Assembly: GCA_046290465.1 (NCBI GenBank)
Contig: JBKAGP010000001.1
Span: 4,800,001-4,864,000, forward strand
Direction of reading: 5' to 3'
Length of the DNA: 64,000 bases
Source: Planctomycetota bacterium
GTDB lineage: Bacteria > Planctomycetota > UBA1135 > UBA2386
Every line of letters starts with the position of its first letter. Positions within the stretch are counted from its first letter, which is position 1. The notes below the pieces were generated by a model. That model was not told the origin of the DNA, ran no database searches, and worked only from the letters and a program-made list of their open reading frames with translations. Below are positions 1-64,000 of the stretch, piece by piece. The translations under genes and the position numbers were made by a program.

Positions 1-465
1 CGGAAGCGTCTCGACTATTTCGTCGGCCAGGCCGCGGATCGCGTGTTCGCGCGCTGGCGGCGGGAGCAGGCCAAGATGACCGACGACGCGATGCTGGCCG
101 TCGTGAACGGCTGGCTCGAGGCGCACGCGGCGACGGCGGTCGCCGGCGACGTGGCGGCGAAGGCGGCCGATCCGGTGGCGCTGCTCGCCGACCGCGCGGC
201 GCAGCCGCTGGCGACCGCGCGCCGCTGGAGCGCGGTCCAGGGCGATGCCGGCGCGCTGCTGCTGCCGCGGCTGCTGGTCGGGTGGCTGCGGCCCGACCCG
301 AGGATCGCCGGTGCCGACAGCTACGCAGCGGCGCTTGCGATCGAGATGCGCGCGGCCGACCGCGCTGGCGCGCACAGAAAGCTCGCCCTGCCGCTGCTGC
401 AGTGGCTCGCGCCGCGGCGGCCGGCGTCGTTTCGCGCCTGGATTCGGCGCGCTACGGGACGGTGA
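1..465 (+). CDS. Hypothetical protein, 3' part (runs off left edge)
   Basis: Frame 1 is open from base 1 to TGA 463-465 with GC3-biased codons; no motif recognised. Confidence 0.6.
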   Translation, partial: RKRLDYFVGQAADRVFARWRREQAKMTDDAMLAVVNGWLEAHAATAVAGDVAAKAADPVALLADRAAQPLATARRWSAVQGDAGALLLPRLLVGWLRPDPRIAGADSYAAALAIEMRAADRAGAHRKLALPLLQWLAPRRPASFRAWIRRATGR

Positions 466-572
466 TCGGCGAGGCCTGCAGAACACGCCGCGCACGACGA
501 ACCTTGGTTCGGCGCGCTACTGGACGGTGATCGGCAGCGCCTTCGGGAACACCGTGCGCACGAACGAGAACC
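443..572. repeat. Degenerate 65-bp tandem duplication of the 3' end of the FG-GAP gene
   Basis: ttcggcgcgctac(g/t)ggacggtgatcggc at 443-470 and 508-535, followed by diverged gaacac..gcgcacga..acc in both copies. Confidence 0.85.
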
Positions 573-2403
573 GCGGGATGTCGAGCGTCACCGCCGTCGC
601 GTAGAGCGTCGTGCCGGGCAGGCCGGGGACGACCGGCATGAACAGCGGCGACGATCCGGCGCCGTTGGCGTCGAGCACGCCGACCGAGTTGGGCAGCAGC
701 TGGTTGCCGACCGACAGGGTCAGCGAGCACAGGCCGTCGAACCACAGCGGCAGGAACTTGTTGTCGGGCAGCGGCGTGACCGGGTTGTCCGAGAACGACA
801 GCATCATCAGGTAGAGCAGGCCCTGGTCGCCCGGGATCGACACGTCGAGCGTGGTCGTCTGGCCCATCACGACGGGGCCGCCGACGGTCAGTTCGGGCTC
901 GACCAGATCGACGATCTGGTTGGCCGGCACGTCGTGCAGGTACTGCACCTGGCCCGACGGCCAGCGAACGGTCACCAGGTCCGCCTGCGTCGCCTGGCCG
1001 AGGCCGAAGTTGAGGCGCGGGTCGGAGCTGCTCTGGTAGCCGACGCCGTTGCGCACCCACTGGCGCTGCACGTGGCTGCCGGTCTCGACGACGACGCGCG
1101 TGCCGAAGCCGTTGCGGTTGCTGACGCGTCCTTCGGCCGCGAACTTGATCCAGTTGCCGCCGACGACCTCGTTGCGATAGACGGCGGTGCCTTCGGGCGC
1201 CATCAGCGTCGGGAAGCCGGTGCTGAAGCGCTCGAGGATGTCGATGCGGCCGTCGTCGTCGAAGTCCGCCATCACGTTGGTGAACTGGAACGTGTCGTGG
1301 TCGAGGCCGAGCGTCGGCGCGACGTCGGTCCACGGCACCTGCGCGGCGGCCGGCTGTCGCGGGTTGCGGTAGAGCAGGTTGAACCAGCCGTTCTGCACGA
1401 CGTGCAGGTCCTGCCAGCCGTCGTTGTCGTAGTCGAGCCAGTTGCACGCCCAGCCGACCGCGCCGCCCTGCAGGCCGTAGGTGTAGGTCGCGTTGAGGTA
1501 GGCGTTGGTGTTGGGGTCCCAGAGCTGGAACAGGTGGTCGATCGGCAGGTCGGTCACGTAGAAGTCGACGCCGCCGTCGCAGAACACGTCGGTGAAGTCG
1601 ACGCCCATGCCGTCCACCGCGATGTTGGTGCCGGTCTGCACGCTGACGTCCGTGAACGTGCCGTCGCCGTTGTTCTCGTACAGCTCGTTGGGGCCGAACG
1701 TCAGGCCCTTGTCGTTGCACAGGATCAGGTCGACCCAGCCGTCCTCGTTGTAGTCCATCCACGCGCTGACGAGCGTCGGCCGGGCGCTGCCGACGCCGGC
1801 GATCGCGGTCGTGTCGAAGAACCAGCCGCCGCCCTGGTTGTGGAACAGGCGGTTGGCGTCCGGCTGGCCGGTCGTCGCGTCGGTGCGCACGCTGAGGTAG
1901 AGGTCGAGCCAGCCATCGTTGTCGTAGTCGCCGAAGGTGGCGCCGTAGACGCGGTCGTCGACGAGGATGCCGCGCATCTGGGCCTGTTCGGTGAACGTCA
2001 TGCCACCCTGGTTGACGAACAGCTGCGTGTTGGCGTCGTCGTTGCCGATCAGCAGGTCCTGGTCGCCGTCGTTGTCGATGTCGGCCGCGACGCAGCAGCG
2101 CACCTCGTTGCAGATGCCGAGCCCCGAAGCGGCCGACACGTCGGTGAACTGCATGCCGCCATCGTTGCGGAACAGGAAGAACGAGCCGCCGACGGGCGAT
2201 GGCACCAGCGCGTCGATGTCGCCGTCGCCGTCGAAGTCGGCCGCGCACAGGCCCGAGCCGTTGCCCATCGTGGCGTGCGGCACGGTCGAGATGCCGAGCG
2301 GTGCGCTCTGCTTGGTGAACTGCTGGCCGGGCAGCGTCGCGGCCAGGCACAGGCTGGCGCCGAGCATGGCGCCGGCGAGATCGGAGGTTGGGAGACGTTG
2401 CAT
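517..2403 (-). CDS. Secreted FG-GAP/VCBS-repeat protein with ASPIC/UnbV domain (CRTAC1-like) plus ~120-aa C-terminal domain
   Basis: Repeated DxDxDGDxD/DYDNDGWxDL motifs; GYQSSSDPRLNFGLG...VTVRWPSG ASPIC motif; signal-like N-terminus; start uncertain. Confidence 0.9.
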   Translation of the reverse strand: MQRLPTSDLAGAMLGASLCLAATLPGQQFTKQSAPLGISTVPHATMGNGSGLCAADFDGDGDIDALVPSPVGGSFFLFRNDGGMQFTDVSAASGLGICNEVRCCVAADIDNDGDQDLLIGNDDANTQLFVNQGGMTFTEQAQMRGILVDDRVYGATFGDYDNDGWLDLYLSVRTDATTGQPDANRLFHNQGGGWFFDTTAIAGVGSARPTLVSAWMDYNEDGWVDLILCNDKGLTFGPNELYENNGDGTFTDVSVQTGTNIAVDGMGVDFTDVFCDGGVDFYVTDLPIDHLFQLWDPNTNAYLNATYTYGLQGGAVGWACNWLDYDNDGWQDLHVVQNGWFNLLYRNPRQPAAAQVPWTDVAPTLGLDHDTFQFTNVMADFDDDGRIDILERFSTGFPTLMAPEGTAVYRNEVVGGNWIKFAAEGRVSNRNGFGTRVVVETGSHVQRQWVRNGVGYQSSSDPRLNFGLGQATQADLVTVRWPSGQVQYLHDVPANQIVDLVEPELTVGGPVVMGQTTTLDVSIPGDQGLLYLMMLSFSDNPVTPLPDNKFLPLWFDGLCSLTLSVGNQLLPNSVGVLDANGAGSSPLFMPVVPGLPGTTLYATAVTLDIPRFSFVRTVFPKALPITVQ

Positions 2404-2576
2404 GAGGCGGAGGCGCCGTCGCGAGCGGGCGCCAGGGCGAGGCTTCGCCGGAGAAGTGTAACGCGGATTCACCGGCGCACGCCGTTGCTGACGCGCGCGA
2501 CGCGCCGAGTGTTCCGTCGCAGCGAATGTCGGCCGCCGTCTCGTTGTGGGACCGCCTCGTCGCTACCGTGGCGCGC

Positions 2577-3944
2577 ATGAACGGCACTCCATGCACGTCT
2601 CGCCCGTTCCGCGCCGTCCTCGCTCTCGGACTGCTGTCGCTCGCCGCCGCGCGCGCGCAGGAAGCTGCCGACGCGCAGCCGGCGTGGATGCAGTTGTTCA
2701 ACGGCAAGGACCTCGTCGGCTGGACGCCGAAGATCAAGGGCTACGAGGTCGGCGAGAACTTCGGCAACACGTTCCGCGTGGTCGACGGCCTGCTGACGGT
2801 CTCCTACGACCAGTACGAAGGCGGCTTCCGCAGTCGCTTCGGCCACCTGTTCCACGAGATGGAGTTCGCCGACTACCGGCTGCGCGTCGAATACCGCTTC
2901 ACCGGTGAACAGATCCAGGGCGGCCCCGGCTGGGCCTGGGCCAACAGCGGCCTGATGCTGCACGGCCAGCCGGTCGCGACGATGCAGAAGGACCAGGACT
3001 TTCCGGTGTCGGTCGAGGTGCAGCTGCTCGGCGGTCGCGCCAAGGGGGAGCGGTCGACCATGAACCTGTGCACGCCCGGCACCAACGTCGTGCGCGACGG
3101 CAAGCTGTTCACGCAGCACTGCCTCAACTCGCGCTCGCAGACGTTTCGCGGGGACGTCTGGGTGACCGCCGAGGTCGAGGTGCGCGGGGACACGATCCGC
3201 CACTTCGTCGACGGCCACACGGTGCTGATGTACGACGACCCGCAGCTGGATCCGCGCGACGGCGACGCCAAGCGTCTGCTCGCGGACGGTCGCGGCAAGG
3301 CGCTGCGTCGCGGCACGATCTCGCTGCAGTCGGAGAGCCACCCGGTGCAGTTCCGCAAGGTCGAACTGCTGCCGCTCGAAGCGCCCGGGCAATGGCTCGA
3401 GCCGCTGTCGGCGGAGAGGCTCACGGACCACTTCGCGACCGAGGGCAACTGGAGCCTGCAGGACGGCGTCGCGACGCTGACGCCGAGCGAGGGCCAGCGC
3501 GGTTGGCAGCGCTACGGCCACTACCTCTGGCTCGAAGGCGACTACGCCGAGTTCGAGGCGGAGTTCGAGTATCGCCTGCAGGACAAGGGCAACAGCGGCT
3601 TCTACTTCCACGTCGGGGACCGCGCGCAGCCGGTCGGCACCGGCGTCGAGGTGCAGCTCTACGCGACGCCCGAAGGCAAGCAACGCCTGACCGACCACGA
3701 CGCTGGCGGCATCATCCCCGGCGGCCCGCCGAGCGAGAACGCCGCCAGCCCGGCACCGGCGTGGAACCGCATGCACGTTCGCTGCGAGGACGGCGAGATC
3801 CGCGTCACCCTGAACGGCCGCCTCGTGCACGTGATGCCGCTCGACCACGACGCCATCAAGGACCGCCCCGCCACCGGCGCGATCGGCTTCCAGGACCACT
3901 CGCTGCCCCTCGACCTGCGCCGCCTGCGCGTTCGCAAGCTCTAG
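2577..3944 (+). CDS. Tandem DUF1080 (3-keto-disaccharide hydrolase-like) secreted protein
   Basis: LFNGKDLVGW, NSG, EVQL, GxIxLQSE / GAIGFQDH motifs occur twice; signal peptide; TACCGT box 7 nt upstream of ATG 2577. Confidence 0.9.
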   Translation: MNGTPCTSRPFRAVLALGLLSLAAARAQEAADAQPAWMQLFNGKDLVGWTPKIKGYEVGENFGNTFRVVDGLLTVSYDQYEGGFRSRFGHLFHEMEFADYRLRVEYRFTGEQIQGGPGWAWANSGLMLHGQPVATMQKDQDFPVSVEVQLLGGRAKGERSTMNLCTPGTNVVRDGKLFTQHCLNSRSQTFRGDVWVTAEVEVRGDTIRHFVDGHTVLMYDDPQLDPRDGDAKRLLADGRGKALRRGTISLQSESHPVQFRKVELLPLEAPGQWLEPLSAERLTDHFATEGNWSLQDGVATLTPSEGQRGWQRYGHYLWLEGDYAEFEAEFEYRLQDKGNSGFYFHVGDRAQPVGTGVEVQLYATPEGKQRLTDHDAGGIIPGGPPSENAASPAPAWNRMHVRCEDGEIRVTLNGRLVHVMPLDHDAIKDRPATGAIGFQDHSLPLDLRRLRVRKL

Positions 3945-3962
3945 CCCCGACGAAGTTCCCCG

Positions 3963-4034
3963 CAACCACCGCACGACCGGGCTCCTGCGCCGCGAAGCGG
4001 CGCAGGATGAACCCGGTTCGGTATGCGGTGGTTG
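3963..4034. repeat. REP-like palindromic element, copy 1 (degenerate left arm)
   Basis: ggcgcaggatgaacccggttcggtatgcggtg at 3999-4030 is identical to the copies at 27189, 31132 and 58311; lies between convergent genes. Confidence 0.9.
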
Positions 4035-4043
4035 GGTTTGCGA

Positions 4044-5702
4044 TCAGTCGTCGAAGGCGGTCTGGGCCTTTTCGAGGTCTTCGACGCTGCCGATGTCGAG
4101 CCAGCGGCCGGTCAGGGGCGTGGCTTCCAGCGGCAGGCGCTGCGAGAGCCAGGCGAGGAAGTGGCCGGGCGCGTCGGGGTTGCCCTCGTCGCTGAGGTAG
4201 TCCTTCACCAGTTCGGGCAGCGTCGGCGGCAGCAGGTAGACCGCGATCGCGGACCGGTCCGACTCCGGCTGCTGCGGCTTCTCGCGGAAGCGTGCGACGC
4301 GGTCGCCGTCGAGCAGCACCTCGCTGTAGCGGCCGGGCGGCACCGGGCTCGGCACCTGGCGCACGATCAGCTGGCCAGAGGACGCGACCCGGAACCGTTC
4401 GACCAGCTGCGACAGGTCGAAGTCGAACAGGTTGTCGCAGGCCATCACGAGGTAGCCGTCGATGCCGTCGGGTGGCGGCATGCGCTCGAGGGCCAGCATC
4501 AGGTCGCGGATCGCGCCGAGCCGCGTGTCGTTGCTCATCGCGCCGTCGTTGACGACGGTGATCGGCAGCGGCGCACGCGGCGAGCGTTCCCACGCCTCGA
4601 AGTCCGCGTGGAACTTGCCGTTGGTCACGACGACGCCGTCGACGACCGCGCCGGTCTTGACGACCTGCGAGACGATCCGGGTCAGCATTGGCTTGCCGTT
4701 GACCTCGAGCAGCGGCTTGGCCTGCTTCTCGGTCAGCGGGTAGAGGCGCGTCGCGAAGCCGGCGGCGAGGAACACCGCGCGGACCTGCGGCGACGGCGCC
4801 TCGACCTCGGGGCGCAGCGTTTCGCGCCTGGCGTCGCGGCAGGCCTGCTCGACCTGCTCGCGATGTTCGTCGTCGCGGCAGACCATCAGCACGCAGCCGC
4901 CCGAACCCGGCAGCTTGCACGCCGCACCGGCGTTGCGGCCGAGGTTGACGAGTTCGCGGTCGGCCTCCGCGATCGGGAACACGCGCGCGCGCAGTTCGAA
5001 GTTGCGGTCGATGCAGGCGCGGAACGCGTCGTGGTCGCCGGCGAGCAACGCTGCGCGGCCGGTGTCGGCGTTGCGCGCCAGCTCGTCCATGGTGGCGTGG
5101 ACCAGCTGGTCGCCGGCCTCGAACCGCGCGAACACCGGCCCGTGCACGTCGCCGGAGCTCTCGCCGGGCACGCCGTGCCACGCGAGCAGCAGCGGCGGCA
5201 GCAGCGCGGGATCGAGCCGCTGCGCGGCGCCCGCTTCGAACGGCCGCGCGAAGTCCATCACCAGCAGGCCGTCGTGCGCCTGCACCACGCGATCGAGCGG
5301 CCCGGCGCGGATGCCGAGCACTTCGTTCTCGACGTCGAAGGCGAGCTTCGCGATGCGGCGCGCGCCGAGCGGCAGGCCGAACCAGCGGCTCCACGCGCGG
5401 AAGGCGGCGATGACCAGCGCGCTCGAACCCGACAGCCCACCCTGGAACGGGATGTTGCTCCAGAACGTCAGCTCGAACGGTCGGCTGCCGCCGTCGATCC
5501 CGGCCTGCTCCAGTTCGCGCTGCATCAGCGACCACGACGCCTTGAACAGGTCGTTCGGGAACGTGCTCGCGTCCGCCTCGTCGAGGCGCACGGTTGCGGT
5601 CAGGCGGGCCACGCTGAAGCCGAGGCCTCGTCCACCGTATCTGTCGGACGGGTTGCCGAGCAGGCCGACGCGCGCCTGCGCGGTTGCGGTGAGGGAGCTC
5701 AT
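4044..5702 (-). CDS. Glucuronokinase-like GHMP kinase fused to sugar-1-phosphate nucleotidyltransferase
   Basis: N-term ARVGLLGNPSD, IPFQGGLSGSSA, KLPGSGG (GHMP); C-term LAAGFATRLYPLT..KPLL, RLGAIRD, WLDIG (NTP_transferase). Confidence 0.88.
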   Translation of the reverse strand: MSSLTATAQARVGLLGNPSDRYGGRGLGFSVARLTATVRLDEADASTFPNDLFKASWSLMQRELEQAGIDGGSRPFELTFWSNIPFQGGLSGSSALVIAAFRAWSRWFGLPLGARRIAKLAFDVENEVLGIRAGPLDRVVQAHDGLLVMDFARPFEAGAAQRLDPALLPPLLLAWHGVPGESSGDVHGPVFARFEAGDQLVHATMDELARNADTGRAALLAGDHDAFRACIDRNFELRARVFPIAEADRELVNLGRNAGAACKLPGSGGCVLMVCRDDEHREQVEQACRDARRETLRPEVEAPSPQVRAVFLAAGFATRLYPLTEKQAKPLLEVNGKPMLTRIVSQVVKTGAVVDGVVVTNGKFHADFEAWERSPRAPLPITVVNDGAMSNDTRLGAIRDLMLALERMPPPDGIDGYLVMACDNLFDFDLSQLVERFRVASSGQLIVRQVPSPVPPGRYSEVLLDGDRVARFREKPQQPESDRSAIAVYLLPPTLPELVKDYLSDEGNPDAPGHFLAWLSQRLPLEATPLTGRWLDIGSVEDLEKAQTAFDD

Positions 5703-5749
5703 TGGGGCGGGCAGGATACCGCGCGATCCAGCGTCTACACTCTTTCGCC

Positions 5750-6928
5750 ATGAATCGCCCCCTCACCGTCGCCGTCGTCGGCACCGGGTTCCTCGCGCGC
5801 ACCCGCCTGACCTGCTGGCGCAAGGTCCACCACGCCAACGTCGAGACCGTGATGGTCTCGCGCGAACGCGACAAGGCCGAGCAGTTCGCGCGGGAGCACG
5901 GCGCGCACCGGGCCGCGTCGTTCGACGAGGCGATGGCCGATCCGTCGATCGCGCTGGTCGACCTGTGCGTGCCCAACCACGCGCACGCGCCGCTGTGCGA
6001 ACGTTCGGCCAAGGCCGGCAAGCACGTGCTGTGCACCAAGCCGCTGACCGCGTTCTGGGGGCAGGGCCTCGCCGACGGCGCGAGTGCCGACGAGGTCGCC
6101 GCGACCGACCGCAAGCAGATGCTCGATGCCGCAGTCGCCGATGCGACGACGATGGTCGATGCGTGCGCGCAGGCCGGCGTGCAGCTGTTCTACGGCGAGA
6201 ACTGGATCTTCGCGCCGACGATCGAACGCGCCGCGTCGCTGGCCGCGGCGTCGAAGGGTGTGGCGCTCGAGATGCGCGGCTGGGAGAGCCACTCCGGCTC
6301 GCACGCGTCCTACGCCCGCGATTGGCGCTTCGCCGGCGGCGGCGCGCTGCTGCGCCTCGGCGCGCACCCGATCGGCACGATGATCTGGTGGAAGCGCCGC
6401 GAAGGCCTGCGTCTGCGCGGCAAGCCGACCAACGTCGTCGCGGTCACCGCCGAGGTCGCCGACCTGTCGGCCGCGGTCGGGGACGCAGCGTGCGAGGTCG
6501 CCAAGGGCTGGGATCCGGTCGAGAACTGGGGCACCTGCGTGCTGCAGTTCGACGACGGCACGCGCGGCACCTGCTTCGGCAGCGACAACATGCTCGGCGG
6601 CATGCAGAGCCACCTGACCGTGCTGGCCAGCGACCACCGCTTCGAGTGCTCGCTGTCGCCGGTCGACACGCTCAAGTCGTATGCCGTGCACGAGGGCACG
6701 TTCGGCGACGAATACATGATGGAGAAGCTGCACGGCCAGGCCGGCTGGTCGACGCCGCTGCCCGACGAGCTGTGGCTGTCGGGCCAGCAGGGGCTGCTGC
6801 AGTCGGTGTCGGACCACCTGCGCGACGGCACGCGCTCGGACGTCGACGGCGACCTCGGCCGCGAGGTGGTGCGCGTCGTCTACGCGTCCTACGTCAGCGC
6901 CGTCGAGGGGCGGCGCGTCACGCTCTGA
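5750..6928 (+). CDS. Gfo/Idh/MocA family oxidoreductase
   Basis: VAVVGTGF, LCVPNHAH, GKHVLCTKP, GGGALLRLGAHP. Confidence 0.92.
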   Translation: MNRPLTVAVVGTGFLARTRLTCWRKVHHANVETVMVSRERDKAEQFAREHGAHRAASFDEAMADPSIALVDLCVPNHAHAPLCERSAKAGKHVLCTKPLTAFWGQGLADGASADEVAATDRKQMLDAAVADATTMVDACAQAGVQLFYGENWIFAPTIERAASLAAASKGVALEMRGWESHSGSHASYARDWRFAGGGALLRLGAHPIGTMIWWKRREGLRLRGKPTNVVAVTAEVADLSAAVGDAACEVAKGWDPVENWGTCVLQFDDGTRGTCFGSDNMLGGMQSHLTVLASDHRFECSLSPVDTLKSYAVHEGTFGDEYMMEKLHGQAGWSTPLPDELWLSGQQGLLQSVSDHLRDGTRSDVDGDLGREVVRVVYASYVSAVEGRRVTL

Positions 6929-6934
6929 CGTTCG

Positions 6935-8008
6935 CTACTTCGCGGCGGCCGCCCGCACGAAGGCCTGCACGGCGCGGTCCATCGGCACGCCCTGCGCGAC
7001 CGGCCACGCCTTCTTCGGCGCCTTGCGGACCTGCTCCAGCCACTGCAGCTGTCGCGGCGACAGGTGGCTCCGCCAGTTGTCGCCGCGCATCGCCGCGTTG
7101 ACGCGCGTCGCCTGCGCCCTCGTCATCGGAACGTGACGCAGCGGGCTCTTGTAGAGGTAGTACTGCTGCTCCTTGTCGAGCCGCGCCAGCTCGCGTTCCT
7201 TCGTGTTCGCGTAGAGCCGGGCGCGGTCGCCGATGACCTTGCGCGCCTTGGCCAGCTGCGCGTCCGTGCTGGTCCACACGAACAGGTCGCACTGCTTGTT
7301 GCCGGCGACTCGCAGCAGGTCGTCGAACGAGATCTGCGCCCGGTCATAGGTGACGCGCACGCCTTCCTTGCGGCCGAACCACAGCGACTCGGTCGCCAGC
7401 ACGCCGTCGAGGAGGCCGAACTCGGCCTCGCCCTCCCAGAATCATGACATGCCGAAGATCGCCGTTTCGGTGCGCTTCATCGGCACGTCGCTGGTGGTCG
7501 CGAGCAGCGACAGCCACGCCGGCACGTCACGCTTGCTCGCCTGCAGCGCGCGCACCATCAGCTTGCCGATGCCGGCGACGGTCCACTCGCGAGTCAGGCC
7601 CTCGGTGAGATCCTTGCGGTCGGCGTCGACGACCCGCACGACCGGGTTGTTCCAGGTGCGTTCGCCGTAGGCGTCGAGGGTCGCACGGTCGCGATCGCCC
7701 TCGGTGTTGTTGTAGATGCACAGCGGCGTGAACAGCGTCTCCGCGGCTTCGACGACGAGGGGGTGACTCAGAACCTGAGCACCGAAGTCCTTGCACGTGC
7801 TTCAACCGGGCACTTCCTGGAACAGGATCAGCAGCGGCTTGCCGGTCGCCTTGGCCGTGAGCCTGGCGGTCGGTTCCGAGCGGTTCCAGCGGACCTCGCC
7901 GAGCTCGCCGGGCTGGTCCTGTTGCTGGCACGGCACGGGGGTGGCGAGGGCGAACAGGGCGGCGGCACCGAGGCCGCCGAGCCGACGCGGAAGGTCTGGT
8001 CGCGACAT
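6935..8008 (-). CDS. Secreted thioredoxin-like (VPGUxxC) / MsrA-like fusion selenoprotein with two selenocysteines (U69, U189)
   Basis: ORF-track fragments 7802-8008, 7442-7639 and 6935-7402 share one frame interrupted only by TGA at 7802-7804 (LFQEVPG-U-STC) and 7442-7444 (IFGMS-U-FWEGE); a hairpin follows each UGA. Confidence 0.85.
7412..7429 (-). promoter_or_regulatory. Putative SECIS hairpin for the second UGA
   Basis: GAGGCCG-AGUU-CGGCCUC begins 12 nt downstream of UGA 7442-7444. Confidence 0.65.
7762..7783 (-). promoter_or_regulatory. Putative SECIS hairpin for the first UGA
   Basis: GGUG-CUCAG-GUU-CUGAG-U-CACC (bulged U, G in loop) begins 18 nt downstream of UGA 7802-7804; local codons GGT GCT GTT AGT break the GC3 bias. 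Confidence 0.72.
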
Positions 8009-8062
8009 GCGCGCATGCTACGCGCTCGCGGCGGTGAGTTGCGCGCGATCCGTTCGGCCGGG

Positions 8063-9037
8063 TCAGTTCTGGACGCGCGCGCGGTCGCCGCGGCTGCCCG
8101 GCACCTTGGCCAGTGCCTTGCGCCACGCGTCGTCGTCGAGGATCAAGCCTGCGGTCGCCAGCGGGTCGGTGTCGACGCCGCGCCTGCCACGAACGCAGGT
8201 GACGCGACGGTCGGTGACGCCGAGGCCGGTGCGCGGGTCGATGACATGGGCGTAGCGCACTCCGTCGATCTCGACGAAGCGGTAGACATCGCCGGAGACC
8301 GACGCGGCGCCGTTGGCGATCACGAACGTCAGCGGCTTGCGTTGCTGGTCGGCGCCGCCGACCAGCAGGTCCGGCACCGTCACCCGCCAGCCCTGCTCGC
8401 CCGGCGGCGCGTCGCCGAACACCATGTCGCCGCCGGCGCGGTAGCGGCAGCGCGCCACGCCGTGGGCCTTCAGCAGCGCGACCACCTCGTCGCCGATCAT
8501 GCCCTTGGCGAGCCCGCCGAGGTCGAGCCACATGCCCTGCTTCTTCAGCTGCGCCGTCGACGCCTTGCCGTCGAGCACCAGCGCCCGGACGTCGACGTAG
8601 CGGCGTGCGTTGGCGAGCCGGTGCTTCGGCGGCAGCTTGCCGACCTTGCGCGACGAGCGCCACATCTGCACGAACGGCTTCGCGGTGACGTCGAACGCGC
8701 CGTCGGTGATCGCGTGCATCGCGACCGCGCGTTCGAGTGCGGCGAACAGCTCGTCCGGCACGGCGACCGCCTGCGGGGATTCGGCGGCGATCCGGTTGAG
8801 CGGGCTCGGCGGCTCGAACGCGTAGTCGTTCATCATCGCCGACAGCTCGGCGACCCGCGCGAACGCCGCCTGCGCCGCTGCGTCGGCGGTCTCGGCGTCG
8901 TCGGCGTAGAGGGTCAGCTCGACCGGGATGTTGCCGAAGTGCACCTTCTGGTAGGTGAACTTGCGCGGCTGCTGTGGCGCCGCCGCCAGCGCCTGCGTCG
9001 CCAGCAGCAGCGCGGCCGCGGCGCGCGCGCGGCTCAC
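8063..9037 (-). CDS. apbE: FAD:protein FMN transferase (ApbE family)
   Basis: TDGAFDVT, LDLGGLAKG, AGGD, SVSGDVYRF, YAHVIDPRTG, DPLATA; GTG start overlaps the upstream TGA. Confidence 0.92.
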   Translation of the reverse strand: MSRARAAAALLLATQALAAAPQQPRKFTYQKVHFGNIPVELTLYADDAETADAAAQAAFARVAELSAMMNDYAFEPPSPLNRIAAESPQAVAVPDELFAALERAVAMHAITDGAFDVTAKPFVQMWRSSRKVGKLPPKHRLANARRYVDVRALVLDGKASTAQLKKQGMWLDLGGLAKGMIGDEVVALLKAHGVARCRYRAGGDMVFGDAPPGEQGWRVTVPDLLVGGADQQRKPLTFVIANGAASVSGDVYRFVEIDGVRYAHVIDPRTGLGVTDRRVTCVRGRRGVDTDPLATAGLILDDDAWRKALAKVPGSRGDRARVQN

Positions 9038-10737
9038 TTCGCCCCGGGGATGTTGACCGGGTCGCAGACCAGGCGGAAGCCCATGTCGAAGCGGTCGCGA
9101 TACCACCACAGGCTCTTGGGCAGGTTGGGGTAGGTCTCGTTCCAGATGTCCTGGCTCTCGGTCTCGCGCCAGTCCATCGACAGCTGGTCCTTGGTCACCA
9201 GGTACGAGCCGCCGCGGATGAACACCTCGTCGTCCATGACCCACTCGGCGACGTTGCCCCAGAAGTCGTGCAGGCCGAACTCGTTGGCCGGCTTCTTGCC
9301 GACCGGCATGGTCATCTTGGCGCCCCACTCGTCCTCGCGGCAGTTGCCGTCGAGCCACGCCACCGCGTGCGGATCCTTCGGCACGCCGCCGGTCGCCTCG
9401 GCGACGTAGCGCCATTCGGCGTCGGTCCACAGGCGGTAGGGGCGGCCGGTCAGTTCGCTGACGTGCTTGCAGAACGCGAGCGCGTTGCGGCGCGACACGC
9501 CGAGCACCGCGGTGCCCTCGAAGCCGTGGCCGCGCGAAGCGTCCTCGTAGCACGGCGTCGGGCGCAGCAGCTCCTCCTTGAGCTTGGCGGCGTAGGCCGG
9601 GTCCTTGAGGTCGGTGCAGTAGGACCACGCGTTGAACATGCGCCACGTGACCTCGGTGGTCTGCGCGTAGAACGGCGCGATGCCCTTGGCCGGGTCGCCC
9701 GGGATCAGCACCATCTCGAACGGCGCCTGGTAGCCGAGGTCGAGCACGTTCTCGTCGCCGCGCTCGTTCTGGTAGTCGACGTAGTCGGTGAAGCGCTCCG
9801 GCAGCTTCGACACGTCGACGCCACCCGCGGCCGCGGCGGGCCCCGCCGTCTTGACCGCCTGCAGCTCGCGCTGCAGCTCGGCCTGGCCGGATTCGAGCCG
9901 CTCGAGGCGCGCCGCCAGCGTCGTGACCTGCTCGCCGAGCACGCCGTTCCGGGCCTGCTGCGCGACGATCTGTCGGTTGAGCTCCGCGATCACGGTCAGC
10001 GGGTCCGGCGTCGCGTGGATGCGCACGTCGACCAGCACCTGGTCGTCGACCTCGGCCGGCGGTTCGAAGCCCTGGCGCTTGGCCACCGCGAACGCCGAAC
10101 GCGAGATCGGGAACGTCGCGTCGAGCTTCAGGCTCTGCTCGGTCACCTCCATGCGCGCGTAGATGGTCAGCTCCTGCTCGATGCCGTTCAGCTGCAGCTT
10201 GCAGGCGAGCGCGTGGGTCCAGCCATCGATCGCGCCGGCGAACTCGGCCGTGTCGTCGCCGCTGCGCGGTCGCGCCGCACGCGTCGTCAGCACGGCCGTC
10301 GGGTGCTCGGGCGCAAACCACTGGTTCTCGCGCACGGTGTTGATCATCGCGTTGGGCGCCGGGTGGTCACCGTGGCCGCGCATCGCCTGGACCTGCACGT
10401 GCAGTTCGCCGGCGCGCAGGCTGCGCGACTTCGGGTCGAGCAGGGCGCGGCCGTGCAGCTGCGTCCAGGCGCCGCCGTAGTCGTGGCGCGCGCCGGCGAG
10501 CACCTTGCCGCAGCGCCACAGCATCTGGGTGTTGCCGCCGGCGTCGAGCGACGTCAGCTCGAGCGTCACGTCGGCTTCGTTGGCGGTCACCCCCGCGACG
10601 TCCACGATCTCGGCCTTCGGTGCGGGATCGGTGCCTTCGAGCGGCTGGTTGAGCCAGGCCTGGTAGTAGGCGAAGCCGGCGACGCCGAGTGCGGTGATGG
10701 AGAGCAGGGTCGCAATCGCGACGAAAAACTTGGACAT
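9034..10737 (-). CDS. Membrane-anchored YceI-like + coiled-coil + formylglycine-generating-enzyme (FGE/SUMF1)-fold domain protein
   Basis: N-terminal TM; YceI-like WFAPEHPTAV..LQLNGIEQEL..FPISRSAF; TEVT, RLWTDAEW, PVGKKPANEFGLHDFWGNVAEW, RGGSY, GFRLV. Confidence 0.82.
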   Translation of the reverse strand: MSKFFVAIATLLSITALGVAGFAYYQAWLNQPLEGTDPAPKAEIVDVAGVTANEADVTLELTSLDAGGNTQMLWRCGKVLAGARHDYGGAWTQLHGRALLDPKSRSLRAGELHVQVQAMRGHGDHPAPNAMINTVRENQWFAPEHPTAVLTTRAARPRSGDDTAEFAGAIDGWTHALACKLQLNGIEQELTIYARMEVTEQSLKLDATFPISRSAFAVAKRQGFEPPAEVDDQVLVDVRIHATPDPLTVIAELNRQIVAQQARNGVLGEQVTTLAARLERLESGQAELQRELQAVKTAGPAAAAGGVDVSKLPERFTDYVDYQNERGDENVLDLGYQAPFEMVLIPGDPAKGIAPFYAQTTEVTWRMFNAWSYCTDLKDPAYAAKLKEELLRPTPCYEDASRGHGFEGTAVLGVSRRNALAFCKHVSELTGRPYRLWTDAEWRYVAEATGGVPKDPHAVAWLDGNCREDEWGAKMTMPVGKKPANEFGLHDFWGNVAEWVMDDEVFIRGGSYLVTKDQLSMDWRETESQDIWNETYPNLPKSLWWYRDRFDMGFRLVCDPVNIPGAK

Positions 10738-10939
10738 GCGGACGGTGGAGCGGGCGAACGGTGCAGAAGCGGCCCCGCAGCATAGCTGCGGTGGATCGAC
10801 GCTCCCAGGGTCGGTCGCGTCCGTCGGCACGTTCGCCAGCGATGTCGAGGATTCCTCGTGACGACGAGCCGTTCGTTCCGCCTTGCTCCGGTGTGGGCCC
10901 GGGCCTTCCGGGCCGTCCATTACCTGCACCTCGCTATCG

Positions 10940-11347
10940 ATGATCCACCGAACCACGTTCGCGCTCCTCGCCCTCCTGTGCCTTTCCGTGTCGGCGCTCG
11001 CGCACCGCCCCGCCGCGATTCCCTTGGCCCCGATCACGTCGGGAGTGCCGGCGTTGGGACCGGCCGGCTACGAACTGCAAGAGGAGGACGGTACGCCGAT
11101 CGGCGATCCTGGTCGCTACGTCGTCTGGGCGGTGCCGACCGCCATCCGTGGCGTGTATTCGCTGACCACCGTCTACATGCCCGAAGAAGGGCCTTATGTG
11201 ATCCTCTACAACGAGTCGGGTTTCGCGGTGAAGACCGCCACCGGCTACGACACGTCGACGTCGACGACGACCGGTACCCTCGAGCTGCAGAACGACGGTC
11301 GTTGGAAGGAGACGCTGTCCAGCGGCAACACGTCCTACTGGGGCTGA
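10940..11347 (+). CDS. Small secreted hypothetical protein
   Basis: Signal peptide MIHRTTFALLALLCLSVSALA; beta-rich mature part. Confidence 0.7.
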   Translation: MIHRTTFALLALLCLSVSALAHRPAAIPLAPITSGVPALGPAGYELQEEDGTPIGDPGRYVVWAVPTAIRGVYSLTTVYMPEEGPYVILYNESGFAVKTATGYDTSTSTTTGTLELQNDGRWKETLSSGNTSYWG

Positions 11348-11374
11348 GCGGTCGCCCGGTGCTGCGCTGCGTCG

Positions 11375-12514
11375 TCAGCGCAAGACCTTCTGCAGCAGCG
11401 CGGCGACGTGGCGGGCCTGCCGCAGCATGCCGAGGTCGTTCGGGTGGCTGCCGTCGGTGGTGCCCTCACCGTCGTCCCCGAGCAGGTTGGCGCCGGCGAG
11501 CAGGTGCACGTGCGCGGCTTCGCGCGGCCGCAACTGCGCGTGCGCGTCCCGCAACGCCTGCCGGCGCTGCTCGTGCGCGCGCCGGACCGACGGCCGCAGC
11601 CACGCGTTGGCGAACGTGCGATCCTCGACCAGCACGACGTCGGCCTGCGGGCGCGCTTCGCGCAGCATCGCGACCAGCGCGCCGGTCCGTTCGCGGACCT
11701 GCTCGGCCTTCATGTTGGGCAGGCAGTCGACGACGAACGTGGCGGCGTCGATCGTCGCCAGCGGCGCGCCGACCTCGGCCTCCATGCGGCCGTTGCCGGA
11801 GAAGCCGAGGTTGACGACCTCGCGGTCGAGCATGCGCGACAGGATCGCCGGCCAGGCCATGCCGGGACGACTGGCGCAGGCGCCGTGTGCGATCGACGTG
11901 CCGTAGACGACCACCGGCTTGCTGCGCCGCGGCGGTGCCGGCCGCAGCGTGGCGCCGGCAGGCACGCCGAGTTCGAGCCGTTCGATGCCGTTGTAGAGCG
12001 GCAGGTAGAGCACGAACGCGCGGCCGCCCTCAGGAGCGTCGGCGAGGCCGCTGGCGAGTCGCTGGCTGACGTCACGCGCGGTCGGTCGCGAGACCGCGAC
12101 CCACCGCAGGGTGCCCGCGTCGTCGCGGGCGTAGAGGTCGACACCGCTGACGCCGGTCGCCGGCATGTGGTACATCGCGAGCTGCGGGCTCGTCAGCCGG
12201 TAGCGCACGTGCAGTTCGGTCGCGTCACTGACGAACCGCACCGCCATCCCGGCGCTGTGACGCGACAGCCGCCAGACCGCGGGCCGCACCTCGGCCTCGG
12301 CGGACGCGGGCAGGCGGTCGAACGGCGCCTTGCGCTCGGCGAACGCGCGGCCCTCGATCGGCCAGTCGGCGACGTCGGTCCAGCGCACGCCCTCGTCCTG
12401 GGCGGACTGGGTGCGTGGCGCGGCCAGGGCGCGTGGTGCGGCCAGGGCGCGTGGTGCGGCCAGGGTCGCGGCGAGGCTGCAGGCGATGCAGAGGGCGGAG
12501 CTGAGGGGGCGCAT
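11375..12514 (-). CDS. SGNH/GDSL hydrolase with GxDLY N-terminal domain
   Basis: SGVDLY, YLPLYNG, YGTSIAHG, NLGFSGNG, DGSHPNDLG; AAPRAL repeats (18-bp unit) after the signal peptide. Confidence 0.92.
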   Translation of the reverse strand: MRPLSSALCIACSLAATLAAPRALAAPRALAAPRTQSAQDEGVRWTDVADWPIEGRAFAERKAPFDRLPASAEAEVRPAVWRLSRHSAGMAVRFVSDATELHVRYRLTSPQLAMYHMPATGVSGVDLYARDDAGTLRWVAVSRPTARDVSQRLASGLADAPEGGRAFVLYLPLYNGIERLELGVPAGATLRPAPPRRSKPVVVYGTSIAHGACASRPGMAWPAILSRMLDREVVNLGFSGNGRMEAEVGAPLATIDAATFVVDCLPNMKAEQVRERTGALVAMLREARPQADVVLVEDRTFANAWLRPSVRRAHEQRRQALRDAHAQLRPREAAHVHLLAGANLLGDDGEGTTDGSHPNDLGMLRQARHVAALLQKVLR

Positions 12515-12796
12515 GGTCGGCGAGATGCTAGGGCCCCGCGGATCCTGATGGCATGGGCCGTTGCGGGGCGATCGCCGCGTCGACCGACGGCGTTGTTTCG
12601 AAAAGTCGCTGACGCTCACGCCCGCCTGCCGCCCGTAGCCCAGCCGGGATCTCCCGGATTCTCCATGACGAACGAGCCCGCTTCCGTCCTTGCGTCACCG
12701 GCAGCCGATTCCGGTTGCCGCGCAGTGGTTGTGCCGTCGCGCGACCCTGCGGCACAATACCGGCGACCAAGATCTCGCCGCTTGGGGCTTCGCCAC

Positions 12797-13417
12797 TTGG
12801 AGACGGACTTCGCACAGACGATCGCCGCGGCCCGCGACGGCGATCAGGACGCGCTCGACGAGCTGTTCCGTTCGTTCTACACGCGCGTGTCGACGATGGT
12901 GCACCAGTCGCTGGCGGCGGACTTCCGCGCGCAGCGGCCCTGGCTCGGCGCGATGCTGAGCACGGGTGACGTCGTGCAAGAGGTGTTCGCGAGCGTCATC
13001 AAGGACATCCGCGACTTCGAAGGCACGACCGAAGGACAGTTCGTCAAGTACCTGACGACGCTGACGCGCAACCGGCTGATCGACGCGGTGCGCTTCCACG
13101 AGGCCGTGCGACGCGACCGGCGTCGCGTGACCGGCGGCGACACCGTGCTGGGCAACCAGTCCGTCGACGTCGGCGACCAAGCCGCCGCGCGCGACGAGCT
13201 GACCCGCTACACGCGGGCGCTGTCGTCGTTCCGCGACCGTGAGCGCGCGCTGCTGCGCGGCCGGCTCGAAGGCGGCGAGCAGCCGCCGACGTTCGAAGAG
13301 CTGGCTGATCAGCTCGGCTACGCATCGGCTGGCGCGGCGCGGCAGGCGTTCTTCACGTGCAAGGCGCGGCTGTTGATCAAGCTCGGCAAGCCTCGCGATC
13401 AGGATCCGGCGCGGTGA
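12797..13417 (+). CDS. ECF sigma-70 factor
   Basis: ARDGDQDALDELF, GDVVQEVF, NRLIDAVR, C-terminal HTH FEELADQLG; start uncertain (TTG 12797 or ATG 12665). Confidence 0.88.
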   Translation: METDFAQTIAAARDGDQDALDELFRSFYTRVSTMVHQSLAADFRAQRPWLGAMLSTGDVVQEVFASVIKDIRDFEGTTEGQFVKYLTTLTRNRLIDAVRFHEAVRRDRRRVTGGDTVLGNQSVDVGDQAAARDELTRYTRALSSFRDRERALLRGRLEGGEQPPTFEELADQLGYASAGAARQAFFTCKARLLIKLGKPRDQDPAR

Positions 13418-15912
13418 GGCCGGAGGACGATCCGGAGCTCGAACGGCTCGTCGTGCGCGCGCTCGAGCTGGAGGCGAGCGGCGACGCGGTCGACATCGAG
13501 CAGCTGTGCGCGCACCGTCCCGACCTGATCACGCTGGTTCGCGATGCCCTGGGGCACTCGGCCAACCTGTCCGGCATCGACGAGGCGGCGCAGGGCTTCG
13601 ACCCCAACGAGCACGCCGTGTTCGGCGATCGTTACCGGCTCGATCGCCGCCTCGGGGCCGGCGCGATGGGGGTCGTCTACCTGGCGACCGACCTCGAGCT
13701 GCAGCGGCCGGTCGCGGTCAAGGTGCTGCGCTCGGTCCTGCTCGACGGCGACGAGGCGGCGGCGCGGTTCGAGCGCGAGGCCGAGGTGCTGGCGGCCGTG
13801 CAGCACCCGGCGGTGGTCACGGTGTTCGACCGCGGCAGCACCGCGGACGGGCTGCGCTACCTGGTGATGGAGCTGCTCGACGGCGTCTCGCTGGGCGAAC
13901 TGCTGCAGCGCGCCGAGGAGCGCGCGCGCGAGCACGGGCCGAGCGACGACACCGCGTGGCTGCGCGAACACTTCGCGGCCGACGTGCAGCTCGACTCGAG
14001 CTTCCTGCGGCAGTCGGTTCGCTGGATCGCGCAGCTGTCGTCGGGGCTCGAAGCCGTGCACGAGGCGGGCGTCTTCCACCGCGACATCAAGCCGTCGAAC
14101 GTGTTCTTGCGGCGCGACGGTTCGCCGGTGCTGCTCGACTTCGGCATCGCCACGCGTAGCTCGGAGGAGACGCTGTCGAGCAGCGAGAGTCCGGTCGGCA
14201 CGCCGGCCTACATGGACCCCAACCAGCTCGAACGTCGCGGCGAGCCGGGGCCGGTGGTCGACGTCTACGGCCTGTGCGGCACGCTCTACCACATGGTCAC
14301 GCTGCGGGCGCCGTTCCGCGGCACGCCGCAGGAGATCCTCGCCGACCTCAAGACCAAGGAGCCGCCGCCGGCCAGCCAGGTGCGGCCGGGGCTGCCGCGC
14401 GACCTGCAGGCGGTGCTCGACTGCGGCATGGCGCGGCGTGACTCGAGGCGCTACCCGAGCGCGCGGGCGTTGCGCGACGACCTGCTGGCGATGCTCGAAT
14501 ACCGGCCGGTGTCGGTGCGGCCGGTCACGTCGTTCGAACGGCTGGCGCGCCGCGTCGCGCGGTCTCGGGAGTTCCGCGCCGCGGTCGTGGTGCTGGTGCT
14601 GGTGGCCGCCACGTTCGGCGTGTGGCAGTGGCGGCAGAGTGGCCTGGATGCGCGCGTCGACGCGTGGCGTGTCGACTGGGCCGGCATCGGCCCGACGCAG
14701 TTCGACGCGCCGCTGGTGATGCGCCGGATCGCCGTCGACGAGGTGCGCGCCGCCGAGACCGCGCGGTTCGACCGCATGGTCGACAGCGGCGTCGAGCCGA
14801 TCACGTCGCGCCTGGTGCGGGCCGCGTGGCGGCTCGACAACGGCATGCCGAAGCTGGCTGCCGACGACATCGCGGTGGTCGCGTCGCTGGTCGATTCGGA
14901 CTATGCGCGCGCGCTGCTGGCGAGCTACCGCGCGCTGCCGGCGGACGCCCAGGATGCGTCGTCGCTGCAGATCCCGGAGCTGCCTCGTGGCGCGTCGCAG
15001 ACCGACACGTTCTTGGCGGCGTTCCACCTGACGCGCACCGACGACGAGGACTACGACCGCGCGGTGGAGCTGATGCGCGAGGTCGACAGCGACGATCCGG
15101 GTGTGCGCCACCTGCAGCTGCGGCTGACGATGGCGAGCTTCCGCAACGTGACCCGCATCGAACGCCACGAGATGATCCGGGTGATGCTTGACCGGGCGAC
15201 GCGCGAGGAAGAACGGCTCGGGCGGCCGACCGCGATGACCGCGCAGGTCGCCGGGATCGCGCTGCAGATGCAGGACTACGACGAGCAGGCGCTCGCGATG
15301 ATGCGGCGAGGCGTCGCGCTGGCGCCGGGTGACCACGGTCTGCACATCAACCTCGGCAACCTGCTGTCGGCGATGGGCGACTACGACAGCGCGGTGGTCG
15401 AGTTCGCCGAGGCCTCGCGCCTGCGTCCGAAGAGCATCGGCGCCGGCCGCGCGTGGGTCATCAGCCTCTACCGCGTCGAGCGCTTCGACGAGGCGCGCGA
15501 CGTGCTCGCGCAGATGCCGTTCCAGCAGACCGACTACGACCAGGGGGAGCGCGTCTACCTGCAGGCCGCGATCGACCTCGCCGAGTCGATGGCGCGGACC
15601 GATGCGGGCGAGGTCGACGAGGCCCAGGCGCTCGCGCGGCAGGCGGTGGCGGCGCTCGACCGTTGTCGCCAGCTCGGCACGCAGGTGCGGGAGAGCAAGT
15701 ACTTCCTGGCCAAGGCCTATGCGGGTGAGGTCGAGGACCGCGCGACCTACGTCGCCGGCCTGCTGTCCGACGATCCGTCCGACGCCAGCCTGCTCGGACT
15801 GTTGCTGCAGACGATGCCCGACGACCTCGACGCGAAGCAGACCAAGGCCGTGCGGCAGTTCCTCGAGGCGCTGCAGCTGGCGCTGGCGCCCCGGCTCGAA
15901 GAAGGCAAGTAG
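13414..15912 (+). CDS. Hanks-type Ser/Thr protein kinase with TM segment and TPR repeats
   Basis: [34 protein letters not shown] overlaps the sigma gene TGA. Confidence 0.93.
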   Translation: MRPEDDPELERLVVRALELEASGDAVDIEQLCAHRPDLITLVRDALGHSANLSGIDEAAQGFDPNEHAVFGDRYRLDRRLGAGAMGVVYLATDLELQRPVAVKVLRSVLLDGDEAAARFEREAEVLAAVQHPAVVTVFDRGSTADGLRYLVMELLDGVSLGELLQRAEERAREHGPSDDTAWLREHFAADVQLDSSFLRQSVRWIAQLSSGLEAVHEAGVFHRDIKPSNVFLRRDGSPVLLDFGIATRSSEETLSSSESPVGTPAYMDPNQLERRGEPGPVVDVYGLCGTLYHMVTLRAPFRGTPQEILADLKTKEPPPASQVRPGLPRDLQAVLDCGMARRDSRRYPSARALRDDLLAMLEYRPVSVRPVTSFERLARRVARSREFRAAVVVLVLVAATFGVWQWRQSGLDARVDAWRVDWAGIGPTQFDAPLVMRRIAVDEVRAAETARFDRMVDSGVEPITSRLVRAAWRLDNGMPKLAADDIAVVASLVDSDYARALLASYRALPADAQDASSLQIPELPRGASQTDTFLAAFHLTRTDDEDYDRAVELMREVDSDDPGVRHLQLRLTMASFRNVTRIERHEMIRVMLDRATREEERLGRPTAMTAQVAGIALQMQDYDEQALAMMRRGVALAPGDHGLHINLGNLLSAMGDYDSAVVEFAEASRLRPKSIGAGRAWVISLYRVERFDEARDVLAQMPFQQTDYDQGERVYLQAAIDLAESMARTDAGEVDEAQALARQAVAALDRCRQLGTQVRESKYFLAKAYAGEVEDRATYVAGLLSDDPSDASLLGLLLQTMPDDLDAKQTKAVRQFLEALQLALAPRLEEGK

Positions 15913-15936
15913 CCGGTCCGTCAGGTCTGCTCCCCC

Positions 15937-15979
15937 GAAACCGACCTTACGAAGCCGACCTTACGGAACCGACCTCAAC
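15937..15979. repeat. 3 x 14-bp tandem repeat anchored on the stop codon of the YczE-family gene
   Basis: gaaaccgaccttac gaagccgaccttac ggaaccgacctcaac; the last unit contains the stop at 15975-15977. Confidence 0.8.
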
Positions 15980-16604
15980 GATCTGGGGCGTCGGCGTGCT
16001 TCGAGAAGCGGGGGAGGAACAGCTGTACGAACGGGCCGATGCTGATGGCGAACCAGGCCGTGCCGAAGCCGAGCGAACCGCCGAGCAGGATGCCGAGCAC
16101 GAGCACCGTCAGCTCGATCCCGGTGCGCACCGTCCAGATCGTGAAGCCGCGGCGGCCGATGCCGGTCATCAGGCCGTCGCGCGGGCCGGGGCCGAGGCCG
16201 CCGCCGAGGTAGAGCCCCGAGGCCAGGCCGACGATCGCCGGGCCCGCGGCACACATGGCGATGCGCAGCCACAGGTGGCCGTCGTCGGGCAGCCACAGCA
16301 GCGTGGTGTCGACCGAGATCCCGATCAGCAACGCGTTGAGGATCGTGCCGAGGCCGAGCCGTTCCTTCAGCGGCACGAACGCCAGCACCAGCACGACGCC
16401 GGTGGCGATGATCACGGTGCCGAGGCTGACGCCGACGGTCTGCGCGACGCCCTGGTGGAACACGTCCCACGGTGGCAGGCCGAGGTCGGCGGCCACCATC
16501 GCGGCGATGCCGGCGCCGAACAGCCACAGGCCGAGCACGACCTGGGGCAGGCGGCGCAGCGTCTCGCGCCAAGGCAGGACCAGCAGCAAACCGTCCGACG
16601 TCAT
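15975..16604 (-). CDS. YczE/YyaS/YitT family membrane protein
   Basis: ADLGLPPWDVFHQG, GLGTILNA, LGPGPRDGLMTG, GGSLGFGT. Confidence 0.92.
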   Translation of the reverse strand: MTSDGLLLVLPWRETLRRLPQVVLGLWLFGAGIAAMVAADLGLPPWDVFHQGVAQTVGVSLGTVIIATGVVLVLAFVPLKERLGLGTILNALLIGISVDTTLLWLPDDGHLWLRIAMCAAGPAIVGLASGLYLGGGLGPGPRDGLMTGIGRRGFTIWTVRTGIELTVLVLGILLGGSLGFGTAWFAISIGPFVQLFLPRFSKHADAPDR

Positions 16605-16636
16605 CTGCGGGACACGTTACGCGGTAGCATCCGGGC

Positions 16637-19276
16637 GTGACCAAGCCCTCGATCACGTTTGCGTTGTTCGCGGTGGCCGCGCTGTGCGGCTGCTCCTCCG
16701 AGACCGGCGGCACCCCGCCCGCACCGCAGGCCGCGCGGCTGCCGGCGCAGCCGGAGCTCCGCTACCACCTCGACGAGGACACCGGCATCACGCTGCCCGA
16801 GGGCTTCGACGCCGACCTCGTCTACGACGTGCCCGAAGCGCAGGGCTCGTGGGTCGCGATGGACTTCGACGGCAACGGCCGCCTGCTCGTCTCCGACCAG
16901 GACGACAAGGGCATGTTCCGGGTCACGCTGCCGGCGGTCGGCGACGCCGACGGCGAGGTTGCGGTCGAGAGCCTGAGCGGCTTCCCGCAGGAGCCGGTCA
17001 AGTGGGGGCGTCGCACGGTGTGGGGTGCGCTCGGGTTCCTGTTCGCGTTCGACAGCCTCTACATGTCGACGATGAAGGGCTTCTATCGCGTGCGCGACAC
17101 CGACGGCGACGACCAGTTCGACGAGTTCGTGCTGCTCAAGAAGCTGCACCCGGGCTGGGAGCACTCGGCGCACACGATCGTGCTCACCGAGGACGGCGAG
17201 GGTCTCTACCTGATCTCGGGCAACCACTCGCGGCTGCCCGACGGCGTGCGAACGCTGCACCCGCAGGTCTACGCCAACGACACGCTGCTGCCGTCGATGC
17301 CCGATCCGAGCGGCCACGCGCGCGGCATCGGCCCGCCGGCCGGCTGGATCGCGCGGGTCTCGCCGGATGGCGAGGACTGGACGATGATCGCGCACGGTCT
17401 GCGCAACGGCGTCGACCTCGCGATCAACCGCGAGGGCGAGCTGTTCACGTGCGACTCCGACCTCGAGTTCGACGTCGGCAGTCCGTGGTACCGTCCGACG
17501 CGCGTCAACCACGTGACGTCGGCGAGCGAGTTCGGTTGGCGGACTGGCAGCGCCAAGTGGCCGGACTACTACGCCGACAGCATGGGCTCGGTGTGTGACC
17601 TCGGGCCCGGTTCGCCGACCGGCATCCAGTTCGGCCATCACTCCGACTGGCCGTCGGCGTTCCAGGACAAGCTGTTCGTCTGCGACTGGACCTTCGGCAC
17701 CATCTACACGGTCGAACTGCACGAGGACGGTTCGAGCTACCGCGGCACCAAGCGCGAGTTCCTGCACGGCGAACCGCTGAACATCTCGGCGATGCGCTTC
17801 GGTCCCGACGGCCACATGTACTTCCTGATCGGCGGCCGCAACACCGACTCCAAGCTCTACCGGGTGCGCTACGTCGGCCAGCCGGAGCAGGGCGAAGGCC
17901 GGCAGCTGGCGGCCAACCAGGAACTGCGCGATCTGCGCCACTCGCTCGAACGGTTCCATGGGGATGCCACGGCGGGCAAGGCTGCGGTCGATGCGGCGTG
18001 GCCCCACCTCGGGCACGCCGACCGCGGCGTGCGCTATGCGGCGCGGCTTGCGATCGAGAGCCAGGACGTGGCGCTGTGGCGGGAGCGCGCGTTGCAGGCG
18101 CGGGAGCCGCGCACGCTGGCGCACGCGGGGATCGCGCTGGCGCGTCACGGCGACGCGGCGCTCGGTGGCCGCGCGTTCGCGGCGCTGTCGACGGTCGACT
18201 TCGCCGAGCTGCCGCGCGAGGACCAGCTCGCGGTGCTGCGCGCCTGGGGGCTGTGCCTGATCCGCCTGGACGACCCCGGCGCCGCGGCGCGGGAGGCGCT
18301 CGCCGAGAAGCTGCTGCCGTGCTACCCGTCCGGAGACGAGGACCTCGACGCCGAGCTGTGCCGCCTGTTGTGTCGCATCGACGCCCCCGCGGTCGTCGAG
18401 AAGACCGTCGCGTTGATGAAGACGACGCAGACGCGGGCGTTCGACTACGACGCGACGCTGCTGGCGCGGCACGAGTACGGCAAGCCGATCCTCGAGGCGA
18501 TGGCGAAGACGCCCAACAGCCAGAACATCCACTACGCATACTGCCTGCGCGGCGTGCAGCGCGGCTGGACGCGCGAGCTGCGCAAGGACTACTTCGGGTG
18601 GCTCAACCGCATGCTGCAGACCAGCGGCGGCAAGAGCTTCTCCGGCTACATCCGCGCGATCCGCGAGGATGCGATCGCGGCGCTGCCCGACGACGAGGCC
18701 GCGGCGGTCGCGTGGCTGATCGGCGACGTCGAGCCGATCGACGTCGCGGCGCTGCCGCAGGCCAGGGGGCCCGGGCAGGCGTGGACGCGGCAGCGCACCA
18801 TGGCGCTGTTCGACGGCGAACTGCGCGGCCGTGACTTCCAGAACGGCAAGAACATGTTCCAGGCCGGGCAATGCGTGCTGTGCCACCGGTTCGCCGGTGA
18901 GGGCGGTCGCTGCGGTCCCGACCTCGGTTCGGTTGGCCGCCGCTTCTCGATCGAGGCGATCGTCGCGTCGATCTGCGAGCCCAACGACACCATCGCCGAG
19001 CAGTACCAGGCGAGCATCGTCAGGCTGAAGGACGGCAGCGAGCTGCAGGGTCGCGTGATCTGGCGCGACGACCAGGAGATCGCCGTCGCCACCAACGCCT
19101 ACGACTTCGCCGACCTGAGCAAGGCGCCGAGCGCCGACGTCGCGGCCATCGAGCTGTCGCCGCTGTCGATGATGCCGCCGAACACGATCGGGCAGATGAA
19201 CGCCGATGAGGTGAAGGACCTGATCGCCTACCTGATCTCGGGCGGCAACAAGCGGCACCGCGTGTTCCGGAAGTGA
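16637..19276 (+). CDS. PVC-type lipoprotein: propeller dehydrogenase-like domain + HEAT repeats + c-type heme domain
   Basis: Lipobox LCGC; GLRNGVDLA, DSDLEFDVG.PWYRPTR, GPGSPTG; CVLCH...GPDL; SMMP. Confidence 0.88.
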   Translation: MTKPSITFALFAVAALCGCSSETGGTPPAPQAARLPAQPELRYHLDEDTGITLPEGFDADLVYDVPEAQGSWVAMDFDGNGRLLVSDQDDKGMFRVTLPAVGDADGEVAVESLSGFPQEPVKWGRRTVWGALGFLFAFDSLYMSTMKGFYRVRDTDGDDQFDEFVLLKKLHPGWEHSAHTIVLTEDGEGLYLISGNHSRLPDGVRTLHPQVYANDTLLPSMPDPSGHARGIGPPAGWIARVSPDGEDWTMIAHGLRNGVDLAINREGELFTCDSDLEFDVGSPWYRPTRVNHVTSASEFGWRTGSAKWPDYYADSMGSVCDLGPGSPTGIQFGHHSDWPSAFQDKLFVCDWTFGTIYTVELHEDGSSYRGTKREFLHGEPLNISAMRFGPDGHMYFLIGGRNTDSKLYRVRYVGQPEQGEGRQLAANQELRDLRHSLERFHGDATAGKAAVDAAWPHLGHADRGVRYAARLAIESQDVALWRERALQAREPRTLAHAGIALARHGDAALGGRAFAALSTVDFAELPREDQLAVLRAWGLCLIRLDDPGAAAREALAEKLLPCYPSGDEDLDAELCRLLCRIDAPAVVEKTVALMKTTQTRAFDYDATLLARHEYGKPILEAMAKTPNSQNIHYAYCLRGVQRGWTRELRKDYFGWLNRMLQTSGGKSFSGYIRAIREDAIAALPDDEAAAVAWLIGDVEPIDVAALPQARGPGQAWTRQRTMALFDGELRGRDFQNGKNMFQAGQCVLCHRFAGEGGRCGPDLGSVGRRFSIEAIVASICEPNDTIAEQYQASIVRLKDGSELQGRVIWRDDQEIAVATNAYDFADLSKAPSADVAAIELSPLSMMPPNTIGQMNADEVKDLIAYLISGGNKRHRVFRK

Positions 19277-19298
19277 CGCGGCCCTCCCCGGGGGCTGC

Positions 19299-19341
19299 CC
19301 CGGAGAGAGCCAGAGGAGAGAGCCAGCCCGGAGAGAGCCAG
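19299..19341. repeat. 3 x ggagagagccag short tandem repeat
   Basis: Read directly in the intergenic region downstream of the 16637-19276 gene. Confidence 0.75.
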
Positions 19342-19348
19342 GTCGATG

Positions 19349-19435
19349 CTAGCGGGCAAAGCCCGGTCCGCACGCGAACACGCCGCTTCCGCGATCACGG
19401 TCGGCAGCGCGTCCACTACATGGACGCGCTCCTAG
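19349..19435. mobile_element. 87-bp CTAG-bounded miniature element, copy 1
   Basis: Near-identical to 59910-59997; CTAG at both ends; hairpin agcgcgtcca-ctaca-tggacgcgct. Confidence 0.7.
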
Positions 19436-20961
19436 CGGTGGAACATCGACTGGAGGTTCGTCAGCGTGCGGGTCGTCGTTCCCTGGAACGGGAGCGCCTG
19501 CCAGTTCATCTGGGTGACGACCGGCGGGTTGCCGAGGACCGAAGGCGGCAGCAGGTAGGGGATGGAAGGCTGCGTGAAGACGCTGTTCACGTCGTCCCAG
19601 AAGCCGATGGTCGGGTCGATCCACATCAGCAGGTCCCCGTACGGCGGCTGCGGGGTCGGCGCACTCGAGAGGCCCGGGCGCACGTTCTGGATGCTCGTCG
19701 GCGTCCATTCGCGCCAGAACGGGATCACGTTGTTCGGCTCCATGAAGTTGATCGCGAACAAGCCGGAGTAGTTGCCGGTGAAGCCGACGACCGGGTTCAG
19801 GAAGAACGCGAGGTCGCCTCCGAACGGTGAGTTGCCCATGCCGGTGTAGTCGGTGGTGCCGTACTCGTAGCCGGCCAGGATGAACTCACCGGACTCGTCG
19901 GCGCCGATGTCGATGGCGGCGCGATCGACGCGAGCGTTGCCATAGCCTTCGCAGTCGGTGTCGAAGATGTCGACGTTGCAGCCGAACGTCTGCTTGCCCG
20001 AAGTGCCGTTGTTCCACACCAGCGCCGGCATGGTGCCGGCGTCGATCGCCGGAGAACCCGGACGCAGGCGCAGGTCGAACGGCGTCAGCGCCATCCCGAC
20101 GTTGGCCTGGATGTAGGTCGGGTGGCTGAGCAGCGTGTTGAAGACCGGGATCGGGGGGAGCCCGGCCTTGATCGGCGACACGCCGGCAAGATCGGTGGTG
20201 GCGAACGCCGAGCTGATCACGTCGTCGGCGTCGATCCCCTCGAGGTCGCTGACCGAGTTATCGGAGAACAGGCAGTTCAGCAGCCCCGGCTCGCTTTCCC
20301 CGTTGCTGTTGGCAACGTTGTCCACGCGGTTGAGGATGCCGATGGTCGCGGTGATCACGGTGCAGTTGATGAACTTCGGGCGGTTCTCGACGATCCCGTT
20401 GTTGTCGGCGTCGTGCCCGGGCCATGGGGTGCCGGGGCGTACGACGATGTCGACGGCCGCGACCTGCGAGTCGATCAGGAAGCAGTTCGCGAACGTGGGG
20501 TTCGCACGGACCTGCTTCTCCGCGACCTGTCCGTCGGAGATCGTCACGCAGCGGTTCTTGCCGACGATGGTGACCCCGTCGACGACGGCGTTGTCGTAGG
20601 CGTTGACCTGCTCGGGGATGAACTCGAGCACGGTCGCAGCCGAGTCCGTGATGAGCACGGTGTTCAACGCGTTGGTGCCCTGGATGCAGGTCCGGGGCGG
20701 AACGAGCAGCGGCCAGCTCTCGCTGGTCTGGTCGTACTCACCGGGCAGCAGGACGATCGTGTCGTCGGTGCCGGAGTTTCGGGCGAGTTGCGCGGCTTGC
20801 CGCAGAGTGCGCAGCGGTTGCGCGAGCGTGCCGGCGTTGTTGTCGTTGCCGTTGGCCGGGTCGACGTAGAAGGTGCCACAGTCGATGGGCTGTGGATCCT
20901 GTGCCGCGACGAACGCGGGCAGCAGCAGGGCTGCGAAGAGGACGGGATTGCGAGTCTTCAT
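19432..20961 (-). CDS. Secreted DUF1565/pectin-lyase-like beta-helix protein
   Basis: FYVDPANGNDNNAGTLAQPLRTL, LLPGEY, DLRLRPGSPAIDAG, DIGADE; signal peptide. Confidence 0.82.
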   Translation of the reverse strand: MKTRNPVLFAALLLPAFVAAQDPQPIDCGTFYVDPANGNDNNAGTLAQPLRTLRQAAQLARNSGTDDTIVLLPGEYDQTSESWPLLVPPRTCIQGTNALNTVLITDSAATVLEFIPEQVNAYDNAVVDGVTIVGKNRCVTISDGQVAEKQVRANPTFANCFLIDSQVAAVDIVVRPGTPWPGHDADNNGIVENRPKFINCTVITATIGILNRVDNVANSNGESEPGLLNCLFSDNSVSDLEGIDADDVISSAFATTDLAGVSPIKAGLPPIPVFNTLLSHPTYIQANVGMALTPFDLRLRPGSPAIDAGTMPALVWNNGTSGKQTFGCNVDIFDTDCEGYGNARVDRAAIDIGADESGEFILAGYEYGTTDYTGMGNSPFGGDLAFFLNPVVGFTGNYSGLFAINFMEPNNVIPFWREWTPTSIQNVRPGLSSAPTPQPPYGDLLMWIDPTIGFWDDVNSVFTQPSIPYLLPPSVLGNPPVVTQMNWQALPFQGTTTRTLTNLQSMFHR

Positions 20962-21061
20962 GGGTTCTGGAGACACGCCCGCGGACCATCCGCGATGCGT
21001 GTCCACCAGAGGGGGACGGCGGGCCGCGAACGCGTAATGCGCTTTCTCGCGATCTGCGCGA

Positions 21062-23857
21062 TCAGCGCTGCGAGCGGGCCGCGGGCCAGGCGGTGCCGTC
21101 CAGCTCCTGCTGCGCCATGTCGAGCAGTTGCACGGGCAGGCCGCGGCGCGTGACCTCGACCGCGGGCAGGTCGCGGATCCAGGCGTTGGCGATCGCGCCG
21201 ACCTGCAGCGCCGTGTGGTCGTCGCCGACGACAGCACACAGGTAGGCGGCAAACAGCGCGAGCTCGACACGGCGTGCGTGCGGTTCGTCTTCGCGCCACA
21301 TCCGGCGGGCGAGCGCGACGCAGCGACGCCGCGCCTGCTGGATCAGATCACCGAGTTGTACGGCCTCCCGATCGGCCCTGCTGCCGTCGCGTGCCAGCCA
21401 CCGCTGCACGACCAGCAACGCCGTCACCGCCGTGGCCTCCGGGTGCAGGTCGTCGGCTTCGAGCGTCGCCATGGCGGCCTGCCAGGCCCGGTGCTCCCAG
21501 TCCTGGTGTTCGCGCGGCCGCGCGGGACGGCTGCGCCCCGCGGCGTCGGCCACGATTCGGGCAACGACCATGGCCTGCGCGTGCGCGCTGGCCACGTGCT
21601 TGGCGTCGCCGACGTGCGCGGCTTGGGCACGGATCCTGTCGCAGCGGTCGAGGAGCGCGGTGGCGGTGTCGATGAGCTCCGATTGGAACGGGCTCGCTGC
21701 AATCTCGATGGAGTCGAGCTGCAGCAACGCCAGCTCGGCGCGCCGCCGGTTCCACGGGTGGTTGCCGGCGGCCGAGCCGCGGCGCAGCAGGCGACGGGCG
21801 CGCTCGAGATCTCGCGCCTCGAGGGCGAGGTTGGCCTCGCACATCCCCAGCCACTCGTCGTCGGCATACCGCTCGCGGGCTTCGGCCAGCCGTTGCTCTG
21901 CCCGTTCGGTCTCGCCTCGCCGGGACATCAGGTTGATCCGGGCGACTGCCATCCGGACGTGCTCTTGCCTTCGCTGGCTTCGGAGCTGCTGTTCCGCGAG
22001 TTGCAGGTGCCGCGCGGCGCGCTCGAAGTGTCGGCGCAGGGTCGCCAGCCGTCCGATCACGATGTGCAGCTCCGGTCGCGGGCGGCCGGGCTCCCAGAGC
22101 ATCGAGAGCGTCTCGTCGGCTCGCTCGGCATCGCCGCGCAGCTCGTAGACCAGCCCGTGCATCATCCGGGCCCGCAGGTGGGCGCCGTCCAGCGTCCGCG
22201 CTGCCCGCACCTCGTCCGCGATCCTGTCGAGCGGTGCGTGTCGGGCGTGCCAGAAGGCCGCGGTGTAGACGTGGTCGCTCGCGTCGTGGGCCTCCGCCGA
22301 CAGCTCTTCCGTGAACCGTCCGTCCCGGGCGGCAGCGACGGCGGCGCAGAGCCGCGGGAATCGGCCCGTGCCCTGCAGTTTGCCGAGCGGTTGGTCGACC
22401 TGCTCGATGCCGGCATGCAGCGCGAGGAACAGCTCCGCGACGATCGTCTCGGGATCTCCGGCGATCTCGGGGTGCGCGGCTACGAGCTCGGCGCGGATCG
22501 CGGCGTCGCGGGTCGTGAGTTGGTAGCGGCCGTCGAGCGTGATGCGGTCCAGCAGCGCCTCGCGGGCCAGCAGCGACCGCGCGTGCCATGCGTGGTCGTG
22601 CAGCTCGACGTCCTGCTCGTCGGCGTCGAGCGCAGCGATCTGCGCCAGCGCGAGGTCGGGGCGCCCGTCCGCGATCAGCCGGTGGATCGCCACGACCTGC
22701 CTTTGCCGCTGTTGCCGCTCGTGCTGCGCGGCGCGCCAGAGCTGGATCGCAAAGACGGCGCTGAGCACCAGCGCGGTCGCGAGCGCAACGGTCTTGAGGC
22801 GGTGGCGCCGGGCGAGCTTGGCGACCTTGGCCAGGGTGCTCGGCGGGCGCGACAGGATCGGCTCGCCGTTGAGGAACCGGTCGAGATCGTCTGCCAGTTC
22901 GCGTGCATTGGCGAAGCGGCGCGCCGGCAGCTTGTCCATCGCGCGTTCGACGATGGTCACCAGGTCGCGTTCGCTATGGTGCAGTTCGAGCCTCGGTGGG
23001 TCTTCGACGAGCACCTTGCGCACCAGCTCGTGCGGATGGTTCTTCGGGAACGGCGGGTGCCCCGCAAGGCACTCGTAGAGGGTCGCACCGAGCGAGTAGA
23101 TGTCGCCGCGCGGATCGATCACCGCCTCGTCGCTGCGGAAGTTCTCGGGCGGCATGTAGGCGAGCGTGCCCGGCATCTGCCCGGTGCCGGTGACCGTCAG
23201 GTCGGCGTCCGCGCGGGCGAGGCCGAAGTCGAGCACGTAGGCGTGGCCGTCTTCGATCTGGATGTTCGACGGCTTGATGTCGCGGTGGACGATGCCCACC
23301 TCGTGGGCCGCGTGCAGCGCGCGTGCGACCTGCGCGCCGGTGCGCGCGACCTCCTGCGCCGGCATGTCGGCCATCGCTTCGGCGAGGGTGCAGCCGTGCA
23401 GGCGCTTCATGACCAGGTAGACCTGCCCCTCGGTCTCGCCGGTGTCGTAGACCGGCACGATGTGGGGGTGGTCGAGAGCGGCCGTCAGCTGCGCTTCGCG
23501 CGTGAACCGCAGGCGTCGCATCGGATCCTCGACGAACTCCGGACGGAGGATCTTGAGCGCGACCTGCCGGTTGAGCGAGCGCTGGCGCGCCAGGTAGACG
23601 CTGCCCATGCCGCCGCTTCCCAGCAATGCGAGGATGTCGTAGTCGGCGATCGACTCGGGCGCGATGTGCTCGACCCGGCTGGGCGGACCCGAGCCGAGCA
23701 CGAAGTCCTCGAGATCGAGGCGTGCGGCGACTTCGGCAGCCAGTCCGTCATCGCCGTCACAGAGTTCGAGCAGGTCCGGGTCCGAGCCCGAGTAGTGGGC
23801 CTCGAACCAGGCGGTCAGCACCTGCTCGATGCGATCGTCCGGCGGCGCGCTGCTCAT
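21062..23857 (-). CDS. Ser/Thr protein kinase with TM segment and TPR-like C-terminus
   Basis: [34 protein letters not shown]. Confidence 0.93.
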
Positions 23858-25012
23858 CTACAGAGCCTGCAGGCCGAACGGCAGGAACCCGAACGTCGTC
23901 ACGACGCCGTTGGGTCCGGCGAGGCTGATCGGCTGTCCCGTGTTCATGTCGAGCAGCGCGGCGTAGCACGGCACGGCCCATGCCGGACACGTGAACTCGA
24001 TGCCGAGGTCGGGCGCGGTCGCCGGAGCGGCGGGGACCAGGCTGTAGGTGTTGTCGGCCCGCATGATCATGACCTGGTAGTCCGGCGTGTAGCCGACGGG
24101 GGGCAGCACGGCGGGCTCGATGTAGACGCGGTCGTCGATCACCCCGGGGTAGAAGTAGTCGTCGCCGATCGCGTAGCGAAAGTAGAAGTCCGGCGAGTTG
24201 CCCTGGCCGGACAGCTGCAGCTGCACGGGCGTGGTCGCCGACATCGTGATGCGTTGGTTGGTCACGGGCGAGCCGGGGAGGCTCTGGTATTCGATCGCCG
24301 CGAGGTGCAGTTCGAACAGTGCGATGCCGTCGGTGATCATCTGGATCAACAGGTTGATCCTCGGATCGTCGGCGAACGTCGTCTGCTGCGTCGCCACCGT
24401 GAACTGACGCGCCAGCAGGTTGCGCAGGAACGTCTCCGTGTCGAACGCGTCCATGGTCAGCGGCTCGGCGCTTGCATGCCAGTTCATCAGGCTGCCGTTG
24501 GCCGTCCAGCCGCTGTCCGGCCACGTCGCGAACACGGTCTCCGGCGAGCCCGTCGCGACATACATCGGCCGCGTGTATTGCGACAGCGCCGGTTGGTTCA
24601 TCGTCGAGGACTGGATCTGGGCGATCGCATCGATCACGTAGGTGGTCGGGATCGTGCACGTCGCGCCGTCGATGTGGATGTCGGAGTTGCCGACCGCATC
24701 GCGAACCGTCGTCAACCACGATGCGCTCGCTTCGCTGCTCGGGGTGACGCCGGGGAGCACGGACTTCGCCAGGTTCGCCCAGTCGGTCTGGTCGGCCGCT
24801 GCAACGCAGACGTAGCCGACCAGCATGGTCTCGCGGTTCTGGCCGAGAACGCTCGGACGAACCCCGAACGTGACGAAGTCCCCGCCGATCGGTTGGTCGA
24901 CGTAGACGTTGGCTCGGACCTTGGGGTGGCCCTGCGCGGCGAGGGGAGCGGACAGGCTCGTCGCGAGCGTCAGCAGGGCTGCGGTCGCGACTGGGAAGCT
25001 ACTGTGGTTCAT
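23858..25012 (-). CDS. Secreted hypothetical protein
   Basis: Signal peptide ending PLAA-Q; its stop abuts the kinase ATG. Confidence 0.8.
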   Translation of the reverse strand: MNHSSFPVATAALLTLATSLSAPLAAQGHPKVRANVYVDQPIGGDFVTFGVRPSVLGQNRETMLVGYVCVAAADQTDWANLAKSVLPGVTPSSEASASWLTTVRDAVGNSDIHIDGATCTIPTTYVIDAIAQIQSSTMNQPALSQYTRPMYVATGSPETVFATWPDSGWTANGSLMNWHASAEPLTMDAFDTETFLRNLLARQFTVATQQTTFADDPRINLLIQMITDGIALFELHLAAIEYQSLPGSPVTNQRITMSATTPVQLQLSGQGNSPDFYFRYAIGDDYFYPGVIDDRVYIEPAVLPPVGYTPDYQVMIMRADNTYSLVPAAPATAPDLGIEFTCPAWAVPCYAALLDMNTGQPISLAGPNGVVTTFGFLPFGLQAL

Positions 25013-25128
25013 GGTCTTGCGGATTCGTTTGGTTGGCGATTCGTTGACCGTGAGGGTTGAACCCGACTTGTGCGTAACGCGCTTTCGAAGAATAATCGCG
25101 CCGCGCGGCTCGGTCCGGGCATCCGGGT

Positions 25129-25743
25129 ATGAGCTCGCCGATCACACCTGATGATTCGTTCGATGCAGACCTGCAGCGGGCCCGTTCCGGAGACCGGAAG
25201 TCGCTCGACAGGCTGCTCCAGATGCTGGAAGCGCGGTTTCGGCGCGATGCGGAGCGACGGGTGGGGACCGCGCTTCGCGGGCGCACCCGGGTCTCCGACG
25301 TGCTGCAGGACGCCTACCTCGAAGTCGTGCGCGGGATCTCCAGGTTCCAGGGCTCGGGCCAAGGGGAGTTCTACGTGTGGGTGACCACCATCGTCGAGAA
25401 CACGGCGCGCCGCCTCCACCGGCAGTTGACCGCCCAGAAGCGCAAGCCTCCGAGCCGCACGACGGAGTGGAATGCGCTGGCGGCGGCGATCTTCCCGTCC
25501 GTCTCGTCGCCGCTCTCCGAGTTGGAGCATTCGGAGAATGCACGGCTCCTCCACGACGCGCTGCAGCAGCTGACCGATGACCATCGTCAGGTGCTCGAAC
25601 AGTGCGTGCTGCTCGGCCGACCCTTCGCAGAGTTGTGCGAGGAGATGGGGCGCAGCGAACCTGCACTCCGGATGCTCGCTGCCCGTGCTCGGGCAGCCTT
25701 GACCAGCAAGCTCTACCAGCTGCGTTCGGACCAGAGTCGCTAG
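25129..25743 (+). CDS. ECF sigma-70 factor
   Basis: ARSGDRKSLDRLL, SDVLQDAY, FYVWVTTI, FAELCEEMGRSEPALRM. Confidence 0.9.
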   Translation: MSSPITPDDSFDADLQRARSGDRKSLDRLLQMLEARFRRDAERRVGTALRGRTRVSDVLQDAYLEVVRGISRFQGSGQGEFYVWVTTIVENTARRLHRQLTAQKRKPPSRTTEWNALAAAIFPSVSSPLSELEHSENARLLHDALQQLTDDHRQVLEQCVLLGRPFAELCEEMGRSEPALRMLAARARAALTSKLYQLRSDQSR

Positions 25744-25825
25744 GCGGCGCGCTTCACCGGGGCGGCAGCGGGCGCGACCTCGACTACGTCGCCGTATGGG
25801 TCGACTACTGGTTCTGAGCGCGCCG

Positions 25826-26464
25826 TCAGCGCCCGCCGAGCATGTTGTAGACCGCCTCGTAGAAGCTGCGTGCGCCTTCCTGGTTGGGGATCGTTCCGGA
25901 GAACCACGGCCGATCCCAACTCCCTGGCAGCCAGCCGAAGAACGGGCGGATGTACCAGCAGACCTGGCCCCCGACCGCGAGCGACGTGAGCATCCACAGG
26001 GTCAGCAGGACGGCGCGGCGACGGCCGTCGAGCACGGTGGCCGGCAGGTCGCGGCGGGCGCGCAGCGTCACCGACAGGCAGCCGGCCAGCACGATCGCGA
26101 AGAAGTTGAAGCGCAGGAATGCCGGGTAGCCGCCGAGGTCGCCTTCGACCGGATCGACCATGGTCCACGCCATGTAGAGCACGATTGGCGTCAGCGACAC
26201 CAGCAGCACGCTGATGTCGTGGAACACCCCGAGCACGATGCGCTGCACGTTCACGAAGCCGAGCGGTGCGCCGAGGAAGCGCGCCAGCACGTGGTAGCAC
26301 ATGGCGCAGGTGGCGGCGGTGACCGCGATCAGCAGCGGGAACTTGACCAGGTTGCGTACGCCGTAGACCCAGCTGTTGGCGATCCCGATGCCGAAGCCGT
26401 AGCCCGCCGACGCGAGCGTCAGCGTCGCGAACCGGCGCAGCACCGAGGCGCGCGACGTGTTCAC
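25826..26464 (-). CDS. Multi-pass membrane protein (Yip1-like), partner/paralog of the adjacent gene
   Basis: About 5 TM helices, KFPLL, WYIRPFFG; GTG overlaps the upstream TGA. Confidence 0.72.
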   Translation of the reverse strand: MNTSRASVLRRFATLTLASAGYGFGIGIANSWVYGVRNLVKFPLLIAVTAATCAMCYHVLARFLGAPLGFVNVQRIVLGVFHDISVLLVSLTPIVLYMAWTMVDPVEGDLGGYPAFLRFNFFAIVLAGCLSVTLRARRDLPATVLDGRRRAVLLTLWMLTSLAVGGQVCWYIRPFFGWLPGSWDRPWFSGTIPNQEGARSFYEAVYNMLGGR

Positions 26465-27111
26465 GACAGCAGCCCGAGCGTCTCGGCCATGCGCCACGTC
26501 AGGAACACCAGCAGCAGCTGCCAGCCGGCCCACAGTGCCCAGTTCTGCCGCAGCGGCGTCAGCCGCGCGTCGCCGTAGAGGCAGCGATTGACGTGGCTGA
26601 GTGCGAGGGCGAGCGACAGCACCAGCAGCAGGATGCGGGTGACGTTGCTGCCGGCGACGCGCTCGGGCATGGTCAGTTCGAGGAACCAGTAGATCGGAGC
26701 GAAGCCGAGCGTGAACAGCGCCGCGGCCGACGGGATCACCAGCGCGATCGCCAGGCACTGGGCCGGATGCAGGCCGATGCCGAGGTAGGCGCCGAACACC
26801 TGCAGCGACGGGTAGCACAGCAGCACCGAACCGAGGAACAGCATCGCGATGTGCGCGATGCGATCGAGGCCGTCGACCGCGGCGAACGGCAGCGCCCCGA
26901 CGAAGCTGCACAGCAGCAGCGCACCGAGCAGCGCCGGGATCGCGACGCCGCCGCGCAGGTTGGCGGCGAGCCGCTGCCGTTCGCCGAGCACGACGTCGAG
27001 CAGGCGGTAGGGCCGCCGCAGCGTCTCGGCCAGCTCGGCGTGCGCGAACGGCTCGGAGTGGATCTGGGGAGGGATGGGCTGCTCGGGCCCCTGAGTGGTC
27101 GATTGGGTCAT
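26461..27111 (-). CDS. Multi-pass membrane protein (Yip1-like)
   Basis: About 5 TM helices; CYPSLQVF, GFAPIYWF. Confidence 0.75.
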   Translation of the reverse strand: MTQSTTQGPEQPIPPQIHSEPFAHAELAETLRRPYRLLDVVLGERQRLAANLRGGVAIPALLGALLLCSFVGALPFAAVDGLDRIAHIAMLFLGSVLLCYPSLQVFGAYLGIGLHPAQCLAIALVIPSAAALFTLGFAPIYWFLELTMPERVAGSNVTRILLLVLSLALALSHVNRCLYGDARLTPLRQNWALWAGWQLLLVFLTWRMAETLGLLS

Positions 27112-27188
27112 GGGAATCTGCCGACTTTGCTCCGCAAAGCCACCGAGCGACAGCTTGCCCGCTTTGCTGTGCAAAGTCGACCCCCGAG

Positions 27189-27289
27189 CACCGCATACCG
27201 AACCGGGTTCATCCTGCGCCACTTGTCGCGCAAGGCGCGCAGGCGCGCGCGACAAGTGGCGCAGGATGAACCCGGTTCGGTATGCGGTG
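27189..27289. repeat. REP-like palindromic element, complete copy (43-bp perfect arms, 15-nt loop)
   Basis: caccgcataccgaaccgggttcatcctgcgccacttgtcgcgc (27189-27231) and its exact reverse complement (27247-27289). Confidence 0.95.
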
Positions 27290-27323
27290 TGGGCGAGGGG
27301 TTCGCGTCTGCGAACGGCCGGTG

Positions 27324-30488
<3,165 letters not shown>

Positions 30489-30544
30489 GGGGCGAAATGT
30501 AGCACGGCGGCGCGGTCGTCTGCCGCGTCCGCTAGCATCGACCC

Positions 30545-31117
30545 GTGGCCGAGGACCTCGACCAGCCAGCGGATGGCGGCGCGCCCGACCTCGACGAGGT
30601 GGTTGCGCGCTACCTGCCCCGACTGCACGCCTACGTGCGGCTGCACATGGGCGGCGCCCTGCGCGCGCGCGAGCAGTCGCTCGACGTGGTGCAGTCGATT
30701 TGTCGCGAGGTGCTCGAGGAGCGCGGGCGGTTTGAATACCAGGGCGAAGGCCAGTTGGTCAGCTGGCTGCTCACCGCCGCCACCAACAAGCTGCGCGAGC
30801 GGGCGCGCTTCCACGGCCGCCAGAAGCGCGACGCCGATCGCGAGCAGGCCGCGGACCGCGTCGACAGCCGCGTCTACGCCTCCCTGGTCACGCCGAGCCA
30901 GGACGTCGTGCGTGCCGAACGGATCGAGGCGCTCGAGCAGGCGCTGCAGCGCCTGCCCGACGAATACCGCGAGGTCATCGTGCTCGCGCGCATCGTCGGC
31001 CTGTCGCACGCCGAGATCTCGCAGCGCATGGGCAAGGAGGGCTCCGCCACGCGCAACCTGCTCGGCCGCGCCCTGACCCGCCTCGCCGACGAACTCGGCA
31101 GCGACTCGACCGCCTGA
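30545..31117 (+). CDS. ECF sigma-70 factor, divergent from the kinase
   Basis: SLDVVQSICRE, WLLTAATNKL, LPDEYREVI, SHAEISQRMG. Confidence 0.92.
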   Translation: MAEDLDQPADGGAPDLDEVVARYLPRLHAYVRLHMGGALRAREQSLDVVQSICREVLEERGRFEYQGEGQLVSWLLTAATNKLRERARFHGRQKRDADREQAADRVDSRVYASLVTPSQDVVRAERIEALEQALQRLPDEYREVIVLARIVGLSHAEISQRMGKEGSATRNLLGRALTRLADELGSDSTA

Positions 31118-31131
31118 CCGAGGCCGCCACG

Positions 31132-31198
31132 ACCGCACCGAGCCGCGCGCTTCGCGCGCGCTAAGTGGCGCAGGATGAACCCGGTTCGGTATGCGGTG
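31132..31198. repeat. REP-like palindromic element, copy with truncated left arm
   Basis: aagtggcgcaggatgaacccggttcggtatgcggtg at 31163-31198, between convergent genes. Confidence 0.88.
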
Positions 31199-31213
31199 TC
31201 AGGGGTGCTGTGG

Positions 31214-32404
31214 TCAGGTGGGGAGGAGGCCGCGGCGGGCGAGGTTGTGCATCAGGGCGGTGAGGCCGAAGCGCCACGGTGGGATGGTGTGGCAGTGCTG
31301 CACGCGGTTCTGCAGGGTGCCGAACTTCGGGGACGAGATCCGCACGAGGTCGCCGAGGTGGTGGGTGAAGCCCTGGCCCTCTTTGTCGCGGTCGGCGGTG
31401 GGGGCGAACAGCGTGCCGGTGAACAGCGCGATGCCGTCCGGATACTGGTGGCTGGCGTGGATCGTCTGCGCGACCAGTTCGGTGACGTCGCGGCTGATGC
31501 TGCTCATCGGGCTGACCTCGCGCAGCGTGAAGCCGTCGTCCCCGGTGATCTCCAGCGAGACCTCGGCGCGGCGCACGTCGTCGAGCGTGAACGTCTCGTC
31601 GAACAGCCGCACGAACGGGCCGATCGCAGCCGAGCCGTTGTTGTCCTTGGCCTTGCCCAGCAGCAGAGCGCTGCGCCCTTCGATGTCGCGCAGGTTGACG
31701 TCGTTGCCCAGCGTCGCGCCGACGATCTCGGCCGCGGGGTCGACGATCAGCACCACCTCGGGCTCGGGGTTGTTCCACGACGAGATCTCGAGGATGCCGA
31801 CGTCGTCACCGGTGCCGACGGCCGACAGCGCCTGCGCCTTGGTGAACACCTCGGCATAGGGCCCGATGCCGACCTCGAGGTATTGCGACCACAGCCCCTC
31901 CTGCTGCAACACCTGCTTGACCTGCTCGGCTTCGGGAGACCCCGGCACGACGCTCGACACCTCCGCGCCGATGCGCTCCTTGATCTGCGTGCGCACCGCC
32001 TCGGCGCGGCTGCTGTCGCCGCCGGCGCGTTCCTCGATGACGCGCTCGAGCGCGCTGACCATGAACGTCACGCCGCACGCCTTGATCGGCTGCAGGTCGA
32101 CCGGAGCGAGCAAGCGCGGCGCGTCGTCGTCGCGTGGCTGCGCGACGGTGGCCGCCATCAGCTCTTCGAACGAGCCGACTCGCGACAGCGATGCGGTGCC
32201 GTTCTGGCGCCAGGCCGTGCCGTTGGCAAACAGCTCCGACGTGGTCGCCGCGATCGGCGACAGGTCGAACACGCCGTCCTCGCGGATCCAGACCGGGCTC
32301 GGGCCGGGCTCCGATCCGGTCAGCGTCGCCGGCAGCCACGCGCGGCCGACCAGCGTTCCGGCGAAGCCGTCGTCGGGGAGGAAGGCGCGCAGGTCGTCGT
32401 GCAT
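31214..32404 (-). CDS. Fumarylacetoacetate hydrolase family protein (possible 2-keto-3-deoxy-sugar-acid dehydratase)
   Basis: KACGVTF, EVFTKA, WNNPEPE, GNDVNLRDIEGRSALLLGKAKDN, LFTGT. Confidence 0.9.
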   Translation of the reverse strand: MHDDLRAFLPDDGFAGTLVGRAWLPATLTGSEPGPSPVWIREDGVFDLSPIAATTSELFANGTAWRQNGTASLSRVGSFEELMAATVAQPRDDDAPRLLAPVDLQPIKACGVTFMVSALERVIEERAGGDSSRAEAVRTQIKERIGAEVSSVVPGSPEAEQVKQVLQQEGLWSQYLEVGIGPYAEVFTKAQALSAVGTGDDVGILEISSWNNPEPEVVLIVDPAAEIVGATLGNDVNLRDIEGRSALLLGKAKDNNGSAAIGPFVRLFDETFTLDDVRRAEVSLEITGDDGFTLREVSPMSSISRDVTELVAQTIHASHQYPDGIALFTGTLFAPTADRDKEGQGFTHHLGDLVRISSPKFGTLQNRVQHCHTIPPWRFGLTALMHNLARRGLLPT

Positions 32405-32462
32405 GCGCGCACTGGAGCGGCGCCGGTGCGCAGCGGCAAGCGCGCGTTGCGAACCGGCCCGC

Positions 32463-32939
32463 TCAGCGAGCGCCGCGCATCGTGAACACCAGGCTGCCGC
32501 CGGTGCCGCCCTCCGGCCGCGCCGAGCGCGCCGAGACGAACTGCCAGTCCGCCGGCAGCTGCACGACCTGTCGCATCGAACGGCGCAGCCGCGCGTCGGG
32601 GCCTTCGCCGTCGCTCTCGGGGTCGAGGTCGCGGTAGCTCGCGTCGCAACCGTCGTTGGCGAGCGAGCGGCGCAGCGATTCGCACAGGCTGCGGATCGTG
32701 CCGCCCCGGTCGATCTGTCCGTTGGCTTCGTGTTCGGTGCCGTCGGGAGCGCGCGTCACGACCAGCACGCGGACCGCGTAGGGCATCGTGACCGTTGGAT
32801 CGCTGAAGGACAGCTCCAGCGTGCGCAGCGTCGGCCGCGACGAGAACAGCGAGCAGCCGGAGCACAGGGAGGCGAGCGCGCCGGCCCACAACAGCGAGCG
32901 CAGGGCACGGAACGTCGAAGGGCCGGGGAGTCGGGTCAT
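32463..32939 (-). CDS. Hypothetical lipoprotein
   Basis: Lipobox-like LCSGC after a hydrophobic stretch. Confidence 0.6.
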   Translation of the reverse strand: MTRLPGPSTFRALRSLLWAGALASLCSGCSLFSSRPTLRTLELSFSDPTVTMPYAVRVLVVTRAPDGTEHEANGQIDRGGTIRSLCESLRRSLANDGCDASYRDLDPESDGEGPDARLRRSMRQVVQLPADWQFVSARSARPEGGTGGSLVFTMRGAR

Positions 32940-33025
32940 GGTCTCGGCAGATCAGGGTCTCGGCAGATCAGGGTCTCGGTCTCGGCAGGTCAGGGTCTCG
33001 GCAGATCAGGGTCTCAGAAGATCAG
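32940..33025. repeat. 16-bp tandem array filling the whole intergenic spacer, anchored on the LpxR-family gene stop
   Basis: ggtctcggcagatcag x4 (one variant) plus a 6-bp partial unit plus the gene-end unit ggtctcagaagatcag containing the stop at 33014-33016. Confidence 0.92.
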
Positions 33026-33994
33026 GTCCAGCTGGATCGAGGTGAAGTGGGTCGGGTCGCCGACCGGCGACGGTGAGTCGAACTCGGGCGAACGGAACGT
33101 CTCGACGATGCTCAGCCGGATCCGCGGCGTCGGCTCCCACACCAGCCCGACGCGGAAGTCGCTGACGAATACGTTGCGGTCGACGCTCGGTCCGCTGCGC
33201 CAGGTGTTGCCGTCGAGGAAGATGTTGCGCAGCACCACGCGACCTTCGATGCCGGCCTCGAGGTGCACGCGCTGCGGCGCGTCGCCCACCGGGCGCAGCG
33301 CGGCGCCGAAGTGTCGCGGCAGGTTGCAGCCGACGCGCAGCGTCGTGCCGAGGCGGCCGCTGGTCTCGACGTTGCCGAGCCGGCCGCCGATCAGGCCGAT
33401 CAGGTCGGTCGAGAACGGGCCGAGGTAGTGTTCGTGGTACCACGTCCGGAAGCGCCGTTCGTAGCCGAGCACGAAGCCGGGTTCGTCACGCAGCTGGTTG
33501 GACCAGCCGCTCGGTCGCGGCGCGTCGACCATCTCGTGGATCTGGATCTGCAGGTCGTCGGCGAGCGAACTCGGGCCGACGACCCCGAGCTCGAGTTCCC
33601 ACGTGTCGAGGTGGTCGCGGCGGTCGGCGTTGAGCGTCAGCGCCGCATTGCGGTAGCTCAGGTGCAGCCAGCCGGCATACGGTCGGTCCTCCGGGTCGGG
33701 GATCGCCAGCGTGATGTCCTCGGGCGTGTACATGTCCTGCCCGATCGCCAGTTCGTGGGTCGCCGCGTCCGGCGTGCCGCGGAACGGCAGCCAGCTGAGC
33801 GTGTCCGGCTCGGCGGCGAAGGCGGCCGAGAGCTCGAACGCGTTGGTGAAGAACCGGTCGGTGTCGCTGGCCCACGAGTCGTTCTGCCATGGCGTGCGGG
33901 CGCGCACGCCCGGCACGGTGAAGCGGCCGACGGTCTCCTGGGCGCCGATCGAGGTGGCCAGCAGAGCGACGAGGATGGGGGCCGTTCCCTTCAT
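33014..33994 (-). CDS. lpxR: Lipid A 3'-O-deacylase LpxR family (DUF2219) outer-membrane protein
   Basis: NDSW...DRFFTN, GQDMYTP, DRPYAGWL, GVVGPSS, QIH, GWSNQL, NIFLDGN; C-terminal Phe. Confidence 0.85.
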   Translation of the reverse strand: MKGTAPILVALLATSIGAQETVGRFTVPGVRARTPWQNDSWASDTDRFFTNAFELSAAFAAEPDTLSWLPFRGTPDAATHELAIGQDMYTPEDITLAIPDPEDRPYAGWLHLSYRNAALTLNADRRDHLDTWELELGVVGPSSLADDLQIQIHEMVDAPRPSGWSNQLRDEPGFVLGYERRFRTWYHEHYLGPFSTDLIGLIGGRLGNVETSGRLGTTLRVGCNLPRHFGAALRPVGDAPQRVHLEAGIEGRVVLRNIFLDGNTWRSGPSVDRNVFVSDFRVGLVWEPTPRIRLSIVETFRSPEFDSPSPVGDPTHFTSIQLDLIF

Positions 33995-34051
33995 TCGCGG
34001 TGCAGGGTAGCGGTGGCGGCCGGCCGTGCCCACGGCGATCTGCGTGGCCGA

Positions 34052-34741
34052 TCAGAGCAGCCGGATCGCCAGCTGGATCAACCCGTTGGTCCCGACCACG
34101 AACACGGCGAGCGCCGCGAGCACGCGCAGCAGCAGCCACCGCGCGCGGCCGCGATAGGCGAACCAGAGCGTGCAGCCGGTGTAGAGCACGGCGGCGATGC
34201 CGTCGGCGATCGTGATGGCGGGGCCCCACGCCGACGGCAGCACCAGGCCGAGCAGCGCCAGCGGCGCACGCCACAAGAAGATGTGACCCGCTGCCAACAG
34301 CATCACGAACAGCATCTGCAGCCAGGTGCGGCGGCCGCCGAGGAACGGCAGCCACATGCCCGTCACCAGGATCGGCATCATCGCGAGGTTGAGCCAGTTG
34401 CCGTGGCGCAGGATCGGCGGGATCTCGCCGGCGTTGCGGAGTCCGAAGTTGATCGCCGCCCACCACAGGCCGCACGTCAGGATCGCGTAGCGCACCGGAT
34501 GCACGTAGCGGGCCCGCTGGCCTTCGAGGTAGTCGCGCGCGACCTTGCCCGGGTGCACCGTCAGGCCGCGCACCGTCCGCCACATGGCACCTTCGACGCT
34601 GAACAGCGCCTGGGCGGCGTCGACGAGTGCCGTCGTCAGCCGCAGCTCGAGCCGGCCGTTGTCCTGGCCGCACCGCGGGCAGTAGCGACCGGCCTGCGGC
34701 GTGCCGCAGTTGGGGCAGGTGGTCGGCGCGGCGTCGGGCAC
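34052..34741 (-). CDS. DUF3667 domain membrane protein
   Basis: CPNCG..GRYCPRCGQ zinc ribbon; PGKVARDYLEGQRARYVHPVRY. Confidence 0.88.
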   Translation of the reverse strand: MPDAAPTTCPNCGTPQAGRYCPRCGQDNGRLELRLTTALVDAAQALFSVEGAMWRTVRGLTVHPGKVARDYLEGQRARYVHPVRYAILTCGLWWAAINFGLRNAGEIPPILRHGNWLNLAMMPILVTGMWLPFLGGRRTWLQMLFVMLLAAGHIFLWRAPLALLGLVLPSAWGPAITIADGIAAVLYTGCTLWFAYRGRARWLLLRVLAALAVFVVGTNGLIQLAIRLL

Positions 34742-34817
34742 GCGGCCACGTTAGCCAATCCGAACCGTGCGAAGAATCGCGTAACGCGACGCCCGCCGGT
34801 CCGCTGGCTCAGGTGGC

Positions 34818-36464
34818 ATGACCCAATCCCTCATCCGGACGACCTCCCTGCTCGCGCTGCTCGCCGCGCCCGCCTTTGCCCAGGACCAGTTGGTCAAGCA
34901 GGCGCTGAAGAAGATCGAACGCGTCGAACAGGCGCTCGCGACGCTGCCGGCCGGCGATGTAAAGGCGGCCAACCGCCTGCTCGGCGACCTCAAGTGGGCC
35001 AACAAGCGGCTTAAGGGTGCCTACAAGAAGACGACCAGCCACTGGCAGGACGCCAACCGCCGGCTGCAGGCCGCCGACCAGGCAGTGCGGGCGCGCGCCG
35101 CGGCGTCGGGGCCGCCTTCCTCCGGCAAGCCGCCGGCGTCCGGCCAACCCACCGGCAAGCAGCCGGCCAGCAAGCAGCCCACCGGTAAGCAGCCAACCGG
35201 TAGCCAACCCACCGGTAGCCAACCCACCGGCAACCAACCCACCGGCAACCAACCGGCGACCGAAGGCCCGGTGATCGGCGCCGACTTCGAGAAGCTCCAG
35301 CAGCTCGACAAGGAGGTGCGCAACGGGTTCCACAACCTCGGGCTGCTCAACAAGTCGTTCATGGGCGACGCCTACCGCGTCGGCTCGATCCAGAAGGAAC
35401 TCACAGGCCTGCGCAAGCGGCTCGCGGCGTTCCCGGCCGGCGACAAGAACGTCAAGATCGTCGCTGCCAACCTGCAGCGCTTCGAAGACCAGTTCACGCG
35501 CTGGCGCGAGGAATACGCCGCCGACCAGGCTGCGGCCGGCGACCTCGGCGCGCAGCTCGAGGCGATCGCCAAGAAGTACGCACACGACCAGCTCCCCGGC
35601 GCGCTGCACTGGCCGTACGAACGCGACAAGCTGACGCAGTGGGCGGCGCGCACGGCGCAGCTGCTCGCCGAGCTGCCGAAGGACGCCGAGATCGTCGGCC
35701 GCGCGCGCGGCAACGCGATGCTGCGCAAGCGCGCCAACAGCCTCTACCACCGCGTCAGTAGCGCACTGCCGCGCCGGCTCGGGGAGCACGTGCAGGCGGT
35801 GCGCTATGGCTGCGACCACGCGGCGAAGGACGCCAGCCGCGTCGCCCGGACGCTGGCCGAGACCGACCCCGCCGATCGCAACGCGGTGGCCAACCGGGTG
35901 CTGATGCCGGGCGCGCTCGAGCGTTCGCTGCGCATGCTGAACGACGGGCTCGAGGCCGTCGACCTCGCCGCGACGCTGGACCGGTCGTTCGCGCCGGAGC
36001 CGCCGGTCGATCGCAAGCAGCAGCGCGCCGAGATCGAACGGTCGATCGCCACGCTGCGGGCGCTGGCGAAGGCTTCGCTGGCGGAAGTGCGCATGCCGGC
36101 GCAGGTCGGGCTACCGGCCGAGAAGGTCGCCGAACTGACCGCGATCGCCGAGAAGGTGTTGGCGCGTGACAAGTACGGCGTGCACCCGATCCAGCGCCTG
36201 ATCGTGACCTCCAAGCCGCAGCGCAAGGAGAAGACCGAGGGATCGATCACCGGCACGGTCACCGGCGCGCGCGTCACCACCTACCACTACGTCTGGGACG
36301 AATACCGCGTCGTCACGGCGGAGAAGGTCGGCGACGAGACCTGGATCTTCCACAACACGCTGAAGTTCTACCACTCGTCCGACTCGGTCACGCCGCAGGA
36401 CGTCTGGATCCTGAGCCGGCGCTTCCAGGGCACGCAGATCCTGGCGGACAACGTTGCCAAGTAG
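34818..36464 (+). CDS. Secreted helical hypothetical protein with QPTG(K/S/N) repeat linker
   Basis: Signal peptide APAFA-Q; GC3-biased codons; 15-bp repeats at about 35145-35256. Confidence 0.82.
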   Translation: MTQSLIRTTSLLALLAAPAFAQDQLVKQALKKIERVEQALATLPAGDVKAANRLLGDLKWANKRLKGAYKKTTSHWQDANRRLQAADQAVRARAAASGPPSSGKPPASGQPTGKQPASKQPTGKQPTGSQPTGSQPTGNQPTGNQPATEGPVIGADFEKLQQLDKEVRNGFHNLGLLNKSFMGDAYRVGSIQKELTGLRKRLAAFPAGDKNVKIVAANLQRFEDQFTRWREEYAADQAAAGDLGAQLEAIAKKYAHDQLPGALHWPYERDKLTQWAARTAQLLAELPKDAEIVGRARGNAMLRKRANSLYHRVSSALPRRLGEHVQAVRYGCDHAAKDASRVARTLAETDPADRNAVANRVLMPGALERSLRMLNDGLEAVDLAATLDRSFAPEPPVDRKQQRAEIERSIATLRALAKASLAEVRMPAQVGLPAEKVAELTAIAEKVLARDKYGVHPIQRLIVTSKPQRKEKTEGSITGTVTGARVTTYHYVWDEYRVVTAEKVGDETWIFHNTLKFYHSSDSVTPQDVWILSRRFQGTQILADNVAK

Positions 36465-36485
36465 CGTCGCCGATAGCGTCGCCAG
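36462..36485. repeat. 2 x 12-bp repeat starting at a TAG stop codon
   Basis: tagcgtcgccga tagcgtcgccag; the first TAG is the stop of 34818-36464. Confidence 0.6.
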
Positions 36486-36494
36486 GGTGGCGCG

Positions 36495-37310
36495 CTAACG
36501 TCCGCGTGGCGGTGCTGGGAACGTGCGCCGTAGCGCGCGCGGCGCCGACGCGCGGTAGATCGTGTCGTGGAACTGCTCTGGCATCGGCTGGTAGTGCCAC
36601 CAGCTGGTGTCGGTGTCGGCGGCGGCCAAGGCGGCGACCAGCCGCTGCGTCGCGGCGATGATGCCCGGCTCGTTGGCGGTCGTCAGGTAGAGCGTGCCGG
36701 CGTCCTCGCCGCGTTGGCCGAGCAATTCGGGCGCGCGCGCGACCAGCTGCGCGTCGTTCCACCACAGGCTCGGACTGAACGCGATGCAGTGGTCGAACAG
36801 CTCCGGCTGCTCGAGGAACGTCTCGACGACGAACAGGCCGGCCAGCGATTCGCCGACCAACGCGGTGACGCCACCGGTGCGGTAGCGTCGCTCGACCTCC
36901 GGCATCAGCTCGTCGCGCAGGAACGTGCGGAACGCGGCGGCACCGCCGGCGCGCGGCGCGATCTCGCGATCCTTTGGAACGTCGGTCGGGCCGGTCAGGT
37001 CGCGGCGCCGGTCGGTGTTCTCGATCCCGACGACGATCACCGGCTGCATCGTGCCCCACAGCTCGCCGGCGGCGACCGCGTCGACGACGTGCGGCAGGTC
37101 CTCGCCGATGCCACCGTCCGGCATGTAGAGCACCGGCAGTCGGGCGTCCGGGGCGTCGTAGCCGCGCGGCAGGTAGACGAACACGCGCCGCTGTTCTGCG
37201 AGCGCGGCGGACCGCAGGGTCCAGGACTGCACGCGCTCGAAGCAGGGCGGCGCATGGGTCGGGGTCGCACAGGCCGGCAGCAGCAGCAGGAGCGGCAGGA
37301 GGGAGCGCAT
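36495..37310 (-). CDS. Alpha/beta hydrolase, putative esterase (IroE/Fes-like) lipoprotein
   Basis: VYLPRGY, PVLYMPDG, RRRDLT, GESLAG nucleophile motif, SPSLWW; lipobox LPAC. Confidence 0.9.
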   Translation of the reverse strand: MRSLLPLLLLLPACATPTHAPPCFERVQSWTLRSAALAEQRRVFVYLPRGYDAPDARLPVLYMPDGGIGEDLPHVVDAVAAGELWGTMQPVIVVGIENTDRRRDLTGPTDVPKDREIAPRAGGAAAFRTFLRDELMPEVERRYRTGGVTALVGESLAGLFVVETFLEQPELFDHCIAFSPSLWWNDAQLVARAPELLGQRGEDAGTLYLTTANEPGIIAATQRLVAALAAADTDTSWWHYQPMPEQFHDTIYRASAPRALRRTFPAPPRGR

Positions 37311-37623
37311 GGCGTCGCACGCTAACGGGCGCGGCCGGTTCTCCGAGCGGCCGGGCGCAGCGGGTGCCTCGTGGGGGCGGCGTCAGGTCGGCAGTTCTTC
37401 CTGGCAAACGTCGCGAGAAGGTAACTCGGGCAAGGAACGCAGACGCCCCGTGGTTCTCCCTACATGGGTCCCCGTCGCCGGGCGGCAGCGCTGCTGCGCC
37501 GTTGGCTCGCGGCCGGGGAAGGAGCCTGGAGAGCGTCGGCCGGATCGAAGGTGCGAGGACACCGGGTCCGGCCGGCGGGACGCGTTCGTTGCCGCGACCG
37601 CGCGGCGCGGATAAGCAGCGCAC

Positions 37624-38439
37624 ATGCAATCCGTATCGAAGGGGCCCGCGCTGCGCGAGGTCGAGCCCGACGACGACACCCGCGTGCGCGCGGTGCTCGC
37701 CGAGCAGCGGGCGATGCTCGACGTCGTGCGCGGCAACCGCGTCTGGGACTGGCTCGGCGGCATGCCGTCGGGCTTCGGCCATCCCAAGGCGGGGCTCTAC
37801 GGCATCTACCTGGCCGTCGCGTTCGTCGTGATGGCGGCGATCGCGCTGGTCGTCGCCGGCTTCGACCGCGGGGTCTGGCTCGCGACGTTCGTCGGCCTCG
37901 CGCTCGTGTGCCTGCTCGTGCGGGCCGTGGTCGAGGGGTCGGCCGAGCGGCGGACCAAGGCCTTCTACGGCCGCGCGGTGCAGATGCCGGCGGTCGTCCT
38001 GCACGCGCAGGAGCCGGACGACGACGGCGACGACGACGAACCGGCGACGCCGGTCGCGCTGCTGGTCGGCACCGACGTGAGCTCGGCCGACGACCTGGCC
38101 GCGCTGCTCGAGGCTGGTGCACGGTTGCGCGCGGGCATCGAAGATCCCGATGCCTGCGAGCCGGCGCTCGTCGAGCTCGCGCGCACGATCCGCGACGGCC
38201 GCGAGTGCGACGGCAGCCGCATGGCCGCGCCCGAGGCGCTCGGCAAGGCGATGGACGTCGCGTTCGTGGCGGTGTTCGAGGACTGGTTGCCCGAACGCGA
38301 ACTCGACTCACGGCTGGTGTTCGTGCTCGCCGATCCGGACCGTCGCGACGCGCGCCATACCCGCGTCGCGCACCACGCGGCCTGGGGGCCCGGTGCCGTC
38401 AACCTCTGCGCGCGACTGCCGCTGGAGGTCGAGGCATGA
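37624..38439 (+). CDS. Hypothetical membrane protein (2 TM)
   Basis: GC3-biased ORF, two hydrophobic helices, ATGA overlap with the next gene. Confidence 0.75.
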   Translation: MQSVSKGPALREVEPDDDTRVRAVLAEQRAMLDVVRGNRVWDWLGGMPSGFGHPKAGLYGIYLAVAFVVMAAIALVVAGFDRGVWLATFVGLALVCLLVRAVVEGSAERRTKAFYGRAVQMPAVVLHAQEPDDDGDDDEPATPVALLVGTDVSSADDLAALLEAGARLRAGIEDPDACEPALVELARTIRDGRECDGSRMAAPEALGKAMDVAFVAVFEDWLPERELDSRLVFVLADPDRRDARHTRVAHHAAWGPGAVNLCARLPLEVEA

Positions 38440-39164
38440 ACCTCTCCGCGATCCGTCAGAACCTGACGCGGCTCGAGAAGATGGACGAACTCGAGAAGCT
38501 GCTCGCCGATGCCGACGAGGGGCTGCCGTGGAACGACTTCGTCTGGATGCTGCAGTTCCCCGCGTTCGTCGGCGCGGCGATCCAGATCACGGTCATGGGC
38601 ATGAACGCCAGGCCGGAGGACGATATGCCGCCCGGCGAGGACATGGCGTGGATGCTGCTGCTGGTGCTGCTCGGACTGGGGTTCCGCTTCTTGCACCCCC
38701 TGTTCCGCAGCCGCGTGCAGTCGCTGTGTCGCCGCCTGCGCCGCAACGGCGTGGTCGTGCCGGCGCGGCACGTCCAGGCCAGCCCGATGTGGGGGCAGCT
38801 CGACTGGGTGTGGGGCATCGTGGTCCATTCGCACGATCCGGCCGTGCTGCAGGACCCCGACAAGCTGAGCGCGACCGCCAAGGACCTGTTCGAACTCAAG
38901 TGGCAGGACCGGGGCGCGATGCCCGAGGCCCACGCGGAGCTGGCGTGGATGCTCTACCACGAGATCGCGCCGGTTCGTTCGCTGCCGGTGCCCGCCGAGC
39001 TCTGCCACGGCCTGCAGGACTGCTGGATCGCGACCGTGATGTTGCCAGCCGATCCGCTGCGCAGCGGAGATCTGCTGCTGGCGCTGACGCTGCCATCGCA
39101 GAGCGAGGCGGTCCGGCGGGATCCCAACGCGATCGCCGTGCTGCCTGACGCGGTGCTCGACTGA
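38436..39164 (+). CDS. Hypothetical membrane protein (2 TM)
   Basis: ATG overlaps the upstream TGA; GGAGG upstream; two hydrophobic helices. Confidence 0.75.
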   Translation: MNLSAIRQNLTRLEKMDELEKLLADADEGLPWNDFVWMLQFPAFVGAAIQITVMGMNARPEDDMPPGEDMAWMLLLVLLGLGFRFLHPLFRSRVQSLCRRLRRNGVVVPARHVQASPMWGQLDWVWGIVVHSHDPAVLQDPDKLSATAKDLFELKWQDRGAMPEAHAELAWMLYHEIAPVRSLPVPAELCHGLQDCWIATVMLPADPLRSGDLLLALTLPSQSEAVRRDPNAIAVLPDAVLD

Positions 39165-39214
39165 CGCGAGACATGCGGCGGCGCGCGGCTACACTCCCCA
39201 ACCCCCTGGAGGTC

Positions 39215-40222
39215 ATGCCCGTGCGTCTGCCAACCGTCGTTTCGTTCCTGATCCTGTCCGTCACGTTCGGCTGCGCGTCGGCGCCGACGCCGCCCGAACT
39301 GACGTGGGCGATCGCGATCCACGGCGGCGCCGGCACCATGGATCCCGACGCCCCGCAGGAGCAGCTGCGCGCCTACGAGGACGCGATGACGCGGGCGTTG
39401 GTGCTCGGCAAGGACATGCTGGCCGAAGGCGCGTCTGCGCTCGACGTCTGCGAGTCGGTGGTGCGTTCGCTCGAGGACAACCCGCTGTTCAACGCCGGCA
39501 AGGGCGCGGTCTTCAACGAGCAGGGCGAACACGAACTCGACGCGTCGATCATGGACGGCGCCACGCTGCGCTGCGGTGCGGTCGCCGGCGTGCGCACCGT
39601 CAAGAACCCGATCTCGCTGGCGCGCAAGGTCATGACCGACACGCGCCACGTGCTGTTGGCCGGCGACGGCGCCGAGAAGTTCGCCGACGTGGCCGGCGTC
39701 GCGCGCGTCGACAACCGGCACTTCGACACCGAGCGGCGGCGGCGCGCGCTCGATCGTCTGCTGCAGGAGCGGCAGCGCACCGGCGCGCTGGTGCCGGCCG
39801 ATCGTCGCTACGACTACGGCACCGTCGGCTGCGTCGTGCTCGATCGCGAGGGGCGCCTCGCGGCAGCGACCAGCACCGGCGGCATGACGGCCAAGAAGTG
39901 GGGGCGGGTCGGCGACACGCCGGTCATCGGCGCCGGCAACTACGCCGACGGCTTCGCCGCGATCAGCTGCACGGGCACCGGCGAGGAGTTCATCCGGCAC
40001 GGGGTCGCGCGGTCGGTGACGGCGCGCATGGCGCTGGCCGGCGAGTCGCTCGCGCAGGCGGCCGGCGCGGTCATCCACGACGTGCTGAAGCCGGACGACG
40101 GGGGGCTGATCGCGGTCGATCGAGACGGCAACATCGCGACGCCGTTCAACTCGACCGGCATGTACCGCGGCATGGCCGACTCGCGCGGCTTGTTCCGCGT
40201 CGCGATCTTCCAGGACCGGTAG
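39215..40222 (+). CDS. iaaA: Isoaspartyl peptidase/L-asparaginase (Ntn hydrolase), lipoprotein
   Basis: IAIHGGAG, FNAGKGAVF, ELDASIMDG, GTVG nucleophile, ATSTGG, GRVGDTP; GGAGG RBS. Confidence 0.93.
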   Translation: MPVRLPTVVSFLILSVTFGCASAPTPPELTWAIAIHGGAGTMDPDAPQEQLRAYEDAMTRALVLGKDMLAEGASALDVCESVVRSLEDNPLFNAGKGAVFNEQGEHELDASIMDGATLRCGAVAGVRTVKNPISLARKVMTDTRHVLLAGDGAEKFADVAGVARVDNRHFDTERRRRALDRLLQERQRTGALVPADRRYDYGTVGCVVLDREGRLAAATSTGGMTAKKWGRVGDTPVIGAGNYADGFAAISCTGTGEEFIRHGVARSVTARMALAGESLAQAAGAVIHDVLKPDDGGLIAVDRDGNIATPFNSTGMYRGMADSRGLFRVAIFQDR

Positions 40223-40290
40223 CGGCGCCGTTCCCTTGCCGTCGCTGCCGATGGTCGGTGACCGCCGTGCGCGGCTAGACTAGCGGGGTC

Positions 40291-41664
40291 GTGAAGGGGC
40301 TCGTCTCCATCCTCGCCCTGCTGGCGGCGTTCGCGCTGGTCGCGACGCTGTCGTGGTGCCGCAGCGATCCCGGCGTCGTCGACGCCGGCGGCAGCGGACC
40401 CTCGTCGACGCCCGCGGCAGCACGTCAGGCCGCTCTGGCTTCGGAGCACGAGCGCTCCGCGCCGACCGAACGGGTCGACGTGCACGAGGCTGCGACCGCA
40501 TACCTCGATCCGGTCGCCGTCGTCGGGGCGGGGCCGCACGTGCTCGAGGTCGAGGTCGTCGACGCGCACGGCCGCGCGGCCGTCGGCGCCGAGGTGCTGT
40601 GGCACCAACGTCCGGACGGCGAGCCGGTGGCGACGACGCGGGTGGCGGTCGACGGCCAGAGCCGCGTCGAGGTGTCGCGCGGCCTGCTGTTCGCGCGGGC
40701 GCGGCACCCGGACGTCGGCACCAGCCTGATGCTGGCGCTGTCGACCGAGCATCCGCCGGCGCGCACGCCGAGGCTGGCGCTGTTGCGTCCGTGCCGGATC
40801 GAAGGGGCGCTGTTCGACGAACACGGGGAGCCGGTCGCGGGCGCCGCGGTCCAGCTCGACGGCCGGCTCGGGATCCCGTTCGGGCATGCGGGCGAGTGCG
40901 TGACGCGCTCGTGGGTCCGCTGCGACGCGCACGGCCGCTTCGCGTTCGAGGCGAGCTACGGCACGCACGGCTGGCTGCGGTTCGTCGATCCCGAGGACGC
41001 GGGGCGCAAGGTGGACGTGGCGTTCACGGCCGGCCGCCACCAGCGCGTGCGGCTGCGCCTCGCCACCGGCGGTGAGGTCGTCGGCAGCGCGCTGCCGGCG
41101 GTGCCGGAGCAGGCCCCGACGCCGGTGACGATCGGCGGCGACGTGCGCATCGAGGCGATCGCGCGCGCGGTGCCGGTCGAGCGGCTGCAGGTGTCGTGGC
41201 GGCATCCTCTCGATCGCCCGTACCTGCTGCGCGAGGTCGAACCGAGGCCGTCGCCGCTGCAGTTGGCGAAGGCCGACCTCGACACGTTCGTGTGCTTCTT
41301 GCGGGACCCGGTCAGCGGTTGGTCGAACGGCTTGCTGCCGGGCGAGCTGGCGCGATCCGACACGGTCGCACTGCTGCCGCCGGGGCCGTTCCGCGTGTTG
41401 GTCCACCACGACGGTCGTCCCGCGCGCGGGGTCGATGTCGTGCTGCACCCCGGCGGCCCGTCGCTGCGCGCGGCGGTCGGGGTCGACGGCAACGCATACT
41501 TCGCCAAGGTGCCGGCGGGCCCGGTGCTGATCCATCTGCTGCGCGGCGTCGAACTGCTCGGCGAGCACCGCGCGCGGGTCGGTCCGGACGAACTGGCGAG
41601 CGTCGGGTTGGTCGTCGAACTGGGCGTCGAGGCGGGCGTCGAACTGCGCGGGGAGCCGCGGTGA
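40291..41664 (+). CDS. Membrane-anchored carboxypeptidase-regulatory-like (beta-sandwich repeat) protein
   Basis: VVDAHGRAAVGAEV, GALFDEHGEPVAGAAV, CDAHGRFAF. Confidence 0.72.
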   Translation: MKGLVSILALLAAFALVATLSWCRSDPGVVDAGGSGPSSTPAAARQAALASEHERSAPTERVDVHEAATAYLDPVAVVGAGPHVLEVEVVDAHGRAAVGAEVLWHQRPDGEPVATTRVAVDGQSRVEVSRGLLFARARHPDVGTSLMLALSTEHPPARTPRLALLRPCRIEGALFDEHGEPVAGAAVQLDGRLGIPFGHAGECVTRSWVRCDAHGRFAFEASYGTHGWLRFVDPEDAGRKVDVAFTAGRHQRVRLRLATGGEVVGSALPAVPEQAPTPVTIGGDVRIEAIARAVPVERLQVSWRHPLDRPYLLREVEPRPSPLQLAKADLDTFVCFLRDPVSGWSNGLLPGELARSDTVALLPPGPFRVLVHHDGRPARGVDVVLHPGGPSLRAAVGVDGNAYFAKVPAGPVLIHLLRGVELLGEHRARVGPDELASVGLVVELGVEAGVELRGEPR

Positions 41665-43208
41665 GCCTGCGCGCGCTGCTCGCCGCAGGGTTGGCGGTCC
41701 TGGTCGCGGCCGTCGCGTGGTGGTGCTCGCAGGTGCCGACCGCGGTGCCGCTGGCGTCCGGCTCGGAGCGGGGCGAGCAGCAGGTCGACGCAGCACTGGC
41801 GCGCGGCCGGCTCGATGCGGGGCGTGCCGAACGCTCGCTGCCTCACGACGCGGTCGAACGGCAGCTCGACGTGACGTGGTCGCTGCAGGTCAAGGTGGTG
41901 GACGCGCACGACGACGGCGTCGCGGGCGCGCGGGTCGAGGTCCGTTCGCAGCGCGGTGGCGAGGTCCGCTGCGAGGGGGTGTGCGACGAGACCGGCGCGG
42001 CCCGAATCGACGTGCAGGGCGACGCGGTGTGGGTGCGCTCGCGCGATGCCGACGTCGGCGCGAGCCTGGAGCGGTCGGTCGGGCGCACCGGTCGCAGCTG
42101 CACGCTGGCGCTGCGACGGCCGGTGCGCATGCACGGCTACGCCTTCGGGGTCGACGGCCAGCCGCTGGTCGATGCGCGCGTCGCGATCCGCACCGGCGAG
42201 GAGGGCATCGTCGCGCAGTTCCTCGGTGGCGACGAGCACGTGCCGGCGGTCCCGGCGACGATGCGCACCGATGCCGCGGGTGGTTTTGCGTTCGAGGTCG
42301 CCGCCGGCTGGTCCGGGGTCGCGCGCGTCGAGATCGACTCGGCGGATGGCTGGCCGGACACCGGCACCGTCGCGTTCACGGCGCGTGAGGGGGGCGAGGT
42401 GCTGGTCGGCCTGCCGGGTGCCTTCGTCGTGCGCGGCGTCATCGTCGACGGTCGCGGCGAGGTCGTCGAGGCGGTCGTCGAGGTGCACGCCGTCGACGGC
42501 AGGCAGGTGCTCGGTGACTACCGCAGGGCCGGACGCGACTTCCAGATCGGCATCGCGCCGGGGAAGCGGATCCGGCTCGTGGCGCGCGCCGACCAGGGAG
42601 AGGGCTACGCCGACGTGGTTGCGACGCGCAGCGACCCGCAGCCGCGGGTCGTGATCCGGCTCGGCGAGGGCCGTGCGACCGAACCGCCGTTCCGAGCGAT
42701 CCCCGACGGCGGCGTCGACGTCGTCGCGACCCTGCCCGACGGCAGCGCGCCGCCGGCGTTGCGCCACCGCTGGGTCGACGTCACGTTCGAGCGTTCGCTC
42801 GGGGACCTGCACCGGGTGGAGGGCGGCAGCTTCCACCTCGGCCATGCGCCGAAGCCGCCGGCGCGGCTGTGGGTCAAGTCGCGCGCCGGCGAGGTCGCGA
42901 CCTGGGTGGTCCCGGCCGGTCCGTTGCCTCGGCGCGTCGAGCTGCGTCTGCAGAAGCCGGTCGACGTCGAGATCTCGGTGCTGCACCGCGGCCGGCCGGC
43001 GCGCGGCCTCGACGTCACGCTGTTGGCCTGCGGCACGCGCGAGACCTTTGCGTTGGGGCCGAGCGGCGTCGCGACGTTCACGTGGATCTGCCCCGGCCCG
43101 GCCAAGGCGGTCGTGACGCGCGGCTGGGAGGTCGTCGGCGAGCAGCAGCTGTTCCTCGCCGCCAGCGGCAGCAACCGGGCGACCGTGCACGTCGACCTGT
43201 CGCGCTGA
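41661..43208 (+). CDS. Paralog of the preceding carboxypeptidase-regulatory-like protein
   Basis: VVDAHDDGVAGARVEV, DGQPLVDARV, TDAAGGFAF, VLHRGRPARGLDV; GTGA overlap. Confidence 0.72.
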   Translation: MSLRALLAAGLAVLVAAVAWWCSQVPTAVPLASGSERGEQQVDAALARGRLDAGRAERSLPHDAVERQLDVTWSLQVKVVDAHDDGVAGARVEVRSQRGGEVRCEGVCDETGAARIDVQGDAVWVRSRDADVGASLERSVGRTGRSCTLALRRPVRMHGYAFGVDGQPLVDARVAIRTGEEGIVAQFLGGDEHVPAVPATMRTDAAGGFAFEVAAGWSGVARVEIDSADGWPDTGTVAFTAREGGEVLVGLPGAFVVRGVIVDGRGEVVEAVVEVHAVDGRQVLGDYRRAGRDFQIGIAPGKRIRLVARADQGEGYADVVATRSDPQPRVVIRLGEGRATEPPFRAIPDGGVDVVATLPDGSAPPALRHRWVDVTFERSLGDLHRVEGGSFHLGHAPKPPARLWVKSRAGEVATWVVPAGPLPRRVELRLQKPVDVEISVLHRGRPARGLDVTLLACGTRETFALGPSGVATFTWICPGPAKAVVTRGWEVVGEQQLFLAASGSNRATVHVDLSR

Positions 43209-43326
43209 ACGGCGGCCGTTCGGCGCAGCGTGTGGGCACCGTCGGCTGTCGCGATTCCGGACGCATCGGTCTGGCGGGATGCCTGGACCTGTCCGGATCC
43301 CTGACGCAGGGTGCCGCCGAACGGCA

Positions 43327-43341
43327 TGGCACGGGACTTGG
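43327..43341 (+). promoter_or_regulatory. Possible sigma-54 -24/-12 promoter
   Basis: TGGCAC-GGGAC-TTGG versus consensus TGGCAC-N5-TTGC (mismatch at the conserved C), about 35 nt upstream of ATG 43377. Confidence 0.35.
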
Positions 43342-43376
43342 GAGGGCGGGCCTGGCCACGGGCCCCTGTTTCCAAG

Positions 43377-44870
<1,494 letters not shown>

Positions 44871-44924
44871 TCGATCGGCGCCGCACTCGCCCGCGGCGCG
44901 TCGCGGCTTCGGTCGCGTGCATCC

Positions 44925-47198
44925 ATGGACCACTTGCTCATGATCCTGGCCGTGCTCGCCACCGGCCTGGTGTTGACCGCGCTGGTGCGTCGGCGCGCTG
45001 CGGCGCGTGCCGACGTTCGCAGCCTCGACGACCGTTCGTTGGCGGTCGAGCGGGGCAGCCACCGTGCCCGCCTGCAGCACCCGAGCGTCGACCTCGCCAA
45101 CTGCATCGGCTGCGGGGCCTGCGTGCGTGCCTGCCCCGAAGAAGGCGTGTTGCAGATGGCCTACGGCCAGGCGGTGGTCGTGCACGGTGCCCGTTGCGTC
45201 GGCCACGGCCTCTGTGCGGAGGCCTGTCCGACCTCGGCGATCGCGCTGACGCTCGGCGATCTGTCGTCGCGCCGCGATCTGCCGGCGGTCGACGAACGCA
45301 ACCAGGCCATCGGTGTCGACGGGCTGTTCCTCGCCGGTGAGATCACCGGCTTCGCTCTGGTGCGGACCGCGGTGGCACACGGTGCCGCCGTGGCGGCAGC
45401 GGTGCGCGAACGCGTCGATGCGGACGCTTGCGACGACGACCTCGCCGACCTGGTCGTGCTCGGCGCGGGCCCGGCGGGGCTTTCGTGCCTACTCGCCGCC
45501 AAGGAACTCGGCCTGCACGCGGTCGGCCTCGACCAGGCGGACGAGATCGGCGGAACCGTCGCCGCCTATCCGCGGCGCAAGCTCGTAATGACGCAGCCGA
45601 TGCGTTTGCCGCTGCACGGCCGACTCGATCGACTCGAGTACACGCGGGAACAACTGGTCGAACTGTGGCAGCAGCTCGCGCGGAACCACGACCTGGACGT
45701 GCGGCTGCGTACGACCGTGCAGCGCATCGAGCGGGCGGCCGACGGCTGCTTCGACGTCGTCACCGACGCCGGTCGCCACCGCGCACGCAACGTCTGCCTG
45801 GCGGTCGGCCGACGCGGTACGCCGCGCCGCCTCGCGGTGCCCGGGGAGGAACTGGACAAGGTGGCCTACGCGCTACTGGATGCCGCGAGTTATCGCGATC
45901 GGAACATTCTGGTCGTCGGCGGTGGCGACAGCGCGGTCGAGGCAGCGCTGGCGCTGGCCGAACAACCCGGTAACGAGGTGGTGCTGAGCTACCGCCGCGA
46001 ACACTTCTCGCGCCTGAAGGCGAAGAACGAGCGGCGCATCCTGGCCGCGTTCGAGGACGGGTTGGTGGTCCCACGTCTCGGTACGGCGGTGACCGAGATC
46101 ACGCCGGCCGGCGTCGCCCTGCGCGCCTTCGGTGCGGCGCAGAGTTCCGATGCCCAAGCCGTCGCGACGGTCGCGACCGAGCGGCTGGCCAACGACCATG
46201 TGTTCGTGTTCGCCGGCGGCACACCGCCGTTCCCGATGCTGGAATCGGCTGGCGTCTCGTTCGACGCCAGCCTGCTACGGGAGCGTGAGGCGCGCGTCGA
46301 CCGCGGCGCCGGCCTGCTGGTATCGCTCACGTTCACGCTGGCCGGTCTGCTCGCACTGGTCGCCGTGCGACTCTGCTTCGCCGTCTACTACGATCTTGAG
46401 GTCGCTTGGCGTCCATCGGCGGAACTGCACCCGCTGTTGCGACCGCAGGGCGCGCTCGGCCTCGCTTGTGGCGCAGCAGCGGTGCTGCTGTTCCTGGCCA
46501 ACGTCTGCTACCTGGTGCGTCGCTCGGCGCGCATCGGGCGCAGGTTGCCCGGCACGTTGCGCAGCTGGATGAACGCGCACGTCGCGACCGGCATCGGTGC
46601 CTTCCTGTGCGCGATCGTGCACAGCGCGTACTCGCTCCGGGACAGCGCCGGTGGTCACGCGCTGCTGGCGATGGGCGTCGTCGTGGGCGCCGGCATCGTC
46701 GGGCGCTGGTTCTACGCGTTCGTCCCGCGGGCGCAGAACGGTCGACAGCAGCGCATCGAAGAACTGTCGCAGCGGGTCGCCGCGATCGCGACGGAGTGGG
46801 ACCGCGATGGACGTGGCATGGGCGTTCAGGCTCGTCGCATGGTCGAAGAACTGGTGGACCGCGCCGAGATCGGCCAGACCCTGCCCGGCCGCATCTGGGG
46901 GCTCGTGCGTAGCCAGTGGCAGCTTCGTCGTCGACTCGAACGATTTGCGGCAGCGGCACGCACCCAGGGGGTGCCCACGCACGACATCGCCCGGATGGTG
47001 CGGCTGTCGCGGCGTTCGTTCCGTCTGGCACTGCAGCTTGCCCACTACGACGACCTGCGGGCCCTGCTGTCGACGTGGCGTTGGCTGCACCGCTGGCTGG
47101 CGCTGCTGTTGGCTGCGCTACTGGTCGTACACGTCGTCTCCGCCGTCCGCTACGGCGGTATCGAGTGGCCGACACCCGGAGCGGAGGGTGGTCGATGA
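44925..47198 (+). CDS. 2x[4Fe-4S] ferredoxin + TrxB/FNR-like FAD/NAD(P)H oxidoreductase + putative diheme-b transmembrane domain fusion
   Basis: CIGCGACVRACP, CVGHGLCAEACP; GLFLAGE; GAGPAG; GGGDSA..YRR; TM His pairs WMNAH-x13-H and WRWLH-x13-H. Confidence 0.88.
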   Translation: MDHLLMILAVLATGLVLTALVRRRAAARADVRSLDDRSLAVERGSHRARLQHPSVDLANCIGCGACVRACPEEGVLQMAYGQAVVVHGARCVGHGLCAEACPTSAIALTLGDLSSRRDLPAVDERNQAIGVDGLFLAGEITGFALVRTAVAHGAAVAAAVRERVDADACDDDLADLVVLGAGPAGLSCLLAAKELGLHAVGLDQADEIGGTVAAYPRRKLVMTQPMRLPLHGRLDRLEYTREQLVELWQQLARNHDLDVRLRTTVQRIERAADGCFDVVTDAGRHRARNVCLAVGRRGTPRRLAVPGEELDKVAYALLDAASYRDRNILVVGGGDSAVEAALALAEQPGNEVVLSYRREHFSRLKAKNERRILAAFEDGLVVPRLGTAVTEITPAGVALRAFGAAQSSDAQAVATVATERLANDHVFVFAGGTPPFPMLESAGVSFDASLLREREARVDRGAGLLVSLTFTLAGLLALVAVRLCFAVYYDLEVAWRPSAELHPLLRPQGALGLACGAAAVLLFLANVCYLVRRSARIGRRLPGTLRSWMNAHVATGIGAFLCAIVHSAYSLRDSAGGHALLAMGVVVGAGIVGRWFYAFVPRAQNGRQQRIEELSQRVAAIATEWDRDGRGMGVQARRMVEELVDRAEIGQTLPGRIWGLVRSQWQLRRRLERFAAAARTQGVPTHDIARMVRLSRRSFRLALQLAHYDDLRALLSTWRWLHRWLALLLAALLVVHVVSAVRYGGIEWPTPGAEGGR

Positions 47199-49165
47199 AG
47201 CTCTGGCGTTGGCTGTTGCCAGCCTTGTCGTTGGCTGCCGTGGTCGTCTTCACCTGGTGGGACGTCTCACGGGTGCAGGCCGGTCCGGGACCTCTGCATC
47301 CGGTCCACGCGATGGCGAGCGGGCTCGACCGTGGTGCCAACTGCGCGGGCTGTCACGAGCGCGGTGCGGTGGCCGCCAGCGGTTGCATCGCATGCCACCA
47401 ACCGATCGGCAACCAGCTGAGCACGCATCGCGGCGTTCACGGATCGTTGCCGGCCGCCGCTGCGCGAGCCTGCGGGACCTGCCATTCCGATCACCACGGC
47501 GACCAGCGCCCCCTGCTGCCGACGGTCGCGTTCGTTCGCGCGGGGATCGAGCACGTCGAGGCCTACCGGCACGAACACAATGCGTTCGGGTTGGAAGGTG
47601 TGCACGAGACGCTGGCCTGCGAAGCCTGCCATCCACACGCGCGCGACGAGCATCCGCCCGCCGGTGGACGGTTCCTCGGCAAGTCGCAGCGTTGTGCCTC
47701 CTGCCACAAGGACCCTCACCGAGGTGCGTTCGGTGGCGACTGCGCCGTCTGCCACGTACAGCAGCCAGGCTGGCAGCCGGCGGCGCGCCTACGCCACGAA
47801 CGGTTCGCCTTGGAGCACGGCCACGCAGCCGTCGCCTGCACGGACTGCCACGACGCGGGCGGCGAGCGTTCCGTCTCGCAAGAACTCCAGTCGCAACTGC
47901 CGGTGCGCGTGTGTGCCGACTGCCATGCCAACCCACACGGGACCACGGCGGTTGCGGTTGCGGATCCGTCGGATTGCGCCCGGTGCCACTCGAGCGCGTC
48001 GTTCGGCGGCGTGCTGGCCGCGCCTGATGCGCACGCGGCCCTCGGTCACGAACTGCACGGTGTACACCGCGACGTGTCCTGTCGTTCGTGTCATGGAGAA
48101 CCGGGTGGGCGACCGTCCTGGGGGGCGGGATCCGCACCGACGCCGGCCGACTGTGCGGGCTGCCACGAAGCGCCGCACGATGCGGCGCTGCTGCGCGCGG
48201 CCGACGCGGTCGAGGGAGCCAACGGTTGCGCCGACTGCCACCTCGACTCCGACGCCGGCTTCGAGAGCGGTCGCATCACTCCATCGCTGCATGCGGCCAC
48301 TGGGTTTGCGCTGGCGGCGCCACACGACGAGGTCGCGTGCAGCACGTGCCATGTCGGCGCGACGCGGTCGCTCCGCTTCCCCGACAGACAACCGGGCGAC
48401 TGTCGCGTCTGCCACCCGGGGCCGCACGGAGCGCAGTTCGTGGATGGTGGATCGATGCGGGCCTGCACCGTCTGCCATGCGCGCGACCGCTGGCAGCCGC
48501 ACCACTTCGACGCCAACGCGCATGCGGCCACGTTCCCGCTGACAGGCGCGCACGACGCGGTCGCCTGCACGCTGTGCCACCAACGGGACGACGCTGGCGT
48601 GCGCAGGTTCGTCGGCACGCCGGATGCGTGCGCACACTGTCACGAGGATGTGCACACTGGGCGTTTCGATGCGGAGGGCCTGCCGCGCGAGGTCGACGGC
48701 CGGGACGGTTGCGCCCGTTGCCACGACCCCCGGGGCTTCCGGCAGCTGCGCACGCGGTTCGAGCACGGGCCATGGACGGGTCATCGGCTCGAGGGGGCGC
48801 ACGCGGAGGTTGCGTGCAGTGCCTGCCACGCACGTAGACCTGCGGGCGGCCTTGGCGCCGCTCCGGGCAAGCGTTGCAGCGACTGCCACGACGATGTGCA
48901 CCGCGGCCAGTTCGCCGTTGGCAAGGAGGCGCGGCGGGCGACCGACTGTCGGCGCTGCCACCAGCCGACCAGCTGGCCGGAGATCCGCTTCGACCACGGT
49001 CGCGACAGCCGCTTCCGGCTCGACGCGACCCACCGCCAGCTAGCGTGCTCCAGGTGCCACGTGCCGCGGCAACAGCGCGATGGCAGCACGTTCGTGCGCT
49101 ACCGACCGCTCGGACGCGAATGCGCCGACTGCCATCACTTCGGCGGCAAGGAGTCTGGGCGATGA
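47195..49165 (+). CDS. Multiheme c-type cytochrome, 23 CxxCH motifs
   Basis: Manual count of 23 CxxCH; N-terminal signal/anchor; ATGA overlaps at both ends. Confidence 0.93.
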   Translation: MKLWRWLLPALSLAAVVVFTWWDVSRVQAGPGPLHPVHAMASGLDRGANCAGCHERGAVAASGCIACHQPIGNQLSTHRGVHGSLPAAAARACGTCHSDHHGDQRPLLPTVAFVRAGIEHVEAYRHEHNAFGLEGVHETLACEACHPHARDEHPPAGGRFLGKSQRCASCHKDPHRGAFGGDCAVCHVQQPGWQPAARLRHERFALEHGHAAVACTDCHDAGGERSVSQELQSQLPVRVCADCHANPHGTTAVAVADPSDCARCHSSASFGGVLAAPDAHAALGHELHGVHRDVSCRSCHGEPGGRPSWGAGSAPTPADCAGCHEAPHDAALLRAADAVEGANGCADCHLDSDAGFESGRITPSLHAATGFALAAPHDEVACSTCHVGATRSLRFPDRQPGDCRVCHPGPHGAQFVDGGSMRACTVCHARDRWQPHHFDANAHAATFPLTGAHDAVACTLCHQRDDAGVRRFVGTPDACAHCHEDVHTGRFDAEGLPREVDGRDGCARCHDPRGFRQLRTRFEHGPWTGHRLEGAHAEVACSACHARRPAGGLGAAPGKRCSDCHDDVHRGQFAVGKEARRATDCRRCHQPTSWPEIRFDHGRDSRFRLDATHRQLACSRCHVPRQQRDGSTFVRYRPLGRECADCHHFGGKESGR

Positions 49166-50811
49166 GTCTGGGTGCCTTGCCGCGTGCGTGCATCGTCTGG
49201 TCGCTCGCCGTGGTCGGCGCACTCTCGCAGGAACAGGTGTCGACGCGGGTGGTCGCGGTGCGGGTCGTCAGCGCGACCGCAGACAGCGTCTACCTCGACC
49301 ACGGCCGCGATGTCGGAATCGCGATCGGTGACCGGGTGCTGCTGTTTCCGCCTGGCGGCGGCGACGTGGAGGTCGTCGTGCGTTCGGTCACGCACTCTTC
49401 GGCTCGCTGCGAACCGGCGCCTGGAGTCCCTGTTGCGCCCGTCGGAACGACCGGTGAAGCGGTCGTTCCGAAGACCGCGCCTCGCCAGGATCGCGGGACG
49501 CAGGCTCCGCAGCACGCGCCGTGGGAACGGCCGGTCGCGCCGCGTAGCGCGGACCAGCCGCTGCTCGTGCCGACGTTCGGCCGTCGTCCCGAGGACCGCG
49601 CGACCGAGGTTCGCGGCCGCCTGTTCGGGTTGGCACAGGCCAATCGGGATCGTCAAGGTGGCGACAGCGACTACCTGCTGCTGCGGACCGGGCTGCGGGC
49701 GACCACGGAGAACCTGTTAGGTGCGGCCGACGTCGTGCAGCTCGCCGGCGAGTGGAGCCTGCGTGACGTGTCGATCGAAGGGCGCGAAGGGCAGACCGAC
49801 CAGACTGGCCGGCTCGACCTGGCGTCGGTGTCGCTGGGCACCGAGGACTACGCGCCGGTCGGCTTGCAGGTCGGGCGGTTCCTGTCGCGGCACCTGCCCG
49901 AGATCGGGCTCGTCGACGGCGCCGAGGTCGTGCTGCGCTACGAGGGTGGGCTGCGGGTCGGGGGCGGCGTCGGTGCCTATCCGCGTCCGTATCCGGCGCG
50001 CAATGGGGGCGACGACGTCGGGGTGCATGCGTTCGTCGACTACGTGGCCGACGAGGCGCGTACGTTTGCGGTGGCGCTCGGCGTACAGAAGACCTGGCAT
50101 CGCGGCCGCGCCGATCGTGACCTGGTGGTCGCGCGCGCAGAATGGCGGCCGTCGCGGCGCTGGACGGTGCTCACCAACGCCAGGGTCGACCTCTACACGG
50201 GTGACGAAGCGATCGTGACGTCGAAGGCGGAGCTGACCGAGCTGCTGGCGCAGGTTCAGTGGCGCGGGGATGTCGTCGGGGCGTCGGTGGTCGGCTCGCA
50301 CTTCTCGTGGCCAGAACTGCTGCGTGCCGAGTACCAACTGTTGTCCGCCGAGCTGGTTCGGGACGGCGCGGTCGATCGCGTCGCGCTACGCGGTTGGTGG
50401 CGTCCGGCGGACTGGTGCACTCTTCGGCTGCGCGCCGATCGCTTCGAGGACCAGGCGCGCGACGGCACGTCGGCGCGCGCCGACGCGGAACTGCGCGGCC
50501 TGCTCGGAGAGCGCTCATCGTTGGCGATGGCGGCGTTCCAGAGCGATGGTGGCTACACGTCGGGGCCCGGCGCTTCGGCGATGCTGCGCGAGCAGTTCGC
50601 GGGAGCGCGGCTGCGGCTCGGCTACCGCTGGCATCGCTACTCACTCGACTCGCTCGTGACCGGCCCAGAGACCCGGGTCCGTGAGTCGCTGCAGTTCGGT
50701 TGTTCGTGGCAGCTGTCGGACCGGTGCGACGTCGACGTGCAGGTCGAGCGCTGGTTCGGCGATGGCCAGGACGCGTTCTCGGCCGGCTTGTTCGTGCAAT
50801 GGAGGCTGTGA
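49162..50811 (+). CDS. Putative outer-membrane beta-barrel (porin) with N-terminal small beta domain
   Basis: Signal peptide; alternating amphipathic strands; aromatic C-terminal strand GLFVQWRL; sits between two multiheme cytochromes. Confidence 0.72.
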   Translation: MSLGALPRACIVWSLAVVGALSQEQVSTRVVAVRVVSATADSVYLDHGRDVGIAIGDRVLLFPPGGGDVEVVVRSVTHSSARCEPAPGVPVAPVGTTGEAVVPKTAPRQDRGTQAPQHAPWERPVAPRSADQPLLVPTFGRRPEDRATEVRGRLFGLAQANRDRQGGDSDYLLLRTGLRATTENLLGAADVVQLAGEWSLRDVSIEGREGQTDQTGRLDLASVSLGTEDYAPVGLQVGRFLSRHLPEIGLVDGAEVVLRYEGGLRVGGGVGAYPRPYPARNGGDDVGVHAFVDYVADEARTFAVALGVQKTWHRGRADRDLVVARAEWRPSRRWTVLTNARVDLYTGDEAIVTSKAELTELLAQVQWRGDVVGASVVGSHFSWPELLRAEYQLLSAELVRDGAVDRVALRGWWRPADWCTLRLRADRFEDQARDGTSARADAELRGLLGERSSLAMAAFQSDGGYTSGPGASAMLREQFAGARLRLGYRWHRYSLDSLVTGPETRVRESLQFGCSWQLSDRCDVDVQVERWFGDGQDAFSAGLFVQWRL

Positions 50812-52532
50812 TGGGTTCCCGTTCGATCGCCACTACGTGTCTGCGTCGTGAATACATCTGCCTGTGGATCTGGTTGCTCGTGGTTGCTTGTGTCAACCTG
50901 GTGCCGCGGCAGGGATGGGACCCCGCGCGAGGCCCGGTCGTGCCGCACGATACGTTTCCGGCAGACTGCGCGCTGTGTCACGAAGGCGGCGACTGGAGCG
51001 TCGTGCGGGCGGACTTCGAGTTCGACCACGAGCGTGAGACCGGCCATGCGCTCGAGGGGGCGCATGCCGACGCCTCGTGCCTGATGTGTCACAACGACCG
51101 GGGCCCGGTGGCGATGTATGCGGCACGTGGTTGCGGCGGCTGCCATGCGGACGTTCACCAGCGGCGCCTCGGCAGCGATTGCAGCACGTGTCACGATCAG
51201 CAGACGTGGCTGCCGCGCGAACAGATCGCCAAGCACGACATGACGCGCTTCCCACTCGTCGGTGCCCACGCCTCGGCTGCGTGCTTCCGGTGCCACCCCG
51301 GAGCGCAGGTCGGCAACTTCGCCGGGACACCGGTCGAGTGCGCGGTCTGCCACGCGCAGGACTACGCGGCGACGACGGCGCCGAACCACGCGCAGGTCGG
51401 CTACGCGCAGGACTGCGAGATGTGCCACCTCGAGACGGGTTGGCAACCCGCGCGCTTCGACCATCCGGGGTCGTTTCCACTCGAACGCGGCCACTTCGGT
51501 CTGGCGTGCGCCGAGTGCCACGAGACCCCAGGTGTGTTCGCGGGGCTATCGACCGATTGCGGCAGCTGCCACGACGACGATCACCAGGCGGTGACCGATC
51601 CGAGCCACCTGGCGGCGGGCTTCGGCCTCGACTGCGAGCAGTGCCACGACACGCGGCTGTGGTCGCGCGTGACCTGGACCCATCCGACCGGGTTCGAACT
51701 GACGTTCGGCCACGCTGGTCGTCGCTGCAGCCAGTGCCACGTCGGCCAGAGCTACGTCGGCACCGGCACCGAATGCGTGTCGTGCCACTTGCCGATCTAC
51801 GAGGCGACGCAGAATCCCAGCCATGTGACGGCCGGGTTCGGGCAGGACTGTGAGAGTTGCCACAACACTGCGATCTGGCAGGGCGCGACGGTCGACCACC
51901 CGGCGAGCTTCCCGCTCGAGAACGCGCATCGCCAGGCGTGTGCGACCTGTCACCAGGTGGTCGGCACGTATGCCGGGCTGGATCCATCCTGTGCGTCGTG
52001 CCACCTGCCCGACTTCCAGACCGCGATCGAACCCAACCACGTCACCGCGGGATTCGGGACAGACTGTCAGACCTGCCATGGTACGACCGCCTGGCAGGGG
52101 GCAACGTTCGTGCACCCGGCGTCGTTCCCGCTGCAGAATGCACACCAGGTTGCCTGCGCGGCCTGCCACCAGAACGGGGTCTACCAGGGGCTCGACCCGT
52201 CGTGTGTCGCCTGCCACATGCCGAACTACCAGGCAACCAACGACCCACCGCACGGCGCGTTCCAGCTCAGCACGCAGTGCGAGCAGTGCCATGCAACGCT
52301 GACCTGGGGCACGGCGCCGGGGTGGCAGCACGCGTTCCCGATCACTTCGGGAGACCACGCCGGAATGACGTGCTTCGACTGCCACACCAATCCGGCCAAT
52401 CGCACCGCGTTCTCGTGCATCGCCTGCCACGAACACAACCAGCAGGAGATGGCGGACGAGCACGACCGCGTGTCTGGCTACCTTTGGGTGTCGGCATCGT
52501 GCTACGGCTGCCATCCGAGCGGGCAGAAGTAG
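50811..52532 (+). CDS. Multiheme c-type cytochrome lipoprotein, 22 CxxCH motifs
   Basis: Manual count of 22 CxxCH; LLVVA-C lipobox-like; GGAGG RBS at 50801; TGATG overlap. Confidence 0.92.
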   Translation: MGSRSIATTCLRREYICLWIWLLVVACVNLVPRQGWDPARGPVVPHDTFPADCALCHEGGDWSVVRADFEFDHERETGHALEGAHADASCLMCHNDRGPVAMYAARGCGGCHADVHQRRLGSDCSTCHDQQTWLPREQIAKHDMTRFPLVGAHASAACFRCHPGAQVGNFAGTPVECAVCHAQDYAATTAPNHAQVGYAQDCEMCHLETGWQPARFDHPGSFPLERGHFGLACAECHETPGVFAGLSTDCGSCHDDDHQAVTDPSHLAAGFGLDCEQCHDTRLWSRVTWTHPTGFELTFGHAGRRCSQCHVGQSYVGTGTECVSCHLPIYEATQNPSHVTAGFGQDCESCHNTAIWQGATVDHPASFPLENAHRQACATCHQVVGTYAGLDPSCASCHLPDFQTAIEPNHVTAGFGTDCQTCHGTTAWQGATFVHPASFPLQNAHQVACAACHQNGVYQGLDPSCVACHMPNYQATNDPPHGAFQLSTQCEQCHATLTWGTAPGWQHAFPITSGDHAGMTCFDCHTNPANRTAFSCIACHEHNQQEMADEHDRVSGYLWVSASCYGCHPSGQK

Positions 52533-52625
52533 CTAGGGACGGCGTGGCGATGGGAGTCTGCGCGATCGGGGCGATGGGGTAGCATTTGTGCGCGCGTGTC
52601 TAGCCGGCGCTGCGACCAACGCCCC

Positions 52626-53954
52626 ATGAACCGAGAAGAAGGCCTGATCGATCGTCCGTCGCCCGCGCGGTTCTTCGTCGACGCGGCGTTCGCTCTGGTC
52701 GCCGGCTGGCTCCTGTATCGATTCTCGTGCGTGCTGGTCGAGCCGAGCCTGATGGTCGGCGGCGGCTTCGAGGTCGACTGGCAGAAGATGTCCGTGGATC
52801 CGTTCGCGCTGCCCGGTCGCTTCCCGCACCGGATCCTGGCGCCGCTGTTGGCGTGGCTGCTCGGCTACGGCGGGGAGGGCTACCTGACGTTCACGCACGG
52901 TCTGCACGTGCTGCTGCTGGCGTCGACGTTCTTCGTGGTCTTGCGGCTGCGCGGTCGCTACCTCGATGCGCTGCTGGTCGGCGCCGTGATCGCGGTGACC
53001 GCGCCGACCCAGATGTACAAGCTGCACTGGAACGGCTACACCGACCCGATCTGCTACACGCTGTTCTTGTGGATGATCGTCGCGGCGCGGCACCCGCACG
53101 TGTTCTGGCCGCTGTTCCTGATCAACCTCACCAACCACGAACTGGCCGGCTTCCTGCTGCCGTGGTTGTTCTTCCTGCGGCGATGCGCGGACCGGCGCTG
53201 GAAGCTCGATCTGGTCTGGATCGCCGCGACCTGCGGCGCCTACGTCGCCTACTACCTGATCGTCAAGTCGAGCGCGCAGCAGCTGTTCAGCGCTGACTAC
53301 TTCCTGGCGCATCCGCTGTTCCCCGGCGGTTCGTTCGCGGTGTGGAACCTCGCGGCCGTTCACCTGGTGACGACCTTCGGCCCGATGCTCGCCGTGCTCG
53401 CGTGGCATCAGCACGGTCGGCCGCTGCCGGGTGAGCGCTGGCACCTGTGGTTAGTGCTGCTCGGCGTGGTGGTCATCTTCTGCATCGCGTTCGACTGGGC
53501 GCGGCACAGCAACCTGCTGATGCTGCCGTTGGTGATCGCGTCGGCGCGCTTCCTGCAGTCGGGCAACGCCTACCGCCTGGTGTTCGCCGGCTTGATCGGG
53601 CTGACGTTGTTCCTGTTCTGGCTGGTGCCGCCGTGGTCGCCGACCGCGTGGCCGACCAACGTCGTCGTCGAGGGCCCGGTGGAATGGCGGCAGGAGTTCA
53701 ACCCGACCAACCATCCCGCCAAGCGCCTGATGATCCAGTCGGGTCTGGTCGTGCCCTATCCGGGCGCGAAGGGGCTGAACATCGGCTTCGGCCCGCTGTC
53801 GTCGGCGCTGCAGGGGTGGCTGCCGGTCGTGTGGCGCACGTTGCTCGTCTGCCACCTGATCGGCGTGGCAATCTGGATCGGCGGATGGCTGCTGACGCGT
53901 CTGCGCCGGTTCGCGCCGCCGCCTCCGAACGGCCACCTGGCCAGCGGTTCGTGA
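52626..53954 (+). CDS. Polytopic membrane protein (possibly GT-C-like)
   Basis: About 10 TM helices; HRILAPLL, YTDP, NHE, DWAR motifs; function uncertain. Confidence 0.7.
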   Translation: MNREEGLIDRPSPARFFVDAAFALVAGWLLYRFSCVLVEPSLMVGGGFEVDWQKMSVDPFALPGRFPHRILAPLLAWLLGYGGEGYLTFTHGLHVLLLASTFFVVLRLRGRYLDALLVGAVIAVTAPTQMYKLHWNGYTDPICYTLFLWMIVAARHPHVFWPLFLINLTNHELAGFLLPWLFFLRRCADRRWKLDLVWIAATCGAYVAYYLIVKSSAQQLFSADYFLAHPLFPGGSFAVWNLAAVHLVTTFGPMLAVLAWHQHGRPLPGERWHLWLVLLGVVVIFCIAFDWARHSNLLMLPLVIASARFLQSGNAYRLVFAGLIGLTLFLFWLVPPWSPTAWPTNVVVEGPVEWRQEFNPTNHPAKRLMIQSGLVVPYPGAKGLNIGFGPLSSALQGWLPVVWRTLLVCHLIGVAIWIGGWLLTRLRRFAPPPPNGHLASGS

Positions 53955-54039
53955 GTGCTGTCCGCCGCGATCTGGCTGGTCGGTAGGTGGGTGGGGCGTA
54001 GGGTTTTGTCGCGGTGCGGATGTGTCCGATACTGGCGGG

Positions 54040-56097
54040 ATGACCGATGTGATGGCCGGATGGACCTCGGACAACCCGTTCTCGACTCCCAGTGTGCTGC
54101 CGTTCGAGGCTCCGGCGTTCGATCGGATCCGTGAAGAGCACTACCTGCCGGCGTTCCGTGCCGGTATGCAGCGGCACCTCGAGGAGGTGCGCGCGATCGC
54201 CGGCAGCGACGAGGCGCCGACGTTCGCCAACACGGTCGAGGCGATGGAACGGGCCGGCGACGTGCTCGAGCGCACCGCGCGGGTGTTCTTCAACCTGACC
54301 GGTTCGACGACGACCGACGGGCTGCAGAAGATCCAGGCGGAGGTCGCGCCGGAGCTCGCGGCGCACAGCGACTCGATCTGGCTGGACGCGCAGCTGTTCG
54401 CGCGCGTGCAGGAGGTCTACGACCGACGCGACGCGCTGCAGCCGGAGGAGAAGCAGCTGACCGAGCGCTACCACCTGTCGTTCGTCCGTCACGGCGCGCG
54501 ACTCGACGAGGCGCAGCAGCAGCGCATCCGGGAGATCAACGAGCGCAGCTCGCAGCTGACGACCAGGTTTCAGGAGTGCCTGCTCAAGGAGACCCAGGCG
54601 CTCGGCGTGCTCGTCGACGACAAGGCGGAGCTCGCCGGCCTCAGCGACGGCGACGTCTCCGCCGCCGCGGACGCGGCCAAGGCCGCCGGTCACGAGGGCA
54701 AGTACCTGATCACGATCGAGCTGCCGACGTCGCAGGGGATCCTGTCGTCGCTGGCCGATCGCGACACGCGCCGCCGCGTCTACAACGCGTCGATCTCGCG
54801 CTGCAACCGCGACAACGAGCACGACACCAAGGAGATCGCCCGGGAGCTGTGCGCGCTGCGCGCCGAACGCGCCGCGCTGCTCGGCTACGAGACCCACGGT
54901 CACTACGTGCTCGCCGACGAGACTGCCGGCACCCCGGACGCGGTGCGCGAGATGATGGGCAGCATGACCGCGGCGATCGTCGACAAGGCGAAGGCCGAGG
55001 CCGCCGAGCTGCAGAAGCACCTCGACGAACATCTGCCGGGCACGCAGCTCGAGCCGTGGGACTGGGCCTGGGTCGCCGAGCAGGTGCGCCAGGCCCGCTA
55101 CGACCTCGACGAGAACGAGGTGAAGCAGTTCTTCGAGTTCGAGCGGGTCCTGACCGACGGCCTGTTCTTCATGGCCGAGCAGCTCTACGGCGTGACGATG
55201 AAGGAGCGCACCGACCTGCCGGTCTACCACGACGACGTGCGCGTGTTCGAGATGTTCGACGACGCCGGGGAGTCGATCGCGTTGTTCTATGCCGACTACT
55301 ACGCGCGGCCGAGCAAGCGCGGCGGAGCCTGGATGAGCAGCTTCGTCGACCAGTCGACGCTGCACGGCCACAAGCCGGTCGTCGTCAACGTGATGAACAT
55401 CAAGAAGCCGAGCCAGGGTCCGACCCTGATGAGCTTCGACGAGGTCACCACGATGTTCCACGAGTTCGGCCACGGCGTGCACGGCATGTTCAGCCAGGTG
55501 CGCTTCCCGATGCTGTCGGGTACCTCGGTGCCGCGCGACTTCGTCGAGTTTCCGTCGCAGTTCCACGAGGACTTCGCGTTCGACCCGGCAGTGCTGGAGC
55601 GCTGCGCGAAGCACTACCGGACCGGGGACGCGATGCCCGACGAACTGCTGGCCAAGGTCAAGCGCGCCCGCAAGTTCGGCCAGGGCTTCGCGTCGCTCGA
55701 GTACATCGCCGCCGCCTGGCTCGACCTCGCCTGGCACTCGTTGCCGAACGGTACCCAGGTCGACGACGTCGCCGCGTTCGAGCGCCAGGCGCTGCAGGCC
55801 GCGGGTGTGCACATGGAGCTGGTGCCGCCGCGCTACAAGAGCACCTACTTCGCGCACATCTGGCCGGGCGGCTACTCGGCTGGCTACTACGCCTACCTGT
55901 GGAGCGAGGCGCTGGCCGCCGACGGCTTCGCCGGCTGCATGGAGAACGGCGGCATGACGCGCGAGAACGGCCAGCGCTTCCGCGACGCGGTCCTGTGCCG
56001 CGGACTCACCCAGGAACCGCTCGCCCAGTTCCGCTCCTTCCGCGGCCGCGAACTGGACACCACTGCCGTCCTCGAACGCCGCGGCATCGGTTCGTAG
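54040..56097 (+). CDS. dcp: M3 family metallopeptidase (peptidyl-dipeptidase Dcp-like)
   Basis: NPF..PS.LPFEAPAFDRI, KRGGAWM, TMFHEFGHGVH, RDFVEFPSQ, GYSAGYYAYLW. Confidence 0.93.
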   Translation: MTDVMAGWTSDNPFSTPSVLPFEAPAFDRIREEHYLPAFRAGMQRHLEEVRAIAGSDEAPTFANTVEAMERAGDVLERTARVFFNLTGSTTTDGLQKIQAEVAPELAAHSDSIWLDAQLFARVQEVYDRRDALQPEEKQLTERYHLSFVRHGARLDEAQQQRIREINERSSQLTTRFQECLLKETQALGVLVDDKAELAGLSDGDVSAAADAAKAAGHEGKYLITIELPTSQGILSSLADRDTRRRVYNASISRCNRDNEHDTKEIARELCALRAERAALLGYETHGHYVLADETAGTPDAVREMMGSMTAAIVDKAKAEAAELQKHLDEHLPGTQLEPWDWAWVAEQVRQARYDLDENEVKQFFEFERVLTDGLFFMAEQLYGVTMKERTDLPVYHDDVRVFEMFDDAGESIALFYADYYARPSKRGGAWMSSFVDQSTLHGHKPVVVNVMNIKKPSQGPTLMSFDEVTTMFHEFGHGVHGMFSQVRFPMLSGTSVPRDFVEFPSQFHEDFAFDPAVLERCAKHYRTGDAMPDELLAKVKRARKFGQGFASLEYIAAAWLDLAWHSLPNGTQVDDVAAFERQALQAAGVHMELVPPRYKSTYFAHIWPGGYSAGYYAYLWSEALAADGFAGCMENGGMTRENGQRFRDAVLCRGLTQEPLAQFRSFRGRELDTTAVLERRGIGS

Positions 56098-56168
56098 GCC
56101 CAGTCTCGGTAGGCCCGGTTTCGGTAGGCCCGGTTCCGGTAGTCCCGGTTCCGTAAGTCAGGTTCCGG
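56088..56168. repeat. About 5 x 15-bp drifting tandem array anchored on the dcp stop codon
   Basis: cggttcgtaggcc cagtctcggtaggcc cggtttcggtaggcc cggttccggtagtcc cggttccgtaagtca; first TAG = stop at 56095-56097. Confidence 0.88.
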
Positions 56169-56186
56169 GACGAAGCCTCCCGGACC
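56161..56186. terminator. Hairpin between convergent genes
   Basis: tccggga-cgaagcc-tcccgga stem-loop; no U tract. Confidence 0.35.
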
Positions 56187-56211
56187 GCCCTGGTCGCGCG
56201 AAGAACGGCCG

Positions 56212-57207
56212 CTACCGGAGCACGTCCCGGTAGGCGAACAGGCTCGGCATGCCGCCAGTGTGCACGAACAGCACGTTCTCGTGCTTGCTGATCGAGCCGT
56301 CGCGGATCATGCCGATCAGGCCGGCGACGATCTTGCCGGTGTAGACGGGGTCGAGCAGGATGCCCTCGCTGCGCGCCATCAGCTGCACGGCCTCGACCAT
56401 CTTGTCATTGGGCACGCTGTACTTGGGCTGCCAGTAGCCGCCGACGCAGTGCACCTTGTCCTCGGGAACGGAGATGCCGAGCTCCAGCAGGTCGCAGACG
56501 GCCTGCGCTTCGCGGCGCACCAGCGGCGCCTGGTCGGCCGGGTCGCGGCTGACGCCGACGCCGGTCAGCGGGATGTCGATGTGGTTGCCCAGAAAGCCCG
56601 CAAGCATGCCGCCGTGCGTGCCCGAACTGCCCGAGCCGACCACGACGCGGTCGATCTGCAGGTCCTGGTCGAACAGCTGCTGCTGCAGTTCCTGCGCGCA
56701 CGCCACGTAGCCGAGGCCGCCCAGCGCATTCGAACCGCCACCGGGAATGATGTAGCCCTTGCGCCCTTCGCTCTCGAGCTGATGCGCGACCTTCTGCATT
56801 GCCGCGCCCATGTCGCTGCCACCGGGCACGACGACGATGTCCTCGACGCCCATCAGCCGGAACAGGAAGTGGTTGCCGTTGGCGTCGTCGTCGTAGCTGC
56901 CCTCGACGCGCTCCTCGATGACGAAGCGGCACTTCAGCCCTTCCTTGATCGCGGCCGACAGCGTGATGCGGCAGTGGTTGGACTGCGGCGCGCCGCAGGT
57001 GATCAGCGTGTCGGCGCCCTGGGCGAGCGCGTCGGCGACCAGGAACTCCAACTTGCGCGTCTTGTTGCCGCCGGGGCTCAGCCCGAGCTGGTCGTCGCGC
57101 TTGATCCAGATCTCGGGCCCGTTCAGCGCCTTGCTGAAGTGTGGCAGGAACTCGATCGGGGTCGGGTGCGAGGTGTAGCGGCGACGCGGGAAGCTCGAGA
57201 GGTCCAT
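56212..57207 (-). CDS. dcyD: D-cysteine desulfhydrase (PLP; ACC deaminase family)
   Basis: IKRDD, GGNKTRKLEF, QSNHCR, GSSGTHGG, LLDPVYTGK, FVHTGG. Confidence 0.9.
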   Translation of the reverse strand: MDLSSFPRRRYTSHPTPIEFLPHFSKALNGPEIWIKRDDQLGLSPGGNKTRKLEFLVADALAQGADTLITCGAPQSNHCRITLSAAIKEGLKCRFVIEERVEGSYDDDANGNHFLFRLMGVEDIVVVPGGSDMGAAMQKVAHQLESEGRKGYIIPGGGSNALGGLGYVACAQELQQQLFDQDLQIDRVVVGSGSSGTHGGMLAGFLGNHIDIPLTGVGVSRDPADQAPLVRREAQAVCDLLELGISVPEDKVHCVGGYWQPKYSVPNDKMVEAVQLMARSEGILLDPVYTGKIVAGLIGMIRDGSISKHENVLFVHTGGMPSLFAYRDVLR

Positions 57208-57281
57208 TGCGACGACAACTTCCGGCGCCGGGGGCCCGCTTGCAAGGCAAACGCGCCGCGTGCGCTACAGTGAGTCGCGCG

Positions 57282-58301
57282 ATGAAGGCCTTCGTGATCG
57301 GGACGATGTGGTGGTTGGGCGTGCCGTGCATCGCGCAAGATCCCGACTATCGCGAGGTCGTGGAGCGCTGGGTCGAGACGGGCGAGCGGCCATCCGGCTA
57401 CACCCCCCGCATGTTGACGACCGCTGCGGTCCGGCTGGTCGAACGCGACGAACTCGCCGCACTCGGGGCGCGCGTCGGCGATGATCCGTCGCAGCAGCCG
57501 GCTGCTCGCCGTCGCGCGACGGAGCTGATGCTGTCCGTGCTCAACGCGCAGGTGTTCGTGGAATGGCAGCAGGACACGCAGGAGGCGGTCGCCAGGGCGG
57601 TGGCACACGCCGCGAACGAGCCGATCCTCGGCGACGCGCTGCGCGGGCGTGCGATTGCCTGCACGGCCTACCTCGTCGGCCGCGACGAGCAGCGCATGTG
57701 GCTGCTCGAGGGCAAGGTCCAGCTCAAGGCGTTCTTGCATCCCAAGCTGCGGCGTTTGCGGCCGCCCAAGGACATCCTCGTGGGGCTGCTGGCGTACTAC
57801 GGCCACCTCGGTCGAGACGCGAAGCCGGCGTTCGACGTGCTGCTCGAGCTGTACGAGAAGGATGCGCTGCCGGAGGCGCGGCGGGACCGTCTGCTCGACG
57901 TGCTGCGCCGCGTCGCGATGGTCTCCGACGAGCAGACCTGCCACCGGCTGTTCGCCGCACTCTGCCGCCGCGTCGCGGACCGCCGGCCGCGGCGGGCCAC
58001 GGCGTTCGTGCAGGCGTGCACCTCGTTGGTCTCCGCGCATCCGGATCTGCTGAAGCGTCCCGAGGCGCGTCGCTACCTGCCCGAGATGATCGCCGCGGTC
58101 GTCCGCCGCGTCGACGAGGGCTACGAATCCTCGACCGACGCCGTGCTGCTCACCTGGTGCCGCGACCTGCGCGCGTTCGTCGACCGGGTCGAGGACCAGA
58201 AGGTGCGAGCGAAGCTGCTGGAACGGGTCCGGGCCGTGGTGCGCCCGATGGCCAAGAGCGACTTCGACACCGTGCGCGTGCTCGCCTCGTACTGGCTCTG
58301 A
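57282..58301 (+). CDS. Secreted helical hypothetical protein
   Basis: Signal-like N-terminus; TACAGT box 10 nt upstream; GC3 bias. Confidence 0.7.
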   Translation: MKAFVIGTMWWLGVPCIAQDPDYREVVERWVETGERPSGYTPRMLTTAAVRLVERDELAALGARVGDDPSQQPAARRRATELMLSVLNAQVFVEWQQDTQEAVARAVAHAANEPILGDALRGRAIACTAYLVGRDEQRMWLLEGKVQLKAFLHPKLRRLRPPKDILVGLLAYYGHLGRDAKPAFDVLLELYEKDALPEARRDRLLDVLRRVAMVSDEQTCHRLFAALCRRVADRRPRRATAFVQACTSLVSAHPDLLKRPEARRYLPEMIAAVVRRVDEGYESSTDAVLLTWCRDLRAFVDRVEDQKVRAKLLERVRAVVRPMAKSDFDTVRVLASYWL

Positions 58302-58310
58302 CCAACCCGC

Positions 58311-58420
58311 CACCGCATACCGAACCGGGTTCATCCTGCGCCACTTGTCGCGCAAGGCGCGCAGGCGCGCGCGAGGCGCGCGCTAAGTGGCGCAGGATGA
58401 ACCCGGTTCGGTATGCGGTG
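58311..58420. repeat. REP-like palindromic element, complete copy
   Basis: Same arms as 27189-27289 with an expanded GC-rich loop; between convergent genes. Confidence 0.95.
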
Positions 58421-58421
58421 G

Positions 58422-59360
58422 TCAGCGGGGGGTGGCTAGGGCCTTCCAGAGGTCGGTGGGGGAGGCGTCGAGGAGGTCGCCGAGGGGTCGCTTCGGGTTG
58501 GCTCGGGTCCACGCCTCGGCCATCAGCAGGCCGACGTAGTAGCCGCAGCGGTCGGGTGCGCCGGGCACGGCGACGAGGGGTTGCGCCAGGTAGACGAAGC
58601 CGGCGAGGTCCTGGTCCTTGGACGAAGAGCGGCGTTCGGCGAACGCGGCGACGATGGCGTCGCGACGCTGCTCGGCGGCATCCCACGAAGCCTTCGGCCA
58701 GAACATCGCGTCCGGCTTCGACAGGCCGGGCACGAGCTGCAGCGAGACGTAGGTGGCGACGCCTTCGTGCGCGGCGCGGTCCAGCAGCGTCGCGGCGCGC
58801 ATCGGGGCCTGCAGGGTGTGCACCGACTCGTGCACGATCGCCGCCTCGAAGTGGCGGCCGCGCGCCAGCGCCGGCAGGTTCAAGAACACCTTGATCGGCT
58901 CGTCGGGCTTGCCGGATCCCTGCGTGCGCGCGTTGGTCGAACGGCTCCAAGCGTGGAACAGCCAGAAGTCCGGGGCGCGCGGCCGCGTGCGACCCAGCCG
59001 TTCGCAGGTCCGGTGGTAGGCGGCGACGACGTCCTTGCCGACGTCGCGCCCGGCGAAGTGCTTGCGGGCCGCGTCCAGCTCCGCGCGCATCTTGTGCCCG
59101 GTCGTCAGGAAGCGGGCATACACCTCGGGGCTGCCGATCCCGAACAGCCGGTAGAGGCCGCGCTGCCGTTCGACGACGCCCTGGATGCGCGTGCGGTCGT
59201 CGTTGGTCGCGGGCTCGGCGGCCGCGTCGAGCGCGCGCTCGAGGTCGAGGTCGCAGCGATGCAGCGTCGGTTCGGGGCGCTTCGCTCGCTCGGTCTGTCC
59301 CACCGCCACCGCGGAGAGGAGCAGCAGCGCGAGGACGAACGGGACGGGTCGGGCGTGCAT
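58422..59360 (-). CDS. DUF2268-like Zn-dependent protease
   Basis: HESVH (HExxH), EGVAT, GYYVG; signal peptide. Confidence 0.8.
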   Translation of the reverse strand: MHARPVPFVLALLLLSAVAVGQTERAKRPEPTLHRCDLDLERALDAAAEPATNDDRTRIQGVVERQRGLYRLFGIGSPEVYARFLTTGHKMRAELDAARKHFAGRDVGKDVVAAYHRTCERLGRTRPRAPDFWLFHAWSRSTNARTQGSGKPDEPIKVFLNLPALARGRHFEAAIVHESVHTLQAPMRAATLLDRAAHEGVATYVSLQLVPGLSKPDAMFWPKASWDAAEQRRDAIVAAFAERRSSSKDQDLAGFVYLAQPLVAVPGAPDRCGYYVGLLMAEAWTRANPKRPLGDLLDASPTDLWKALATPR

Positions 59361-59366
59361 GCTCGA

Positions 59367-59873
59367 TCAGTTGCCGATGGTGCCGTGGCCGGCGCGACCC
59401 CAGGCGACGCCGTTGAGCCCGCCGAGGATGTAGGTCAGCGAGACCGACTGCTGGTAGAAGTCCATGCCGACGAGGCCGACCGCGTTCGGCAGGATCAGGC
59501 TGTTGCTGATCGTCGCGCCGCTGCTCGCCGCGATCGGCATCAGCGCGATCGTGTCGAGCGAGATCCGCAGCTGGCCGCAGCTGCCCGGCGTCGACACCGG
59601 CAACGGCACGCCCTGGAAGGCGGTGTCGGACAATCCGGTCGCAAACAGCCGCAGGTTGCACAGGTAGCCGCAGTCGCCATTCGAGGCCGGCACCTCGACG
59701 GTGAACGTCGTGCCGATGCGCGGCAGGTTGGTCGCGGTATGCGTCACCAACGTGCCGACCGGGCTGCAGCCGACGTTGCCGGCGGCGCCGAAGTAGCTGT
59801 AGGACGCCTGCTGCGCACAGGCGGAAGCGGCGAAGGTGGCCGCGCAGGCGGCGATCAGGAAGGCGCGTTGCAT
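59367..59873 (-). CDS. Small secreted protein consisting mostly of the shared C-terminal-type domain
   Basis: Signal peptide; YSYFGAAG..C, LPRIGTTFTV, LILPNAVGLVGMDFYQQ. Confidence 0.78.
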   Translation of the reverse strand: MQRAFLIAACAATFAASACAQQASYSYFGAAGNVGCSPVGTLVTHTATNLPRIGTTFTVEVPASNGDCGYLCNLRLFATGLSDTAFQGVPLPVSTPGSCGQLRISLDTIALMPIAASSGATISNSLILPNAVGLVGMDFYQQSVSLTYILGGLNGVAWGRAGHGTIGN

Positions 59874-59909
59874 GAGAGTCTCGATGTGGGTCGGCGACCG
59901 GCGGGCAGC

Positions 59910-59997
59910 CTAGCGGGCAAAGCCCCGGTCCGCACGCGTACACGCCGCTTCCGCGATCACGGTCGGCAGCGCGTCCACTACATGGACGCGCTCCTAG
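59910..59997. mobile_element. 88-bp CTAG-bounded miniature element, copy 2
   Basis: Differs from 19349-19435 by one indel and one substitution. Confidence 0.7.
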
Positions 59998-60091
59998 ACT
60001 AGCACGTCGGCCGGGCTCCGTGGGCGCTACGCCGCCGCGTGCGCGCATGCCCCCGCGACGGCGCGGGCAATGCGCCCGGATCCGTCCCCGC

Positions 60092-62206
60092 TCAGCTCGC
60101 CAGCCTGGCCAGGTCGGCGACGCGGTTCATCAGCGCGTGCAGTTCGCCGAGCAGCGCGTGACGGTTCTTGCGCAGCGCCTCGTCGTCGGCGTTGACCATC
60201 ACCTTGTCGAAGAACGCGTCGACGGGTGCCTTCAGCGCCGCGCAGTCGGCCAGCGCAGCCTCGTAGTCGCCGGCGTCGAACCGGGGGCCGGCCGTCGCCA
60301 CGACCTGCTGCAGCGCCTGGTGCAGCGCCTTCTCCTGGTCGTCCTGCAGCAGCGTCGCGTCGGTCGTGCCGAACGGGCCCTCTTCGCTCTTCTTGAGGAT
60401 GTTGCCGATCCGCTTGTTGGCGGCGGCCAGCGACTCGGCTTCGGGCAGCTTCGAGAACGCGCGCACCGCGCTGAGACGCGCGTGCACGTCGGCGAGCCGC
60501 TGCGGGCGCAGGCTGACGACGGCGTCGATCTCCTGTGGCGTGTAGCCCTGGTCCTTCAGCGAGGTCGCCAGGCGATCGAAGAAGAACTCCTGCAGCTTGC
60601 CGGAGGGGTCTTCGACCTTGTCGCCGAACACCGGCGTCGCCAGTTCGATCAGCTGGTCCAGCTGCAGCGGCAGTTCGCGTTCGACCAGCATGCGGATCGT
60701 GCCGAGCGCGTGGCGGCGCAGCGCGAAGGGGTCCTTGTCGCCGGTCGGCACCTGGCCGATGCCGAACAGGCCGACCAGCGTCTCGAGCTTGTCGGCGAGC
60801 GCGACCGCGACGCCGACCTGGTTGCGCGGCAGTTCGTCTCCGGCGAACCGCGGCTTGTAGTGGTCCTCGATCGCCTCGGCGATCACGTCGGCCTCGCCGT
60901 CGTGGCGCGCGTAGTAGCCGCCCATGACGCCCTGCAGCTCGGGGAACTCGCCGACCATCTCGGTCAGCAGGTCGGCCTTGGCGAGCTGCGCCGCGCGTTC
61001 GCACTGCGTCGCGAGTTCGTCGCCGCCGAGCAGCGCGCCGATCGCCCTGGCGAGCGCGCGCACGCGGTCGATGCGCTCGCCCTGGCTGCCGAGCTGGTTG
61101 TGGTAGACGACCTTCTGCAGGCCCGGAAGGCGCTCTTCGAGCTTCTTCTTCTGGTCGGTCTCGTAGAAGAACTTGGCGTCGGCGAGGCGCGGCCGCACGA
61201 CGCGCTCGTTGCCGCCGATCACGTCGCCGGGGTCGTCGGGGGTGATGTTGCTGACGATCAGGAAGCGGTTGGTCAGCCTGCCGTCCGCGTCGAGCAGCGG
61301 GAAGTACTTCTGGTTGAGCTTCATCGTCAGGATCAGGCACTCCTGCGGCACGCTCAGGAACTCCGGTTCGAACGTGCACAGCAGCACGTTGGGCCGCTCG
61401 ACCAGCGCGGTGACCTCGTCGAGCAGGTCGTCGTCGTCGATCGGCGTCAGCCCTTCGGCCTCGGCCTTCTGCTGCAGCTGGCGCGCGATCTCGGCGCGCC
61501 GCTCCGCGAACGACGCGATCACCGCACCTTCGTCGGCCAGCTGCCGCGCGTAGCCATCGGCGTCGGCGACGGTCAGCACGTCGGCCTTCGACTCGAAGCG
61601 GTGGCCCTGCGTCTGGTTGCCCGAACGGATGCCGAGCGCCTGCACGTCGACGACCTCGCTGCCGTGCAGCGCCGTCAGCCGGTGCGCCGGCCGCACGAAC
61701 TTGACGTTGCTCCAGCCGTCCTGCTGCTGGTAGGTCATGACCTTGGGGATCGGCAGCTTGTCGATCGTCAGGTCCAGCGCCTGCTGCAGGCCTTGCTGCA
61801 GGTCGGCGCCCGGTTCGACGCGGTCGAGCCACAGCGCGTCGTTCTTGCCGTCGGACTTCTGCTTCAGGGTCGGCACCACCGCGTCGATCTGGTCGTCCGC
61901 GATGCCCATGCCCGCGAGCTTCTTCTTGAGTGGCATGGTCGCCTTGCCGTCGCCGTCGAGGCCGACCTTGACCGGCACCAGCTTGACCTCGACCTGCCGA
62001 TCTTCGGCGCGCGCGGCGACCGCTTCGACGTGCACGGCGAGGCGCCGCGGCGTCGCGTAGGTGGTCGCGCCACCGCCCGCGGCACAGAGGCCCTGCTCGC
62101 GCAGGCTGTCGACCAACACCGAACCGAACGCCGCCCCGAGCTTCTTCAGGGACTTCGGCGGCAGCTCTTCGACGAACAGTTCGACCAGCAGGCTCTTGGT
62201 GCTCAT
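60092..62206 (-). CDS. glyS: Glycine--tRNA ligase beta subunit
   Basis: LLVELFVEELPP, TPRRLAV, FVRP, GNERVVRPRLADAKFF, MVGEFPELQG, DPFALRR, FFDKVMVN. Confidence 0.97.
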   Translation of the reverse strand: MSTKSLLVELFVEELPPKSLKKLGAAFGSVLVDSLREQGLCAAGGGATTYATPRRLAVHVEAVAARAEDRQVEVKLVPVKVGLDGDGKATMPLKKKLAGMGIADDQIDAVVPTLKQKSDGKNDALWLDRVEPGADLQQGLQQALDLTIDKLPIPKVMTYQQQDGWSNVKFVRPAHRLTALHGSEVVDVQALGIRSGNQTQGHRFESKADVLTVADADGYARQLADEGAVIASFAERRAEIARQLQQKAEAEGLTPIDDDDLLDEVTALVERPNVLLCTFEPEFLSVPQECLILTMKLNQKYFPLLDADGRLTNRFLIVSNITPDDPGDVIGGNERVVRPRLADAKFFYETDQKKKLEERLPGLQKVVYHNQLGSQGERIDRVRALARAIGALLGGDELATQCERAAQLAKADLLTEMVGEFPELQGVMGGYYARHDGEADVIAEAIEDHYKPRFAGDELPRNQVGVAVALADKLETLVGLFGIGQVPTGDKDPFALRRHALGTIRMLVERELPLQLDQLIELATPVFGDKVEDPSGKLQEFFFDRLATSLKDQGYTPQEIDAVVSLRPQRLADVHARLSAVRAFSKLPEAESLAAANKRIGNILKKSEEGPFGTTDATLLQDDQEKALHQALQQVVATAGPRFDAGDYEAALADCAALKAPVDAFFDKVMVNADDEALRKNRHALLGELHALMNRVADLARLAS

Positions 62207-62313
62207 TTTGCGCCGAAGATCCTAGCCCGCATCGCGCGCCAGCAACACGCCGGAACGCCGACGAACGGCGAGAACGACCAGACGGCGGGAGTGCGCCCGA
62301 TGCCACCGCGCGA

Positions 62314-63033
62314 CTAGTCGAAGAACCGATACCGCGCGATCGCCCAGGCTGCCGCCACCGCGTCCTTCCAGCCGATCTTCTTGCCGTCGGCGAACGCGCG
62401 GCCGCGGTAGCGGATCGGGGTCTCCCAGATGCGGGCGTCGCTGCGCGCGATCTTGGCGGTCAGCTCTGGCTCGACCGTGAATCGGCGGCTCTTGATGCGG
62501 ATCGGCGCCAGCACTTCGCGGCGGAAGCACTTGTAGCACGTCTCCATGTCGGTCAGGTTGAGGCCGGTCGTCAGGTTGCTGACGAACGTCAGGAAGCGGT
62601 TGCCGAGGTAGTGCACGAACGCGTCGCGTTCGCGGTTGGGGTCGTCCCGGTCGACCAGGTAGCGCGAGCCGTAGACGACGTCGGCGTGGCCGTCGACGAT
62701 CGGCTGGATCAGCGCGCGGTAGTCCTGCGGGTCGTACTCCAGGTCGGCATCCTGGATGACGACGACGTCCCCCTTGGCCGCCTCGAAGCCGGTGCGCAGC
62801 GCCGCGCCCTTGCCGAGGTTCTGCTCGTGCATCAGCACGCGCACGCGGCTGCGCGGTTCGAGGAACCGCAGCAGGCTGCGGCTCGCGTCGGTGCTGCCGT
62901 CGTCGACCAGGATCAGCTCCTTTGGCGTCGGCTCGGCGAGCACGGCGTCGACGATCTCGACGAGGGTCTTCTCCTCGTTGTAGACCGGCATCACGACGGT
63001 CAGCAGGAAGTCGTCGGGGAGCGGTGCGGCCAC
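62314..63033 (-). CDS. Glycosyltransferase family 2 (DPM1-like)
   Basis: VVMPVYNE, VDDGSTD, NLGKGAA, QDADLEYDP, DMETCYK, GKKIGWKD. Confidence 0.93.
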   Translation of the reverse strand: MAAPLPDDFLLTVVMPVYNEEKTLVEIVDAVLAEPTPKELILVDDGSTDASRSLLRFLEPRSRVRVLMHEQNLGKGAALRTGFEAAKGDVVVIQDADLEYDPQDYRALIQPIVDGHADVVYGSRYLVDRDDPNRERDAFVHYLGNRFLTFVSNLTTGLNLTDMETCYKCFRREVLAPIRIKSRRFTVEPELTAKIARSDARIWETPIRYRGRAFADGKKIGWKDAVAAAWAIARYRFFD

Positions 63034-63091
63034 GTGCTGCTGTGATACGCGGCCGCGGCGCTGCCTTCCAGTCCGACCGCCTTCCAGACGA

Positions 63092-63667
63092 CTACAGGCC
63101 GACCTGATCGACCTTGTCCTCGCCGTCGAAGCGCACCGAGCGGCTCACGAAGCGGCGCCATTCGTAGGTCAGCGTGTTGGCCGTCTCCGACGGGTTGGTG
63201 CTCTTCGGCGGGTAGCCGACCGCGAGGAACACGGCATCGCGCGACATGCCGCGGCGGATCTCGCCGTTCTCGATGCCGGCGCGGTCGACCTCACTGAGGC
63301 CCTCGGGCATCGCGACGGGCGTGTCCGAGAAGTGGCGTTCCTTCCACTCGGTGATCGGCATCTGCGAGTGCTTGGCCACGTAGTCGATGTAGTACTGGTT
63401 GCCGTCGCCGTCGCGCAGCGTGATGCTGCGGCCGGTCATGCCCTCGAGGGTCAGCTGTGTGCCCATCGGCACGAACGTCGGCATGCTCAGGTAGTTGGTC
63501 GAATACATCAGGTAGCGGCCGCGCTTGGTGTCGAACCGCATGCCGACCTTGGTGTAGACCGGCTGGTTGACCGCTTCCGCGGGCAGGATTTCGCGGTTCC
63601 TGGACTTGCAGCCGGCGACGAGCAGCGCGGCGGCGACGAACGTGAGCGAGCGAAGCAGGGTCTTCAT
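63092..63667 (-). CDS. Hypothetical lipoprotein
   Basis: Lipobox [20 protein letters not shown] (BamE/SmpA-like C-terminal motif). Confidence 0.78.
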
Positions 63668-63756
63668 GGCGGCAGCGTAACCATCGACGCGATCGGTTTG
63701 TTGCACCGGAATCAGGGGGCATGCGGGTGCCGCGTCCGCGGGCTAGACTCTCCGCC

Positions 63757-64000
63757 ATGCGACGTCTCCCTCGCGCGTCTGCTCGTCCGCTCGGCAGCCT
63801 GGCTGCGGCGGCGCTGCTCCCTGCCGCGCTGTTCGCACAGGCCGAAGGCGCCACGGCGGTCGACTTCGACCGCGACGTGCGCCCGATCCTGTCCAACCAC
63901 TGCTTCTCGTGCCACGGCCCCGACGCCGCGCACCGGCAGGGGGACCTGCGGCTCGACTCGAAGGCCGAGGCGATGCGGGTGATCGCGCCCGGGGACGCCG
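63757..64000 (+). CDS. Planctomycete cytochrome c domain protein, 5' part (runs off right edge; absent from the ORF track)
   Basis: Translated by hand: ...[30 protein letters not shown]...LRLD; TAGACT box 7 nt upstream. Confidence 0.9.

Follow-up and report, generated by a model that had tools for sequence, protein, structure and literature searches.

The closest described systems are a set of methionine sulfoxide reductases and one curated family of thioredoxin-like proteins. Neisseria PilB, an exported protein, joins a thioredoxin-like domain to one of MsrA fold; it also contains an MsrB domain, works with Cys in both of its corresponding active sites, and is recycled through DsbD. The MsrA of Clostridium oremlandii (PDB 4lwj, 4lwk, 4u66) is a selenoprotein, with Sec placed before F-W at the catalytic position. 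The curated family is NCBIfam NF041383, the VPGUxxT family thioredoxin-like (seleno)protein, type 2. Table 1 of a review (PMC13188914) gives NF041383 with the motif VPGU and one Sec; as presented there, MsrA is entered separately, with the Sec-MsrA motif GUFWG/H. The same review supplies an older family name, OS_HP5, and cites PMC1976440 for it; this name has 0 occurrences in the main text of PMC1976440. Besides this review, a literature search found no paper naming the VPGUxxT family, and a literature search for a two-Sec thioredoxin-MsrA fusion found nothing.

The gene described here lies in the window, by which we mean the whole stretch of 64,000 nucleotides that was analysed, and its features are collected in Table 1. 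Its frame has 357 codons followed by a TAG stop, and the only internal stops are TGA69 and TGA189; translation reproduces exactly the minus-strand read-through frame that the first-pass annotation had put forward. We regard it as almost certain that the gene encodes a true double selenoprotein belonging to NF041383. For the whole explanation, including the mechanism proposed below, our estimate is a probability of about 55%.

Table 1. Positions of the gene and its features in the window
Feature	Position	Strand	Remarks
Whole CDS	6935..8008	-	Translation; NF041383 at 362.9 bits, residues 35-324
Probable signal peptide, residues 1 to ~22	7943..8008	-	Read by eye: RR, core GLGAAALFALA, possible cleavage after ALA
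Thioredoxin-like domain, residues 32-161	7526..7915	-	Thioredoxin_7 / DsbD-gamma / DsbH-like
TGA69 (Sec69)	7802..7804	-	First residue of U-x-x-C (EVPG-U-STC, residues 65-72)
Cys72 codon	7793-7795	-	Partner of Sec69 in U-x-x-C
SECIS-like hairpin 1	7762..7783	-	GGUGCUCAG-GUU-CUGAGUCACC, 21-42 nt past T of TGA69
Reduced MsrA-fold domain ("mini-MsrA"), residues 175-329	7022..7486	-	
TGA189 (Sec189)	7442..7444	-	MsrA catalytic Cys position (FGMS-U-FWEGE)
SECIS-like hairpin 2	7412..7429	-	GAGGCCG-AGUU-CGGCCUC, 15-32 nt past T of TGA189
Cys240 codon	7289..7291	-	Position of second active-site Tyr; candidate resolving Cys (putative role)
Conserved helical C-terminal part, residues ~287-357	6938..7150	-	Invariant P294, Q299, L316, P318, Q320

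Family membership and domain architecture

Scored with U read as C, the read-through protein reaches 362.9 bits against the NF041383 cut-off of 275 (E 1.4e-108). The alignment takes in profile positions 1 to 287 of 287, runs unbroken across both TGAs, and covers the C-terminal region that belongs to type 2. The VPG-[U/C] motif of the family is present in the thioredoxin-like N-terminal domain as EVPG-U-STC (thioredoxin fold Z 15.3). The name "VPGUxxT," which the first-pass annotation had put forward for verification, proved to be a real one and is that of NF041383 (type 2). Six-frame translations of 401 genomes from the window's phylum were searched with stops tolerated; 42 genomes have the NF041383-type family at E <= 1e-30, and the best 30 loci were aligned. 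The family name has T at the +3 position from U, whereas all 30 loci have Cys there (U-x-x-C). The family also has relatives in more than 1,156 database clusters at E <= 1e-10, several of which carry this NCBI name.

The type 1 family, NF041382, has the N-terminal thioredoxin-like domain in common with the window's protein (116.8 bits over residues 26 to 162). This score does not reach the type 1 cut-off of 350, and the two C-terminal parts are unlike, which places the window's protein outside type 1. NF041383 as tabled in PMC13188914 has one Sec, whereas the window's protein has a second Sec in its MsrA-like domain. Judged from its sequence, the protein is a member of an already named, curated family, and what is new relative to the published table is the second Sec.

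A signal peptide had been suggested at the N terminus, and this suggestion gains support from the family: 113 of 119 M-starting family proteins have a hydrophobic 10-residue stretch (KD >= 1.8) ahead of the conserved ELG motif. The leader suggests that the protein is exported. An AlphaFold2 model built on the 30-row alignment has a pLDDT of 91.0 and a pTM of 0.86 and is weak only at residues 1 to 30 (pLDDT 53 to 57). In VIA-align comparisons, residues 32 to 161 match 3f9u_A (Z 15.3, rmsd 2.5, 121 residues aligned), DsbH (2ju5, Z 13.4), and DsbD-gamma (2fwe, Z 12.8), and Pfam PF13899 (Thioredoxin_7) covers residues 46 to 129 with 30.3 bits. Sec69 and Sec189 each stand directly before a helix and after a strand in the model; the strand-to-helix start is the usual place of such redox residues in thioredoxin and MsrA folds. 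The predicted fold, in which the first helix begins at U-x-x-C, agrees with the thioredoxin-like N-terminal domain proposed earlier. Five residues of this domain, N100, E116, N120, V123, and R125, are invariant. A single gene of the DsbD_TM/CcdA type (67.3 bits) is present in the genome, and reductant may be supplied to the protein by CcdA/DsbD.

How much of an MsrA is the second domain? The best VIA-align match of residues 175 to 329 is 4lwk_A, the C. oremlandii Sec-MsrA (Z 14.3, rmsd 3.5, 145 residues aligned, 23% identity), and other MsrAs give Z 11.6 to 12.8 and rmsd 1.7 to 2.5 over ~100 to 110 residues. The family profile matches the MsrAs of the PDB with an E value of 8.1e-11. Structure prediction thus returned an MsrA fold for the C-terminal domain, as the first-pass annotation had supposed. 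MsrA sequence profiles do not recognize the domain over its whole length: Pfam PMSR (PF01625) scores 23.8 bits against a cut-off of 23.7, with residues 182 to 212 on profile positions 1 to 31 of 153 only, and the MsrA equivalog TIGR00401 fails with 20 bits against a cut-off of 108.1.

The genome encodes two canonical MsrAs, one of which is a Sec form with GUFW (G000:C1:3811941-3812348). Aligned with hhalign, the family and this canonical Sec-MsrA correspond with a probability of 98.4 (E 5.9e-15), U189-[F/Y]190-W191 falling on U-F-W and Glu215 on the Glu of HAE; both W191 and Glu215 are present in 30/30 loci. Sec before F-W at the catalytic position and the conserved Glu are what the window's protein has in common with the C. 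oremlandii enzyme and the canonical Sec-MsrA of its genome. It differs from them in a core that is shorter by 13 + 10 residues (hhalign), in its fused thioredoxin domain and export leader, and in both active-site tyrosines. Where canonical MsrA has the Tyr of "GY," the window's protein has W210 and most homologues have Trp or Phe; the Tyr of "QY" (RQYMS) falls on Cys240 in both the profile and the hhalign alignment. Cys240 is Cys in 25/30 loci, and a matching motif is found in 93/115 database proteins. In MsrA, the two tyrosines hold the sulfoxide oxygen. The domain accordingly retains the catalytic Sec/Cys with F-W and the active-site Glu and lacks the two active-site tyrosines. The conserved part at the C terminus contains the motifs PMT..QA..N and LSP.Q, with modelled helices at residues 297 to 309, 318 to 329, and 343 to 355; as far as residue 329, it superimposes on the C-terminal region of the Clostridium MsrA.

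PilB had been named as a precedent, and the comparison holds for the predicted architecture, an exported fusion of a thioredoxin-like and an MsrA-fold domain. The PilB MsrA domain (PDB 3bqe-3bqh) superimposes on the window's MsrA-fold domain with Z 12.0 to 12.3 and rmsd 1.7 to 1.8. It does not hold for the rest: the window's protein has Sec for Cys in both active sites, a reduced MsrA core, and a thioredoxin domain of another subtype (Thioredoxin_7/DsbD-gamma-like), and no MsrB (SelR) domain was found, the Pfam matches at E <= 1 being Thioredoxin_7, PMSR, and Thioredoxin_2 only. Since there is no MsrB domain in the window's protein, the analogy with PilB is partial.

Proposed mechanism and other possible substrates

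In the mechanism that we propose, one exported polypeptide would carry two Sec residues, each UGA being decoded by SelB via its own downstream SECIS hairpin. Sec189 would attack a sulfoxide, most likely the methionine-S-sulfoxide of envelope proteins, and would be converted to a selenenic acid. The selenenic acid would then form a selenenylsulfide, with either Cys240 or the thioredoxin domain itself as its partner, and the Sec69/Cys72 pair would reduce this bond. A membrane electron transporter of the CcdA/DsbD type would finally re-reduce the thioredoxin domain. An MsrA fold that has kept Sec-[F/Y]-W and Glu, with its tyrosines replaced, makes methionine-sulfoxide repair with internal recycling plausible on the basis of the model. 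Taken singly, an internal relay between the two domains appears somewhat probable, and for methionine sulfoxide as the substrate we would put the chances at even.

The altered pocket of the mini-MsrA may leave room for a different substrate. In place of methionine sulfoxide, the same double selenoprotein could use this domain to reduce another oxidized compound, with peroxides, disulfides, sulfenic or selenenic acids, selenoxides, and other sulfoxides as candidates, or it could act as a redox sensor. The exchanges of Tyr for Trp/Phe and of Tyr for Cys and the two deletions in the MsrA core speak for such a role, as do the failure of TIGR00401 and the presence of two canonical MsrA genes, one already a Sec form, in the same genome. 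The invariant residues of the thioredoxin domain point in this direction too, as a thioredoxin that served for recycling and nothing else could do without them. Against it, the catalytic Sec/Cys, the F/Y-W, and the Glu show little or no variation, a true Sec-MsrA is the best structural match, and the indole NH of Trp could replace the lost Tyr hydroxyl. We hold a different substrate or a sensory role to be less likely than methionine-sulfoxide repair. An MsrA-like second domain with an altered pocket offers a testable hypothesis for the function of the family.

Selenocysteine codons, SECIS-like hairpins, and Sec machinery

Do the two TGAs stand where homologues have Cys or Sec? Among the best 30 loci of the 42 genomes, residue 69 is Sec in 24 and Cys in 6, and residue 189 is Sec in 17 and Cys in 13. 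Written as site 1/site 2, the combinations in these 30 loci are U/U 17, U/C 7, C/C 6, and C/U 0. The U/U forms come from 17 of the 401 sampled genomes of the phylum, the window's own included. A second set of 80 named genome loci was found by Cys-coding patterns, a search in which U/U forms are undetectable; it is made up of 63 C/C and 17 U/C loci, with Cys at site 2 in 80/80. The best 120 full-length database proteins, out of the more than 1,156 matching clusters, all have Cys at both sites. No residue other than Sec or Cys was seen at either site in any homologue examined, and the position of both TGAs in Cys/Sec columns, on which the first-pass annotation depended, is borne out.

SECIS-like hairpins are predicted past both TGAs. 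For hairpin 1, the 24 Sec forms have 83.3% of 192 pair cells paired and the 6 Cys forms 60%; 15 pair cells in the Sec forms are altered on both sides, and the apical loop opens with GU in 21/24 of them. Three Sec forms (L044-L046) have other hairpins at the place of hairpin 1. For hairpin 2, the 17 Sec forms reach 94.1% of 119 pair cells and the 13 Cys forms 43%, with exchanges of G-C for C-G or A-U at two pairs in the Sec forms, and the loop begins with or contains GU in 15/17. Single-sequence folding of the G+C-rich DNA past the TGAs gave z values of -0.42 to -0.79, no better than shuffles, so the support for the hairpins comes from the comparison across genomes. By that comparison, both TGAs are followed by hairpins that the Sec forms conserve and the Cys forms do not. 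The genome's canonical Sec-MsrA gene also has a predicted SECIS hairpin, with a GUU loop, at the same offset past its TGA as hairpin 2. This shared offset is compatible with a single ancestry of the two Sec sites, or with both genes having converged on the same peptide.

The genome has the machinery for Sec, all of it above the cut-offs: selA (453.1 bits), selB (353.7), selD (352.1), and tRNA-Sec (selC, 72.8). All four genes that the first-pass annotation had listed for a search are accounted for, and selD itself holds one TGA in the profile search. Comparative analysis identifies both TGAs as selenocysteine codons. The window's gene offers a clear example, with good support, of a bacterial protein whose two predicted Sec residues lie in different catalytic domains, each with a SECIS element of its own.

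Under translation table 11, the frame falls into pieces at 7802-8008 (68 aa), 7442-7639 (65 aa, starting with GTG), and 6935-7402 (155 aa, starting with GTG). The earlier statement that standard annotation misses the gene is correct for plain ORF calling, which splits the frame, and goes too far for NCBI, which has an "exception"-type model for NF041383. The broken frame is also what would be expected of a pseudogene or an assembly error, with the TGAs as true stops and short fragments as the most that could be made. Contigs from four runs of four studies span 1201 nt of the locus and differ by 16 to 22 substitutions each; both TGAs are intact in all of them, with 0 indels, which answers the concern that the TGAs might be sequencing errors. 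The substitutions at strain level are 10 synonymous and 14 nonsynonymous, a ratio that gives no sign of strong constraint at this depth and says little in itself. A pseudogene is made very improbable by these independent runs, by two codons that are both TGA in 17 of the 401 phylum genomes, in proteins of 37 to 47% identity that are conserved on both sides of them, by Cys at the matching residues in all other homologues, and by the presence of SECIS hairpins and the full Sec machinery. The reading of TGA as a standard amino acid (Trp, Gly, or Cys), by a genome-wide or local recoding, has nothing specific in its favour, the frame being open under any code that reads TGA, and is just as improbable: the same-strand ORF upstream of the gene stops at a TGA (8063-8065), TGA is the next stop past the aligned region in 12/30 homologues, the aligned residue is always Cys, which is the signature of Sec, and selA, selB, selD, and tRNA-Sec are in the genome.

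Distribution, origin, and surroundings of the double-Sec form

Three other phyla were sampled with 301 genomes each (903 in total), and the family is present in 4, 7, and 4 genomes. One of these matches has a single TGA, and two-TGA forms were found in 0 of the 903. All 17 U/C loci among the 80 named genome records belong to Planctomycetota, which by this criterion is probably the window's phylum too. In a quick maximum-likelihood tree, the U/U forms make up one group of 16 plus locus L047. The members of the U/U clade are only 37 to 47% identical, and on this measure of divergence the double-Sec form is an old clade. The tree needs 2 changes at site 2, and Sec at this site may have had a single origin.

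The surroundings of the gene differ between loci. On the same strand, an ApbE ORF is found 55 nt upstream and is preceded by a YceI/FGE-sulfatase ORF, and a GFO/IDH/MocA gene lies downstream in convergent orientation; tblastn of these neighbours in 29 homologous loci gave no match. An all-against-all clustering of 2,456 ORFs from the flanks (1.5 to 3 kb) of 110 loci found no conserved neighbours, since, besides the gene itself and two clusters of antisense-shadow ORFs, nothing is common to more than 6 of the 110 loci. The absence of a conserved neighbour means that the genomic context gives no clue to function.

Why should Sec at the MsrA site be found only together with Sec at the thioredoxin site, with 0 C/U forms in 110 loci? 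One conceivable reason lies in the relay itself. Sec69 could attack the oxidized Sec189 directly, giving a transient interdomain diselenide that would be resolved by Cys72. The absence of C/U forms is weak evidence for such a diselenide, since it depends on the one or two events at site 2 that the tree requires, and we consider this variant of the relay doubtful. If true, an exported enzyme with a rebuilt MsrA pocket (Tyr to Cys) would contain a selenium-to-selenium relay. For the function of the family as a whole, the more than 1,000 Cys-only relatives can be assayed without selenium machinery.

Redox motif of the thioredoxin domain

In all of the 30 best homologous loci, recovered by a stop-tolerant six-frame search of 401 genomes of the phylum, the residue at +3 from the first selenocysteine is Cys, giving a U-x-x-C motif (window 7793-7804 in the source genome), and Thr is common at +2. 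The name "VPGUxxT" does not fit type 2, the family (NF041383) to which the two-Sec fusion belongs. In a few Cys forms of the family the thioredoxin motif has lost its second Cys and reads VPGCSTV, VPGCSTS or C-x-x-V (loci L074 and L111 and database proteins P0077, P0086, and P0100). They retain the Cys of the MsrA site and are monothiol variants of NF041383.

Selenocysteine genes elsewhere in the genome and stem-loops at Sec sites

A canonical MsrA of the source genome also has Sec at its catalytic position (FALG-U-FWGPD). In its gene, the hairpin GACUCCCG-GUU-CGGGAGUC begins 15 nt past the TGA, an offset shared with the SECIS-like hairpin downstream of the second TGA in the two-Sec fusion gene. 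At the first Sec site, three loci (L044, L045, and L046), Sec forms of a subgroup with FG[RQ]GP[LI]S after the motif, are without the common hairpin and fold into different stem-loops lying nearer the TGA. Such stem-loops may be an alternative type of SECIS element serving this site. Among the Sec machinery genes, selD is probably a selenoprotein gene itself, because it contains one in-frame TGA; selB and tRNA-Sec lie at other places in the genome, away from the selD/selA pair.

Coordinates of MsrA, Sec machinery, and neighboring genes (G000, source genome; C1, its contig; L132, locus)
Feature	Position	Strand	Location
Canonical Sec-MsrA	G000:C1:3811941-3812348; L132:1441-2000	+	outside window
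Second MsrA, Cys-type	C1:1198305-1198754		outside window
selD and selA, directly adjacent	G000:C1:1309619-1311945	-	outside window
ApbE (flavin transferase) domain gene and ORF with YceI and FGE-sulfatase domains	window 8063-11037	-	upstream, same strand as selenoprotein gene

Genomic neighbors and other reading frames

The ApbE gene ends 55 nt before the start of the selenoprotein gene, and neither it nor the YceI/FGE-sulfatase ORF was found beside homologues by tblastn at 29 homologous loci. Long antisense ORFs overlapping the gene of the family form clusters of 78 and 32 loci among the 110 loci compared; these are not genes but shadow frames that arise opposite a conserved coding sequence rich in G+C. 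Some homologues met in the searches of this phylum and of other phyla (genomes G022, G803, G786, and G1146) have a single in-frame TAG or TAA within the match and may be either disrupted genes or a pair of neighboring reading frames.

Follow-up and report, generated by a model that had tools for sequence, protein, structure and literature searches.

The question raised by this locus is whether the products of four overlapping planctomycete genes could carry electrons between the cytoplasm and the cell surface, and what would feed them. The assignment of the host to Planctomycetota follows from its closest named relatives. The operon lies within the window (the whole stretch of 64,000 nucleotides that was analysed) and its four genes, all on the + strand, are open on ORF translation:

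44925..47198, + strand: gene A, 757 aa; N-terminal membrane anchor, two-cluster ferredoxin, FAD/NAD(P)H domain and PCC3 inner-membrane protein (IMP)
45081..45245, + strand: ferredoxin domain of A; Pfam Fer4 matches, two Cys motifs
45276..46274, + strand: flavoprotein domain of A; TrxR/FNR-type FAD/NAD(P)H domain by fold matches and motifs
46308..47153, + strand: membrane domain of A; five helices, two Wx3Hx13H motifs
47195..49165, + strand: gene B, 656 aa; 23-heme cytochrome c with an N-terminal hydrophobic anchor
49162..50811, + strand: gene C, 549 aa; small N-terminal beta domain and 22-strand outer-membrane barrel
50811..52532, + strand: gene D, 573 aa; 22-heme lipoprotein, Cys27 at 50889-50891

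The overlapping stop and start codons reported by the sequence-only reading were found as given (A/B, ATGA at 47195-47198; B/C, ATGA at 49162-49165; C/D, TGATG at 50809-50813), and a recount of the CxxCH motifs again returned 23 in gene B and 22 in gene D, 45 in all. Its anatomy of the parts, namely a flavoprotein-FeS-cytochrome b fusion, a periplasmic cytochrome, a barrel and a lipoprotein, likewise holds up. An assembly artefact can be discounted as the source of this layout, because a second, independent assembly covers 42002-54500 in a single contig and differs by 99 substitutions and one indel outside the four genes. Neither the FG-GAP gene upstream nor the membrane genes downstream are co-conserved, with two weak FG-GAP matches across 80 loci and none of them adjacent. 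No sigma-70 promoter was found at the operon, terminator-like sites were no more frequent than expected by chance, and a scan of 16 divergent intergenic regions for consensus Fur and FNR boxes gave no consistent signal.

By homology and layout, the operon is a PCC3-type porin-cytochrome system, a class known from genomes. PCC3 is a porin-cytochrome c gene cluster named by He et al. 2017 (PMC5566968) and also covered by Hoover et al. 2023 (PMC10734462); in Sideroxydans ES-1 it occurs at Slit_0867-0870 and Slit_1446-1449, and the described hosts are Proteobacteria. The four-part layout is thus already named and in the literature (PCC3, PMC5566968), a name that the sequence-only reading missed. 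What appears to be new here is the fusion of the PCC3 IMP to a ferredoxin/FAD/NADPH-type flavoprotein. Homology to PCC3-layout loci reaches E values of 1e-16 for the IMP and 3e-56 for D, in a comparison set of Pseudomonadota loci where ES-1 is represented by five Slit_0866 peptides alone. No description of a link between the flavoprotein and PCC3 was found in the literature searched, which excluded subscription papers; a word search of the supplement of He et al. 2017 also returned no flavoprotein in the text, and the gene may yet appear in Figure 6 or Tables 3-5.

Protein A matches Pfam models for 4Fe-4S domains (residues 53-107) and pyridine nucleotide-disulphide oxidoreductases (175-450), and its membrane domain matches PF01794 weakly (E 1.1e-4; 22.6 bits, below the cut-off of 28). 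In the ferredoxin domain, modelled at low confidence (pLDDT 35-60), the motif CxxCxxCxxxCP is present in 68/90 loci, and the second motif, CxGHxxCxxxC, with His replacing a Cys, in 82/90. The solved folds nearest to the flavoprotein domain are Bdr/YpdA, TrxR and TrxR-type FNR (Z 20.8, rmsd 7.5, 264 aligned), and it retains GGGDSA in 88 and YR in 85 of the 90 loci. It is no thioredoxin reductase, as the redox CxxC before the NADPH motif occurs in 0/90 loci, and membership of the Bdr/YpdA family was rejected (TIGR04018, 120.7 bits, far under the cut-off of 339.9). A chain-ending segment of TrxR-type proteins seems to have been shifted to the front, as judged from a weak match (E 0.04-0.6). The five membrane helices are visible in the structure model (pTM 0.62, with the arrangement of domains poorly fixed), and the paired Wx3Hx13H motifs supply H552/H566 in helix 3 and H722/H736 in helix 5 (residues 548-566 and 718-736). 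These four histidines are invariant in 94/94 and in 42/42 aligned rows, and both motifs are retained in 87/90 loci. Fold searches with whole protein A were entirely taken up by matches to the flavoprotein part, and a search for shorter IMP homologs returned mainly fragments. Cofactor binding by A and a preference for NADPH are predicted.

All 46 cysteines of B and 44 of the 47 in D lie within CxxCH motifs, at 28.5 and 26.0 residues per heme, respectively. A PDB sequence search with B returned short c7-type matches only; within proteobacterial loci of PCC3 layout, it finds its best BLAST matches in the 21-27-heme proteins next to the IMP (E to 4e-39), and B is predicted to be a periplasm-spanning heme wire. 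Gene C had no match in Pfam or NCBIfam. The beta-barrel called earlier at 49162-50811 is borne out by a 22-strand model (pLDDT 86.8), for which a fold search matched outer-membrane barrels, and which aligns with MtrB (6r2q_B) at Z 13.4 and rmsd 5.1 over 348 residues. Its kinship with the proteobacterial PCC3-layout barrels is drawn solely from profile-profile comparison (P 90.8, E 1.2e-6), because hmmsearch of the proteobacterial profile against the set of barrels collected here was not significant (best E 0.015).

The lipobox Cys of D is invariant in 42/42 aligned rows, which had been pre-selected for a lipobox, and 41/44 loci fit the pattern. The complex model of C with D scored 0.72 against 0.00 for the best control; the mark that it passes is reached in 116/157 solved and 2/215 mismatched pairs, and the model runs share at least 74% of contacts, with a partner pLDDT of at least 74. 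This pass may be an echo of the solved MtrAB. In the model, D hemes 1-7 would lie inside barrel C, placing hemes 8-22 presumably outside it. An extracellular D is supported by the lipobox and the barrel-threading model, whereas its sequence is closer to the periplasmic (E about 1e-50) than to the extracellular PCC3 cytochromes (1e-25 or weaker). With lipoprotein D modelled through the barrel, a purely periplasmic location of both cytochromes seems less likely, and the four genes appear to provide an unbroken chain of hemes that leads from the cytoplasm out to the cell surface.

The input to this wire was addressed through conservation. The flavoprotein-IMP fusion occurs in 58 of 80 fetched loci; as the claim of co-conservation would have it, 46 of these 58 hold the full set, and 10 more are interrupted by contig ends. 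As exceptions, 2 of the 48 fused loci whose flanks were long enough showed neither a cytochrome nor a barrel inside 10 kb. In a co-occurrence test that started from the IMP, and was hence not biased toward the flavoprotein, 301 genomes of one Pseudomonadota order contained the IMP in 19 and the flavoprotein in 19, with 18 shared and 16 head-to-head; these genomes are kin, so that such counts overstate independence. One genome (G947) has a broken flavoprotein and no IMP. In a second phylum, 30 of 36 IMP matches have a flavoprotein within 8 kb, and 3 of 33 IMP genomes are without a flavoprotein match. Distant IMP subfamilies are partnered either by an NAD(P)H flavoprotein of another fold (4/4 scanned) or by a cNMP/Fe-S-bearing relative (2/2 scanned, 12/12 by profile). 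In ES-1, the 430-aa FAD oxidoreductase Slit_0866 adjoins a PCC3 porin cluster, and five of its peptides match the flavoprotein family of A. By these gene neighbourhoods, the flavoprotein is a general partner of the PCC3 IMP. The tree distances of the two proteins are also correlated, with r at 0.92, and at 0.76 when taken over the 34 split pairs, which we rejected as proof of co-evolution since common ancestry explains r. The earlier claim that the membrane module has its own NAD(P)H/FAD/FeS input is therefore well supported by fusion and co-occurrence, although it is still something that we infer. The fusion suggests that the wire runs on NAD(P)H, and not on quinones as assumed.

Our preferred reading, with a probability of roughly 55%, is an outward, quinone-independent and non-energy-conserving export of NADPH electrons, in which the logic of NOX/MsrQ is joined to a porin-cytochrome conduit. 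NADPH would reduce the FAD of protein A, and single electrons would then move along its Fe-S clusters to a pair of b hemes, one above the other in the inner membrane, with H552/H722 on the inner side and H566/H736 on the outer side. The membrane-anchored 23-heme B would bridge the periplasm and hand electrons to D, whose first seven hemes would thread barrel C with the remaining hemes outside. Flow would most likely be outward, bypassing the quinone pool, and the output would be reduction of extracellular Fe(III) or other oxidants, or the venting of excess reductant. This reading joins the observed genes, motifs, folds, fusion and co-occurrence through putative A-B and B-D contacts and a presumed direction and acceptor. 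Electron export with the proton left inside spends proton-motive force, as in NADPH oxidases, and would thus not amount to an energy-conserving respiratory chain. Respiratory metal reduction is also not an obvious use, because the host encodes heme-copper oxidases and its DNA is found in algal and marine samples. In favour of this reading, no NapC/NirT/CymA was found in the host genome (94% complete). Against it, the NrfD-type quinol oxidase of the host could feed periplasmic cytochromes, and 45 hemes are a heavy iron outlay for iron uptake.

The alternative that survives best, albeit as an unlikely one, is a quinone link. The two-heme domain would then trade electrons with the quinone pool, the flavoprotein would either branch off or pass NAD(P)H electrons to quinone from the side, and the wire would respire extracellular acceptors or donors. 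Quinone exchange by the two-heme domain is the model offered in the published account of PCC3 (PMC5566968), and the IMP profile finds its best PDB matches in a heme helix of cytochrome b6 (E 0.002 over 27 residues). Further, the better expressed cluster of ES-1, Slit_1446-1449, lies between genes for an HD hydrolase (Slit_1445) and an aldolase (Slit_1450) and has no adjacent flavoprotein, which also counts against export from NADPH. MsrQ, from what is probably the same membrane superfamily, binds ubiquinone, so that a flavoprotein partner does not exclude quinones, but this quinone was argued not to serve as the donor of MsrQ (PMC12525009). The near one-to-one pairing with a cytoplasmic flavoprotein, its fusion in Planctomycetota and, in distant subfamilies, its replacement by a flavoprotein with a different fold all speak against a quinone link.

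Inward flow, from a low-potential extracellular donor (reduced mineral, metal or partner cell) via FAD to NADPH or reduced ferredoxin in place of reverse electron transport, is less probable still. TrxR-type FNRs can make NADPH, but the membrane potential opposes the inward movement of electrons to NADP+ (about -0.32 V). PCC3 was discovered in Fe(II) oxidisers, and on late magnetite relative to Fe-citrate, Slit_0866 is up by log2 +2.35 and +2.55 (4 unique peptides) and the porin Slit_1449 by +1.37 and +1.92. The ES-1 authors, however, judge PCC3 protein levels to be similar across samples, with lower levels in early aged magnetite, and carriers include aerobes such as the host and Emticicia oligotrophica. 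Moreover, the reported drop of ES-1 PCC3 transcripts on Fe(II) (PMC8788666, in the portion on these clusters) argues against both inward flow and a role in Fe(II) uptake.

Lastly, it is very improbable that the system has no outside acceptor and serves as a heme capacitor, redox sensor or superoxide source, or that its flavoprotein acts as a Bdr/YpdA-kind disulfide reductase beside the wire: the nearest solved relative, Bdr/YpdA, likewise has no CxxC, the heme number of the external cytochrome ranges from 7 to 43 across loci and related cluster members bear cNMP and FHA regulatory domains, but the TIGR04018 score falls far short, ferredoxin and diheme domains are fused to the flavoprotein and a dedicated barrel is modelled as threaded by hemes.

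A wider version of NADPH-electron export is tentative, at somewhat below even odds: PCC3 would be a five-part, quinone-independent NADPH-to-surface conductor of many Gram-negative phyla, aerobes included, with the planctomycete fusion as its portable four-gene form. Its cofactors would be FAD, two Fe-S clusters, two heme b and 30-80 heme c; it would constitute a third input class for porin-cytochrome conduits, a NOX-like export whose product is an extracellular electron, with one lipoprotein serving as both MtrA and MtrC. PCC3 has long been listed as a candidate marker of iron oxidation or respiration. Should its input prove to be NAD(P)H, metagenome surveys have assumed the wrong direction and purpose for it, and extracellular electron transfer reaches aerobic heterotrophs on algae; the question would be testable in carriers that are harmless and in culture, Sideroxydans ES-1 (Slit_0866) and Emticicia oligotrophica DSM 17448. 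Bioelectrochemistry, too, would gain from a cassette of four genes that links NADPH to an electrode.

Among known systems, MtrCAB of Shewanella and Geobacter Pcc likewise run a heme wire through an outer-membrane barrel, but are described, in the material on their inputs, as fed by the quinol dehydrogenases CymA/ImcH/CbcL via soluble shuttles (PMC7096707); here, unlike in MtrCAB, it is apparently the lipoprotein that runs through the barrel. Membership of MtrAB/MtoAB/PioAB was rejected (TIGR03508, 45 bits against a cut-off of 192; C without an MtrB/PioB family match).

MsrQ, MsrQ-like systems and bacterial NOX share with the pathway proposed here the feeding of a heme-b domain of the ferric-reductase superfamily by an NAD(P)H flavoprotein, with electrons going outward (PMC12525009; PMC8238504); in MsrQ the donor is a cytosolic NADH oxidoreductase (PMC12525009). 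Protein A has the Hx13H heme pairs of this superfamily with a PF01794 score below cut-off. In the systems covered by these sources, however, the dehydrogenase has a different fold, electrons end up on periplasmic enzymes, on flavinylated proteins or on O2, and no multiheme wire across the outer membrane is fed.

PCC4, or ptdABCDEFG, is a published operon with an FAD/NAD(P) oxidoreductase, for which the passages that describe it propose no NAD(P)H-to-surface mechanism (PMC5566968; bioRxiv 10.1101/2023.11.21.568154); this sister operon, too, was missed by the sequence-only reading. It clusters a porin, multiheme cytochromes, a ferric-reductase-like membrane protein, an FAD/NAD(P) oxidoreductase and an Fe-S protein, and is reported from Planctomycetes; the host itself carries a separate cluster of this kind. 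Its cytochromes are small (4, 5 and 10 hemes), its Fe-S protein binds cNMP and it has no fusion, whereas the 23 and 22 motifs and lack of a cNMP domain exclude our operon from it.

The closest likeness is to PCC3, with which the operon shares a porin, a periplasmic multiheme cytochrome (21-27 hemes in PCC3, 23 in B), a second large one, and a conserved five-helix IMP with Wx3Hx13H in helices 3 and 5. Both have heme-dense, repetitive cytochromes (22-39 residues per heme in PCC3, 26-29 here), and the 24 hemes, 22 strands and 22 hemes of Leptothrix cholodnii SP-6 compare with 23, 22 and 22. The PCC3 IMP, however, is a stand-alone protein of about 300 aa, whereas here it makes up the C-terminal 290 of the 757 residues in a fusion with a ferredoxin-flavoprotein, a component absent from the published PCC3 descriptions in the sections cited. 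The gene order here is IMP-cytochrome-barrel-cytochrome, the second cytochrome, a lipoprotein, sits inside the barrel in the model of the complex, and TM4 reads AGxxG in place of SGxxG, a position at which the family keeps both Gly and varies the Ser (SG 36, TG 46, AG 9 among 90 loci).

Translation of the window gave four genes, each an open reading frame throughout:

44925..47198, + strand: A, a ferredoxin–flavoprotein–two-heme membrane domain fusion
47195..49165, + strand: B, a 23-heme cytochrome
49162..50811, + strand: C, a predicted barrel
50811..52532, + strand: D, a 22-heme predicted lipoprotein

The A/B, B/C and C/D junctions are ATGA, ATGA and TGATG overlaps, and CxxCH motifs number 23 in B and 22 in D. 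An independent assembly carries the region whole on a single contig, with 99 substitutions and no indels in the four genes. Thus, the overlapping layout with its 23 and 22 motifs proposed by the sequence-only reading is borne out. The host genome is 6.59 Mb and 94% complete (window at G000:C1:4800001-4864000, on its contig), and its closest named relatives belong to Planctomycetota. GC3 of the operon (44925-52532) is 0.80–0.84, against a genome median of 0.94 (crude set, 3289 ORFs) and 0.90–0.95 in flanking genes; this low GC3 possibly reflects lateral acquisition of the block. Window positions 40291-44870 on the same strand code for two proteins of Ig/carboxypeptidase-regulatory-like type and one with FG-GAP repeats, ending 54 bases upstream of A; co-conservation of this run with the operon was not found in the homologous loci.

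By hydropathy and the AlphaFold model (pLDDT 82, pTM 0.62), A starts with a helix that has Arg residues just after it; ferredoxin and flavoprotein domains come next, in that order, and then five more helices. As the N-terminal helix precedes the Arg residues, the positive-inside rule would place the soluble part in the cytoplasm. The membrane domain features two Wx3Hx13H motifs, with the four His invariant in 94/94 close and 42/42 distant alignment rows. The model, the family matches and these His pairs together uphold the earlier description of A as a membrane ferredoxin–flavoprotein–cytochrome-b-like fusion. The nearest relatives of its flavoprotein domain are Bdr/YpdA, TrxR and TrxR-type ferredoxin–NADP+ reductases; by family cut-off it belongs to none of these. 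The YR motif is a mark of NADPH use in the TrxR-like fold. Across 90 loci with both domains (including the window, its paralog and one duplicate), YR is present in 85 and GGGDSA in 88, the TrxR CxxC in none, and His replaces Cys in the second Fe-S motif in 82. Residues 121–161 bear a weak similarity (E 0.04–0.6) to the segment at the C-terminal end of GltD/TrxR chains and hold an AGE motif in 90/90 loci, which suggests, though not firmly, that the flavoprotein is circularly permuted.

The cluster layout is already known as PCC3, defined by a porin, one extracellular and one periplasmic multiheme cytochrome (MHC), plus an inner-membrane protein (IMP) some 300 aa long that has five helices, a pair of WX3HX13H motifs and SGXXG (PMC5566968). 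Hoover 2023 (PMC10734462) and the CL21 preprint treat it as a four-gene candidate system. Table 6 of He et al. lists porin-less clusters of an MHC, an IMP and an 'other redox protein' (PMC5566968). Each of A–D has homologs among Pseudomonadota loci of PCC3 layout, and we file the operon as a putative PCC3 variant. It has no stand-alone IMP because this is fused in A.

Neighborhoods across genomes indicate that the flavoprotein is a general PCC3 partner, not only in fused form. A GTDB scan with the fusion alignment gave at least 599 stretches, at least 584 of them confirmed; in the best 80 of these, a set biased to the flavoprotein, 58 loci are fused. Two cytochromes plus a barrel occur in 46 of the 58, bearing out the co-conservation of the parts; 10 run into a contig edge and 2 lack them. 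The 22 non-fused loci of this best 80, with Zixibacteria, Calditrichota, Ignavibacteria and Bacteroidota among their labels, comprise 15 with a separate IMP, 4 cut ones with barrel or cytochromes, and 3 with nothing further. In L083 and L107, neither cytochrome nor barrel follows the fusion gene within ~10 kb downstream, and in five loci (L166, L176, L168, L076, L087) the second cytochrome is very large (55–62 CxxCH).

Given that bias, we ran the reverse test from the IMP profile alone. In one Pseudomonadota order, it matched 19/301 genomes (1e-30) and the flavoprotein profile likewise 19/301 (1e-60), with 18 in common; in these the flavoprotein gene lies head-to-head with the IMP in 16, after the barrel in one and 7 kb beyond in one. 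Of the two genomes outside this overlap, G961 has an IMP from another subfamily and G947 a flavoprotein that is broken. By hand count, 33/114 genomes of a second phylum have the IMP, the flavoprotein lies within 8 kb of 30/36 IMP matches, and none was found in 3 of the 33 genomes. The order-wide searches scored no more than 6–8 candidates per genome, and the genomes are related to one another. More distant IMPs follow NAD(P)H flavoproteins that are built differently, of FAD_binding_6/NAD_binding_1/Fer2 type (4/4 scanned) or of cNMP/Fe-S type (12/12 by profile, 2 scanned). One starred clade of a quick tree holds 55/56 fused IMPs. Separately, a cNMP-bearing flavoprotein is independently fused to a distant IMP in two Pseudomonadota loci (L159, L160).

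Sideroxydans ES-1 has two PCC3 clusters, Slit_0867-0870 and Slit_1446-1449 (PMC8788666). Next to the first lies Slit_0866, a 430-aa FAD oxidoreductase with five peptides matching the flavoprotein family. The second, the better expressed, is without a flavoprotein neighbor, which counts against a strict pairing rule. The main texts of both ES-1 papers leave the flavoprotein neighbor of the first unmentioned. PCC3 transcripts drop on Fe(II) (PMC8788666), and on magnetite the protein changes run in both directions and are based on few peptides. In the running text of openly readable papers, and the main text of bioRxiv preprints, we found no description of the fusion and no mention of this flavoprotein together with PCC3. 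The ptd operon pairs a porin with an FAD/NAD(P) oxidoreductase and a ferric-reductase-like protein, its function given as 'completely unknown' (bioRxiv 10.1101/2023.11.21.568154), and a 2026 peat preprint describes other architectures.

A hydrophobic anchor opens B in every ortholog listed, and its heme number is 20, 23 or 26 in nearly all loci, as expected if B spans the periplasm at fixed length. C is modeled as a 22-strand barrel (pLDDT 86.8), closest to TonB-type barrels (Z 17.4, rmsd 4.8, 390 aligned) and also matching MtrB (Z 13.4), in agreement with its earlier call as a β-barrel. The predicted C–D complex (C 24-549, D 27-316) scored 0.72, a mark reached by 116/157 solved complexes versus 2/215 mismatched pairs, with the best control at 0.00; runs share at least 74% of contacts, with partner pLDDT at least 74. 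The proposed barrel–cytochrome assembly gains model support for D. The score may echo likeness to solved MtrAB. The modeled interface covers D hemes 1–7, a part the size of 7-heme minimal versions, and reaches C on both of its faces, at turns on the periplasmic side and at loops on the extracellular side, if C follows the usual barrel topology; the region of heme 7 lies at loop 497-499. Therefore, D appears to be anchored on the periplasmic side and to thread the barrel, with later hemes outside. Across loci, the heme number of D ranges from 6 to 43. Evidence on D as the proposed surface lipoprotein is mixed: by pattern, 41/44 loci have the lipobox, and the model threads the barrel, but the sequence is nearer to periplasmic than to extracellular PCC3 cytochromes.

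We slightly favor, at about 0.55, a route in which NADPH would reduce FAD and then Fe-S in A, from which electrons would pass over the two b hemes to B, and on through D to the exterior. Outward flow is aided by the proton-motive force and spends it. The host has three COX1-family, two NrfD and one CcsA matches, NapC/NirT was not found in its 94% complete genome, and nine runs with at least half of the stretch, one of which may be the source, include algal, marine and aquaculture metagenomes. From the proton-motive-force argument, the oxidases and these runs, we expect a non-respiratory reductive output, with Fe(III) or oxidants first as putative acceptors. The published model connects PCC3 to the quinone pool (He et al. 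2017, PMC5566968), which speaks for a quinone-linked operon. We consider that rather improbable here. Inward flow is less probable still, since NADP+ reduction requires a very low-potential donor, and a capacitor, sensor or disulfide function is the least likely.

Related clusters occur elsewhere. The host has a second operon copy (L186, G000:C1:5002764-5012274) of fusion, 23-heme protein, barrel, 7-heme lipoprotein and additional 11-heme protein, with GC3 typical of the genome and its IMP in a different tree branch. A PCC4/Ptd-like locus (L185, G000:C1:2612000-2631500) combines a distant IMP, a cNMP/Fe-S protein, an FAD/NAD(P) oxidoreductase, and 10-, 15- and 17-heme proteins, several bearing FHA domains. 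The 100 kb Emticicia oligotrophica plasmid pEMTOL02 (L111) is a cultured, mobile instance of the complete split system (IMP, flavoprotein, 23-heme, 40-heme, barrel) with its own ccsA. Methylophaga, Alteromonas and Qipengyuania plasmids (L112-L114) have a porin-less trio of 2Fe-2S protein, short IMP and 7-heme cytochrome, adjoining hydrogenase, ccm or copper-resistance genes; two Legionella plasmids give weak IMP matches. Saltatorellus ferox, a planctomycete available in culture, has a protein, Poly30_12740, with which a distant barrel homolog (P0220 cluster) groups.

Among known systems, the Leptothrix cholodnii PCC3, with 24 hemes, 22 strands and 22 hemes, is close to the 23, 22 and 22 of the window, whereas the IMP of PCC3 is a separate protein and here is fused to the ferredoxin–flavoprotein. 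The nearest tested logic is MsrQ, a heme membrane protein fed by a cytosolic NADH oxidoreductase and also binding ubiquinone (PMC12525009), with NAD(P)H use proposed for MsrQ-like systems (PMC8238504); this resembles the input proposed for A. In contrast, the Mtr and Geobacter conduits are described as quinol-fed (PMC7096707), while the window operon would be fed by NADPH.
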